A stretch of 64,000 bases of DNA from Raillietiella orientalis (lineage: Eukaryota): contig JAYWIR010000005.1 of the NCBI GenBank assembly GCA_036172245.1, forward strand, positions 4,030,001-4,094,000. The letters run 5' to 3'. The position numbers were made by a program, and so were the translations under genes. Shown in pieces: positions 1 to 64,000 of the stretch. Position 1 is the stretch's first letter; each line of letters begins with the position of its first letter. A model generated the notes under the pieces. That model did not search any database, was not told where the DNA came from, and was given only the letters and a program-made list of their open reading frames with translations.

Positions 1-32
1 ATAATATAATTATCTATGTAAACTTTCATCAC

Positions 33-1067
33 TTAATAAAGCTTGTTTTTTTTATGTGTGGGAGAGTCCATTATCACATCATGAGAAGGAGAATTGGAAC
101 CTGTCCTTTTGATTCCATGTCGTACAAATTCATCACAAATAAATGTATTTAGCTCTGTTCTCCATTTAGCAGAATTCATCACAGGTGATGAAGGATTACT
201 CAAGATACCAACTGCTGACATACCACTGGTTCGACCTTGGATGGGAACATTGTCATAAAACAAGAAACATGTTGTAACTTTTACCTGAAACACCCAAAGC
301 TTCCTTGAATGTATGTAAATGTTCCTCAGAGAATGGATTTGCATGAGAATGTTTTCTTTCATGTTGTGAACAATGTTTCTCTCCTGGTAATCTTTGGCGG
401 GATGATGCCCTAAAGATGAGACTTATTAAGCATCAGAATGCATTATAATGGAAGAAAAAGTTACTGATTTAATGACAACATACCTGTGACGAGAAGTGAT
501 TGATTTTCCAGAAAGGAAAGAAATAAGGTCTTCCCTTAAAATGTTCCGCCTGCGCTTTTTTGCCCAAGCAACAATATCCCGATTTCGGCGTTGATATCCT
601 GCTTGCATGCTTATATCATGTGCCTTATGCAAGTTTTCCACTGATTCTAATATATTTCTTAGTTTTTTGTCTACTGACATTGCTGTGAATTACCTTTGTA
701 TAGAGCAGTAACATTGCCAGCAGCTGCTTGAAATGGAATCCATAATGAAATTTCCTGCCAACCAGCAGCTAAAAAATTTACTTTTCTTTACCAATTCACA
801 ATATAACAAACCCTACTATACAAAACTTGCAAAATGATGTTTTTCCAGTAGGTTTAAAGCATATGCAAACTAATTACCTTTGTAAAGCTGTGCCACAGAT
901 GCTGCTGAACTTTGAAACAGATTCCATAATTTTTGTTCCATTAAATCTCTTTCTGATTGTATTTGTGTCTCAAAGTGAGATGACGATTCTATTTCGTTGA
1001 TGCATTCTCGTTCCCAGCTGCTCATCCAAATATCAAGACAGTCATCATCATTCTGTTCATCAGTCAT
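33..1067 (-). CDS. HAPSTR1: HUWE1-associated protein modifying stress responses (C16orf72/TAPR1 family); coding exons 1067-878, 768-694, 646-484, 409-285, 235-33
   Basis: The spliced translation carries the family motifs WERECI, QKLWNLFQSSAASVAQLYK, SLWIPFQAAAGNVTALYKES, GYQRRNRDIVAWAKKRRRNILREDLISFLSGK, LHTFKEAL, ELNTFI and C-terminal DVIMDSPTHKKNKL. All four introns are GT-AG and phase-compatible (109, 47, 74 and 49 nt). Confidence 0.93.
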
Positions 1068-1966
1068 TTTTAAAAACTATGTTAAAGCTAACTATTTCGG
1101 ATGTGCAACGATACATCCATATCTTAAGAGGACGAAACTACGGTTCTAAAATATGCTATTAACTGTACCAAACACCTCACAATAGAATATAAAGTTTTTT
1201 TTTTTTCACAATCATCTAAAACAATTTCCACAAAATTTGAAGCATGCAGATACAATTATTTGTCACTAACTTATCTGTCATACTTTCATTTTATTTCATC
1301 TCTACATTAATGACGCCATCAAGAATGAGACTGAGAATTTATGCAGCCAATGCAAATTTCCGATTTACGTTTTAATGAAGTTTCCATTAAGAAAAAATCC
1401 GATCAACAAAAATAATAAAACTACTTTTATTAAGTAAATACCATTCTTAAAGGGATATTCAGTACACTACCATTACAAAAGTAAAAAATGCTTTAACCTT
1501 ATATCAGAATATATACTGCAAAGTGGTAGCAATTTACCATTAACAATGAAGCAAATATTCAATGAAACATACAAAATGCTGTGAAAAACATAGTAAGTGA
1601 TGAGAAACGGCTGGTTTTCAATGTTAATTTACGAAAACGTAATGTAATTCAAAAGAGATCATCATTCAGTATATGAACTCAAATCGATGTGAACTATTGG
1701 GGCATCCACTTGAATGCCACACTAATGGAGTCCAATGCTAACTTTCCACTCGTCAACATGATAGAATAAACTGAATCCAGAAACAATTTCAAAAACGCAT
1801 AATTATTGAGGCACAGTTAAAATACATGTACAAAACATGACCATCAAACATGCATAACGTAACTTACATCTAAGGTAAAAAAATTATGAGCTTCGCTTTT
1901 ACAAACCTATAAAAGTTACAATCTACTGAAACAACATTCATTTATTTTACTTTTTATGCATATATG

Positions 1967-1994
1967 ATCGATAACTTCATCTTTATCATCGATA
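1967..1994. promoter_or_regulatory. Two DRE-like elements; probable HAPSTR1 (possibly bidirectional) promoter
   Basis: ATCGATA occurs at 1967-1973 and 1988-1994, about 100 bp upstream of a minus-strand donor (AT|GTAAGT, intron starting at 1867). That donor could splice to the acceptor at 1079-1078, just before the HAPSTR1 ATG. Confidence 0.4.
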
Positions 1995-4482
1995 CTTTAA
2001 TTGCAATATCAATGTTCCCTGTTTATAACTTTTTGAGAACAGAAATTGAACGATTGCAGCTGATTACACAACACATGACTTTGAAATATTAAAACATAGT
2101 TATATGTTAACCACGATCTATCTTTCCAGACAACATCTTAAATAGCATTCTTTATAACCAAAGCGATATATATATTACATAATTACGTTATTCAACAAGG
2201 ACTGAATCACAACATAAGCTCGAAATCCATTTAAGAATTGTAATACATATCTTGATCTTCATTCAGAAGTACCAAAGAGTAAAAACATAAGCCATTTCTC
2301 CTGTCATCTAATCGTTTTCCTTTGAAATGAAAAACTTGAACGAAATATCCATTATTCTTATTGCAGATTATACGAACAAATTAATCCAAGATATATGAAT
2401 ATGAATTAGGTATATGAATCTAGCAAATGGAAAATTATAATAATCAGATAATTTTCAAGTGAGATATTACTTCTAATTGGCATTAAGGTTCGTCTTGCAA
2501 ATAGAGATCTCACTGCAAAATGAAGACTGTTAAGTATTAGGTGAGAAGAGCAAAGCCAGTATAAAATTGTCATTCTGCATTATGATTAATGTGTTGTCAT
2601 CGACCCTAAGAACACATCCTGTAGCAAACAAGTTGTCATGACATTCCCTATAGCACGAAATAGAAAAGGAAAAATTATTTCTAATCACAAGGATTTACTA
2701 ACATTGTTTTGTGTTGTAATTCTCACCTTATTGGCTGCATACTCATCTTTCGATTATGGGATTCATTTGCTAGAGAAATAAATTTGCTAGAATAGTTTCC
2801 GTGGATACTTATCATCCATTAGATGTCCTTATTAATGATCGCATAATATGCTAATAAAAGCAAGCAATCTTGAGATCCGAGCAAGTATTTTACCATTTCT
2901 GTGGTAGATGAGTTGAATTTATTACAATATACGATTTTGTTTATTGTCAACATCATTCCTATTTAAAACTGAAAAAATACTGGAAATTAGTGCATTTCAA
3001 TCTCAAAACATCATTATTTACTATGTAGAAGCATTTCAAAAAGCCTTTGGTTTTAAAGGTGATTTCTTTTATCATACTCAGGAAAACCATTGCATTTTTT
3101 GTTTAAATTTAAAAGACTGGAAAGTGCAGAGCAGAATGCAAGGAGAATCTGCGCTGTTATAGAATCAGTATTTGAAAGGTAAGAATTCAAACTGTCTTTA
3201 GTATTGCCGGCACGAATGAGAATGAAGTCATTTATCAATGAAAGTGTAATTTATTATACATAATTTCTAATTTATGTAAAAATATAATTTTTATATGCAT
3301 GTTTTGAAGTAGAAAGCAAAAGATTCCAACATTTTGAGGGGAAAAAAAATGTAATTTTTCCATAGTAAGAAGACCCATTGGATTTTTGGAAAATATCATT
3401 CACCAAAGGGAGTTGAAAGAGTTCATAAAGCCTTCTCCATAGGAAAAAGGAAACAGTGTCAAGAAAGAACAAAACGAAGAAATCAACGGGCGGCTCATCT
3501 TTCTGAAAAATTTCCCATAGTCCTGGAAACGAGAATTTGGATACCTTCACTTCGAACAAATTTGGCTGAAATTTGACTAAGATTAGGAAATTAGCTCTTA
3601 GGAAATTAGATTCAAGGAGTCAGCAATTCCTGCATTTGCATTCTGTTTCAGTTCATGTCTTTTTAAAAGAGAAATCAGAATCTTCTCTAATCAATACAAT
3701 GGAAAACAGCGAAACAGCCGTGTCAAAATTTTTTGTTTTCCTGGACAAAGCTACTTTTTTGTTCGTCTATTCAAAACTTGCAATCCGAGGTTAAACTTAG
3801 GTTGACGAACACTAACAAATGTTCTCCTTGCATGCTTTAGCACAAAAGTTCTTCACAAACTTCACCGAGTTTCAGAAACTTTGGATTTCTAATTCTAGGC
3901 AAGGCGATCACGAATGATTTGTTTCCTTGGGTCCTGTCATCGTAAACTCCACAGAACAAATTTTAATCGTCATCAAGGTTGAATTGACAGTCATTTTCGT
4001 GAACTGTTATATGTTTAGGAAAGACATGAGGATAATTCAAATAAAAGGAAATCAGGAGTATGTTTTTTAAAGCTGGTGGAATGGCACAAACTGATTTTTA
4101 GACCATTGACGACCAAGTTTGTGTTCGCTTGACGGACTGCAAAAATCGAAAGATGCATATAGGAGTAAAAAATTGACATTCAGAATTTTTAAGCTCTTCG
4201 CAGCCGACTCCTCTTCGTGTTATCGTTTATTTCCCCACTTATTGCATCCTCTTCTTATCTGGTCAAGTCTGAAAAAATGCATCTTTTTTGCATTTTTATG
4301 TAGACTTCTAAGTCTCTCTAAAACGGGAACTGCATAATGTCCGCTCTGGATAGCAGTTCGCTATCGAGCACGGGCATACAGATTGAGCTATAACACTCCT
4401 CATTCAATTGAAATCAAATCCTTCAAGCTGGAATTGAATCCAATTCCAATTGACAGTTTGGATTCCTCAATTAGTTCAGTCT

Positions 4483-4541
4483 GTCGACTTCAGTTAACAG
4501 CTATTTCAGCCATGCTGAAATAGGTGTTAACTGAAGTCGAC
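4483..4541. repeat. Near-perfect 28-bp inverted repeat (hairpin) with 3-nt loop
   Basis: GTCGACTTCAGTTAACAGCTATTTCAGC-CAT-GCTGAAATAGGTGTTAACTGAAGTCGAC; 27 of 28 bp pair. Confidence 0.9.
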
Positions 4542-4799
4542 TGATTCTCTCTCCGTAAAACCATGAGGCTAAACTCTAGTCCTAGTCACGATTTCAGGAT
4601 GTAATGTGTCAATGTATTGTTCCTTCGCTAACTCTCACGTCAATGCATTCATAGATTACTTCCTCTTGGATGGGATTCGTGCATTCATGTGTACTGCAAA
4701 TCTATCCTAATCGATAACTTTAAGAAGAGAGTTCTATTTTATTTTTGTTCCGTTTGACCTGATGTTGGAGGTCCCGTGAAACGTTCGGAGGAGCTAGAT

Positions 4800-6600
4800 C
4801 CGATCTTTAGATCCTTCGAACTTTGAGGAAAACGACCTGCAATGATGATGCGGAAGATCTGGAAAGCTGTTATAAATAAATACATGGATAAATACGTTCT
4901 TTTCTGATTTCATCGTGGATCGCACCGTGAAATAAATCAAGGATTTGTCGCCCAACAAATTTGCTGGGCGACAAATCCTGTCTAAACGGGATGGAACGTT
5001 CGAGACATTGCTCCACGCGATCCACTGGCTTATGATCGCGTCATCGAATCCAGTTACCTCTCGGCTCTCGGCACTGAAGATTCTTTCTCTTGAAAAAGCA
5101 AACACTGCCTCCATTTCCTTCCTCTGTTGATTCATTGCATCCTTCAGGTGGAGTTCAAGCGCCTTTCCGGGAATCTCTCTTGTTCCTGTAGGGTCGAAGT
5201 AGTCTTTAATGAATTTGTGGGAATCTCCGGGCGTGTGCCAGGCCTGCCTGTCCGGGCGGTGTGTGAGCCGTCCACAGGCCATGAGAACGGACGTCTCGCA
5301 CTCCTTCCCACCTGCCTTCTGCGACGTACGGTCCTCTGTTGGAAAGAAAGTCCACGACTTCCCTGATCTGGTTCGTCCCTGCTGGCGAATGTTATCCTCT
5401 TTTCGAAAATCCAACCACTCAGCGAGTATCGGTGGCTCTCCAGGCAACCCTGCAGCTTTCATCCGGGTAGTTCAAAATCAGCATCCTTCCCTGCTGCTGC
5501 ATCATTGCTGAAGAGAAAGGGCCGGCCTCATTCCAATCTCTCTGCAACCCCGGGACTGCTTTCTCTCTCGAGAGCGAGGATCCAGTCCTCAGTTGCTTCC
5601 AGTTTTTCATTCCACGACGTTTCTTTTGGACCCCGGCGCATCTCCGGAGCTCCTACTCCGGACCACTCCCAGGTCGACACTGGAGCCGGCGTCTCTCGTG
5701 TCAGCAGCTTCCCGAACTCTCATCAGTCGCACCACCCGCCAGGAGCGCTGGAGTAGCGGCAGGCTGGACTCGAAGGCGGTCTGTCCGGAAACCAAGGAGA
5801 GCGCACGGGAAGTGTTTCGAAATCGTCTCTTCAGGGTCATGCAAAGATCGTTTCCTAGCGAGCTGGGTGCCAGGAGTGCAGGGAAGCTCGAAATGGAGCG
5901 AGGCAGAAGAAGGCAGGAGGCTCCCGTTCCGCGAACGGGCAAGTCTTCAGGAGTCCTCCGACACTCCACGCGTCCTTTTGGATGAGAGGACCGAAGATTT
6001 CCGATATCACCTCCAGCGGGCGATCGACATGCAGCCGAAGACCGGTTTTCCCGGCTGCCTCCGGAAGCACTTGACCTCCAGTCCCCGAAGGATCTGGCAG
6101 GGATTCTCTCGATCTCTCATGAGACTCCTGAAGCATGAGCGGTACTGGAGGAGTTGGTTGCCTCGAGGTGCGCTGCTGTCGCGGTCAGAGGATCTCCCGA
6201 GGGGTGACCCTCTGGTCGCGTGGCGTAGTGGCAAGAGGAAGACGTGCGGCTGCTTCCTACGCCTTCTCCGCTTCGAAAGGTGAGGCAACCTGGGGAAGGA
6301 GCTGCCCTCACTCTCCCTTCCCGTCACCATCCCAATCTGGGGAGGCGCTCTGCGTTGGAGACGGCAGCAGCACGTCGGAAGAAGAGGGGTCGGGCGAGGC
6401 GGTTCCATCTCGGAGAAGACGCGCACTTCCGGTCAGCACGGGCTCCCTGCTCCTGCTCCTTGGCTCTCTCTGCGTGGCAGCGTAGAGAAGCGGCAGAGGT
6501 CGAACGGGTGATGCAGCTGCCCGTTCCAGGAGGGAGAAAGTGCGTCCACGTAAAGGTGTGTCCTCGGATCCACGTCGCCGCACTGGGATTCTGAGGCTCC
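4800..6600 (-). mobile_element. Decayed RLE-clade (NeSL/Utopia-like) non-LTR retrotransposon, 3' half
   Basis: Frameshifted minus-strand remnants occur in the expected order: PCQILRGLEVK (thumb), EPDQG (the PDQG motif preceding the CCHC knuckle), and AIISQWIAWS resembling the RLE C-terminus (compare RMVATWIRLS near 33820). Boundaries are approximate. Confidence 0.45.
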
Positions 6601-7785
6601 ACGAGAGCTCGCTGAGTCTGGAATTCCGCCCGAGACCGCGTGACCAGCAGCAGCGCAGGGTCATCCTTAAATTAACACTGAGCCCATCGCGGACGTGCCG
6701 TCCCCTTCCTTGTTCACGAGAGGGGACCGCTGAGTCGAGTAGACACTTTCCGCAGCACTCCTCTCCCCTCAGGGACTATCACGAGGTCACGGAACTGCTC
6801 CTCTAGAGGTTCGGTACTTCCTTTGAAGAGCCTTTTATTGGGACCCGGGGAAGCCACAAAACTTCATCCCTCCCCAACGAAATTTTTCTCACGACCAGGC
6901 TATGGACCTCGTTTGATGCTGGGATTTCTGAAGTTCTTCATATGTTTTGGCGTCCATTCTTCTGTGCCCTTGAAAGCAGGACCTGAACCAGAGTTAGCAG
7001 AAGAAGGCAGAGATGAGAGTTTGCGAGAATGGGACAGGGGAACGAAAGAGGGGGAGGAAGGGAGGAGGAGGAAAAGGAGGAAGGGAGGAGGAGGAAAAGG
7101 AGGAAGGGAGGAGAAATTATTCGGATTCCGGATGATTCCTCTTTGTTCCAACTGCATGGATGAATTGCATCATCTTCAGGATCTTCTCCAGGTAGAGAGG
7201 GCGGAGTTCACTTGGAGCTTCCTGTCAGGAATCCGAAAGGGAGAAGGGAGCTTCCCGAGTGGGTTTTGCTCGCTAGCCCAGATGGGGATTTCCGGCCTTT
7301 TCGCCCTCCCTGTCCTATCCTGCTCCCGCCCCCTCGGATCCCCTCGTCCCTCGTGCGCTCTCGCCCTCGCCCTTCCCTCTTCTCGCCGGTCGCCGTGGTC
7401 TGCCCGCCTCCGTGGGGCGGCGCGGCAGCTGCTGCCGCACCGCGCGCCCGCCCGCTTCAGGTTCAGGGAGTCGCCGCCGCCGGCGCCTCCGAGCGGGCAC
7501 TTCCGACGGCTTCCCTTTGTTGCAGCATCCGCTCAGCACGGGGACGCACGCTGCGCGCGCGGCGGCGCGTAGCCGGGGAAACGCGCCAGGCCCCGTAACG
7601 CCGGTTACGCTCGGCTGACTGCGACTTCCTTCCGCTATTAACGCGCATCGGGAGATTCTCCCCCCCCCTTCCCCCTCCCCCTCCTTTGCTGGGCCCGCTC
7701 GCTCCTCCAGTCTGCAGCAGTCCAAGTGCCCGTGCGGTCGTCGCCGTCGGCGTGTGCTTGCGCTGGCGAGGCCGGGCCAGTTGTC

Positions 7786-10700
7786 ATGGGGACAGCGCGC
7801 CGCTTCCACAGGTAAGTGGGTGGGAGGGGAAGAGAGAGAGCTACGTCGAGGGGAGGGGGGAGTTGGGGGAGGGGCGGACTCGTAGATGCGAAAGGGGAGA
7901 CAGCGGTGGCGGCATCCTGTGATCCTGGAACGGGCGCTCCCCCCCCCCGTTCTCTCCTTCCTTTCCCTCACGCGCTGCCGCGAGCGCGCGCCGCCTCTGC
8001 CGGGCTGCGACCGAGACGAAGCGAAGAGGGGAGGCAAGGGGGGGGGGAGGGGACAGCAGAGGGGGAGCATGCGGCTCCTGCTGCTCCTCCTCGCAAGGGA
8101 ACGGGAGGAAGAGCGAGGGGGAGGGGCATTCCCGCCCGTCCCGTCCCGTCTCGCGTGCACTCCACGAGTGCGTGCTCGGGCGTTTTCCGCAGCCGCGTCA
8201 GGGACGCTCCGCGTGGCTATTAATAGGCCCGGGAACAGCGGGAGCGAACATTTCCCTCCCTCGGGAGACGGTTTCTTGCTCCCCCTCCCCCTCCCGCCCA
8301 CCTTGCGTCCGGGCGCGACGGGGGGAAGCCGCCGCTCCCTCTCTCCTCGGAGGAAGATGTGGGCGAGGCCCCCTCGCGCTTCTGCTTCGCTCCCCCGGTC
8401 GCTTTGCCACAGGAGACGAGGAAGGGACGGAGGGTCTGACCCATCTGACGAGAGTTGTTTCCCAAGGGCAGCCAAGGACGGGAACCTGGATGCCCTGAAG
8501 CCGGCGACCCAGCGGGACTTCAACGCCGTCGACGAGGATGGGTTCACGCCCACGCTGTGGGCCGCCTACGAAGGCCACCTGGACGCCCTACGACTGATCG
8601 TGAGCAGAGGGTCAGCTCGCGTGCGGTTCGGACAAGGGGGAGGCAGAAAAAGGGATCTCGCAAGGGACACAAGGAGATCTCGAGGGGGACAAGAAGGGGA
8701 ATCGTAGGACCCTCCCTTCCTGCTTCGCGGTGACGCCGCGCGCCCAGGAACCCGCTGCTGGGACGCGCCCGAAGATCGTTCCACTGCCTCCAGCGACGAG
8801 CGAGGCCCCAGCGCGCTGGGGGTCACCTGTGGGCGGAGTGGGCTGCCGTTGATTCCTCCCAGGGGACGGGATCTGAGCTCGGAGGCTGCTCGGTGATGGC
8901 ACCGGTCATCCACGGCCTGAGATCGATCGACTGGTGGCCACTGGAGCCGCTGACCGCATGTCCCTTCTGTCCCGAGCGACGGCGAGGGCGGCGGAACATC
9001 GTGCTTCCGCCGGCCCCTCTCCCGGCCCATCCCTCTCAGCTGCACGGAGTGAACGGAAGTTCCGACATCTTGCAGCCCCTTTCCGGCGCGCGACCAGTGG
9101 CACCAGCAGATGGTGACTGCTCTGGCTGGCCGCCTCGCTCACGCCCCTCGGGCAGGAAGGTCAGCCCGCTCTACCTCGGCTACGGGTTTTGAAAGGCGAA
9201 GCTGAAGGGCTCGGCGGGGGATTCCTGGATCTTGGGCTGACTCGGTGGGGGCGGGGTAAGTGGGCGGGGAGGGAAATACCCCGGATCCCCCGCACAGCTG
9301 CCCTGCGCCCGCTCTCCTTTCCCTCGCGCGGTCCGCTGGCGCCCACGCTCTTGCAGAGCGCCGCGCTCTCTTTCACCCTCACGACCCGCCTCGTGCGGCC
9401 CGTGGGAGCGTGTGGGCGGGGTGCATCTCTCGCCCGCCCTTCTTCTGCCCTCTTCGGTGCGCCGCCGCCGCCCGAGGCACTTCGCATGCGCGGCGGGTCC
9501 GCCTCTCTCGCCTCGCAACGGCTTCGTTTCTCCGAGGTCGCTGAGCCCCGGGGGCTCTTCGCAGTCCTCTTGGCGGAGGGTCCTCCTCGTCCTCGCGTCT
9601 CGAACCGCAGGAGGGGGTCAGACGGCTACTGAAATGGGGGGGAGGGGTAGGATGGGGATCTGACCCACGCAGCGGTTTCGCTCTCCTCCCACGCGCCTGC
9701 TGCGCCGCCGCGGGAGATCGGCTTGCCCTTCCGGCCGCGACTCCTCCTCCTCCTCCTCACCCCCTTCCTCCTCCGCCCTGTCGGATCTTCCCTGTTCCGC
9801 GCGGCCGGATCGAATTCCCCTCTTCCGCTCGTTCTCTCCCCCTCTGCCCCCAAAACGCCGTCCCCGCCTCTTCCTCGGTAGGGCGTCTCGGAGGCGCGGC
9901 GACTTCCGGCGCGTTCCAAGGAGGATGCGTGCTCGAGACGGGAGAGCAGCAGCAGCAGGGAACATGCGCAAGGACCGCGGCCCTATGACCCCGCGGCTGC
10001 GGTCCAACGAGGCCCACGTCTTCCAGCCAGCATTGCCGCCCTTTCCCTGCTCCTCCTTCCCCCCTCCTTTCCGTCGTTCCCGGGCTGCGTGAGGCTTTCG
10101 TTCCCTCTGCTCTGAACGGGGAAGGAGTGGTAGGCCCAGTTTGCTAGCAGGTCCAAACAGGACGCTCTCTGTTCGTGGTTTCCGTAAGGTATCAAGGGCC
10201 GCTTCTTCGATGACGCTATGAAAACGGCTTCTTAGACGGCGGGGGAGGGCTCCTGGATGGGGAGGGGCGATTGAGGGGTGGTCAAGGGGGTCGGCAAAGG
10301 GAAATTTTTTTTTTCTTCTGCCAAATGACGCGAGATATCAGCTAGGTCACGTCGCTGGGTTGCACATGACCCGAACGGGACGCACGCGGCCGGAGGAGGT
10401 CCCCGTGGGAGGGGACCCGTCGCTGCCGCGGCTAAGGGCCACCTACGGATCCGCTAAGAAGTCAGCGGCAGTGGAGTGGAGCTGCTGCCACAGCTCCCGT
10501 CGGTCGCCTCGGCGACGCCCCGCGCCTGCTCGCCCCGCTGCCACCCTTCGCCCTTTCCTCGGCCCTCCCGCGGCTTCGGCGGCGGCAGAGCCGCGCTCCC
10601 AGGAGTGGGGAGGAGGTGGGCACGAGGGAGAACCCGCGGGGAGCGGCGTTGCGCGAGCTGGGCGTCAGCCCTTCAAATCCTGAATTCCCGGAGCAAGAAC

Positions 10701-13368
10701 GTGCGGATCGGGGGGGGGGGGGGACGCCCTGCTGTTGCCAGTTGCCATGGAGTCGAGGTCGATTTCAGGAAGAAAGAAGGGAGGTAGGGGGGAAACATCG
10801 GCCCTAAGTGTGTATATGTGGTCTCTGCCATCCCTCAAGCCGTCGATGCAGGAAAGCGCCAGCCATCACCTTGGGCTGGCACCCAGCGGCTGTCAGTCCT
10901 CAAGACAGAACGACGACGGTCGGCGAATTTCTTCACTGAGTCTCCTCCCTTCCCCTGCCGGGATCAGACTCTTTCCAGAGCGCTCTACAACCGTATCGCC
11001 CCTAGGCTGTGCCCGGTCCCCATTCCTCTCTCGTTCCTCTTCTTTTCGGGTGTCGCCGGGACCGTAGGGAGGATGCTGCCATTTTCCTGGTCCACGCGTC
11101 CGCCCGCCTGCCACTACGACGAGCGCTCGAGTTGTCATGGAAACAGAGATCGCCGCGGGATGCTCCCGCAGGAGCTGGAACTCCAAAGTCGCTGTCCTGG
11201 ATGTGGAAGTGGAAGCAGGGAGGGCGACTGCAGAGCACGACTTGGGGAGCCGGATGGATCGCGCCTCTCTCCGGATGGCCCGCTGCGCACCGTTCCTCCT
11301 GGGTCACCCACCCTTCCGAATCGCCCCTTCTCCTGACCCCTCTATTCCTCGAAGCAACCATGGCAACGCACTCCTTTCGCGCGAGGAGGGGGAAACCGGC
11401 TGTTCCCATTTTCGGAGGACGCGAGCGAGCCAACGGGCTCGACTGGCCGAGGCGGCAGGGTTGCCGCCGTGGGGCAGGACGATATGGTTCCCGCTGCAGT
11501 TCCCCGGGGAATAGGGTGGCAGGGCGGTGCCGAAGAGCAAGCATGGCGTGCTCAAGCCTTCCCTTCGGGAGGAGGGCGGTCGTCACGCGCGCCCTAAGCT
11601 GCTGGCGCAAACTCCCTGCAACCGCGGACCTCGACCTGCTGCCGATTCGGCCGTCTGCGGGCGCACTCGTGGGCACGCAGCCGTTCAGGGAACCTGGCAA
11701 GAATCCGCACCGATGGTACGTCAAAGGGTACAGCGTTCTTGCTGGGGAGCAGCGAGGCAGACGAGAAACGGTCGATCGCGACGTCATCGGGTGCCGTGCC
11801 CAGGGGCAGAATCCTCCCCCCTTTCTTCCTTTGGCGGGAGCATGGCTTCCACTTGCCCGGACATTGGGAGCGGTTGACTTCCTCGGGAAGCGTCGGTTGA
11901 GCCACGCATCACCAGTCATTCGGCAGAGAGAACGCGTCTGCCTACGCGCGTGCAAGGTGCGTCCACCGTCCGCAGCAGCGCAGTCGAAGTGGTGTGATCC
12001 TGGTGGGATGGCCCCGAAGCGCTCTGGAAGGAAACGAACCGACGGAAGGGATGTGGCAAGGGAGGGACGCACCAAAGCACTGAGCTCGGAGAAAGCAGGG
12101 AATCCGGGCGAGAGATGGACCCGGAGGTGACGGCTTTCAGAGGATTCGTCCACAGGAGCCTTTGGCAGTGTCGAGGCTCCTGCGGCGCAGCCTACGGTGT
12201 TGCCAAGGTCCCGCGGAAGGCGTGTCGGATAGACCGAAGGCAGAAGAAGGAGGAGGAAAATCTGTTAGAGGCAGAAGAGGGAGGAGGAAGGCGGGCTTTG
12301 AAAGAGCTCAGGAGGACTGTTGGAAGAAGAGGTCGTGCAGTGGCCGGCAGGAACGTCAGAACCATCTTGCGGGGGAGGATCGCATCTTGGAGCTCGTGCC
12401 AGCCGGTAGGGTGCAGGTGGCCGTCGCTGAAAGAAGGTTCTAGAAGATCCTAGCCAGCTGGCTTGGAAGGCGCGAAGATGGAGAGGGCCGTGAGCCGCGC
12501 AGCATTCGGGGAGTTTCGTGACCTCCGCTGACGGTCGGCCATTTTGAGGTTTTCTACTGAAAATTCCCAGACCCCTACCCCTTTCCTCGCGAATGGGTGC
12601 AAGACGGACCGCTGCAAGGCATGGCCCCGGTTCCTCCTCCGGTGTTGCCCCTCGGTTCGGTCGGCAGTGCTTCGCGCCGCGCAGCGCGAGCGAACGGCCA
12701 GTGCCACCCCACGCGCCAGTCTGGTGTTTTGCCCTCCTCCTGCGGGTGTGCGAGTTTCGGGGACACGTGCCCGCTGTTGCACAAAGTCGCATCTTCTCTC
12801 ATCTCCTGAGATTTTTTCGAACTAGTTCCTTCAAAAGGAAAAACAAAAACAGGGTGAATTCTGCAGCCCTTCCCCTCCGGGGGTCTTGGATTTAGCAAGT
12901 CCCTTCTTTTAGGGGAAATCCAGAAAAATGCGACTATTACGGGAATACCGCCATACACTGGGCGGCCGGCAACGGGCACATGGGCTGCATAAGCTTCCTC
13001 GTCCACTTTGGGGTGAACTTGTGGTCCCTCAACAATGATTACCAGACTCCGAAGGACCTATCCGTCATCCACAATCACCTGATTGTCTTCCGCTACCTGG
13101 ACAACATGATGGCCGAGCAGGTGCGGGCGTGCTTCTTCAGCGGGCGCAATGGGTTTTTCCTTTCCTCGTCCAGGAAATGAGGAACAGGAAGAGCGTGAAG
13201 TCCCTGAGGACGAAAGCTTTGCGGCGCGTGGAAAAGAACCTAAAGAAAATCAGGAAGCTGGAGAAGAAGATGGAGAAGTTCCAGAGGCAAAGTACGACTG
13301 CGGCGGCAACTGCGAGTTCCTTCCGTGGGGTCCACTCCGCGCCAACTCACCTCTGTGCATCCCCGAAG
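7786..13368 (+). CDS. USH1G: Sans / USH1G-ANKS4B family scaffold, N-terminal ankyrin repeats plus basic coiled region; exons 7786-7811, 8467-8610, 12913-13120, 13174-13368
   Basis: The spliced product [106 protein letters not shown]...[31 protein letters not shown] matches the SANS N-terminus (YHRAARDG...[15 protein letters not shown]...[21 protein letters not shown]...DNDYHTP). Junctions are GT-AG and phase-compatible. Confidence 0.9.
8750..12450 (-). mobile_element. Decayed RLE-clade retrotransposon RT region inside Sans intron 2, antisense to the gene
   Basis: Ordered minus-strand remnants: [20 protein letters not shown]...HRPATL (cf. TxLIPKxGD..NWRPI), WLARVLRKW...VSP, and CLDLLANWA (post-YADD helix). 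Boundaries are approximate. Confidence 0.45.
11131..11144. promoter_or_regulatory. RFX X-box motif in Sans intron 2
   Basis: GTTGTCATGGAAAC fits GYTRYY-N1-3-RRHRAC exactly. One-mismatch copies lie at 7780-7793, 10741-10754 and 11354-11367. Confidence 0.4.
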
Positions 13369-13659
13369 GTGCGCTGCGGTGCCGACATCATCTGGAGGAC
13401 GCTGCGTGGACGTCGGAAGCGGCAACGCCGACGTTGAGGAAGGACGCAGGGACGGCTCATCGGTATCTCGAGTTCAGGAAAGTAGCACCCGCCGCTCTCT
13501 CCGGGAGGAGCGGGTGTCTGTCTCCGGACGATACCCGCGGCGCCAGCGGATGCAGACGCTGCCTCTCACAAAGCTCCCGAGAGCCAGGTCTGCTGTCTCC
13601 CAACTCTCTGGGGCGCCCTTCAATCTCCATTCTTCTCCCCAACCTTTGCAGCTTGTCAG

Positions 13660-13817
13660 AAGGACGCCAGTAGGGGATTCTTCCGCACACTCTCAGAGCC
13701 CGACATCTCACTGCACCGGTGCGCCACCACCGCCGCTGCAGGATTCTTGCCGCAGCGGTGCAAGGCGTCCAAGGCCACCACTCTCCAGAGGTCCGGCGCG
13801 GGAAACCCTTACGCCAG
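13660..13817 (+). CDS. Probable further Sans exon (central region)
   Basis: Pyrimidine tract plus TGTCAG acceptor and AG|GTAAC donor, in phase with the previous exon. It encodes KDASRGFFRTLSEPDI..., and SEPD resembles the arthropod Sans central region as I recall it. Confidence 0.45.
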
Positions 13818-16049
13818 GTAACAAAACTCCGGCTGCCTTTTTTACATTCCTTGGGGAGGGGGCGCATGCGCATCGTACTCCGGCGACTCCGGGAGCGCGG
13901 CGCAGCAGACGCCTTTCTCCGCCTGCCTAACGCGGCGGGTCCCAGTTCGCGGCGAAGGACAGAGTAAAATGCTCTTTCTTTCCTTTTTTTTTTTTTATTC
14001 TTCCGGTGTCCCAGAAGGCAAATTTGGAACTTGGGAAGGAGAGAGAGAGAGAAGGCGGGGGGAAGGGAATTAGCTGCTGCTGCTATTCAACTCATGAACA
14101 CAGATTGCCTAAGAGTATTGCTAGCCTCCAGGCTATCGATCTCTCCGCTCATGCCTCATCCTGTTAGCAGCTACGTGGGAAACGCAAGTAGTTGCAGGAA
14201 TCCCATCCTCTTTCCTTCCTCCTCCTTTCCACTCTTTCTCCTCCTTTTCTTTCTTCCTCTGTTCTTCCTCCTCATCCCTCTCTCCCCCTCCTTCGTTCCC
14301 CGCTCTTGCCTGGAACGGGAGACGCGGGGTGAGAAGTCTTCATTGTCGATCCATTGGATCTCTCCTCCTCTCTCCCCTTGCCCTACGATTGGACGCCGAT
14401 CAGTTGGATCGTGTGCCGCGCGATCCCTCTCTCTCTCTCTCTTCCGGATGTGCCGCGCGATCGGGCGGCGGCCACCGTCCCGCGCAGCTGCTGCAGACGG
14501 TCGCGCCGCCGGCGGTTGCGTCGGTGCCGATCACGCGACGGGGAAGGAAACGGGGGGAGAGATGGGGGAGGGATCATCATCATCTGTTCCCTTCCAGAGC
14601 GAAGTTCCGGTCCTCGGAGCGCAGCATCGGTCGGTTGTGGTTCGCCAGGTTTCTCCCCTGAGAAGGACGAGGACGGCGGCGAAGTGTCAAGGAAGTTGCG
14701 CGCGCTCAGCCGCGGGCGAGAAGCGAGCGAGTGAAGAAACCTACGAGACACGCCCTCTTCATCTTTTCCCCCTTCCCGACAAGTGTGGTGGCGGCTGCTT
14801 CTCGAAGGCGATGCGTTGCGCGGCAACGCGCGGATGGCAGCCGGAAGGAGCTCTCTGGAAGCTTCCCCTCTCCCCGTGGCTCCCGTTCGAAAGGCCGCGC
14901 GGCGGCGGCCACGCATCCAGGAAGTCGCGAGGAACGAAGGGGTGGGGGAAATAAAATAAAATCGAAAAGTGTTCCCTGGAAGGAGGGAATTCCCGGACCC
15001 TTCCAGTGTGCCTCCCCTCCTCCCTCCTATGCGCCTTCCCTCTCCTGCTTCCCTTGCCTCCCTTCTTCCCCTTCCCGTTTCCCGGGGGTCAGGAGGGGAC
15101 GGCTGGTCGGTGGGGTCGCCGACTCGTCTGCGGTCGTGGCGGCCGTCGCCCCTTGCCCCGCCAGGGAGGCGCGTGGGGGGAATGGCGCGGCTCGGTTGTC
15201 CCCAACCCACCCACGCTTCTGCCCCACGCGCACCGTAGCCGGCGCTCTGTTCGCCCTCAGCGACGGACTCTTGCTGCTTCGGGAAGGAGGGGCGAGCAGC
15301 AGAGTGGATCAGCGGGCTAGCCGGAAGGTACGGCCGTACCAGAGGGAGCGGCTGCCGCCGCCGCACTAGGAGGAGGAGAAAGATGGACCATTTTCCGATC
15401 ATCGTGCCTGTCATCTTCGCCTGCAGTGCGCCCTCCTCCCATCTCGAGTAGTTGGTTGCAGGGAATTGTGGGACTCGGGTCCCACGATACCTGGCGGCAG
15501 GCGCGCAGAGCGCGCTTTTCTTGGCAATCCAGCACGGCGGTGACCGACGCGTGTGCAAATCGATGTGCCACCGGATGTGATGACGTAACTGCGCTAAAGT
15601 TTGCGTGCGCGAACGCGCGCGTGTGCTTTTTTTTTTTTTTTTTCCCTTTCGTGACGTTCGCGGCTTCCTGTTGGAGACGTTGAAGTAGTCGTGTCGTCAC
15701 GTAGGAGCTTCGTGAACTCTCCTGATCTCTTGTCCGGCGAAGCAATCTGCTCCTAACGGCAAGGACGAACGAGAGGAATCACAGGGTTCTCTCCAGGATC
15801 TGGCCGCGACGAGTCATTGGCAAGGGGGAGAAGGCCGGATGCCTCCCACGCCCTCGCCGGCAAGCAGCTGCCAAGGGACGCCTCCAGTTCTCGAGGCCGC
15901 GGCGAAAGGTCCGTCGCGCGCTCGGGGCCCTTCGTCCCGGCTGATCGGCTGATCCTCGCTTCAAACCGACGCCGTCGACGGCCTCCCTTTGCGCGTCTTC
16001 ACCACTCCGCGTCTTCGCCGACCCGCCGACCGTTCGTCCCTGAGGGTCC

Positions 16050-16635
16050 TTGCCCCGCGTTGGCGGCCGTGTGGCTGCTGTGGCCTCCGTGCGAGGCACT
16101 AAGCGTTGCGGGTTTGAACCTCCACGTGGAGGATCGGCTCTAAGGAATGGGGGATGCGTCGCGAGTTCGAGTTCTCCCCGCGAGATGACGCTGGCTGCCT
16201 ACATTCGGGTGCGGCACTGGTGGAAGCGGGATGCCCCGTCGAGTGGCCGGGATTTGGAAGTTGACCTTCTGGGATCCTTCCAGGAATCAAGGAGCCCTTC
16301 GGGGTTCCCTTCCGGTGGATTGATGCCTCTCCAGAGTGTCAAGAAGTGCTTTGCTCTCTTCGGGAGCGGCCCTTCAGGGAAAATTTGGAGGCGTCCCTTC
16401 GGGGTTCTATTCAGAGGAGGAGGAAACGGAGCGGTACCCTTGTGGCTGGAAATCCCTCTGGAGAAGAAATTCCAGGAGCGGGTGCTTTCCAGGTTCCCAT
16501 CGAAGAAGAAGCAATGGAGCGCCCTCACCCCCTCCGGGAGGGGGTCCTTCCGGAGAGAATGAGGAAGAGGGTTCCCTTCGGGGTTCCCTCCCAAGCGTGA
16601 GAGAGGAGCGGACTTCTCTCTCCGGAGCCCTTCCT
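16050..16635 (+). repeat. Interspersed repeat family R, copy 1
   Basis: Aligns by eye to the reverse complement of 32668-33422 (e.g. GGATCCTTCCAGGAATCAAGGAG, CCGGAGAGAATGAGGAAG, CCCTTCGGGGTTCCC) and to 26119-26545 and 29095-29393. Confidence 0.8.
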
Positions 16636-16649
16636 GACGCTCCCGTCTG

Positions 16650-19600
16650 CTCACACCTGCTTCGGCGCCACCGCCTGTTGCCGCGCGTTGCTCGGAGCGC
16701 TTTCTCGCTGGCCGTGGCGCGAGCCTCCGCGCCGGCTCACGTGGCGCTTTGGGTGCGTATGCGGGAACCGCTCCCTCGGAGCCCAGCTCGGCCTCCGCGG
16801 ACCAGACGAGGATGTGGGGCGTCTCTCGCCTGTTTCCTGTTCGTGGGAGTCCCTCGCTTTCCAGACGTCCGCTCGTTCCCATCCTGTCGTCTGCTAAATG
16901 AGGTGGCGGCGGCGGGAGGTTGCAAGAGGAGGGAACGAAGAAGGGACTCTCCACCGTCTCTTCGGCGCGTCCTCATAACGGGCGCTGGCCCTTGAAGGTT
17001 CCTTCCGTGCAGGCGGTGAACCGTCCGATATTTCCAGCGTGCACCTCGGAGGAACCCTCCTCCGATCCTGGCTCGCTCGGTCATCTTGTGGCGTGGAAGA
17101 AGGCTGGAGGTGCTCCTGGAAGACCAGGAGGGGAGTTCCGGACGTTGCCAGAGGCGGCTTCCCTCCTCGGGCGGTCGGCTCGCCTCTGTGGTCTCCTCCG
17201 GGGCTTCGCCGCGAACTGGGACCCTCCGCGTTAGGCAGGCGCTTCCCTGAGGGAGAAGTGGATGGCCGGGCATGAGCTCTTCGTTTTCCCTCCTCTCTGT
17301 CGGCGTCTTCCACAGCCTCTGGCTGAGTCTCAGAAGGGACAATTACACTTCGAGCGAGATGACCTGACCTTCGATTCGGAGCACTAGGTGTCCGGTCGGT
17401 GGAGGCTGGAACCTGCCTCATGGACTGCGCCAACCGGAGGCGAGCCAGCAGCGTCCCCCATGGACCTGCCATCGTCTTTGCCTGCCTACTCGGCGCGCAG
17501 TGATCACTATTGCTGAGGATGCGCATTTCACGCGCACGCGGTCGATGCCGTCTGTGATCGGCGCGCATGCCTCTCACGGGAACGAAGTAAGGCGGGTCTG
17601 CACAATCCCTGCCGGAGAGGAAGAGAGGCCGCAGTGCTAGCCGAAGCAAGCCGCAGCTTTCTTCCCGTCTGGCTGGGTTCCCGGGAAGGAACGTCGTGCT
17701 GGAAGCCTGCGCGACCCGACGCGTCTCGGCATGTTCTCTTCAGGGTGACCTCTCTACCGGGCTATGGTTCCCGACGGTTCTTTCAGCGCGGGCGGTGATC
17801 TGTCCAAAGTCTTCCAACAGACATCTCGGGAACACTGGATGTTCGAGCATTCATCTCTTAGGAACTACTGATTCTTCGTCGTTCGGGCAGCTTCCCCTCG
17901 CGGGTGGGTGTCCGGCTCGGAGGACCCTTTCGGGCAGATGCAGCTGGACTGGATGCGATGGACGTTCTTGCTACTGCGAGCAGTCGTCTGCAGGCCAAGT
18001 GAAGGGTCCATTCGCTGTTCTCTCCCTCTGTCTTGGCATTTCGGGAACCGCTGCTGCAGACTCACTGTTTGACCTTCATTCCTTTTGTCTCGGGACACTG
18101 GGTCAGAGCCCGGCCCCGAATCCGTTTCCAGGATAGATCATCCGGACTCGCAAGCCTTCAGAGTTCAGAATAGCTCCCATGATTCGGGTCGACAGTTGGT
18201 CGCGTCTCTCGCCCCATCGAACTTTGGGTTGCCGATGCATGAATTGAAGACGTGCCCCAGGCACTTTCCTCACGCCTCGTGAGGATGCGAGCGACTCCGC
18301 TCCTCCTTTAACAGGCAGCGGATTCAGACCGCTCTGCAGGAGCCAATACGAAGCCTGGAGAATCGGAGACGCTGATCATGTTAAACAACAGACGTACGGC
18401 GGTGCCCAACACATGCTGTCCTTGATACAGGTGTTTTGCAACCAGGGATGTCCATGCCCGTCGGCTGTGAATCGTGCTGAGGACGGAGGCGACCTTCCTT
18501 CTCGCGTGTGCGCCGCGAGTGCAGTGTCCAGACGCGATTGTCTGTTCCTCCTTTTCGAACGCCCGCTTTCCTCGGCTCGATCGGACGCTTTACTGTCCAT
18601 CGTCCAGATGACTCTGATGAGTCTTCTGGGTCCATTCCATTTTCCGCCGATTGCTCCGGAAGCGAAACCACGTGAATCTTCATCCGCTGGTGGTTCCTGC
18701 AGTCTCTCCCTCGCCTCCTGCCGTAAGTCTTCCACTTCCGGATCCACTACAGTTACAAGAACCTGGACTAACTGTCCACCGCACGGAGGGTACAGGTGTC
18801 GTCAGAGAGGGACTTCGGTAAGCAGGGACATCCCTCTGATCTGCATGCGGGTACCCCTTGGTCCCACGTTCGGTGAGGGGATGCGTTTCCTTCTTCCCGC
18901 CGTCCGATCTTCAGCAGAGGGCAGGTGTCGCTTCCCTACGATCCTGCACATCTCGTTTGAGGGGTCTGTGAGTTTGCCTCGTGGCACAGGGCATTATGGC
19001 TGTCTGGGCTATGGCCATCTGCAAGAACAATTTGTTTGGACAAGAGAGCCTTCTCCCGCCACTTCCTCGTGTTTGCAGGACAGTCGGCTGGCGTTCGCAG
19101 CCGGAAGTCCACGCCGGTCTCCTTCCAAACGCCCGTCGTACGGTGGAGGAGGCCTAGAGAGTTCCTTCCGGTCTCGAATTCTTGAGGAACAACTCGTCCT
19201 CGGCCCAGCGGTGTGCACGTACACCCTATTCAGACGAGAAAGCGGGGCACCGAACTGTCCATCCTGCCAGTTCATCAGCAGCGGAGTTCAAAAGAGCGCC
19301 TCGCCGTCTCCATGCCGACGAGCCGCCACGTGATTTTCCCCTTCGTCGTTCCCCCTGGGCCGAATTGCTTTTTCTCTCCAGACAGCTGCGCACCGGGATG
19401 GCGGAAGGACCGACTGCCGCGACTCCCGTTCGGTCGATGCTTATTTGGTTTCCCTGAAACGCAAAATTCCTCCTGGACGCGTTCAGACCCTTCGTGCGCA
19501 TGGGGGCGAGCGGAGTGGGTGGACTCCGAAAAGACCATCGATCAAAAGAGGTGCTCTCTCTCTTCTGAGCTCGTTCGCGGCTAACCACCAACTTATCCGG

Positions 19601-19700
19601 CGATGGGATGGTCCTGAGGACGGATTGTCGGCTCCCTTGGTAGAATTTGCTCCAATCGGGAGCTGCATGCTGATCTGCTTGTGAACACGTCGAACCGTTC
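16650..19700 (-). mobile_element. Decayed near-full-length RT-CCHC-RLE ORF of a NeSL/Utopia-like element
   Basis: Collinear minus-strand remnants: PRGKLTDPSN (RT1), GPRRLIRVIWTM and KAGVRKG (RT3-4), RLALRPLFL (thumb), GGGFLRGARWKYRTVHRLH...RRRDGGESL (pre-CCHC/CCHC), and ETPHILVW...AVPAY (RLE PD...D region). Confidence 0.55.
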
Positions 19701-20899
19701 CCCTTTCAATTAACTACTAAACAGAAGTTTCGGGATTCGCCGCATTTCGCCAGCAACCTCCCCCCCCCTCCCCCTTCCTCCCCCCGTCGGCAGAACTGCG
19801 TTCGCTGCTCAAATTTTCGGACAGGAGTTTCTTTGAGCTCGGCGGATCCGATGCAGTCACTGTGAATCGCAGCGGCAGGGATCCCAGTGCCAAAGGTTCG
19901 CAAGAGAAACGGAGAGAAACGCCATGTGGAACACTGAATCCCGTTTCTAGGAACTGCGGATGCTAACACGATGGTTGTGGCAGTTACCTGAAAATTTAAA
20001 AAAAACAAAAAAAAGCAGTGCAAATAAAAAGAACGAAAAAGCAAAAGTCATGTTTTCATGATTTTATTTTATTTCTTTTTTTTTTTTTTTTGTGAGCGAG
20101 CCGCAAAGGCGAAGCGTAAGACTGAATCGAGCTGATAGAAGGCAAATTCACTGAAAGGTGTTCGTAAGAGAGTGAGTAAAAACACACACACACAAAGACA
20201 CGGTACTGTTTTGGGCTAGTGACATTCACGTTTTGCGTCAGTCCGTGTTTTGTGTTCTTTAAAATGCCTATAATTTTAGCGAAAATTCGAAGAAAAAATC
20301 GAGGTTGCCTTTCCTTTCCGCCATGATGGATTTTATTCGACTTTGAAGAAGAATGGAGGCGTGAAAGGTCCTCCGAGTGCGTCACAATTACGTTCCAAAT
20401 TTTCGTGTTGCACAACATGGCAGCTCAAGGCGAGTCGACGCGGCTCTGGCATCCAGCAGCTGCGGAGACCCGTTTGTAGATGTCGCTAGCGCAGGCGACG
20501 CTGGCGTCCTCTCCTAGCGCGATTGACAAAGCGCTAAGCGGACAGGCCTTCCTGCGTCTTCCTGTCTTCCTTCGCGCCCATCTGCCCCGTTTTCGGGGCG
20601 GTGGGGGTAACGGGATCGTAGTGTGGCGGCCCCAATGGAGTATGGATTGTGCATCTGGGGTTTCCAACGGACCCACAACAGAGAAGATCGAAAGGGGTGA
20701 GCCCCTTCGTTTCTGGAGGGCGCGTGCTCCTCTCTGGGATCTCTGGTCCTCGCCCGCGACCTCACTGCCAAGGGCCGTCGAGCTCCCCCTTCCCAGCGAC
20801 CCCTTGGCCGAGTCGACCTGCCTTTCTTCCCTGGACGTCAGCTTCGAGCTGTCCTCGTCAGAGGGGGGGAACGACGAAGAGGAAGGGTCTGATCTTCCT

Positions 20900-23800
20900 C
20901 GGCGTCTTCCCTCTCTGCAGCGGAACGCCAGCCTCCCCCTCCCGTCCTCAATTCGGCGCGCGCTCTCGGGAGCTGTGCGGGATCCGGGGATCTGAGGCCG
21001 TACCTGTGCACCTTCATCCCCCTGCTCCCGCTTTCACCTCGAGCAGCACCTGGTTTTCTTGGCGGTTTTCCCGGTGGGGGCGGCGGGGGTGAGGGGGAGG
21101 GAGACGGAAGCTCCTGTTACACCATTCCTCGATCTGGACACCGCGGCCGAAAGGGTCAGAGAGGTCTTGGGCCCGTTTTGGCTCCGCTTTCCGGTCTGGC
21201 GGCGCTGTTGCAGCCAGATGAGCCTTAGTTTCGTTAGGAAGAAGGCAGGGGTGTTCGTGTGGCTTGAGGTGTATGGAGCACCGTGAGGTGCGCGCTCCGA
21301 TTTTATCGGTATTAGGGACGTGGTCCCGGGCTTCGCCCGAGGGTGAGCCCCTCGACTTTCTCTCCTTAGGTCTTCTCCGCAGGCGTCCCATCCTGTACTT
21401 GTCAAGCGGTGACCCTCGGGGCAAACGCGGGGACCCTGCGAGCGGCCGTGGGGCGTTTCCGCAGCAGCGAGAGCAGCTCCAGAGGTCGTGGGCGGCAGGG
21501 CGCGCCGTTTCGCGAGTCCGGTCTGGTCAGTCCCTCCCCCCTCCCTCCAGGGGAACTTACTCTGAGTCTGCAAGAAGAAGGGTGCGTGGGACGGAGGGCT
21601 TTCCGAAGCTGCCGTGTCGCGGCTACCAGCTCGTGCTTCTCCTTGAGTGGCATGCGGACGGAATGGCCCATCAGCAAGTGGCTCCCGTTCTTCCAGAATA
21701 GGATCTCGCAGTTCTCGTCTGGAAGTCGCAGCCTTCCTGAAAGGATGCGAACGGGCAATTCGGGCAAGGGAGGACTGCCAGGTGGCAGAGGAAGGAGAGG
21801 GGGCGAAGGAGGAAGGAGGGAGGAGGAACGGGATAGGGAAAGCTGCGGTCAGTGGAGAGAAGGGGAAGACTAAGGTCTCCTTCCTCCCCGGTAGCACCTG
21901 GGAGGGGGAATTCGCCAGGTCGCCTGGGAAGGGCCACCGGTTCCCGAAAGCGGGACCAGTGGCTGGCTTCGTTCCGGAAGCGGTCTCCTGGACAAGAGGA
22001 GTGGACGGGGCGCGCCTGCGCAAGCGTTCTGAAGGACTCAGGCTGGGTGACTCCAGGAGGTCTTCCTGACATCGAGGATGCCGGCCGTCGACCAATCGGA
22101 AAGGAGTCTCGCGACTGGGAAGAAACCGGGGGAAGGGAGGAGGGACGGTAAGCGAGACCATCGGCCGGCTCCAGCAGGAACAGCTCCCCCTCCCCCCTAA
22201 CTGCGAGCTCCCGAGGGACTCCCAGCGGGAATCTCTGGAGGTGCAGTGCGTGGAGTGTTTCCCCCTGCATCCCGGATTGCTGCGCCCTCATTGTCACTCC
22301 CTTCTCCCTGGGAACCGACTCCTGTGGAGGAGATGGAGACCTGGAGCATGCTCCGCGCTCCCTCCTCCTCCTTTCTCGACGCCCTTCTTCCCCTCTCAGC
22401 ATTTCTCGGTCCCTCTTCCTCGGCGTGCTCCTTAGTGCTGTGTCGCGATGACCCCGTCGCTACTGCTCTGGTGGCAGGGTGAAAGAGGCAGGCAAGGCGC
22501 GCCAGCGTCTTTGACGATCGGCCTCCTGTTTCCTTCCTTCCCTGCCTCCCCCCTGCGGGCTTGGGAGTGGTTCAGCGGACGACGGCGAGAGATGGCAACC
22601 GCCTGCCTGACGAGGGAGGGCGAAGAGACGGGAGCAAGCCCGGAAGCCAAAATCCTCGATCCCTCCGAGGTCTCTTGGCGTCCGTGGTCCGTGGATCGGG
22701 CGGTGCTCGGAGCACGTGCGTTCCGGGAGCACTTCCAGGGGACGAGACCAGCCCGAAGTGCGGGATGGAAGCCTTCCGCGACTCGAAGAGAGAAAGACCC
22801 GTGCAGCAGCAGCCACTTCGAGGTCGCAAGAGGCAGACTGCGACTCGTGGCTGACGAGGCTGACCATCCGCGAGCAGGTACTTTTCCCTAGAGGGAGAGA
22901 GGGCGGGGAGTCGATCCAGCCGTCGGCTGCAAAGAGGGCTGATGATCTTCAGCTCCTGAATGCATCCCGGATCACCCGTAGGTGATTCAGAGCCTTGCAG
23001 CTGTCTGAGGGCGAGGACCATGACCCAAAGGATCCCGTGACCGTTTCTGCACGCTAGTAAGAACACAGCGGAATGACGTACCACAGGCCGTTCGGCTGCT
23101 CGGAAACGGGAGAAGCATAGAAGGAGCGCATGAGCTACCCCACCTGCATCTGTCTGTCCGGATCTTAATGGAGCGCTCAGCTCGAGTTGAGGCGGAGAGA
23201 TCGTTTTAAACTCGCGGTTGGTTGCAGGAACGGGGAGGGAGGGAGAGGGGGGTCCTTGGCAACCGATTACTTCCCACGTCGTGCTTAGCTGCTTCCCACG
23301 GAGACCTGGACCAGAAGCGAAGGCAACGGCGAACTCCTCGTGTTAACGGCGCCTGCCTCCTCCAGACCAGGGATACTGGACGGGAGATGGGAAAACGGAG
23401 GGAGAATCCAAAGGGTTGTGCTGACTGAGGCCATGTGACCATGGCTATGCAACGTGCACTCTGCGTGCCCCGATGTGTGCCCTGGCGCAGTGTGGGATGG
23501 TCAGCGTTCCCGTTTCGCGAGGTCTCCGTGGAGCCGGCTCGGAAAGCGACGGACCAGTGCGTACCATCCCGCATCCACGCTAAGAGCACCCTCGTCACTT
23601 CGAGGGCATGCTGCAGCCACGGCGCACATCCAGAGCGAACGCGCGAAGCGGCTCGGTGACGTCACTTTTCCGTGCAGACATCACGCGAGGTATCTGTGAG
23701 CTGAGTCGACGACGCGCATCTCGAAGCGTGAATGGCACAAAAATACACTCTTCGGACGGGAGGGAGGGCGAATCCGTACACTACGGACCGTGACTTCTTT

Positions 23801-24300
23801 CCTTGGGTTCGCTTCCCCGTTTCGAATGCTCTCGCGGTGCCTGCGCGCCTTTCTTCCTTTCCTTTTGCGTCCTCGTCTCCGCGCAGCTCCTACCTGTTTT
23901 CAACTTCCGCGGGGGTTCCTGAGGATGCGCGGTATCGACAGACGGAAGACGCCCGATACGCTGCTGCTGCTACTGCGCTCCCGGTGTTATCGAAGTTGCG
24001 AAACCCACGTGCTCTTCTCCACGGCGGGGCGACGTGACCGTCCGCAAGATGGCGAAACGAAAGTCGAGATTGCTATCCAGGGGGAAAGCAGCACACGCAC
24101 GCGGGAGAGCGTGGCATGCGCGCGCACCCTACGCGTGCCGGACCTCCAAGGAGTCTCCCCGCATGCAACGACCGCCGATTCGGCCTGCAGCGCGGAGATC
24201 GACGCATCCCTGGAAATCCACCGTGCTGGAGGGAGTGCGATGCTTCTAAGCACTTGGACGTCGAGGAGGAGGAACATGTACGAACGACACTGTTGCGTGC
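20900..24300 (-). mobile_element. Decayed RT-RLE retrotransposon (NeSL/Utopia-like)
   Basis: VLLAWMRD...WSV (cf. AWLDLxNAFGSV), PLTRGVRRCL (cf. IxRGVRQGCP), VFLLAC (YADD region), EKYL, and RLE-like HVPNTD...LPNETKAHL...RK, all on the minus strand in the expected order. Confidence 0.5.
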
Positions 24301-25299
24301 ATTCCTTCCGGTGGGGCTGGGTGCTCACATCCCTTAGTCGGAAGAAAGCATCCTAGGAAAACGAGCATTCTAGTAGCAAAGAAACGGGGGAAAGTCCCAG
24401 AAAAGGGGAACTGGGGCTTACACTCGTCTCTCTCGTCCTCACTCCGTCCTCGCGGGAAGACCCATTTGACTCATGGGATGTTTGGTTTTTGCTTTTATTC
24501 TTCGTGGGCGCTGTGGGCACTCTGAAGTCGGAGGACAACCAGGAGAACGGCAACTGCGCCCGACACACGATGCAGCGCAGCGGTCCCTAAATTCCCGTCG
24601 CAGCTCTTTACCCCATCATCGCTCTCCAATCCAATCACCCAGAAATCTCATCCGACGTCTCGGCGCTCGGGGGCGTTCGGTCTTTGCATCCTTCCGCCTC
24701 CGGCACACGTCGCTCTTGCTGTTTCCTTTACCCTGCTCCTGGCTGCAGGCTTGTCTGATCCCAGCTCTCCTCTGTGTGCGCCTCCCTCCAACCCGGTTCC
24801 TCGATGGCCCACCAGTCATCGAATTTGTATGGCATCTCTCTGCAGCCGGGTTGCACAGCGACACCGTTGCCGTGAGATACGCTCTGCGACTCAGCCGGGG
24901 AAGGTTCTCGAATAGCAATAACTCACGCCAGAGAGAGGGAGAGGAAGACTGTTGCGACAACGCCTATGAGAAAGGACATTTTTTTGTTGTTGTTTTTTGT
25001 TCTTCACACAAGCGAACGCCAACTCGAAAAGAGCGTCAGCTCTGAGCCGTGAATCCAGGGATGGATGACAACGTGCTGGCGCCGTCAAAGAACTCTCGGC
25101 ATAAGTCTAAGATTAGAACGAGGTTTCTTCCGAAACAGGGAAGCCAGCAACATCGGAAGGGGGACGCGAGCCGGACGTCATGTCCAGGAGCGAGATGCTG
25201 CACGGGTCTTGGAAGACTCGCGGCTTCCGAGTTTCAGGCGCGAGAGGAGGAGGGTTTCAAGGTTCGTACGCGTCCGGGAACCGCTGAAGACAATTCGCG

Positions 25300-26110
25300 G
25301 CAGACTGTCGCGATTTCTCCAGCTGTCCCGGGAACGTAAACACCGGAAGTGCTCTAGGGCAATACTGATTGGGGAGCGGCTCAGCCTCTCAGGGCTAAGA
25401 TGAGAGACCAGCAGGAATTCCTCGGTTCTTTCCAGAAACAAAATTTCGGAAACCGAAAGTGAAGAACCAGACGCCAAAGGCAGACCGAGGTCCCCAGCGG
25501 CAAAAACAGTGGTTTCCATGGGCTCAGCGGCAGTCAGAAACTCACTTAGCGATTCCAGCTCGCCTGCGGCATGCTGAGGCTGTAGCCAAGGTTTCGCAAG
25601 GTCGTCTGGGTAAGGAGGGATCATTCCGTAGACCAGTGGCTTCGGCAGCGACATCCTCGCTCCCTGGAATCATCATGGCAAGTCATCGAAAATATGTAAA
25701 AGCACAGTGAAAGATGTTTCCGGAATGCAAGAGCGGCTCCAGTGGCTTGGATACTTTGCAAGAAGCAGTGCTGGAGGAAGGGAACGTATTCTTCCTGACA
25801 TGCTCAAAATAGGTTCAGTGGTCGAAGCGAGACGGGAGGGGGAAGGGGGCCCTTGATAGAAGGGAAGCATGCTCAGCTAGAGGAAGATTCGTCGGCGCAA
25901 AGGAGCAAGAACTTAAGGTTATTCGGAACAGCTTCCTGTCTATGGTGCAGAGAATGTTCTTGGTGATCAAACTCGATGCCATCTGAGCCGCCTGTCGGAG
26001 ACTCAGCATCGAACAGGAGAACTTGCGCTGTAGGTGAGAGGAGCCGAGAAGGCTTCGTCCAGGAAGAGAGGGAGCTTGGAGAAAAATCCGTCTATAGCGA
26101 TAGATTCGGT
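25300..26110 (+). mobile_element. Decayed RT C-terminus/thumb of an RLE-clade retrotransposon
   Basis: SGLR (GLxFN region), frameshifted ILAPWN (cf. LAPWQK of Utopia/NeSL) and GGEGGL (thumb GGxGL). Confidence 0.4.
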
Positions 26111-26118
26111 CCCCCGGT

Positions 26119-26545
26119 GAGCGGACCCCTCTCATCGGGGACCCCTCCGGTTTGAAGATGGAGCAGGAGCCCTCACAGGCATCTCTTCAGTTGTTCAAAG
26201 GAGCATACCCCCCCTGTTGTGGGAGGGACCCTCCGAGTCCTCGCCTCTTCACAGAGTGCAGGGAAGCAAGCGAGAGCGATTCCCTTGCGGGAAGCTACAG
26301 CTCCCCTTCTGAATTTCAGAAGCGTCCCTTCGAGGTTCTCTTCAGAGGAGTGAACAGGAGCGGTTCCCTTGCGGGTTCCCTCCGGAGAAGGTGAAATGGA
26401 GAGACTTCCTCCCCCCCCCCTATTAGGTGGGTGTCCCTCCGGAGAGAATGAGGAAGGAGATTTCCCTTCGGGGTTCCCCTTCGGAGACAACCAGGGTGGG
26501 AGATGCGATCCCCCCCTCCCGAGTGGGTCCCTCCCCAAGCGTGAG
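26119..26545 (+). repeat. Interspersed repeat family R, copy 2
   Basis: Closely matches the reverse complement of about 32740-33157. The conceptual translations FKMDQESSQAPLQLFKG...PSGENEEGDFPSGFPFGDNQGGRCDPP are nearly identical. Confidence 0.9.
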
Positions 26546-26559
26546 ATTCTGCTCTCGAG

Positions 26560-27000
26560 AAAGAGAAGCGAGAATAAGTGGTCCCATAGCAGCGATCAAG
26601 AGGGGGAGTGAACAAACTCATCGGGGTTCACTTCTTCAACGCGGGGGAAGAGACGGCGAGAATGCCAACGTGGATGGGCGGCGTAAAGAAGTACTGCAAA
26701 GCTCTCGCCTCGAAAGGCGGCGGCACGAACGCCCGTAAAGAGGAACGTTCGGCAGATCGAATGGAGGTAGGGGAGAGTTGAAACGCAGCATAGGTGCATG
26801 ATGTCTGGTCGGATAGGCCAAGGACCAACCGGAGCGAACGCACGCAAATGACAGGCAGCCAGCTGGCAAAGTTCTTTTTCCCACCACAGTCTGCCAGAGT
26901 AACGAGTTGGGCTCGCTGTGTGCGACAGGGCCGATGATAGAGGACGCCACGTTGCCGCACTGTGGCCGAAAAGCTCAAAACTGCAATGGGGTTAGCTTAA
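26560..27000 (-). mobile_element. Decayed RT fragment
   Basis: LPVICVR...FLFTGVRAAAFRGESF (cf. GxPxxFI...IxTGVRQGxPLSxxxF). Shares a 67-bp tract with the RT remnant at 28507-28573. Confidence 0.45.
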
Positions 27001-27949
27001 AAGCACAGTAACATGTCCCGAAACGGTCGAAGAATCACGGATAGCCGATGGTAGAATGTAGCCTCCACGCAGAAGCGGAGACATCTTTCATCTCTGAGGT
27101 CGTAGCCACCGTGCTCGTCTTCTGCGATACAGCAACGGTCAGTTGGATGTTTGGTTCGCCTTTTTCGAGGTTTCCTTGTTGTATTTTCCCAAAGCTTTGC
27201 TCTCAGCTGCCAACAACCACCTGCTCGCAATAAAAACCTAAAATGCAGCAAGGAACGAGGTTGCCAGCACCAGCCCTGAGGAAATACCATTTAAAACAAG
27301 AGTGAAGAGAGACTTCCTGACTCGCCACGTGGCCGATGCCCTGTTATGTCTTTGCACATCACAATCTACATGAAGTGAGGTCAATGGCGTAAATATTAAT
27401 GGTAATCGGAAGTGACTCCAGAGAAATCACTTGCTCACGATCAGTCTTTCGCGGTAGGTGGGGGGCCAAGAAGGCTTAGGCCGGGAAGGTAAGGTAGGGG
27501 GGAGGATTTTTCCATCCCTAGCGACAGAGTTCTGTTTACGGGAAAGGGCGGAAATCATAAGGGCATGGAGCGAAAAGAAGTGGTCTCATCGCCAAGCGCC
27601 AGTGCGGTTCAATGGAAAGGATGCTGTGTAGGAGGATGGAGGCTCGAGTTGTTGGCACGCGCGCGCGTGCTTTTCCCTTCTGCGGCGCTTCGGGAAAGCA
27701 GACGCGTGTCGGGACCTCGTTCGGGGACCGCAGGGAGGTGCGTCCTTCCCGGACCGAACGCCACGCGCCGACGACGCGCAGTCCGGAAAGGCACTCGCCT
27801 GCGTCTGCTTTTCGTGTCGCGGGCGGTCTGGCGCGTGCGCCGTGCGACTCCTCTTCCGCTCATCGGAGATTTCCAATTCGGGTAATGCTGAAAATAACCC
27901 TCTTTGTTCCCGGCTAACGTGATCCCAGCACCTCTCGTCTCCTTCCGGC

Positions 27950-30870
27950 TCACTCTCGGATTCGCAGCGGTGCAGAGTGGATGCATCTGCGGAAGGAACG
28001 GGAACGTGCGCGTCCTTCTTGGAATCTGTTCAGGATCGATCCCGGCCGCACACACTCCCGTTCCGCCGAAGAAAAGAACCTCCGAAGGCAGTAGTGCCAC
28101 TCACTGCTTCGCTTCGGCACAAAAAGGGGGAAGAGGCAGATGCTTTGTGCATAATCAACCTGCAAGAAAAAATTTTCTCGATTCTTCGAAAGAATCAATG
28201 AACGATCTGTTCCCTCAAGAGCCAGCTTGGACTCATCCTGAAGAACGGGGTGTCGGGGAATCGCTCGATGCCCACGCCTTGGGAGGGAAGAAGGGATGTA
28301 GGGGAGAAGGAGGTGGTACGGCGGCTTCACGGGTCACGTCACATCCGAGGCAGGTCGGAAGGGTGGGTCTCCTGGATTCTGCTTAACGATCTCTTGAGCG
28401 TTTCTGGTTCCGTCGCTTCTTCTCCGGAAGGTAGCAGCAGTTTGTGGGCCGATCAGCGGATGTATACTGGAAAAATGCTTCCAGTTCCCTTCATAAAGGA
28501 TCCTGACCGGTTGGTTCTTGGCCTCTCCGACCAGACATCACGCACCTTTGCTGCGTTTCAACGCTCCCCTACCGTCATTTGATTTGCTTCCTTTGGTCAT
28601 TTCGTTGGCTGGTAACCGAGGGGATGTTCCTGTTGCTGGAGTTTCCCCCTGAGGAATCAGCGATGCTCTCTCTCCCTCAATTCTTGGATATCCTTGCCTT
28701 TTTCCTGTTCCCTTTCCGCGCTCTGACTGCACGCTTGCCCTCGAGGCAGCTTGCGACCTTCAGTCTGGATTGCATCCAGACTGCTGACGCATCTGGGATC
28801 TCGCTCCGCTATTGAATCAAGCTATCGTGTCCTCAAAGATAGAACTACCTTTTCGGCTTCTGCACTAGTTGGGTTGCTTCTTCCGCTCTGCTGCTGTTAA
28901 AGGCAACTGCCACGTGTGCGCCTGATTGGAGAGCAGAGTCATGAGACTCGACTTAGCTCAATGGTTTACGACACCGGATGCGGAACATTTTGCACACCAC
29001 GGTCTTGCTCACGAATTGTTTTCTTCGGTTGTGGAAACGGAGCCGTCCATCGCGTACCATGGAGCTGGTTGATACGGCCATCGGGAGGGGAGTGTTGCCT
29101 CTCCAGAGTATCAGAAGCAAGTTGCTCCCCTGAGAGTTCTCTTCAGAGGAGCAAACAAGGAGCAGTTCCTTTGCGGATGCCCTATGGAGAAGAAGTTCAG
29201 GAGTGGATCTTCTCCGGCTTCCGTTCGGAGAGGAAATGAGGAGTGGCTTCCAACGGAAGGCTCCTCCGGAGAGAATGAAGAAGAGGTTCTCTTCGGGGTT
29301 CCTTCCCCAAGAGCAAGACGAACGGACTCCCTTTTACGAAGCCTTCCTGGATTCATAGGGTGGTCCCTCCGGGGTCACCCCCCTGACCTGAAGGGTTGCA
29401 TGGACAGTGTCAAAGAGCTTCGTGAGTTTCTTCTAAGGAGATGAACGGTTCTTCAGCACTAAGAGATTGCTTTCTTCCTGGTGCACCAGGAAGCTACGCC
29501 GTCGAGTCCTCAGAGTCTGCCGATGCTGCACACAAACGTGCGAGCAAACGTCAGCCTAGTTCCTTGTCTCTGGTTAGGGAAGCCGTAATGAGAAGCTGCG
29601 GCATCAAGATGAGGTGTCAGTTCAGGAAGTTTCGTCGGGATAGTTCACGGTTGTGATCCTGGTGATGGCAATCGAACTATAAAGAATGAACGGAGGACCA
29701 CTGCCAGCAGCCGAGGACGTTCTTTCATTCTTTCCATCTCTCACAAGCAGCTCTTTCATCTCACCCAAGGCACCTCGGTTTTCTGGATGACGTCAATGGG
29801 CTCCTCGCCTTCGGCCTGTCCAAGACTCGTTCGATTGCCATTCGTGCTGGAGTCCGTTTGTGAAACTGAACATTGAGTGGCTTCCTTGGCTCGCGGCGCT
29901 GGCCACCAGGATCTTGTTGTAAGCGTGCAGTTTCGCTCTGCGCCGTGGCGATGCTGGAATGAGTGCTCGTGGCCTAGCTGCGCCTGGTGGCTGTCTCTAC
30001 TGCCTGGTGGTACGTCTGGCTCGTTTGCTGACTCCTCGAACTGTCTTCCAGTGCAGTGAAGGAGTCTGCCATCGAGATCCGCCGGTGCTCTTTGGCTTCC
30101 TCAGAGCAAGCCTCCGCTCAGTAGCACGCTTGGAGTCGTCCGCTCCCCACCTGGAACGGATTCCTCCCATCCAGTATCCTATCCCGAATGTTCCTCCTCT
30201 TGACCGGCTCGATGGGGGGAGGGGACCACCGTCTCCATCGCAGGGGGTGTGCCGTTCCAATTCTCCGGTTTCAGCTGGTTAAAAATTAGTCAGCCTGTGA
30301 TGCACGCATGCAAGCGCGCCCATCAGAAAATCACCGCGGATCGGATGCTCTCGATGCCTCCCTCCTGTTCTCTGTTTGCTGGAGCTTTTCATCCGTCGGT
30401 CGAAAAGACTGGATGGAGAGTGATCGTTGCTCAGCATCCCGAAGCAGGGGGGACGGCACACTTGAGTCTCTCACTTTCCATTCTTTCGTGAGCCACCGAC
30501 AGGCCCGGATCACGGTTTTCGCACGGGATCTGTCGCGGCAGCAGGGACTTCTTGCACCTCTCAGATCCGCGAATTTCGCGGTCTCGGGGTGGACGCTGGA
30601 TCTTCTCGAAAAAAGTAAATCTTTTCCGAAAGAAAAAGCAAACGAACGCGGATGCAGATGATTCATTGCAGAGGAACGGAAGGACGTGGACATTAACAAG
30701 TTATAGATCATTTGGAAAGAGCCACAGATTGAAGCGCAGATAAACCTCCTCCTGTGTTGCGGTTCCAATGTATAAAACATTTCCGTGCTGTAGTGGCTCT
30801 CGAGACAATCCCAAGCGGTGGAACTCTTGATCTAGTATCAGCTCTTCGTTAAGCTTATCTTCCTTCCTGT
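27950..30870 (+). mobile_element. Decayed near-full-length RT-RLE retrotransposon interrupted by repeat R
   Basis: Ordered remnants: TPVPPKK (RT1), LLNDLLSVSGSV (RT3), LPVPFIK and WLVTEG (RT4), AYHG (YLG), SALRDCFLP (thumb), then RLE-like APLRSA...LD...SF...RK...LLLCCGS. Confidence 0.5.
29095..29393 (+). repeat. Interspersed repeat family R, copy 3 (inserted into an older RT remnant)
   Basis: Shares TGCCTCTCCAGAGT, GTTCTCTTCAGAGGAG, CCGGAGAGAATGAAGAAG and CCTTCCTGGATTCATAGGG...TGAAG with the other copies. Confidence 0.8.
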
Positions 30871-32408
30871 TCATTGATCGCGGTTCATTTTCAAAAACCG
30901 TGTCTTCCGCTGTTCATGCTCAAGTGACGAAAGCAGATAAAAGAAGCCGGTGCCGAGCCGGGAAGGAGACAGAACAAGCGAGAAGAGTTGGAGCTCGCTC
31001 CAAACTGGGTGAGGAGGGGAGGGGAGGGAAAAGGGAGTCAGAAGGGATGGTTTTCGATGCACCCTCAAAGCTCGCTCCTCCCTCTTCCCCCTCTTTCCTG
31101 GAGTGACTTCCGAGGTCCGAGGCGGTCCGTACTGCTTCCTCGTCGAAGTGAGTTGCGAGCCTCGCGCGTGATGCCTGGACATGGCAGCGTATGGATGAAT
31201 GATTTTACGGGGGGTGGCATGGCGCTCGCGAGCACCATTCCGATGAGGACGGATGCGGAAGCGGTCGGAAGTCACGCGGTGTGAAATTTGCAACATCTTC
31301 AACGCTCTGTAAGATGTTATTTCGTTCGCCCTGCTCGCATCTTTGGGCAAGAATTCGCTTTCGTTCAAAGTCCGTCCATTCTGTTCCTGCTCTACCACCG
31401 CCTACCTGCTTGTCTGCACGCGAATGGAGTCTCACTGTGGTTATCCATGACAGGAAGGGAAGGGAAAGGAAGGGGGAGGGGTATAGCTTTTTTTCCATCA
31501 CGAACAAGGAAAAAGCTGCTTTCCTTGTTTCACTGACAATTGGGATTGAACGGTCGGGCCGCGCTTCACTCGGTCATCTTTTTCGAGCAAGAAGCGCGGA
31601 CCCCGGTGAACCCATCGTTGGGTTGCTCGACCGCTCGGATGATTTCCTGCGAGGGAAAACTGCGAGCACGTCGCTCGCGTCGTTGGTGAGTGGTTGGGCG
31701 GGAGCGTGCCCTGGAACCGAGATGGGATCTTCTGGGCAAGACGAGGAGGAACCTGGAGCTGCGATGGAGGGGATCGCTTCCTAGTGGATCCGAAGCGAGG
31801 AAGACGCGGGTGAAGGACTTCACAGGGGCGCGCACGAACGAGGAGTTCGACCGCCTGCCCGGATCCACCTCGCTACCCGCTCCGCGAAATGGGGACACAT
31901 GAAGAGCGAAGCACGCCCGGGGGAAAGAAGGGAGAGGGACAGCATGGATTTGCCGCTGGCCCTACCCCTCATGCAAGAGTGAGATGAGTAACTACCGGCA
32001 GGAAACAGGGAATCGTCTTTGCGGCCATTTTGGCAGCATACCAGAGCGTCTTGAACTTCGTGGTGGATTGCGACTGCCAGAATGGCGCTCGACAAGGAGT
32101 CAAGATGGAGAGATGAGCTCCTGGACCTCCGTGACCGAGAGCACAGACTCCAGAGCCACGGAGAAAACAGATTTCTAGCCGAAAGAGGTCTTCCTTCTCA
32201 TCAAGGTCGGCAGATTTTCGGATATCAAGTCGGTTACGCGGCCATCGTAACTGCCACGCTTTCTGCGAAGGTGCTGAGCTGGACCACTGGGTGCTCAGTC
32301 GAGTGGCCGATCGTGATGGAAGCGGAAGGTATGCAAGGGGGTATGCAAGTGGGACATGAGAGAGTATGACGAGAATGATTTCCGGTCTAGTGATTTTTTC
32401 CAAAAAAA

Positions 32409-32665
32409 CGGAAAGCAACGCCCTTTGGAAAAAGGCGTTGCTTTTTTTTTCTGAAAAAAATCTATTTAGCATTTTGAATTATTACAAAAACTGCTGCTGG
32501 AATGGCTCTGGAGAATCTTTCGCGAATGATGTTTCCTCCGTGTTTTTCACGGTTCCTCGGTGCTTTCTTCCGGGGTGAGAGCATTGTCCAGATCATCTGG
32601 TTGGGCTGCATTTTTTCTTCTTGTGTTTGCATAGATGCTACTTGAAAAGCGGATGCAGGTGGCTA
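32409..32665 (-). mobile_element. 3' end (last ~40 codons plus 3' UTR with hairpin) of a young RLE retrotransposon
   Basis: Reverse complement of 33829-34093 at roughly 90% identity; encodes ATCIRFSSSIYA...QPDDLDNALTPEESTEEP*. Confidence 0.9.
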
Positions 32666-32667
32666 TT

Positions 32668-33422
32668 CTTCAAGATAGGGGGCACCCCAGGAGGGGAGTC
32701 CGCCCTATGAATCCAGGAAGGGCTCAGAGTCCGTTCCTTTCACGTTTGGGGAGGGATCCACCAGAGAGGGGGGGGGATCGCATCTCCCACCCTGGTTGTC
32801 TCCGAAGGGGAACCCCGAAGGGAAATCTCCTTCCTCATTCTCTCCGGAGGGAGACCCACATAATAGGGGAGGAGGGGGTCTCTCCATTTCACCTTCTCCG
32901 GAGGGAACCCGCAAGGGAACCTGTTCAGTCCTCTGAAGAGAACCCCGAAGCTTCCGAAATTCAGAAAGGGCGCTGCAGCTTCCCTCAGGGGGATCGCTCT
33001 CGTTTGCTTCCTTGCACTCTGTGAAGAGGCGACGACTCGGAGGGTCCCCTTCGCAACAGGGAGGGTCCACTCCTTTAAACAACTGGAGAGGTGCCTGTGA
33101 AGACTCCTGATCCATCTTGAAACCGAAGGGGTGCCCCCGGTGAGGGAAGTCCGCTCTCCGTTGCACGACCGGAGGGGGAACTCCCCACTCCTTGATTCCT
33201 GGAAGGATCCGAAGGTCGACTCCTATTGTTCCGGCCTTCATCGGGGCCTCCGGGCTTTAAACCGCTACCGGTGCCACGCCGAATGATTCGGCCAACCAGC
33301 GCCGTTGCAGGAGAAGCTCGAAACCCAACGACGCAATGGCGTCAGTTTCTGCCGGAGATTTTGAACCCGCGACGCATGGTACCACACGCGGAAGCCTTAA
33401 CCGCAAAGCCTCCGACGCGAGC
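32668..33422 (-). repeat. Interspersed repeat family R, copy 4 (longest, ~755 bp)
   Basis: Its reverse complement aligns with the three plus-strand copies; homology to copy 1 is traceable to about 33422. Confidence 0.85.
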
Positions 33423-34093
33423 ATGAAGCACGTGTCTCTGACAATGCAGCGCCATGATGCTATCCTAGAAATTATCAAGAAGGCCGCAACGGATGAAGCC
33501 AAGTGGACTCTGGTATCAAGTAATCGCAGAGTGTCAGGAACCACTTCCACCCTAAAACCAGACCTGGTTTTAGAAAAAAGCGACCGAGTAGGTGTGCTGG
33601 ACATCTCCTGCCCATTTGAAAACGGAAAGGAGGCGTTCACCACATCGAGGAAAATAAAGGAGGCCAAATACCATGATGTCCCCATGCAACTCGGAAACAC
33701 TGGGAAAATAACCAAAGTGCAGGAGATCATCGTCGGCTCGCCTGGAGCATGGGATCCTGAAAACGACAACGTTCTACAATACCTAGGAATTCCGAAGAAG
33801 AAGCCGATCAGGCTACGACAGCGGATGGTAGCCACCTGGATCCGCTTGTCAAGTAGCATCTATGCAGCACAGGTCAGAAGGAAAAAGGTTGCAGCCCAAC
33901 CAGATGACCTGGACAATGCTCTCACCCCGGAAGAGAGCACCGAGAAACCGTGAAGAACACGGAGGAAACATCATCCGCGAAAGATTCTCCAGAGCCATTC
34001 CAGCAGCAGTTTTTGTATTAATCCAAAACGCTAAATAGATCCCCCCCCCCTCCAAAAAAAGCAACGCCTTTTTCCAAAGGGCGTTGCTTTCCG
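33423..34093 (+). mobile_element. 5'-truncated non-LTR retrotransposon: open restriction-like endonuclease (RLE) domain plus 3' UTR, NeSL/Utopia-like
   Basis: Uninterrupted frame to the stop at 33953: QRHDAIL...TLKPDLVL...VLDISCPFENGKEAF...RKIKEAKY...IIVGSPGAWDPENDNVLQYLGI...MVATWIRLSSSIY. This is the RH / PD..D / K..KY / G..GAWDPxN signature of NeSL/Utopia-type RLE domains. The 3' UTR ends in an 11+3 bp hairpin (34058-34090). Confidence 0.9.
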
Positions 34094-34339
34094 CGCGAGA
34101 ATGTAGTTCCTAAGGAAGTTCTGGCTGTCTCCGCTCTCCACCTTATCAAGGGAAGCGTTCCACGAGCATCTGCGGCGGCAGAAAATCCTCGCATCCTTTA
34201 GGTGACGAATCTGCGCGGGGATGCTAGCTGCCAGCATCAAGAACTCCCGGAGCTCGACTTCAGCTCTTTCTTGCTGCCATTACCTTCATCGCTGTCATCG
34301 TGGTTAGCTCTCGTGAGATGTGAATGTCTCCCATCCAGC

Positions 34340-35100
34340 TGTGAACCCATGGACGACTGTCCGAATTCGGCTCTTGAAGGTTCCCTTCCGTGGTCCAGAA
34401 GATGTTTCACTCAGAGCGCAAATCAACGTTTTCTAGTACTCTCTGCCTGCATTGCCTGAAAGGCTACGTAGTTCTACTCTTTCGCTTAGAGGTGTGCCAC
34501 CAGTTTCCAGTCACGCTGCTGTTTCGGAAACCAAAGTACTCTGGAAACTCGACCCCGACCATTCTTATAATCCATACAAGTCACCATTTTCAGTCTAGAA
34601 GTAAAGAGTGCAAAGAAACGAAATGCTTTCACAGGACATCCCCCTCCTTCCCTCACCCAAAATGGCTGTTACGTGATGGAACAGTTAAAGATGGATGAAT
34701 TTACTAGTTTTTGGTAAAATAAAGAAACTGTTGCTTCGGTTGTTTAGACTGAGGAGACAGAGCCTTCGAAGTTCGCCAGAATACGGCAGATGTTGGCTAC
34801 GAACCGGTGGATGACTGTACCACTTCGACTCTTAGAAGGTTCCTTCCTTGGTCCAGGAGATGCTTCACCTAGAGCACGAATCAACGGCTTCCAGTCCTCA
34901 CCAGCATGTCTCTCGCCGAGGAACATCCTTGTAGTTTTACGTCTCTTGGGAAAGACGTTGAGCGCAGTCGAAATTCCTTCAAAGTCGCTCGTCTTTCTTG
35001 GAGTTGGCTCGTCGTTTTTTCCTTCCGATGGCGCACAGGCTGCTGCTCTCTGTGTTGTAGTTTCGTCCTTCCACACTTTTCACGATCGAGCGAACGGGAA
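34340..35100 (-). mobile_element. Decayed RT N-terminal region, partly duplicated
   Basis: LIRALGEASPGPR (cf. KSPGPDG). About 100 bp is directly duplicated (34343-34441 and 34801-34899). Confidence 0.4.
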
Positions 35101-35749
35101 CGGGGCAGTTCCCGATTTTCTTTCCGGATCTGGAACCACTTTGCGAGTTTTCCTGCTCGCTTCTTAAGGAGTCTTCATTCCGGTTCCTCAGCAGCTCTGG
35201 TCCTTCACGAAGTTGATCGTTCCGAGGTTGGCTGAGGAAGCTGAGTCCCTTCCTCTCGAGAGGGCACCCATCCCACTACTCCGGGCGGCGGCAGCACTTT
35301 TTCTTCCTAACAGTGCTGTTCGCCGACCGCTTCCTTCTCGGATGTGGTGCGAGTGGCTAGAGCATCTTGGTTGCTGGAAATTCACTCCCCCCTCCCTTCC
35401 GGTCGTCGAGGCCTCAACTTCCGAAATTTCCCGGCTTCGCCTCCGGGCATTCGTTCGCAGCACACACTGAGATCGAGATCCCCGCTTTCGGCAGCATCCT
35501 TCCGTTCACCTCGAGCAGAGGGAGCGGTCGGGATTCTTGGAAGGTTCCAGAGTTCCCGAACTGTTCGAAGGATTCCCAGCACATCCCGCGTTCAGTGACT
35601 AAGAATAGGAAATTTTCCTCGAATTTTCAAACTTGTGACCTCTCGCTGACAGCCCTCCCTTCACTCTTTTCGATGAACTCCGATCTTCCAGTGGCGACAG
35701 CCCGCGAGCGCGAGAAGAGGGAGAACAACAGTGATCGCCAATATTCCAC

Positions 35750-37160
35750 GCCATGCCAATATTCAAGACCACCAATCATGTCCTAGGAAAAGGTTCATCC
35801 CGTATTCCTCTGAGAATAAAAATACTTCTCCTTCCGCGGCATTCGGAGAAGACGGCCTCCCCCACCAAGTTCCATCCAAATGGAGCCCTCAAGCTGTTCC
35901 GGGAAGTTTCGAGAGCAGGAAGGCTCCTTATGGACCCCCTTCCGCCACCGCCGGAGCGTGCTCTCGGCTAGCGAACCCGTTGCCAGATGCTGCTGAGCCA
36001 GCATCGGAAACTCATGGTTTCCAGAGCGGACGGATCTCAACAAGGAAATCCTCGATCCCCTCCGCTGGATGTCTCGAGAGGATGGCATTTTCTTCTAGCG
36101 GTCAGGGAAACATTCCTCCCTGCTGCAGTGCACGGGAGGAAGATTTCCTGGAGCACAAAGGACGACGCGGAGGATGGAGGACGCGGTGCTCGATGCAGGG
36201 AGCACTGGAGGAAACCAGAGACGACCGGATGAAATATGAATAATGGAGCAGACTCCTCGCCGTGCCTCTCTATGGCATCGCTTAATTACCGCCGTGCTCT
36301 GGAAATCTGCATGCAGGCGAACGTGCTAAAAGGAAGACAAATCTCCTCGCGATGCAAAAAGAGAGAGGATTAATGGGACAGATGACTGTCGCATGGATTG
36401 CGATCGGGAGAGGAAAATGAGGAGCAGGGGAGGGGAAGATTAGCTGCGAGAAAACATTCCGCACCTCGCGGAAAACGAAGCGAATCCCACTGGCTGCGCG
36501 CGCGAAGAGCGGAGGGCTGAAGGAATGCAAACGTGGAGGTGAAGAGGATCCCACCAGCACGAACAAGAGGGATGCAGGATCCGCCTTGCATCGTTCCCCG
36601 GGCACGGGCGCCCACAGCTTCAGCGGAGGGAACGTCATCCAGGAGTTTTGCTCCGAGGCGAGAGCTGCTCGAGAGACGTCGAGCGAGACGGGAGGGGGAG
36701 GGGGGTGCGAGGCGGGGAGGGGACTCCAAGTGTCCGTCGGCGTAGAGCGAGCATGGAAATCTAGCGTGAGGGTTGCAGCCCGCCTGGGAACAGTTTAACC
36801 GGAAAGCAAGAACGGATACGCGTTCGCATTTCAGAGAAGGGATCCAAATATACAAAGAGGAGAGGAAAGACCATTAAAAAAAACTGCTGGAGACAACAAT
36901 CTCGTCTGAAAATCGTTCCGCGCGTCATGAGATGCCAGTCGGGAAGATTCCATTCCGGAGACACGTGGTTAATGTCGGTGCCGAAAGAACATCCGTTTTT
37001 GTTACGAGTTTCATATTGGCGCTATTATCGTCGTGCTCCGACATGGACCAGATGGATCAAAATCAGTCAGAGGAGCAGGCCGATGCCTGATCTGAACGCA
37101 AGAAGAATCCGCGCAATACGGCACAGAAGGTTGGAAATCAGAAATGTTCCCGGAGAGCAA
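35750..37160 (+). mobile_element. Decayed RT domain of a non-LTR retrotransposon
   Basis: NTSP...GEDGLPHQV...W (cf. TAPGxDGLxY), QQGNPRSP...GWHFL (GDP..WRPI), LEHKG (QKGF), MQGALEETR and FREGIQ, in order. Confidence 0.45.
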
Positions 37161-37239
37161 TAAATAAAAGTGAGAAATTTCAGGGGCACGATTAATGGAC
37201 GAGAGCCTCGTTCAGCAGTGTTCTTCAAGAGCCGAGCCT

Positions 37240-38700
37240 TAGGCTAGTAGCTCAAGATGCCAAGAGTATAGTCAGGAAAGTGGACGGACCATGTCGAACC
37301 GACAGAGTCCGTCCGACAGCAAACACATTTGGTGGATAGTGGACTCATTCCGACAGAGTAGACAGTGATGAAACAATTTTGTTTAATGGGGATGCACGAA
37401 GCAGAGGGCAACAGCAGAAACGCGTGACTTTCAGTGAGCTTGTTGGTCCCCCGCTTCGGAAACGTGCAAAGTTCGTTTTTTTCATGGGGGGGGGGGGAGG
37501 CTAAAGAGAGCAGCATCACAGAGGAAACGGAAAGACAGCGTGAGCGGGAAGCACCGGAAAGCTACAGCTTCGCCCAAACGGTAGCAGGGAACCGGAGTGA
37601 GAATTCAACTGCAGGCATTTGGGACAAAGCAGCATGCAACGATAAAAATCCACCCTGTACCGCCGCACAGCACGCGGGAGCTAGAAAAGACTGATGGTAG
37701 TGAGCTGTCAACAGGGTGAAGACAAAGCAGCTGTCCAGTAGAAGCATTTGGCACGTTTCGCTCAGGAACGTTAGGAATTCTGGCGACCAAAGCCTATCAT
37801 GGGTTGACAGCAGCTAAACCTAAGGTTAAGAAATATCAAAAATATCTCCTTGGTTTGCGACCGCATCAGAGTAACCAAGGAACATCTAATGAAAAAAAGC
37901 ATCTTGATGCGAGATGAGCGCTCGTGGGGATAACAGAACAGAATCTCTCCAAAAGCAAGTTTGGTAACCTGCAAGATTCCAGCGGTCACTGTTTGCATGG
38001 CTGCCCAACGTGCTTCGAGTGACTGCGTAGGAAACCAGCAAGGTGCCAGGAACCGAACGCACGGATAGAAGTTTCAATTCAGTTTGGATGATTCCCTCAG
38101 CTAGAAGCTAGCGATGGAACGACGAAGTCTGGAATCCTTACTGATGTGCCACCTGAGTTTCTTTGATGCCTGAATGACAGCAAAACATGAAACGAAAGCC
38201 TGTAAGAGAGGAAGATTTCTCGGTAAAATCACATCACAACGTCGAGAGATGCTCGTTGCCAAAATTTTCGCTTCTGCAGTACTATCCAAATGTTCCTGGC
38301 GCACTATTTAATAAGTGCATTGAGATTAAATACATTGTCTACTGTCATGGATGCATTCTGTATCAGCAGAAGTGGAAGTCACTGAAGTATGTTTTAAAAG
38401 GTACACAGAAGAGCAGTGTACATCGAAGATTAACTAGAACTGAGGATGAAGAAACGGCTTTCGTCTTCTATTCTTACACCAATCATACGTTTACCCCTCA
38501 TTGCAGTTGGCACCCAGTCACTGGTTCATCAAGAACCGTTTCAAGATTCCTGTATGGAAGGGATTCTGGTATTGGTGGATTTCAATTTGCATAGCTGGGG
38601 AATGACATTCTTTCTACAACGTCAATCTGCAAATGAGGAATCTCCTTCTAATCCTCCTCGTATCTATTTCCAATTTTCCTAATTAATGAGCACTCTGCAA
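37240..38700 (-). mobile_element. Decayed LINE RT, possibly RTE/L2-like
   Basis: AKILATSISRR..ILPRN, KLLSVRSVP, TAGILQVTKLA...LF and HFPDYTLGILS, in RT order. Confidence 0.4.
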
Positions 38701-39840
38701 TAAAGTGATCCTTGCACACGAACCATTCGGCAATTGAAACCAAGTTTTGCCTTGTCAGAATACTTCTCGATTCTATGGGATTCCTACAGGTAGTCTCACG
38801 TAATAGGGACAGTGAGTTTCAGATGGGCAACTCAAGTGAAAAGCTGCCATGCTTTATGAAAATGACATCTCTAACAACTGCATACGTCCAGTTCGTGTCA
38901 AACCGCTACGAGGCGTTCAAGGCAAACGGACGGAGAAACGAAAAGTTTCCTACACGGAAAACAGATGTCACCACTATCAGAGTGAGGAACGTGTTTCAGT
39001 CTCTGCAAAAAAGGAAAACTAATTGTGAGGAATAAAAAATGATTGTGTAAAAAAAAAAAAAACTTTCGGATAAAGATGCCAATCTCAATGAAAGATCATC
39101 CTTAAGTTTGAGAGAATGCAAAAGTCATGTTGAAAAATGCTAAACTGTTCAAGTGAGCTCCATTATTTCCATTACTTTCTCGAGTACTCTTGGGGAGTTC
39201 CTAATACTGGAAAATGGAGCAGGAATCTGCAAAACTAAATCCAATGAATGTAGTCATTCTCAGGAGTTCAGGAATTTCCCGAGATGGTGTTTTTTCCAGA
39301 ACAAAGCGAAAGCTATAGGTAGTTAAAAAATTCATTTAAGATCAAGAAAAACATCTGATTTTTGGAGTGTCACTTTTCTATATTCATCCAACATGATTTC
39401 AATAAAGAATAAATCAAATTAATCAAAAGGGTATTGCACAAGGGAGGTGTTTTAATAAATTTCTGTTTCTCTAAGGAATTGCCATCATTATAGTTTATCT
39501 AAGAAAAGTCTATAGTTTACTATAGGTTTCTCTGAAGAAAATCCTCCCACACTTGCGTTGTTGTTCTTGAATTGGGCATTGCTTGACTTATTGTGCAACA
39601 AGGTTTGTCCTGGACCGCAAACCAAATTCTTACTCGGCTTGCTTTTTAGTAGGTGAAAACGTAACCAAAGGTACTGCCTAGACATCCTAAAATTTCAATT
39701 CTATTCTTCAGCGAGAGAACAAGTATAGCCAATTGCTGCAGATGCCTGCCGCTATTGGCATCACCATTTGTTTTTTGTGTACTCGAGAGGACATAAACTC
39801 TGAACCCTACATTGGAAATCACAAACTGTCATAATTGACA

Positions 39841-40290
39841 ATGCATAACTTTTTATTCAGTCCTTGCCATGGAATCCGTGTTTATTTCGTGAGAGAAACT
39901 AGATGTTCCGTTGATGAGCACTTCTGGTAATTCTTTTGCATAATTTAGAACCCTAAATCTTCACATAACTTCGTAGATCCTCATATGAGGAAGGATTACA
40001 GAGTTTTTTTTTCTTTGCATGACGCAGAGACTCTAAGGGTAGTGCTTGCATATTTGTATCCGTTTTTAAAGTTGGAATTTTAGAAAGGTTTCTTATCTAG
40101 AAAAAAAAAAGAGAAAAAGAGCTGAGACTATGAATCTGATGCCAGAGAGTTACCTGTTCTGTAACTGAAGTATGCCTGTTCTAAAGCAAAGTTTCTGATG
40201 TCAGTCCGTATTACGTTTGAAATCAGGAAAAAAATCTTACTCAATAAGCAAACATTAATTCATTTTATGATGAATTTGCGAGGTATGTTC
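39841..40290 (+). pseudogene. Possible disrupted Sans SAM-domain exons (39841-39926 and 40187 to about 40290)
   Basis: With one frameshift near 39862, a TGA at 39890-39892 and a phase-1 GT-AG intron, it reads MHNFLFS/LAMESVFIS*EKLDVPLMSTSAKFLMSVRITFEIRKKIL. The SANS SAM is [49 protein letters not shown]. Confidence 0.35.
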
Positions 40291-43200
40291 TCCTTCAAAA
40301 CATCGTATCTACTATTCGGGGCATGGGCTAAATTTGGTGTGCTATGATTTGAAAGGTCCACGAAAAGCGATTTTTTCTCAATGAACTCGCTTCAGATTTT
40401 CTAGTTTGTTGCTTACAGTGCTTCAGAACCTCATTCTGAACTTCATAAGCTGCTAGATGCTAGATGCATTCAATAGTTGGAAGAGTCCCCTTCCATCAAT
40501 AAATTGTCAGTTTTAAATTGTTTTGTCTGCTTTACTCTTGCGAGTTTTCATCCGATTTGTTTGATGCAATGAATACGTAAAAATCACATCTTCTCATTCA
40601 GGAAGAACGACAGAACGAACTTTGCTTATTACTCTTAAATGTTTTGGCCATTCAAAGTGTATTAAAGCAAAGAAAATCGTGAAACTGTTTCATTTCTTCA
40701 TATATAAAATTGACTTTTGAAAACCTCATTCCACAACTGTCCACTGATTACATTTTCCACTGAGTTTCAATCTGAAATTAAGATGAAACGTTTTACAAAC
40801 ATTCGTCAACGATAGGAACAGTCTGACATTTTAAAGCTCAATAATTTTTGAGAGTTTCGAAGCAAAATGTAAGAAATTAAAAGAACAAAATTACAAAGCT
40901 CTTTACGAAATTATTTCATTATACACAACCAAGAAAGGCCCCATGTATAAATGAAGCTGAATTTCTGAAAGCCATGAACCATCAACGAAATACTAAATAA
41001 ATTACAAAGAAATGAGAAGGGAGAAGATAACAGAAGTCAGACATGTTTAAAGATGAGTCGAATGGACAAAAGAGTTCTGGAATTTATCATTTTGAGGCCT
41101 AAATTTCATATTTTCACAGCTACGTGTAATATGATTGTTTAAACAGTTTTAGAGACAAAAAGACATTTACTAATTTTACATTTCAGAAAACGCCGATCTT
41201 AATATCCACGGAAAAGATACTCGAGCGATGTGCAAGTAACCACAGGATGTTAGTGCTTCAGGAAGAAGGCAGAGATTTCCAGACTGCTAATTTTTCATAC
41301 AATTAGTATTACTGATCATCGTGAATGGAATGTCGGACATGAAAATGCCTTATACCTTAATAACTTTTTTTGATATTGACTTCATAACCAAAATAGCCTA
41401 AAGACTAAAAGTAACTGATTGAAACAAGCTATCATACATGTAGGCACAAATTTGATATGAGAATGGAATGCATCTAGTATGGGAGAGAAGTTTATATTCT
41501 TAGTACCTTCTGTTAATTTTATCCATGGAAGGAAACTATCTTCATTTTCGTTATTATGTTTGAAAGATGAATTTTGATAGTCGCAGCTGGGAGCGCTGCT
41601 CGCAACAGCCCAACCTCAAGTTATGCTGTAATCGTTTGTTATTGTTCAAAAGTTTATTCTGATGAATTTTAGTATCATTGCGGAAAATATCAATAAAACT
41701 ATCCACATGTTACTAAATTTTATTTGGTGTTTGTTTGCATTATAGTTAAATATGTAAGAATAGTGCCTAGAAATGTTTACGCTTAGAACAGATTAAAAAA
41801 GCCTTAAAATGACCATGGTATGTAAACTTTTCTTGAAGCTTGTAAAATATTGCTCTTCTGTATTGGGCTTGTGACATGTATTTTGATTAGACACAATCGG
41901 CGGTCATATACAAGGTAATGGACATCCTCTTAAAATTCTAATTATTCTGTAAAGTAAATTGTTTAAGACACAAGTTTCTTTAGAAAAACCTTCCAAAAGA
42001 CATCGATAATCCCATATCTTCCCGTTTCTACTCCTCTGCACCATATCCCTTCCCCAAGATAAGTGTCAAGAGTCCTTTGGAGCATTTGAAAAATCTTTAA
42101 CAAAATTTTGGACAAACGTGTACTTTTCAAACATGTTTTAACTCTATATTTCGAGGCTAGTAAATATTCAAAGCACATTAACATCAATACATCATTGGTT
42201 TATAGCGAAGTCTGGTCACTGTAACATTTTTAGAATTTAACAGTATTTAAATAAGTAAGTATACTTGTTACCACATAGCATAGGAATTCAGAGTTCCTAT
42301 TTCTTTTAATCATGATTTCGAATCTTTAAATGCAGTCAGTCTGAGAAAACTTGCGATGGCTCAGAAGTTTGTTTCCATAAGGTGACCGTAATACAAGCAT
42401 ACTTTATGAAAATAAACTTTATTTGATGTCATGTGCTTGTAATTTCCAAGTTCATATGTGTCTTGGCTGCACCTATACTGAATTCATGTAAAATTAGGTT
42501 AAAGGTCTCATATGCCACTTCAATTTTTAGGCTTTAGATTTTAAGACTTTGAAAAGCTTTTTGACCAAAGAATGATTCCAAGTTTGTTACAATCGATTAA
42601 AATAATGATTTTGTCATTGCTTTAATTAGTGAAAAGAAAGGCACATATATTAAAGTACATTGAATATAGCTTTAAAATTTGTGGCCCTACTGAAGTCTTC
42701 CTGCAGTTGAATTTGTAGTGTAATCAGTTTTTGAAAGTTTGTTTCAAGGTTTTCAGCAGAAAAAATGCCTGTTATCTACATTGAAAACAAAAAAGAGAGA
42801 GTATCTTGGTATGTTAAAGGTTGCAATTGTTCATTTGTCTTGTCAGTATGAGTGGTATCATTTTCGAATTTTCGTACACCAGTAGCATAATTGTTTGTAT
42901 AGTAATTGCAGTATTGTGATAAAAAAATTTCATTTTAAAAATTAAATGCCGACATGATTTTTTATGTTCAATTTTATTGTTACTCCAGTTGTAGCAGTAC
43001 TGCACTCTGATGCTTTTTTTCATATTACGAATACTTATAAAAGATATTCTAATATCTAAGCAATAAGTTGGAAAGATTCAAAGATATCATTTAGAAAATG
43101 TCTACAAAAACAGTGATTTCCTATATCTTGAGAGTCAGTGCTCATGTAATTGGGGTATCAACATAAATGTCAAATTCTGTAACAGTGAATTTCAAGTGAA

Positions 43201-44149
43201 GCTTGGAATGTGGCTTTAGTATCGCTATATGAATTATGAAAGGGAAAAAGTGATCTGGTTATGTAATCTGAAATCCAGTATGAAAATTCAGAGTCAAGCC
43301 AGATTAGTGTAACTCTTCTTAGTTTTTGTTTTCTTTAATTTTTAAAAAAATGCTTGAGGAATATTATTTAAATTGCAAGCATTTGTTTTTGCGTTAGGTA
43401 ATTTTTCTAATGAATCTTTAACAACAACTGCAGATTTCTTGGTATAGTGATCTTTGCACCAAACATTTTGTTTGTAAAAGGATTCAGTTGCCTGTAATCA
43501 TTGAAATTGCATATTTCTTTCATTTCCAATTTGCCTTAAATTTGGAATGAAATGAAATTTGTGTGAAGAACAAGCACATTCACTAAGTTACTAAAGTGTT
43601 TTATCCTCAGTTGGAAATGTATGTTTTGTAAGGAATCAATTTTCCGATCCCTGCTCTTAGTCCCATAAGAAGAAGCAGTCTAAATATCTTGTTGGATGGT
43701 CAATTAAATCATCAGATTCGTTGTTTCAGTAGTGATTTTGGAATTCATTTATGTGAATCCCTTGTTTAAATTGCTTGAAATTTCCTTCCGAATACTATTT
43801 ATGAAATTTGTTTGCCCAGTATCAGTTTTATGTCATTTTCTCGTTTTACTCTGGCGTGTCACAGGTCTTTTTTTTTTTTTTTTTTAGTAGCATTCTGGAA
43901 GTTTTCTGGAAGCCACCGGGTAAGTACCGTGGTAGTCGTTAGGAATTTAGGATTGAAAAGAGGGGATGATTTGCCATGTCGAGATGACACAGTTTTAGCT
44001 GTTATCTGCATTGGTCAACTTATGTTTGTCGGCTCAGGAGAGTGCTGCATTCCGATATCAGATGCACCATAATTATGATGGTGACTTTGAAGATTTCTCA
44101 AGTGAATCGGGGGGCAGGCAGGCACTGGAGCATCTCAAGCTTTCCAGAA

Positions 44150-45400
44150 TAAGTTTTCTTAAAGCAGTTCCACAGGTGTGATCTGCTTCACGGTTAAGGG
44201 ATCTATCGATGGGTTTTGCATGGAAGTGTTTGTGATCATAAAACGATGTGGTTTTGCTGTACTTAGTCGATCCATAAAACCTCTGCACCATATAGGTTAT
44301 TCCGTGGGACATTAAAAAAAAAAAAAAGGTGCTGCCAATGAGAGAGGGATAGCCTGTAAACAACATAATTTTGATACTTCCAAGCTGTGTTGAATCTTTC
44401 GTGAACCGATCGATGAACTTGAAAGTGTTGGAAGGTGTCAGTGTACACGAATCAAAAATCACTTTACGAGTACAAAGCTTGCTGACTTTATAGATTTTGA
44501 CTGCACTTCCAGTGGAATCTCAGTTTCCTACTTTGTTTCATGATGATGGTTATACTCCGAAATTTAGCATCATGGTTGTTTCTTTCTCCTCTGGGCTTCC
44601 AAACTCTCCTCATTCCCGGTTGAGTTTTTCGGATTCCCGTTCCGTGCTTGTGATGCGGGATTGATCTGGTGAAATCTTCCCGTTTTTCAAGTAAACGGTG
44701 CATCGGAGCGATTTTGATGCCTTCGTTATTTTGTGCTTCGTCGCATTCAAGGTCTCACCACAATGACCTGTCACTTGCTGAGCAAAAAAAATACACGAAT
44801 GATTCTCCTTGTCGTTTGAACATTTGCGGTTGCTACAGTATTGAAATCCTGCACGAGATGCTACTTTCCAAGTTCTGTTCCATCAGTTTGGTATGAATTC
44901 ATAAAATCACGGTCATGAGTGTGATTACTTAAGATTTCATCCTGGAATGTTTACGTTTTTGTTGTAATCTGTGTTGTTTTCTCCCTATAGAACCAAGGAT
45001 ATTTCTGTACGGTTTTCGTGTAAGATAAAGCTTGGAAGTTACGATCTTAATAAGACCGGTATGTTCAAGGAAAAGTGGACCTCAAGACTCGCGATACTCG
45101 GAATGGTGAAAAAACAGCAATCAGATTGCGAAGCTATCATTCGGAATTTCATGAACCCTGGGAGGCTTTATGAGGAAGCAGGGATGCGGGGTTTGAATTC
45201 CATCCTTATCATCAGTCAAGCCATCTTCTCACTTGATTGGCTGAAGAATCTTGCAAATCTCACGAAATCGTGTCACCACTGTTCAAGATCTTTGGGAATT
45301 ATGGATTGCAGGAATTTACCACAAATTCGTTGTTTTGCATGACCGATATGATTGTACGTGAAGTACCGGTGGATTCATGCATCCATTGGTAAAACTGGAA
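44150..45400 (+). mobile_element. Decayed Penelope-like element
   Basis: DLSMG, ASSHSRSHH (SxHPxxHK), EILHEMLL and KDISVRFSCKIKL...DCEA...NLAN...HH resemble the PLE RT-thumb/linker/GIY-YIG succession. Confidence 0.35.
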
Positions 45401-48400
45401 CTACGTTTCAGTGGATGATTCAATGAATGTATAGAGATTTTGTTTCCTCGAAGATAGCTGTTCCTGTACTTTCATAGATGTTTATCTTTAATCGTGTTTG
45501 TAATTAATAAAACACTATTCGTTTTCTCATTTTGGTATCTTTTGTTTTCCACAAGAGAACAGTAACACTCGGTTCGAATAGAAACAAAGTGTAGATTTAT
45601 GCCAACACTAGATTTTGTTTATTTTTGGATCTTAGCATACTTTGTGCTGAAATACCTTTATGTTGCAGCGAAAGCTCATTAGTTGGAAATAGAACATGTT
45701 GAGTTCATTTTCATGCTTCATGAGATGTATTTTTATCTCCTGTGCATTTCGCTGCAATGATGAGAAAAACTGGCAATCCTCATTTACAGATAGAATCCAG
45801 AATTGCTTGACGTCAGGTAAACATTATACTCCATCTAACTTGTAGGCTCGTATCCAGTTGGCCTCGTGGAATTCAGTGGTCTGAGAGCTTTGGCGTAAGA
45901 TTTGCTGATTTCATTTTGTGGAACATACCTCAAAGAAACAACGAGGGGTGTTTTCTTCTTCATCTTCTTAACGAAAGTAGTGGGCACTCATATCGGATTG
46001 GTCGAGATTCCTATGTAATGTAGTTTAGGACATTCGGCAGATTCTCTGACTCTTCACAAGTAATTATTTTGCGCTGTACAAGGTTTGTCGATGTTGACGA
46101 AAGCTGTGTTTGAAAATCGAAAATGTCCTCCTTGGTCCTTGTAGCACAGACTGACCAGCATGGCGTCCTTTTTTCTCATGTCCACTCCCCTCATCGGGTT
46201 TGGTCAAACCGATGTTCTTGAATGTGAAACAGTTGAAATCTGATAACTGCTGGATAAGAAGTTTCTTCATTTTTCAGCGACCATCTTTGAGCATAAGTGC
46301 CAGTAATTCGTGTGTAATTTCTTGATGATATTCAAAGTGTCCTGCTGCATCATCACTGGTGCTTTCGTTCTCAGTCTTAAAGACTATACACCTAGTTTCA
46401 TCGTGCTTGGAATAATCATTTTAACCCGTTCATTTCTCAGTATGACAAGTCCGCATGTTCGATACGGTCTAATTTATTTTATTTTATTTTCCTTGGGAGG
46501 GGGGAGGGGGTCGAAGTTTTCGCTTCCATCGACTAGAATCGAAAATTAGATTCCATCCTCAGAATTAAGTAAGAAGGGAAACAGATATATTTGCTAACGG
46601 GTGTTTTTCTCTTAATGTAAGAATTGTAAATGCTTGCGTGATATTTACATCGTTTCAACATGCTTCCGGAAACAACAGAAGATTCTCATCTTGTGTTGTT
46701 TCCTGTGCTCATTAATACAGTGTTTTGCTTTCTGTACTTTAAGATTCCTCAGTACATATTTCGGTCGAAGTGTCATTTTCAAAAATCTCTGGGTGAGAAG
46801 AGCACCCTTTATTCCATATCCAGCGTACTGTTTAGCTTGCTCCCTTAAAAAACAGTCAAGCACCACTATGAAGAAAAAAAGAGGGTAATTCGAAAAAAAA
46901 AAAAATACGTTTGATGTATGTTGCTGATCAAAGTTCCTAATTTTCATTGATCTAAGGGGTGAGGAATTGTTTTCTGTGCGGTTCCTGGGTGACTTTCTAC
47001 TATGTTTCTTTCTAGGAGATGCGGATCTTAGGTAATGAATGCTATGTTTGCATGTGTAATTTCATTAGAATGGAAGCCCTGAAAAGCGGGTTTGGATTTT
47101 TTTAATTCTACCTTTATTGTTTTCAACAGCATAACCATTTTCCTGTAGTTAACGAATCCAATGGTAATGAGCATTGGTTTAGTGGGAGGTCAGCATTGGT
47201 TTTCTTATGATGCATCTGTCTGGAAGGTGCAGGCAATAATGGTATGCTGACAGCCACTAAATAGTCAAGCATCTTCCGGGATAATCTGCAGATCCAAAGA
47301 TTTCAGATTAATTTAATCAGTATTAGGGCTTGGTTTCCCTCTGAATAATAGGTTCATCTCCACAAATCATCGAGGTTTGCTGCGATTGTCCAGTCAAGAG
47401 CCCCGAACCAGATAGCCAATTCATAATCGCTGCTAATGTGAAAAAAATTCTGAATAGGTCGAAAAACTTGTTCTGTTCCACCGAGGTGTCTCTCTTGATT
47501 TGTGTTAATATGCTAATTAGTGACTGTAATAGTGACGAACTAGGAAATGAATGCTGATTCCACATTTGTTTCTTGATTATTCACACGTCCCTCTTTGATC
47601 GGTAGGGTTTCTACGAGTGTTGTCTGTTATTTGCCAGGCTTGAGTGAATCGTTGTCAAGGCCCGTTTCACAGAAAGGATTGTTTCTATGATGCTGGAGTC
47701 CTCGGCAGCATTACATTCTTTTCTTTTGGAAGTGCATGTTTTGGTAAGAGCGTTGCTAAAGCTGGAATGATTCGAGTAAGACCTGCTTGCGAGATCTTGA
47801 ACACCTTCAGTTGATGAGTTGTAGGAACCTAAAATTTATTAAGATTTTAGAAAAGACAACTGAAAAAAAAAAAAAAAAAGTTTCAGTGCATGCATTTCAT
47901 TTTTCAGACCGTAAGACACAGGACGTTTTCGGTTCACTTTTTTTCAGAGAGAGAGAGAAAGAGAGGAGAGAGAGGAATACGTGTAGTCCGGAAAAGAACT
48001 GTTTCTTGTGGTCTGGAAATCTCTGCTTGACAACAAAAGATGAGAAATGCTACATTCTAAGAAGCATTCTGCTTAAATAAAACATTTCTCTCACGAAAGA
48101 TTCCTAGAACTCGTCAGTCAATCGGAATGGTTGAAAACTAGAAATAAAAATATAGACGATTGTGTTTTCAAGTGTATGTCAATCTGCACCAAGTACATGT
48201 TATTTTTCATTTCTTTTTTTGTTAATAAAATTTGGTAATTTTCAGACTCATTTCCTAATGCCTTGTAATGCTGTTTCGAAGCGGTAGTAACAAGAATAAA
48301 ACCAAAACCTGGTTATTCATTAGTGGCGATCTATTGCCAATAGGAATGCCAAAGTCAATCCCGGATTTCTTTCCCTCAATATCAAAGGCATCAGTCAAGC

Positions 48401-49589
48401 GTTTGCTGTAGGCGAAAATTAGGATGATCCATTTTTTTTTTTTTCTTTTTCTTTTTTTTTTCTAAGAATGATGTTTTCAAAAAAAGAAAAAAGCGACAAG
48501 TGTACGTCTCAAAGGTTATTTATATAAACTAAGTACAACCCAACCAAAGCGTTACTTAATTGGTGTTTTGATGATTTCCGACATTTGTATTTAAGTGGTC
48601 TCCAATGACCCGGGTTTATGCACAGCATGCATAACGGAGGAGAGTTTCGATAATGTCAGCGATTCGTGTCAGCGAGTGTTCTGCGTGTTGGGATATTATA
48701 ATTGTGAGAAAACAGGTACTTTAAATTTTTTTTTTTTTTTTGACAAAATATCTGCAGCAAAGAGGGGTCTGTCGGCTTAAGTGTCGTTAGGTGCTTTGGT
48801 CCGGTGCTTTTCGGATTCTGCATATCGTTTTAATCACGCGCCATGCTGGCTTCACTGTCATTTCCCGTCAAACGTCTCTAATGCTGATGGGCGACGTGAA
48901 AGTGACGGGGAAGATACAGATTTTCAGATAAACCAGAAAACACACTGCACTGGCCATTTTAGTTTGATTGAGAGAATGTTTAGACACTACATTAGAAAAT
49001 TTGATCAAGCAAGGTGAATGATGCTACTTACATCACCAAAGTGTGGGTCAGAAAGTACCTGACTTTAGTCATAGATTTGCTTTCCAGCATCAATTTTCAG
49101 TGCGAATCAAGCAGGATGTGGCGAGATGTGTTCTTGTTAATGCTGTTATCATACTCTTAATAGTGACAACTAATCCCCCCCCCCCGAAAAAAAAATTGTG
49201 TTCCAAAATCGTGAGCCCTTTCGTTCAGCAAGTGCTTCCGGATTTGTTGTGCTGTCAGTCAGTATGTACGTACGTGTACACGTGCGTTCGTCGAATCTTT
49301 TTCTCGTTTATCTGTCTGATGAGAGTGTAGAATTGCCAGTTTTTTTCTTGTGCATGCGGACATGGATGTAGGCATTGGATGGATGCAGCCTGCCGCAATG
49401 CGTGCGTGTGATAACAGATTTTGATAAACGTGTGTGTGATGGATTTCCTTCGTATAGGTGCACACTCCAGTAAAATGTTACAAACAGGGAGTGGTGTGCT
49501 TCTGATGTGCATTTCTGTTTTTTTTTTTTTTTACAGTGGTTCTCATACGTCTGATATGCCATGCCCGAGAGCGAAGAGAACACCCTAAG

Positions 49590-50950
49590 TTGGTTTAAAG
49601 ATAGCAGGATGTGAGCATCCCTGGTATTCGTTTCACATTGTGAATTTTCTCCAGCAAAATTTCGGTTGTGTCTTCGCTTTGCCGAAAGGCAGTCTCCTGT
49701 AGCATGTGTAAGATGGTTTGTAGTCTATGTTTTTCTTCATTCTCTTGATTATCTGCAAGAAATTCTTCAACATTCCTCATCCATTAGTTATTATTTCGTA
49801 TCCGTACTGCGTTTTCATTTTTTTCTGGAAGTTTGCTTGTAGAATCGCGGTCATCCAGAATAGTTTCGCCAGCTTCAACAGCCCTGTTATTGTGTTTCCC
49901 AAGAGTGAACATGTGGGCTCCATCGTTTGATCACATGGTTGTTGATCAGTTTGGTCCATAGTCGTGTTTCTTATTTTGCCGATTACAAGATTCCTTTGGG
50001 AATGGCCGTTTTGAAACAGTATTGTTCGTAAGAGACACCGAGGTTTGCTTTTCCAGGCACTGTTGCCATGACCACGCAATCATGTCGACGGACCAACTTT
50101 CATCGTCAATTTGTCCGTATAGCATCGTATGGTTGTCAGCGTTGATTTGTATGGGAGCAGAATCGAAAGCCTTCGCATCCTAGTCTTGGATTTCGCATCC
50201 TGTTGATGCATCTCACGGCACCCATCCTTCTCCCTTTTTAATTCTGGTTTGCTCTTTTCAGTTTGGGCACATGTTTTGTGCTTGTTTTTCTTTGGCTATA
50301 AATAGGTTCCTGCTCGTTGTTTTCCTGTGCCTATTATACCAGGAACTTTCCAAGGATAAAAAAAAAAAAAAAAAAGACATGTAGTCACGGATTTTCCCGT
50401 TCGTCTTATTGATTAATACGCCAATCAGTTGCAGGTCCTCCCCGTTGATTTAAGGACCATTTCCTTCAAAAGTGTGCTGCTTGGAGTATAAAATTACCAA
50501 TACGTACAACTTGATGCATGTGATGTTCCAAAAGATCTATCAACCCGACAGATGTTCTTCATCCGATTACAGAAACGGCAATCGTGAACAATCGAATTCT
50601 TGTGTTTCGTCTCGGTTGCGAGCTGTCGTCTCCATCTCGTGTCGTGCTGTTTGGTCTCCAAGTCGCCGACATCTCACAACAGGCAGAAGAAGCTTTTTCG
50701 TGGTGCCGAGCCAGAGAGGACTTTCCCTTCCTGGTTGTTCCTACCACTCTTTCAGCTGCGTTCGGCGCGAGGCAGCTGCGTACCGGGGTCTTCCGGTGCT
50801 CGGTACTCGGCAAAGCAGCACCGGGGCGAATTTCCTTGCGAGCATCTCGTGTTCGTTCCTCAGGATTTCCATGTCTTTTCCTTGTTAATTTCTCTGGAAT
50901 GCCCCTGTCAAGATAAGGTGCCTCGCTACAGAATTTAGCGTGGGTCACTT
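49590..50950 (-). mobile_element. Decayed Penelope-like element
   Basis: LPSTEHRKTPVRS (cf. LPKIHKxxxPxRP), LRTILFQNGHS (cf. LxxILxxNGYP) and KHRLQTILH...LLEKIH (GIY-YIG C-terminus). Confidence 0.45.
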
Positions 50951-51249
50951 ATTTCCGCTTAATTTACGGGAGAACGGGGACACCGACGGCTCATATTTCA
51001 CTTGCTTTGAACCGCGGATGAGTGAGATCTCAGCAGTTTACTGCAGAGCGTTTTATTTCCTTTTGCTTTTAGTTCTGATGTAAACAAAAGGATTTCGAAT
51101 TTGGGGGGAGGGGAAGCTCCTTGGTTTTGCTTGCACAGTGATCCCACCGTTCAGAACACACACATACGCACAAAAAGGAAAGGAAATAAAAGCAGAAAAG
51201 TGCTTTCTTTTTTCTCTCTCACAGTCTTGTAGGTTGCCCCAGCAACTTG

Positions 51250-52270
51250 CCAGTGCCACGTTGAAGTCGTGTGGCCAGTGCGTGTTGGCGTTTTCCGTAA
51301 AGACACCGCGCGCTGTTCATCCCACGGTCGTTTGGAGCGCCATGAGTTGCGATCCGAAGGCGAAATCTCCCATCCAGAGCACGATATTTCACGGACACTT
51401 GGGAATGAAAGCAAGCATCATCAATGGAGATCCGAAACCTCGTAGTACGAACGCATCGGATGCCGTGCATCCGTTCCTTTACGTCATGAATCTTGGATTT
51501 TTGTGCGTGGATCTCATTGTCTCCTATGGCGAAGAAGCGTTTTCATCCTTACAGATGGATGTAACGCGATCTTCGGAACGAAGAAGGAAAAAAAAAAAAA
51601 AATTTTTTTTTTCCCTTTATGCTCCTGAACGTGGATATAGGGATTTCAAGCTTCAATGAAACTCCCATCTTCTCCAACGAGCAACGGAAATACGGGAGCA
51701 TTGTCTATTCTTGTTCCTTACACATGAAAATCCTTTTGCTTTCCGCTTCCCATTCGGATTATTACAGTCTTTTCTGTAATTCCCTGCCCATTTGTCAAAG
51801 AATGCAGACGGTGCAGTAATTGCTTACGAAAATATAGGGAAGGCATTCGCAGCGATGTTTACGAACGATTAGTATCCTTTCGTTGGTCAGTCGTCTATCG
51901 AGCCTTCTCGAGTCGCATCTCTTCCGTGCTGTCTCCGCGGACACCCCTCTCCGCGAGCGTGCGTTCGGTCCCAATCCGGAGGATTTTCCCGAATTCGCCA
52001 GAGTGTCCCGGACAAAGTCGCCGGCGTTTCTCGGTGTTTGCGCGCCCTGTGCAATGCGAGGGGGCGATGCAGCCTTTGAAAGCGAAGGCGTTTTCCCCTC
52101 GCTTTGAAAGGAGGACTCTTGGGTCTTTGCTGCCGCGGCTTAGGGCCTCCTCCTGTTCCTGCCATCAGTCGTTGTGCCTCTTGAACGCAAGTTGCCGTTC
52201 GGGCGCGAGGGATACGGGGAAGCCATCCGGACGGCACGGATCCTTTTTCCAGCCGAGGAGCGTCTTCTTA
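51250..52270 (+). mobile_element. Decayed Penelope-like element
   Basis: LAFSVKT, IFHG...INGDP, LCVD, LFCNSLP and VSRLSSLL...TPLRE...VCAPC, in PLE order. Confidence 0.4.
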
Positions 52271-52570
52271 ATTTAATCTTAAACGTTTCTTACTTTTAAC
52301 AATTATGTATTGGCAATATTTCAAGAGCAACTTAATATAAGCTGAAAATAGGCCTTTCAAGCCTCACGTTTTACATTTTGCCAACATAATTAACGGAAGA
52401 TTCTCTTGTCAGCCTCGCGAGCTTGTTGGCCATTTGCTTCTTTGGCTTTACGGTTTTCGTCTTTGCGAAAGCGTAGATGCTGCGTTTCTGGAAGCCTTGA
52501 CCTGGTCCATTATTTTGGCGCAAATATTTTCTTTTCGCTAGCCAAGTTACGTGTAACGGTGTTCAGAAAG

Positions 52571-52592
52571 TCATCATCATCATCATCATCAT
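52571..52592. repeat. (TCA)n microsatellite
   Basis: Seven TCA units. Confidence 0.9.
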
Positions 52593-53556
52593 CGTAATAA
52601 TGATATTAAAAAAAAAGAAAAGCCTTCTCCTCTGTGCTTAAGGGGGGGAGTGATTCGTTGCATCGTAAACACCGATATGTCTTATGCCGCGGATGCATTA
52701 CGGTCTCCAAAGCCTCGAAATCGAGGGAACGTTGCTGCACGGCAAAAGCGGCTTCAAGGAGAATCTGTGGCACTTTGTGGTGCGGTCTCTGACGGCGGTC
52801 CCCATGGCACTTGATGTGGTTGCCAATGGTAGGTGCTGGTGGAATGCCTCTTTCTGGTCGTCGTGTGCCCTTCTGCCTCCTGCGAGGACATGATCTCCAC
52901 GGCCGTAGTATTTATTGTATTTGCTGTTGTTGTTGTTGTACGTGGATTCGAACATCTTCGTCTCAAGCGGGGTCCGATTCCAGGCTTTGGTTACCCGTTC
53001 TTGTTTGGAAAAAAAAAAAAAAATCCTGCCTTTTCCGCCAGTGCACCGCTGAAAATGGAAAGTTCTGGAATTTCGAAATGCTTCGGCGTTTACTCTTGCT
53101 GGTCCAAAAGTTGATGTGGAGTTCGTTCGTAACCGGGTTTCTAAACATCATGAAGTCTCGCAATCGTATGTGTCACCGATGTTGTTCCCCTTTACGTGAA
53201 TGCGTTTTTACTTTCCATTGAATGCTCCGCAGTGTTTTTTTTTTTTTTTTTGTTCTCGCTGCGGTTCTCCACGTTTCCATGAAAACTTGAGTGCTCGTCC
53301 TGCACTGTTATTTGCCGAGAGAGGAGAGAAAGTTAGAAGGGGACGAAGATTTGCTTCTGTGTTGCATTTGCTTCTTCTTCTCCCCCCCCCCCCCCTCTAA
53401 GGTATTACGGCCGGAAAAATCCCAAGTTCGAACATGACTTCGTTTAACGCAAGTGCTATCGGACATTGGCATCGCATTTCATGTTCCAAAAGTATGGAAC
53501 ACTGCAAAGGGAAGAGTCCAGGATCGCTGCTACTTAGTTAACCAGGCAGCCCTAGA

Positions 53557-53591
53557 CGCTTCTTGGCCTTTTGACTAAGACCAAAGTGCAG
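53557..53591 (+). pseudogene. 3'-truncated U2 snRNA retrocopy flanked by a 13-bp direct repeat
   Basis: CGCTTCTTGGCCTTTTGACTAAGACCAAAGTGCAG against the U2 5' end CGCTTCTCGGCCTTTTGGCTAAGATCAAAGTGTAG as recalled (31/35). GCAGCCCTAGACG occurs at 53546-53558 and 53588-53600. Confidence 0.85.
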
Positions 53592-54199
53592 CCCTAGACG
53601 GGACACAAGACTCACCTATCCTTTAACGGATCACTTTTTCATGGGGAAGGGCATTTCCAACGGTTGTCCGAAATGCAGTTTGAATGCCTTTCGTGGAGCT
53701 GCCGTGAATGCCACGTGAACTGCGAATCCTGAAAATCCGAGATATGCTGCGGGTGGATCCTAAACATGGATGCTGTGGATTTTAGAGAGTGATCAGGTGG
53801 CGCAACTTTTACATTATCTGTGAAGTATTGTGTTAGAAGTTTCTTAAGTGCAGGTGCAATCCAAAGTTATTTACTCATGGTGAAAATCACTTCTTTTTTT
53901 CTCTCAGAAAGGTCTCCCGGTCAAGCTGCGCGACCCCTTCCCATGTGCCTGTGGATATTTCGAAATCTCGCAGTGTTTACTTGTTTGAAATTTGTTTTGT
54001 AGACTGTTTTCACAACGCGCTTCACGAATTCAATTGAATCCCAAATAGTTCCTCGTCTGGTCCAAGTCAGTTAAAGTTTCACTGTTGACGTTTGTTTGTA
54101 CAGAGAGCACTTTTATGGTGTTGCAGCTTTGTGGTGCTCCGGTGCACCAGTTCTCAGCTGTTTTCCTCCTGTAAAATAATTACGTATAACAGAGCTTGC

Positions 54200-55750
54200 C
54201 CCAGATCGTAGTTGCTTCTACCTGATCAATTTTCAATGTCCGTCGGGATTGAGGATTCTTCCATCACTCCGTGGTTGGTGGTGGTTGGTGGGGGAGCGCA
54301 TCAAGCAGACGCAGTTGAACGGGAATTCTTTGGTGGGGTGATGACTCGTTTCATCGGGAGGGAATACCAGGAGACACTCTTAGCATGCAACCTGAGTTGT
54401 TATTTTCACGAATGAGTCTGTGAAAAAACTAGCTGCTTTGGAGATTCGGATCGTTTTGACTCAGAGAGCAAAACATATGACGAATAGAAAATAAAAACCT
54501 GACCATCTACTATGTTTGCATTGAATTCGACAGCGTTCATAATAGACTTTGTGCGAAAACTCTCGAGGATACACATTTTCATTTCTGTCTGGTGCTTCAC
54601 TTCCTGTTCCGTTGAATTCCGTTGGTTGTGTGTGTCCGAGGGGTTTCAAACGAGTAAATGAAAAAGGAGAAGAAGAAAATCAAAAGAATTTATAGCTATT
54701 CGTTTTATTTTTATTGTTCGGAGCCCGTGTTTCGAAATTTCGACACGTTTCCATGTGACACTTCATTCGTGCATGTGGGTTTCGGCCTGCCTAGGAGAAA
54801 CTTGTTGTCTTCGCGCTTTGCGGATCCGCCGCGAAACGGTCCGGGGAATGAGCCGCCGCACCAGCGCAGCATCCAGGAGTCGCCGCGGGTGTTGCAAAAG
54901 TGTGGGCCAGCAAGGGGTGGTGTCTTCGGGACTTTCGAGTTTCGGTGCTTTCCTCCAGCGGGAGCACGATCTGGCTCGCCTCTGTCAGATGCAGAATCAA
55001 GCTCCGAGCCGGTAGACGGTTTTCGCACGTGTGGAATTCGTCTCCTGAAAAAAGAGTCACTCCTGCCATTCGTTTTTCCACAATTTTTTTCTCCCTCTTC
55101 TTCACTCTCAAATAGTGCGCACAGCTTTTCCATGCGGCAAGTTGGGCGATCCTAACGCGCCTTAATGAAAGATTCGTTAAACGAAAGATACAAGAATCTC
55201 GTGTTCGCAAAATCCATTGGTTAGCTTGATAGTTGTTTTCAAGGTTTTCATCAAGGTTATTTTGCCGGTGGCTTGCATCAGTGTTTTCACTTTCATACAT
55301 TCGGAGAATATCTGAATAAATTTCGCGTGTAGCATTTTCCTTTTTTTTTTTTTTTCCTTTTCCCCTCCTTCTTTTCCCCCCTTTTCTTCCGATAGTGTGT
55401 TCTTTCGAGTGCTCATTCCGTGTTGGATTATAGCGACGGCATTGTGGGGTGCACCAGTGAATGCAAAATGAGGGCCAGCATGAAATTTGATGTGCACTCG
55501 GTGCTTGTGCGAGCAGCATCGGACGGAATCTTTGAAATTCCAATGTGTTGATTCCCGATGTGCAGAACGATGCTGAAAGTCGAGTGTGTGGCCACAGACA
55601 CGCGGTTTTCGCAAATTGAAGGGATGTTGAAGGAATGCCCGTGATTATGGACTTTCATGCTTTCCACTCACTGAAGATGCTCCTGTGTGTGCCCTTGCAA
55701 CGTAGTCTCGAATTATATCGTGTGTTGGCGTGCAGTGTTGCAGGTCCCGA
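54200..55750 (+). mobile_element. Decayed Penelope-like element ending in a degenerate hammerhead-like motif
   Basis: RFIGREYQE (RT4), an RT thumb-like region, GIY-YIG C-terminal-like VHQ...CAL...GRN...NVL...N*RDVEGMPVI, then CTGAAGATG...GCAACGT at 55671-55703. Confidence 0.45.
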
Positions 55751-56999
55751 GATTGCTTCCATGATTGGAGACAGAAATCCTTCTCAAGAATTGTTCTCCA
55801 CATTGCCGGTTGTGATTTGTGGCTGACTTGTTTCAGTGATGCAAGCAAGGCACGCAAAATGCCTCCCGTACGTGTAACGTTGTTTGTATAGTACCGATTT
55901 TTTTTTTTTTTTTTCCTCATCATTACAAACTTTCTTTGTTTTACATAACAAAGCATTATTGATGCTATCTGTTCCACTTTTGCCATCTTATGCTGCAGTT
56001 AATATGTATGACAAGAACATGAATGGTCTGTGAACAAGATAAATAAGTAAAAAGGCGGAAGTGACGGTTGCGAGTGATACAACGTACTAGTGTGAGTCTG
56101 TGCTGGGGCCTTGTAGTTTGGAGTACATAAAAAGGGGAAGAGAAGTTCTTGGCAATTCCGTCGTTTAGTTGAGTACTGCGATCGACTCGTTCTCAGTGAA
56201 TGTAGCTGTAGATACTGGAACATAGCCTAAAGTGGAACTAAGCAGTCCCGTTAGCCAAGTCTTTGCTTGCGATCTTTTACCGCTTTAACGTCAGGAGTTG
56301 GCCAGCATTTCTTGGTTCTCAGCCAATGATGATGGAATCCAGAAATGGTATAGTAACACATCTTCATTTGTCTTTTCAACCATAGTATGATAATCCGAGT
56401 GTCTATAATTTGTATTTACTAATTCTATCTTCGTTATTCAGTTCTTTAGCTTGATTTACTCCCAAGTTCTTATGTAATAAAAGAGTTAGTTTGTGTGCCA
56501 CAGTATTGAGTTTTTCTTCCTTTTATTCTGCAATTGCAAATGTACGATAGGGAAAGAAGTTCATCTTCTCGAGTTGATGAGTGGATTGCTTATAATGCTA
56601 ATGATAGAAAAAATGTTCGATGTAGTCAGTTAGAATGCGTTGCTGTTTCTGGGAAGCTAGCTAGCAAAGTGTATCATTATGACCAGCATGCAAAACTCCT
56701 CCCCCCCCGCCCCTATCTCTGTACAGAAAGTATTTTTTTATTTATTCGCTTTACCAACGAGCATTTTTATTGTGTACGAGAGAAATCATTTGAGTCCAAA
56801 CGAACTTGTCTTGAAATAATGTGTCTGAGGAAGCCACAATAAAACTGGGTGCATATCTGTACGTATGTTTCAGAGAGAGGGAAGAAAAGAAAAGAAAAAA
56901 AAAAAAAAAAAACGAATGTGTGCTTTCTTTTCTCAAATCTTTATTTATTTGTTTTGCGAATTAGTTCTCGTTTTACAAACAGGAAGCGGATCTTTTTTT

Positions 57000-58620
57000 A
57001 GGTGCAAATCGTACCTTTTCCAGGGCTGAAAGTAAATACAAAAATAGGAATACTGTGCGTAGGTATGATGTGAGCTCCTGTGCCAAAAATACACATCTCT
57101 TCAAACTCTTCCGGTGCATGTTGAGCAGGGCCGCAGCTTCTAAGCTGACTTCTCTTTTGTCTGCATACGTCTATTTGCCATGTGCCAGGTGTACATGGAA
57201 TAATCGCTCTCCGTTGATGGGACAGTTTGTTTACGGAGAGAATGTTGTTTCGGAGCCATGAATATGTTTTATAGTTTTCGAGTTGATATTGAAAGTAAAG
57301 CGATTCGAATCTCTGCTTTTGATGCCAATTCATTCTGTAATTTGGACCGAAACAAGGATGATACAGCAGGCACGCTCCTTCCTCTTGATTGGAGCCAGGG
57401 GCTGGTTCGAAAACATCATCATCATCGAATATGCAAAGGCACCGATCCGATGATGCAAGCAAGATATTGCTAGTGTTTTATAGAAATATTGGTTGGGTGA
57501 GAGAGAGAGAGAGAGAGAGGGAAAAAGAAGCGCTGACTAAATGGCGGACGCGAGAATGCTGTTTGTTTGTTTTGACACAATTTCATAATCTTGGCATCGT
57601 CGGTTAACGATTTTGGAAGATTCTGACAGTTTTTTCCCGGAGATTCCTCAAAGCACAACGTAAGGCTTTGTTTATGAAAACCACACGCAGTTTTTGAAAG
57701 GAATATTGTAAATTCATAGCGTGAGTGGCCGATGTTGTGTTAGTGATGTGTGTTACAGCTAGGATCGAGATGCACCGTAAATTTTGATTCCGGCGCTGTA
57801 GGTGAAGCCAGGTATGTAAATCGGAAACCTTAGCGTTATCTCTGACAGATGCCGTAAGGATGCATGTCCCTTTTCTACTGGGGGCATCCACTTCCCGAAT
57901 GGATACGAATGAAATAACGGCTCGTAGTAAGGTACTAGACTGAAAGTGATGCTTCTGCTACTGGAATGGTCCATCCAAACTTTTACTTTCGTTAAAACAC
58001 CTCGGTGAGGCGAGGTGAATTCCTTAGAAAATCTTTTCTCAAAAGGAAACAAGAAAGATCAATTTGACGAGACGTAGTCTTCCCCTTGTGCACTTGAAAG
58101 GATGCGCGCCTATGTTGGTCTGTGAGCGCGGTCAAAGCAACGTCTGGACGATTCAATGTGTCAAAGAAAGCATGAATCACGAATCTTGAGAGCACTGTTC
58201 CTTCGATGCTTTCTTTCCCTCGAAAACGCCTCCGAACGATCTTTACAACATGTAATAAAGATTTAGATGTGGGCCCACTGCTCTCACGGTCTGTTTGCGT
58301 TTCGGCGTGCGGACTTGCAGTCTCAGAACGAAAGAACCAGGTGGCCGTGGTCAAGTAGATCACACTGTTTTCATCTGTGAAAGTGACTGCGGGAGCACGC
58401 TCAAGTAATGAACACCGCAGATCTCTGTGTGCACACCATAGTTTTCGGTTCGGGGACTTTCCGATGCCGTTTTCGCCCGTGATTTTAGGCATGGAGACTT
58501 CGTTCTCCACATCCGAGCAGGAAGCGCACATGGACAGTGGTCGCTTGGCACGATAAAATAAGGAGCTGTTTCGTTGACATGGTACGGATCAGAGTGCCGC
58601 CGATCCACTTCGGATCTGTG
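57000..58620 (-). mobile_element. Decayed Penelope-like element (RT plus GIY-YIG)
   Basis: TAPYFIVPSDH, YLTTATWFF...SSGPTS...LSRFVIHAF, ATHA...QKL...KA and LRNNIL...IIPC...KRSQL...QH...GAH...H, in PLE order. Confidence 0.5.
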
Positions 58621-59743
58621 GGATTTTTGTGATTTGACACCATACGATGTATGCGGTTGTGTTGACAGATTTGTTCTGTTATTGCTTTTAGTTTTTTTCT
58701 GATCTTTTAGAAAACTAGAATATTACGAGGAACTCAGGTGGTGCACGCTGGTGGAATAGTCTGGTCTCCTCCTTTGGACAGATCGTCTTGTTTTCTTGTT
58801 AGGGATTCAACTGGAAGATGGTTTCTTTGAAAAAAAAGGTTGTCGATCGAACCTTAAGGATTCGAGTGTACGTTCCTGTGAATGTCCTCGAGATCGTTCA
58901 TGGGGACAGACGCATGCTGGCATGCTTTCTTTTCCAGTTGGAATAATTTGATGTGAATAAAATGTCCTGCAATTTGACGTTTTGAATCAGGCGCGTCTGT
59001 AGAATCGTGCATCATATGAGTGATCATTTAAGAGCACTTCGAAGGCAGAGGTTTAGCATGTAAACAGGAAAAAGATTGGCACGTAGATGCGCATAAACTC
59101 ATATTAGCTCATTATGAATATGCATGCGGTATTAAATATGCGTATAATCATTTCCACTTTCAAGATTATGCATATGTATGTAAGAGATAATGGCTCATTC
59201 GAGTATCGGGTGTCCTGAGGAAGTCCTGAAGTGATCTCTGCCGAACGTGTGCTACGAAGCTTTGGAGAAATTTGACTAGATTCCTAAAATAAAATGACCT
59301 CCCACTCCCACCACACACAACTGCTGAACCCAGCTTTGGTTTTTAGGTGCAAGTTTCATGACAATTCTCGGGGGAGGAGGGGTGGGGTGGGGGAAGGAAC
59401 GGTTTTGGTGACTCCATTGGCCAATTCAGTGGAAATGATTCCCACGGCAGATTTCTCTAAGAAACCCCACTTATCCAGGGTGAAGAGTTTCTTACATTGG
59501 TCCAAGAAGTTTTCAAATTCGGAGACGGTCGTAACGATGAGTTCAGTTTAGCCACAGTTCTTGAAGCAAGCAGCACCGGAAAACCGGCATTGCACGTAGC
59601 GTTTCGCACCATTCCAGTGGTAGCACGAATGGATGCAATGGGAGTGCGTGGATTGAAAACGAGAAGTTGCAGCCTCACAATCCCAGACACTTTACACTTT
59701 TTCGTGTTTCAATACTGCTTAAAGAATGCTTTTATATAATTCG

Positions 59744-59775
<32 letters not shown>

Positions 59776-59831
59776 TAAAGATCTGGATTCTGGTTTTAAA
59801 ACGGCATCTTCAATTTGGCTTTATTTTCTAG

Positions 59832-59987
59832 GATGAGTTTCATCCTTTTATTGAGGCTCTGCTGCCTCATGTTAAAGCATTTTCGTATACTTGGTTCAAC
59901 TTGCAAGCAGCCAAAAGGAAGTATTTCAAAAAACATGAAAAACGAATGTCACTGGAGGAAGAAAAGAGATGTAAAGAAGAATTGATG
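59832..59987 (+). CDS. NFI: Nuclear factor I (NFI/CTF) DNA-binding domain exon; internal exon, remainder of the gene not identified in the window
   Basis: The 156-nt exon TTCTAG|GATGAG...ATG|GTGAGT encodes [52 protein letters not shown], the near-invariant NFI N-terminus. It is absent from the ORF track. Confidence 0.97.
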
Positions 59988-62199
59988 GTGAGTAGTTCTT
60001 TAACCATGCTTTCTTAGGGTTTTACAAGTACATGCTGTATTTATCAGGATTACAACGCTTCAGCACATCATTTTGATAAATTTTGATATTAGTGGGAAAC
60101 TTGCATGCTTTATGGCTTTCGGAGATCTTCACGAAAGTAATAAGGATCTGATTTTTTTTTTTACAACCTGCTTCCATCTGTTGTTAAAAATACGAACCAT
60201 TTGTTTTTGTTTTTTTCCGACAGTTCCGGGCCTCTGCTGTGGCCTTTGCACGCGGTCCCGTGAAAACACTTTGACCGGAGTTTTTAGCGAAACGTGTGCA
60301 AAATGGCCAAAGTCCTTCAAGAAGCTGCGCGTGTGCTTCTTCTGTCTTCTTTAGCTTGTTAGAATTAGTCATTTCCTTCTTCCTTTTTTTATGTGTGGTT
60401 TTTTAAAAGCACATGTAAAAAAAAGCACCTGTGTTTCCGCACTCATTTTTTCTTCGGATGCGAGGAAACGGCGAACGTGTAGCCCGCGTAACTGTGAAGA
60501 TGCCCGTTTCTCCGCAGCTGCATCCCTTCAGCGGTCGGAAGGGATGCGAGAAGGCTTTTCCTGGATGGAAGGTCCACACCTGTGATGCGTTCTGAATCGG
60601 AAATCTCGAAAACGGATGAAATCTGTGCAGCGGGCGACAATTTTCTCTCGAGAAAGATGGAGTGTATGCTGCAAATGCCTTAACATGGGTGGTGTTTTTT
60701 TTTCCATAGTCGAGTTCAAAGTGATGTCCGCATGCGCACCCGTTTTTGTTTCTGAATAAACGGGAGGAAGGAGAAAAAACAAACAAACAAAAAAAAACGT
60801 GTATGGTTTTTCCATTTCATCTTCGTTTTTTCTTTCGTACATGCGAATCGAGTAACCGTAGTACACGTGCCCGTGTTTTTCGGGTAATGGTTAGACAGTT
60901 TTTCATTTCAATTGATAAAGAAGTAGCAACCGTACATCTTTGAAATCTGAAGAGAAAACTAGCTAAAAACGCAAACTAAACGCTAACTAAAAACGCTAAT
61001 TCGGGACCAACCTCTAAATTCGAAACGCATCGGCCATTGAGAAAATCATAGATGACCTGACTCGCAAACAGTAGAAAAGCGAAAGGCAGGTGCTTGCTTT
61101 ACCGTCGCACATTTATTTTATTTTATTTTTCAAAACATTTCTGCTTCCTCTCCCGGCAGCAGTGTGTAAAGGCAGAGTCTAAAAGCTTATTCCTTTAGAC
61201 GTGCGGGGCGAACTAAACGAAAGGGAAACCAGGTGACGGTTGTCTACACGAACACAGCTCTTGCCGTTCGCTGCTCACAGTGTGCACGAATGCACACTTT
61301 GGTTGTGCTTTCAGCTTCTTGGTGTGAAGGACGATGAGCACCGAGATGGTGAAGCAGATCGGCAGCAAGTTATCAGGAAATCATTTTTTTTTCTTCTTCT
61401 CTTAATGATTCCGTTCTTAGTTAACGTTGGGGCCTTCGGTCACTGCTAGAAAATCATCTCTCGGGGCTTTCACGATGTGTGTGCGTTCATTGCGTGCCTT
61501 CGCGCACGCATTAAAATCAAACAGAATACAAGTAGAATAGCCAGTGTACCTTTATTCGCGCACCTTTACAAAAAATCACGTGTACTTATGGTTTGAAACG
61601 AAAAAAAAGTGCATCGTTTTCTCAGTGCTTGGCGTGTTTGTGATTTATGAATTTTCAAAGCAGCAGCAGCAGCAGAATTCGTGTATATCGCACTGGCTTT
61701 TGTACTGATCATCTAATAAGATGACGATGATAGCTGCAGAAAACTGCTCGAAAATTTCAAGTCCTAAGCGGTGTGGGATGTACACACTGTCTTATACTTT
61801 GGATTGGTTAATAAATATTGCACTTCTCATGAAAACGAAAGCCGCTGACTGCTGGTTCTTTCCCCTTAAGCAAAGACAGGCAAAGAAAGGCATTTCCGTA
61901 ACGGAATGGTGGTGTACATTAATTAGCGTACTTGCTAAGAAGAACTTTCGAATTCATCTCAAAACTATGGTATGAGCTCTTGGTCTGTTCAGAAAGATCT
62001 GTGCGTGTTCATTTTTCAAGCAAGTTGCTGCAGAACTCAGGTGATTCCATGCGTTCTGCTCGAGCACTCAGGTGATTCAGGGTGATTTTGGTACCGTATT
62101 GCAGAGGCGATTTCCAATACTGGAAAGCGACTGCTTTCAGACTTTGAGAGCATTATCTAAGTTAACCAAGTAGGCTTCTAGTAATGAAATTGGGTTCCT

Positions 62200-63600
62200 A
62201 AGGCAGCATTTTCAAAGTTCGTTTAGTGGATGTGGCACAAACAGAAAGAACTCTTTGTACATGTTTGTGAGAAAACCAGCAAAGAGAAAGCACATATTTC
62301 GAAGCATGTGTGTGTTTTTTCCCATTAAGTGAGCTATGAATGTGACTCCGTATCCCACGGTAGACATAAACATGCTTATCGCAAAGTTATACCGATCTTT
62401 CATGTAGTACCTGCCACATCCGTGTCTCTTGTGTCCCAAATGTCACATGGCACATCTCCCGTACGAGGTTGACTGACTTGACGAACTTGCTTTTACCTCG
62501 GATGTCCATTCACGTCCAGTTCAGCTGCACTTTTGGTTTCAAATCATATCTCTCTCCTTCCATGAGCAGCATCATCATAGAAGTCGCTCCTCCCTCCCTC
62601 TGCCACGAACATTCGTGTAGTGTTAGAGAAGAATCAAAGGAGAACTCCAGAGTGCACTCTGAACATCTGTTGTAATAATACACATGTTCGAGACTTTGGC
62701 ATTCATGGATCTTCTTTCCTAGCAGAACTGATACGTCATCTTCACCAGGGATTCGCATATTTGCACGAATACGGCTATCGCATGCGGCCACGAAGAAGAA
62801 CTCATGTGCCGGAGAGAGTCTCCGTATTTCCATAAAACGACACTTTCGTTTTCTTTTCAACATTTACCTTCGAATCAATCCGATATTGGCCGTATTTCGT
62901 GTGTGCGTTCTCATCATGATGCAAAACGATTTCGGGTTCCGTTCTTTCAGTTGAGGTTCGGAATGCTTTCGGTGCCGCACAGAGTTTTTGGAAAGGAAAG
63001 CCCAATACTGAGTGACTTTTGTTTTATAATTTCATCTTTGCATCTCACGTGCCCCTCCTGTCTAGATCACATCACAGATCTGTAGAGGACAGGAGTCAGC
63101 ACCAAGAAACGAGGGTTCGGTGATTTTTTCCGCGGAGCGAGAATCCAGTTTCATCTCTGGTTGTGTTGTTTTCAGCATGTTGGAATCTTCACTTACCTTC
63201 CTGCTTTTGATAAAATGTTATTTTCAAAGACTATTATACGTCAATTGCAGCAATTTCGAGAGAAAGGGACTTTGTCGAGGTATCTGGATCAGTAGGTAAA
63301 ACATTCACTTTCAAGATATATCTGTTCCCCAAAACATCTTTATCGCCAAACTGTGCACACGATAGTGCATTGAAGTATTTGCGTGGATCTCTTGAATTTT
63401 TTGCTTTGTTCCTTGGCATGGAATATCATCCAAAACTTCATGCATCTGCCCAATTAAAACTGTTGTCAGTGTTGTGACAGATGTGTTTCCGTAAATATTA
63501 TTTGAAAGAGTATTTATTTCAGTACATAGACTTGGCTGTGCACAACTTTTGAGATGGATCTTTCAGGGTCTTTGCTTCTCATCTTTTCCGTTTGCAACCT
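62200..63600 (-). pseudogene. Decayed C2H2 zinc-finger array, antisense within the NFI intron
   Basis: Remnants include YNRCSECTLEFSFDSSLTLHE, LCDKH...IRSHIHS...GKK, PFQKLC..PKAF...HT, KYFNALSCAQF and YLRKH. A similar piece lies at about 60450-60750. Confidence 0.45.
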
Positions 63601-64000
63601 TTCGGAATATTCGTCAAACTTGACTGAATGTCCACGTCCGCATCTTTTCATTTTTCGGAAACATTTCAATGTGCTCACAAAATTAATGTAAAGAGTATTT
63701 ATTTATTTGTTGTGTCTTACTTGGCTTTTTTTTTTTTTTTTTTCATTTTAGAACGTGTTGTGTATATGTGCTGTGTATACGTACGTCATGCGTTTTTCTT
63801 TACAGAAATTTTTGACACTTTATTCGTGCATCCAGAATCCTTCTTCAACTCCGTAAATATATCGCGCGCGTGTGTTTTTAGTGATTTGCTCTGATTCACT
63901 GCGGGCGCTTTTTTAAAAAAAAAAAAAAAAAAAATCTCGATATCACATGGTATCCCTGCTGCCTTCCAAAGAAGAACCTATGGGGATGACCCATGTTTTC

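Follow-up and report, generated by a model that had tools for sequence, protein, structure and literature searches.

Two head-to-head retrotransposon 3' ends around an antisense SINE in Raillietiella orientalis, and a proposed origin from two separately primed cDNAs

The window, a 64,000-nucleotide stretch of Raillietiella orientalis DNA, contains two 3' ends of an RLE-type retrotransposon that point away from each other and enclose an antisense copy of a second repeat, R. The second half of LINE integration has been described as very poorly understood (PMC6895275). How such a structure is formed, and whether it is peculiar to one locus or reflects the way in which a whole family inserts, is the question considered here.

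Anatomy of the insertion and its flanks

A sequence check of the window confirmed the order of parts between 32370 and 34103 that had been proposed from the letters alone, i.e. two head-to-head RLE 3' ends with antisense R between them (Table 1). The original prediction placed the element 3' ends at 32409 and 34093. Other copies of the family, however, cease to match at 34037 on the right and at 32463 on the left, and these positions are therefore taken as the 3' ends. The inverted arms, 32409-32665 and 33829-34093, are 88% identical over 266 alignment columns; in the tail proper, 190 of 202 aligned bases are identical. The endonuclease domain of the right arm is in the plus frame, with a stop codon at 33951-33953, and the zinc knuckle is lost; the window copy is truncated and contains no reverse transcriptase (RT). 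The R copy is without its normal 3' part and without poly(A), and near 32665, where it joins the left tail, ca. 3 nt are common to R and tail. We conclude that the insertion at 32463-34037 is real, one-off and three-part, and that it is a dead copy.

Table 1. Features of the composite insertion (window coordinates)
Feature	Position	Strand	Remark
8-bp direct repeat CGAGAATG, left copy	32370..32377	+	
71-bp quasi-palindrome, flush with the left tail	32392..32462	.	putative left copy of the target DNA between the nicks
40-bp segment, inverted copy at 34054-34093	32409..32448	-	found only at the insertion locus
Left arm: 3'-terminal 203 nt of the RLE family, 3' end leftward	32463..32665	-	
SINE R, positions 7-766 of ~1040, 5' end (33422) complete	32666..33422	-	
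tRNA-like head of R	33350..33422	-	aligned over its whole length to a genomic tRNA gene (one of 30)
Right arm: final 612 nt of an RLE copy, 5'-truncated	33426..34037	+	endonuclease domain and 3' UTR
Right flank: 16-nt linker with C-run, then 40-bp inverted copy	34038..34093	+	read as a remodelled second target copy
8-bp direct repeat CGAGAATG, right copy	34096..34103	+	

The 8-bp direct repeat is present at both predicted positions, but it is not the target duplication for which it had been taken. Since the tails end at 32463 and 34037, the repeat lies 85 bp outside the insert on the left and 58 bp on the right, while the target duplication of the RLE family runs 21-200 bp. An exact common 8-mer occurs in 12% of random window pairs of 100 x 70 nt, and in 0.3% of pairs of 40 x 12 nt. 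The left copy may be due to chance, to a repair patch, or to a feature that predates the insertion. Both flanks are single-copy, and a search of the assembly for an empty site returned none.

The outer 40-bp segments are complementary at 40 of 40 positions, and in two pattern searches of the genome their only occurrences were the two places at this locus. Rfam matches to the hairpin were all far under cut-off. This hairpin is not element sequence and is probably rearranged target DNA. The 71-bp quasi-palindrome was folded as DNA with -20.8/-22.7 kcal/mol, against a mean of -10.4 (sd 2.4, best -17.8) for 300 shuffles, and both of its ends read as the target motif of the RLE family. The right flank begins like the quasi-palindrome, continues with the core inverted, and then diverges. 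When the flank was aligned to the 71-bp target, a single inner inversion scored 55, inversion of the whole 31, and the direct orientation 3, though the single inner inversion leaves part of the flank unaccounted for. It is reasonably likely that a single-stranded end folded here and was then inverted during repair, a course of events described for L1 (bioRxiv 2024.12.14.628481). Alternatively, the hairpin may have pre-existed at the target and the insert may have landed at its centre. The C-run is accounted for by neither reading.

A 34-kb block of the window (4000-38000) has a GC content of 52-69%, against 32-40% in its flanks, and contains long frames without a Pfam match. The window also contains a 100-bp direct repeat (34343-34441 / 34801-34899, 80%) and an 81-bp inverted repeat (26752-26832 / 28507-28587, 89%).

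The RLE family and the SINE

When the window endonuclease domain and 24 relatives were combined in a profile, R2 structures were matched at E 5e-30; Pfam alone gave no match to the window domain, nor to eleven other long ORFs of the window. In longer family copies, a CCHC knuckle lies directly upstream of the endonuclease, and RT, knuckle and endonuclease form one broken frame. The RT of one copy, L036, matched PF00078 (E 7e-10, over cut-off) in one frame with stops, and a Cys/His pattern, to which Pfam gave no match, was recognised by eye at the N-terminus of L048. Family copies range from 0.2 to more than 3.8 kb, with a fixed 3' end and variable 5' truncation. With these sequence features, the family is an RLE-type non-LTR retrotransposon.

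The endonuclease is 41-43% identical to that of elements beside U2 genes of the same genome, and database relatives come from a turtle, a dragonfly and a Drosophila, groups that are among those listed for Utopia (PMC4640811). A database search with the RT returned one unnamed protein. No U2 match was found in the 3' flanks of 46 family copies, and no family DNA was present at the 25 U2 loci examined out of 46. On the pairwise similarity of the endonuclease, we regard the family as putatively Utopia-related and, as it is without U2 targeting, do not call it Utopia. An RLE domain was seen beside the U2 match at 10 of the 25 U2 loci examined (including L101, L105, L103, L113 and L114), which means that Utopia elements targeting U2 are, or once were, common here.

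The genome searched was a 210-Mb assembly, from which 46 of 84 candidate family loci were fetched with flanks. Direct repeats of 21-200 bp were found at both sides of 20 of the 46, eight of them measuring 100-145 bp; three further loci with damaged tails had repeats of 17-35 bp, and the remaining loci had none. With duplication ends placed by hand and L048 left out, TT[TC] was found no more than 6 nt from the start of the duplication in 10 of 19 cases and, on the opposite strand, at the duplication end in 9 of 19 (background 0.18). The occurrence of the motif at both repeat ends, on opposite strands, suggests that both nicks are made by one nuclease.

Some longer or inverted repeats were set aside. 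The 60-bp inverted repeat of L042 was rejected as a second inverted target duplication, as it belongs to another repeat element in which the copy had landed, and the 411-bp and 263-bp repeats of L039 and L029 were not counted as target duplications. In L039 (G000:C43:1192000-1199500), a direct repeat of 411-428 bp surrounds 3.3 kb of other DNA and a truncated RLE copy; this may be an unusually long duplication, or a repeat that has nothing to do with the insertion. In L029 (4717-4990, 2479-2741), a 263-bp segment that recurs 1.2 kb upstream interrupts R at ~763.

R measures ~1040 nt; its 5' end is fixed and bears a tRNA-like head, and full-length copies end in poly(A). Depending on the query, 728-2664 candidates were found in the genome. 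Free copies are bounded by short, flush, A-rich duplications of 9-18 bp at 10 of 24 loci. The combination of a poly(A) end with such duplications is an L1-type pattern, and R would thus normally move with another enzyme. The head scored 37 against the best of 30 tRNA genes, compared to 18.4 +/- 3.2 (maximum 31) for shuffles, a weak margin given that shuffles against another tRNA reached 36; ARAGORN and Rfam gave no match to the head. We describe R as a candidate ~1-kb SINE with a tRNA-like head.

The best relatives of the window R copy are 85-86% identical to it, and no near-identical source was present among the 40 scored of 2664 candidates (best 86%). An R remnant at 26115-26546 is also only 85-86% like its best relatives; together with 16255-16636 and 29106-29393, it appears to be an older piece of R or of an R-related SINE. 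Elsewhere, L063 contains an RLE copy inserted into such an R relative, and L027 contains two R copies (3388-4147 and 7207-7967) that are 99% identical and lie 3.8 kb from each other; one is complete and carries poly(A), the other ends at 763.

The right arm has six subfamily marks, including a 3-nt insertion, in common with L035-L037, to which it is 97% identical. At the six sites that mark this subfamily, the left arm has the majority-type state in every case. The arms derive from different subfamilies, in line with the earlier proposal that the two 3' ends came from different copies. L035-L037 (G000:C5:5.63-5.95 Mb) are 99% identical among themselves and lie on the contig of the window, 1.5-1.9 Mb away from it. 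The further claim that both 3' ends are far better preserved than their surroundings holds for the right arm, with its three close sisters, but R is no more similar to its best relatives than the R remnant is. Private changes are few in the arms, 0/176 and 4/566, the latter against 17/711 in R. R partners generally look older than RLE partners; no correlation between the private divergence of the two was found in 11 pairs (rho -0.42, p 0.2), a measure that is distorted by sister copies. An older-looking R fits transcripts captured from aged SINE copies, and equally fits sequential insertion.

Two-ended copies in the family and the origin of the window insertion

A query with the tail only returned 38 loci besides the window. 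Nine of them are two-ended. In eight, antisense R lies no more than 60 bp from the 5' break, and in one, L017, a second tail is present in inverted form. From the local R density, antisense R so close to the break was expected at 0.014 loci (2 R elements in 202,555 bp, consistent with genome-wide candidate counts). Sense R near the 5' break and R at the 3' end were each found at 0 of these 38 loci. Three two-ended loci (L016, L064 and L065) were added from queries that also contained R, and three more (L091, L098 and L099) were present among 10 loci fetched of 24 candidates for a 5'-region query without R.

A single direct repeat of 21-125 bp surrounds both partners at 9 of the 15 two-ended loci (L016, L017, L020, L021, L022, L023, L045, L065 and L091); none was found at the other six (L018, L019, L025, L064, L098 and L099), and at the window insertion there is at most a rearranged remnant of an enclosing duplication. 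In L016 (G000:C42:1412078-1413365) and L017 (G000:C7:3404196-3405136), which are cleaner than the window, two outward element tails lie within a 113-125-bp duplication, with arm identities of 145/151 and 40/40, respectively. These are the only other loci with two RLE tails. In L091 (G000:C4:4513000-4520500), a near full-length element stands head to head with R 771-6, with ~55 nt between them; a 102-bp repeat encloses both partners, and 68 extra bases follow the tail. The three-part build of the window was seen in none of the other loci.

The join is at the 5' end of R in 8 of 13 R-containing two-ended loci, which fits the synthesis of two cDNAs, since a cDNA of R would finish there. R ends at 746-771 in L019, L021, L091 and a same-sense R-RLE chimera, L066, and at 766 in the window; an end shared with four other composites fits a template jump onto the end of R RNA. 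The RLE break points are all different, and the two-ended copies are therefore separate events. The break of L020 is within 10 nt of that of the window copy, with a different R end and different flanks.

Several candidates were not accepted as two-ended. The extra tail of L015 (G000:C2:2949869-2951038) is in tandem and not inverted (a 150-nt tail and a truncated copy, 147 bp apart). In L049, R sits inside an RLE copy, flanked by a 12-bp duplication, and its insertion was an independent event. L067, with a 440-bp gap, and L041, with sense R at a 667-bp gap within the duplication, were not counted. Some 5' junctions contain patches, as from repeated template jumps: a flipped copy of the R head in L065, 11 nt of the R head in L094, and a repeated 7-mer in L099.

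The sequences directly show the anatomy, the separate lineages of the two arms, the unique flanks and junctions, and the long duplications and two-ended copies throughout the family. For the window, we infer from these a single event with RNA templates, a template jump and a particular history of the hairpin. We consider it likely that each of the two nicks started reverse transcription on an RNA of its own, and that the left-hand copy switched from tail to R. The nicks, placed at a loose TT(T/C) motif and spaced by tens to ~200 bp, would each serve as a primer. From the bottom-strand nick, 612 nt of one element RNA would be copied into the right arm; from the top-strand nick, 203 nt of RNA from another subfamily would be copied into the left tail. 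The left cDNA would then switch to an R SINE RNA ending at 766 and copy it as far as the R 5' end, and the two cDNA ends would be joined at 33422-33426. R2-type enzymes are reported to jump between templates without homology (PMC6895275). Between the nicks, 60-70 nt of target would form a strong hairpin, one copy of which would be flipped and trimmed in repair, so that a 40-bp inverted repeat replaces a clean duplication. The earlier idea of two cDNAs made from one staggered cut is thus supported, mostly by other family copies and by the subfamilies of the arms, but its 8-bp marker is lost. Against it stand the absence of a clean long duplication at the window insertion and a right flank that can be derived only with an inversion, the deletion of 15-21 nt and a C-run of no evident source. 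The six two-ended loci without an enclosing repeat, the uncorrelated divergence of R and RLE partners, the want of a close source for the R copy, the three-part build met nowhere else and the absence of an empty site count against it as well.

The same structure could have been built by sequential insertions, in which R (766-7) with the right arm, or R alone, came first, and a later RLE copy, targeting the motif regenerated at the end of R, left its 203-nt tail. L019 and L091 do contain an R that stops at this point and has no tail, and R looks older than both arms. There is, however, no duplication at either inner junction, the missing 5' part of R follows the RLE 3' end in 0 of 46 copies, the break points in R range from 7 to 539, and duplications lie outside R in seven loci; we regard this history as unlikely. 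A lower probability still attaches to a ready-made R-plus-tail chimera as the left RNA, i.e. a SINE that uses the RLE tail as a mobilisation signal. The passenger family that the original prediction envisaged on these lines finds no support, as RLE sequence was present at 0 of 24 R loci and no second copy of the R/tail junction was found among the 40 scored of 1473 candidates. The R head is intact, R is in sense with the tail, and one other same-sense chimera, L066, exists, but its join is at another RLE position, and free R copies have a poly(A) end and A-rich duplications of their own.

An assembly or polishing artefact at the strong hairpin, affecting the whole structure or the right flank alone, is suggested by the homopolymer runs and hairpin at both ends and by the C-run, which no template matches. 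A fold-back read would make identical arms, yet the actual arms are of different subfamilies, and other contigs show the same arrangement together with ordinary duplications; an artefact is thus very improbable. The probability is close to negligible that a fold-back element with LINE-derived inverted arms moved as a unit and made 8-bp duplications, an alternative raised at the outset on account of the inverted arms with their 40 perfectly complementary terminal bases and the 8-bp repeat close by. The terminal hairpin is unique, neither the R/tail junction nor the R/RLE junction (none among the 40 scored of 728 candidates) recurs, and the 8-bp repeat stands off from the arms, by 31 bp at one and by 2 bp at the other.

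With priming at both nicks as the preferred reading for the window, we lean slightly towards a wider one, in which the widely spaced second nick routinely primes on a separate RNA, mostly that of a SINE, so that about a quarter of insertions consist of two cDNAs head to head, and two-ended retrotransposition is a regular pathway of this Utopia-related lineage and not an accident. Long nick spacing and frequent two-RNA inserts in one family would be genomic evidence for second-nick priming on unrelated RNA. The pattern bears on how such elements finish inserting and on the side products of gene insertion with R2, and suggests a way in which SINE heads may meet new LINE tails. Its value lies in the family-wide pattern and frequency, not in the dead copy of the window.

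Comparison with known systems

The family resembles Utopia in having an RT, a zinc knuckle and a C-terminal RLE, and differs from it in lying outside U2 genes and in duplications far longer than the 0 or 20 bp given for Utopia (PMC4640811). Crocodilian Utopia is described as having also left U2, with duplications rarely seen (PMC4640811). Very long target duplications are shared with two other RLE-bearing elements, R9 of rotifers, which is rDNA-specific with a duplication of one length, 126 bp, and Dualen-4b of Chlamydomonas, with a median of 900 bp; Dualen has a second, APE nuclease (PMC9977147). In contrast to R9 and Dualen, the present family is dispersed, and its duplications vary from 21 to 200 bp. 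In the accessible text of PMC9977147, no mention of two-ended inserts for R9 or Dualen was found, and a 2026 R2 review (PMC13580325) was silent, for the terms searched, on inserts that are inverted or two-ended. Across the literature searched, largely without subscription papers and Repbase reports, two-ended inserts made from two RNAs were described for no RLE element.

The closest parallels come from L1. Antisense Alu/L1 and tRNA-half/L1 chimeras have been likened to twin priming by their authors, who count, for the human genome, 113 Alu/L1 chimeras of which 88.5% are sense (bioRxiv 2025.02.02.635956), and extension of a reciprocal L1 end on another mRNA has been described (bioRxiv 2024.12.14.628481). 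As in these chimeras, a foreign RNA appears to be copied in opposite orientation at the 5' side and, as at remodelled L1 ends, short inversions and inverted duplications of target DNA occur. Trans cases are reported to be a small minority for human L1 (bioRxiv 2025.02.02.635956; PMC12016303), whereas antisense SINE is present in 8 of 38 sampled copies of our family, and flush sense SINE in none. In twin priming as described for L1 (Ostertag and Kazazian 2001), one L1 RNA serves for both cDNAs, the second being primed internally, and 18-22% of L1 insertions are of this type (PMC12016303). Strict twin priming, from one RNA, does not describe the window, where the arms overlap over the entire tail and differ in subfamily. 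The insertions of the present family would resemble L1 twin priming in that opposite cDNAs, primed from both target strands, lie in one target duplication, and would differ from it in that the second cDNA comes from another RNA, that of a SINE or a second element 3' end, and in that the enzyme is of the RLE type.
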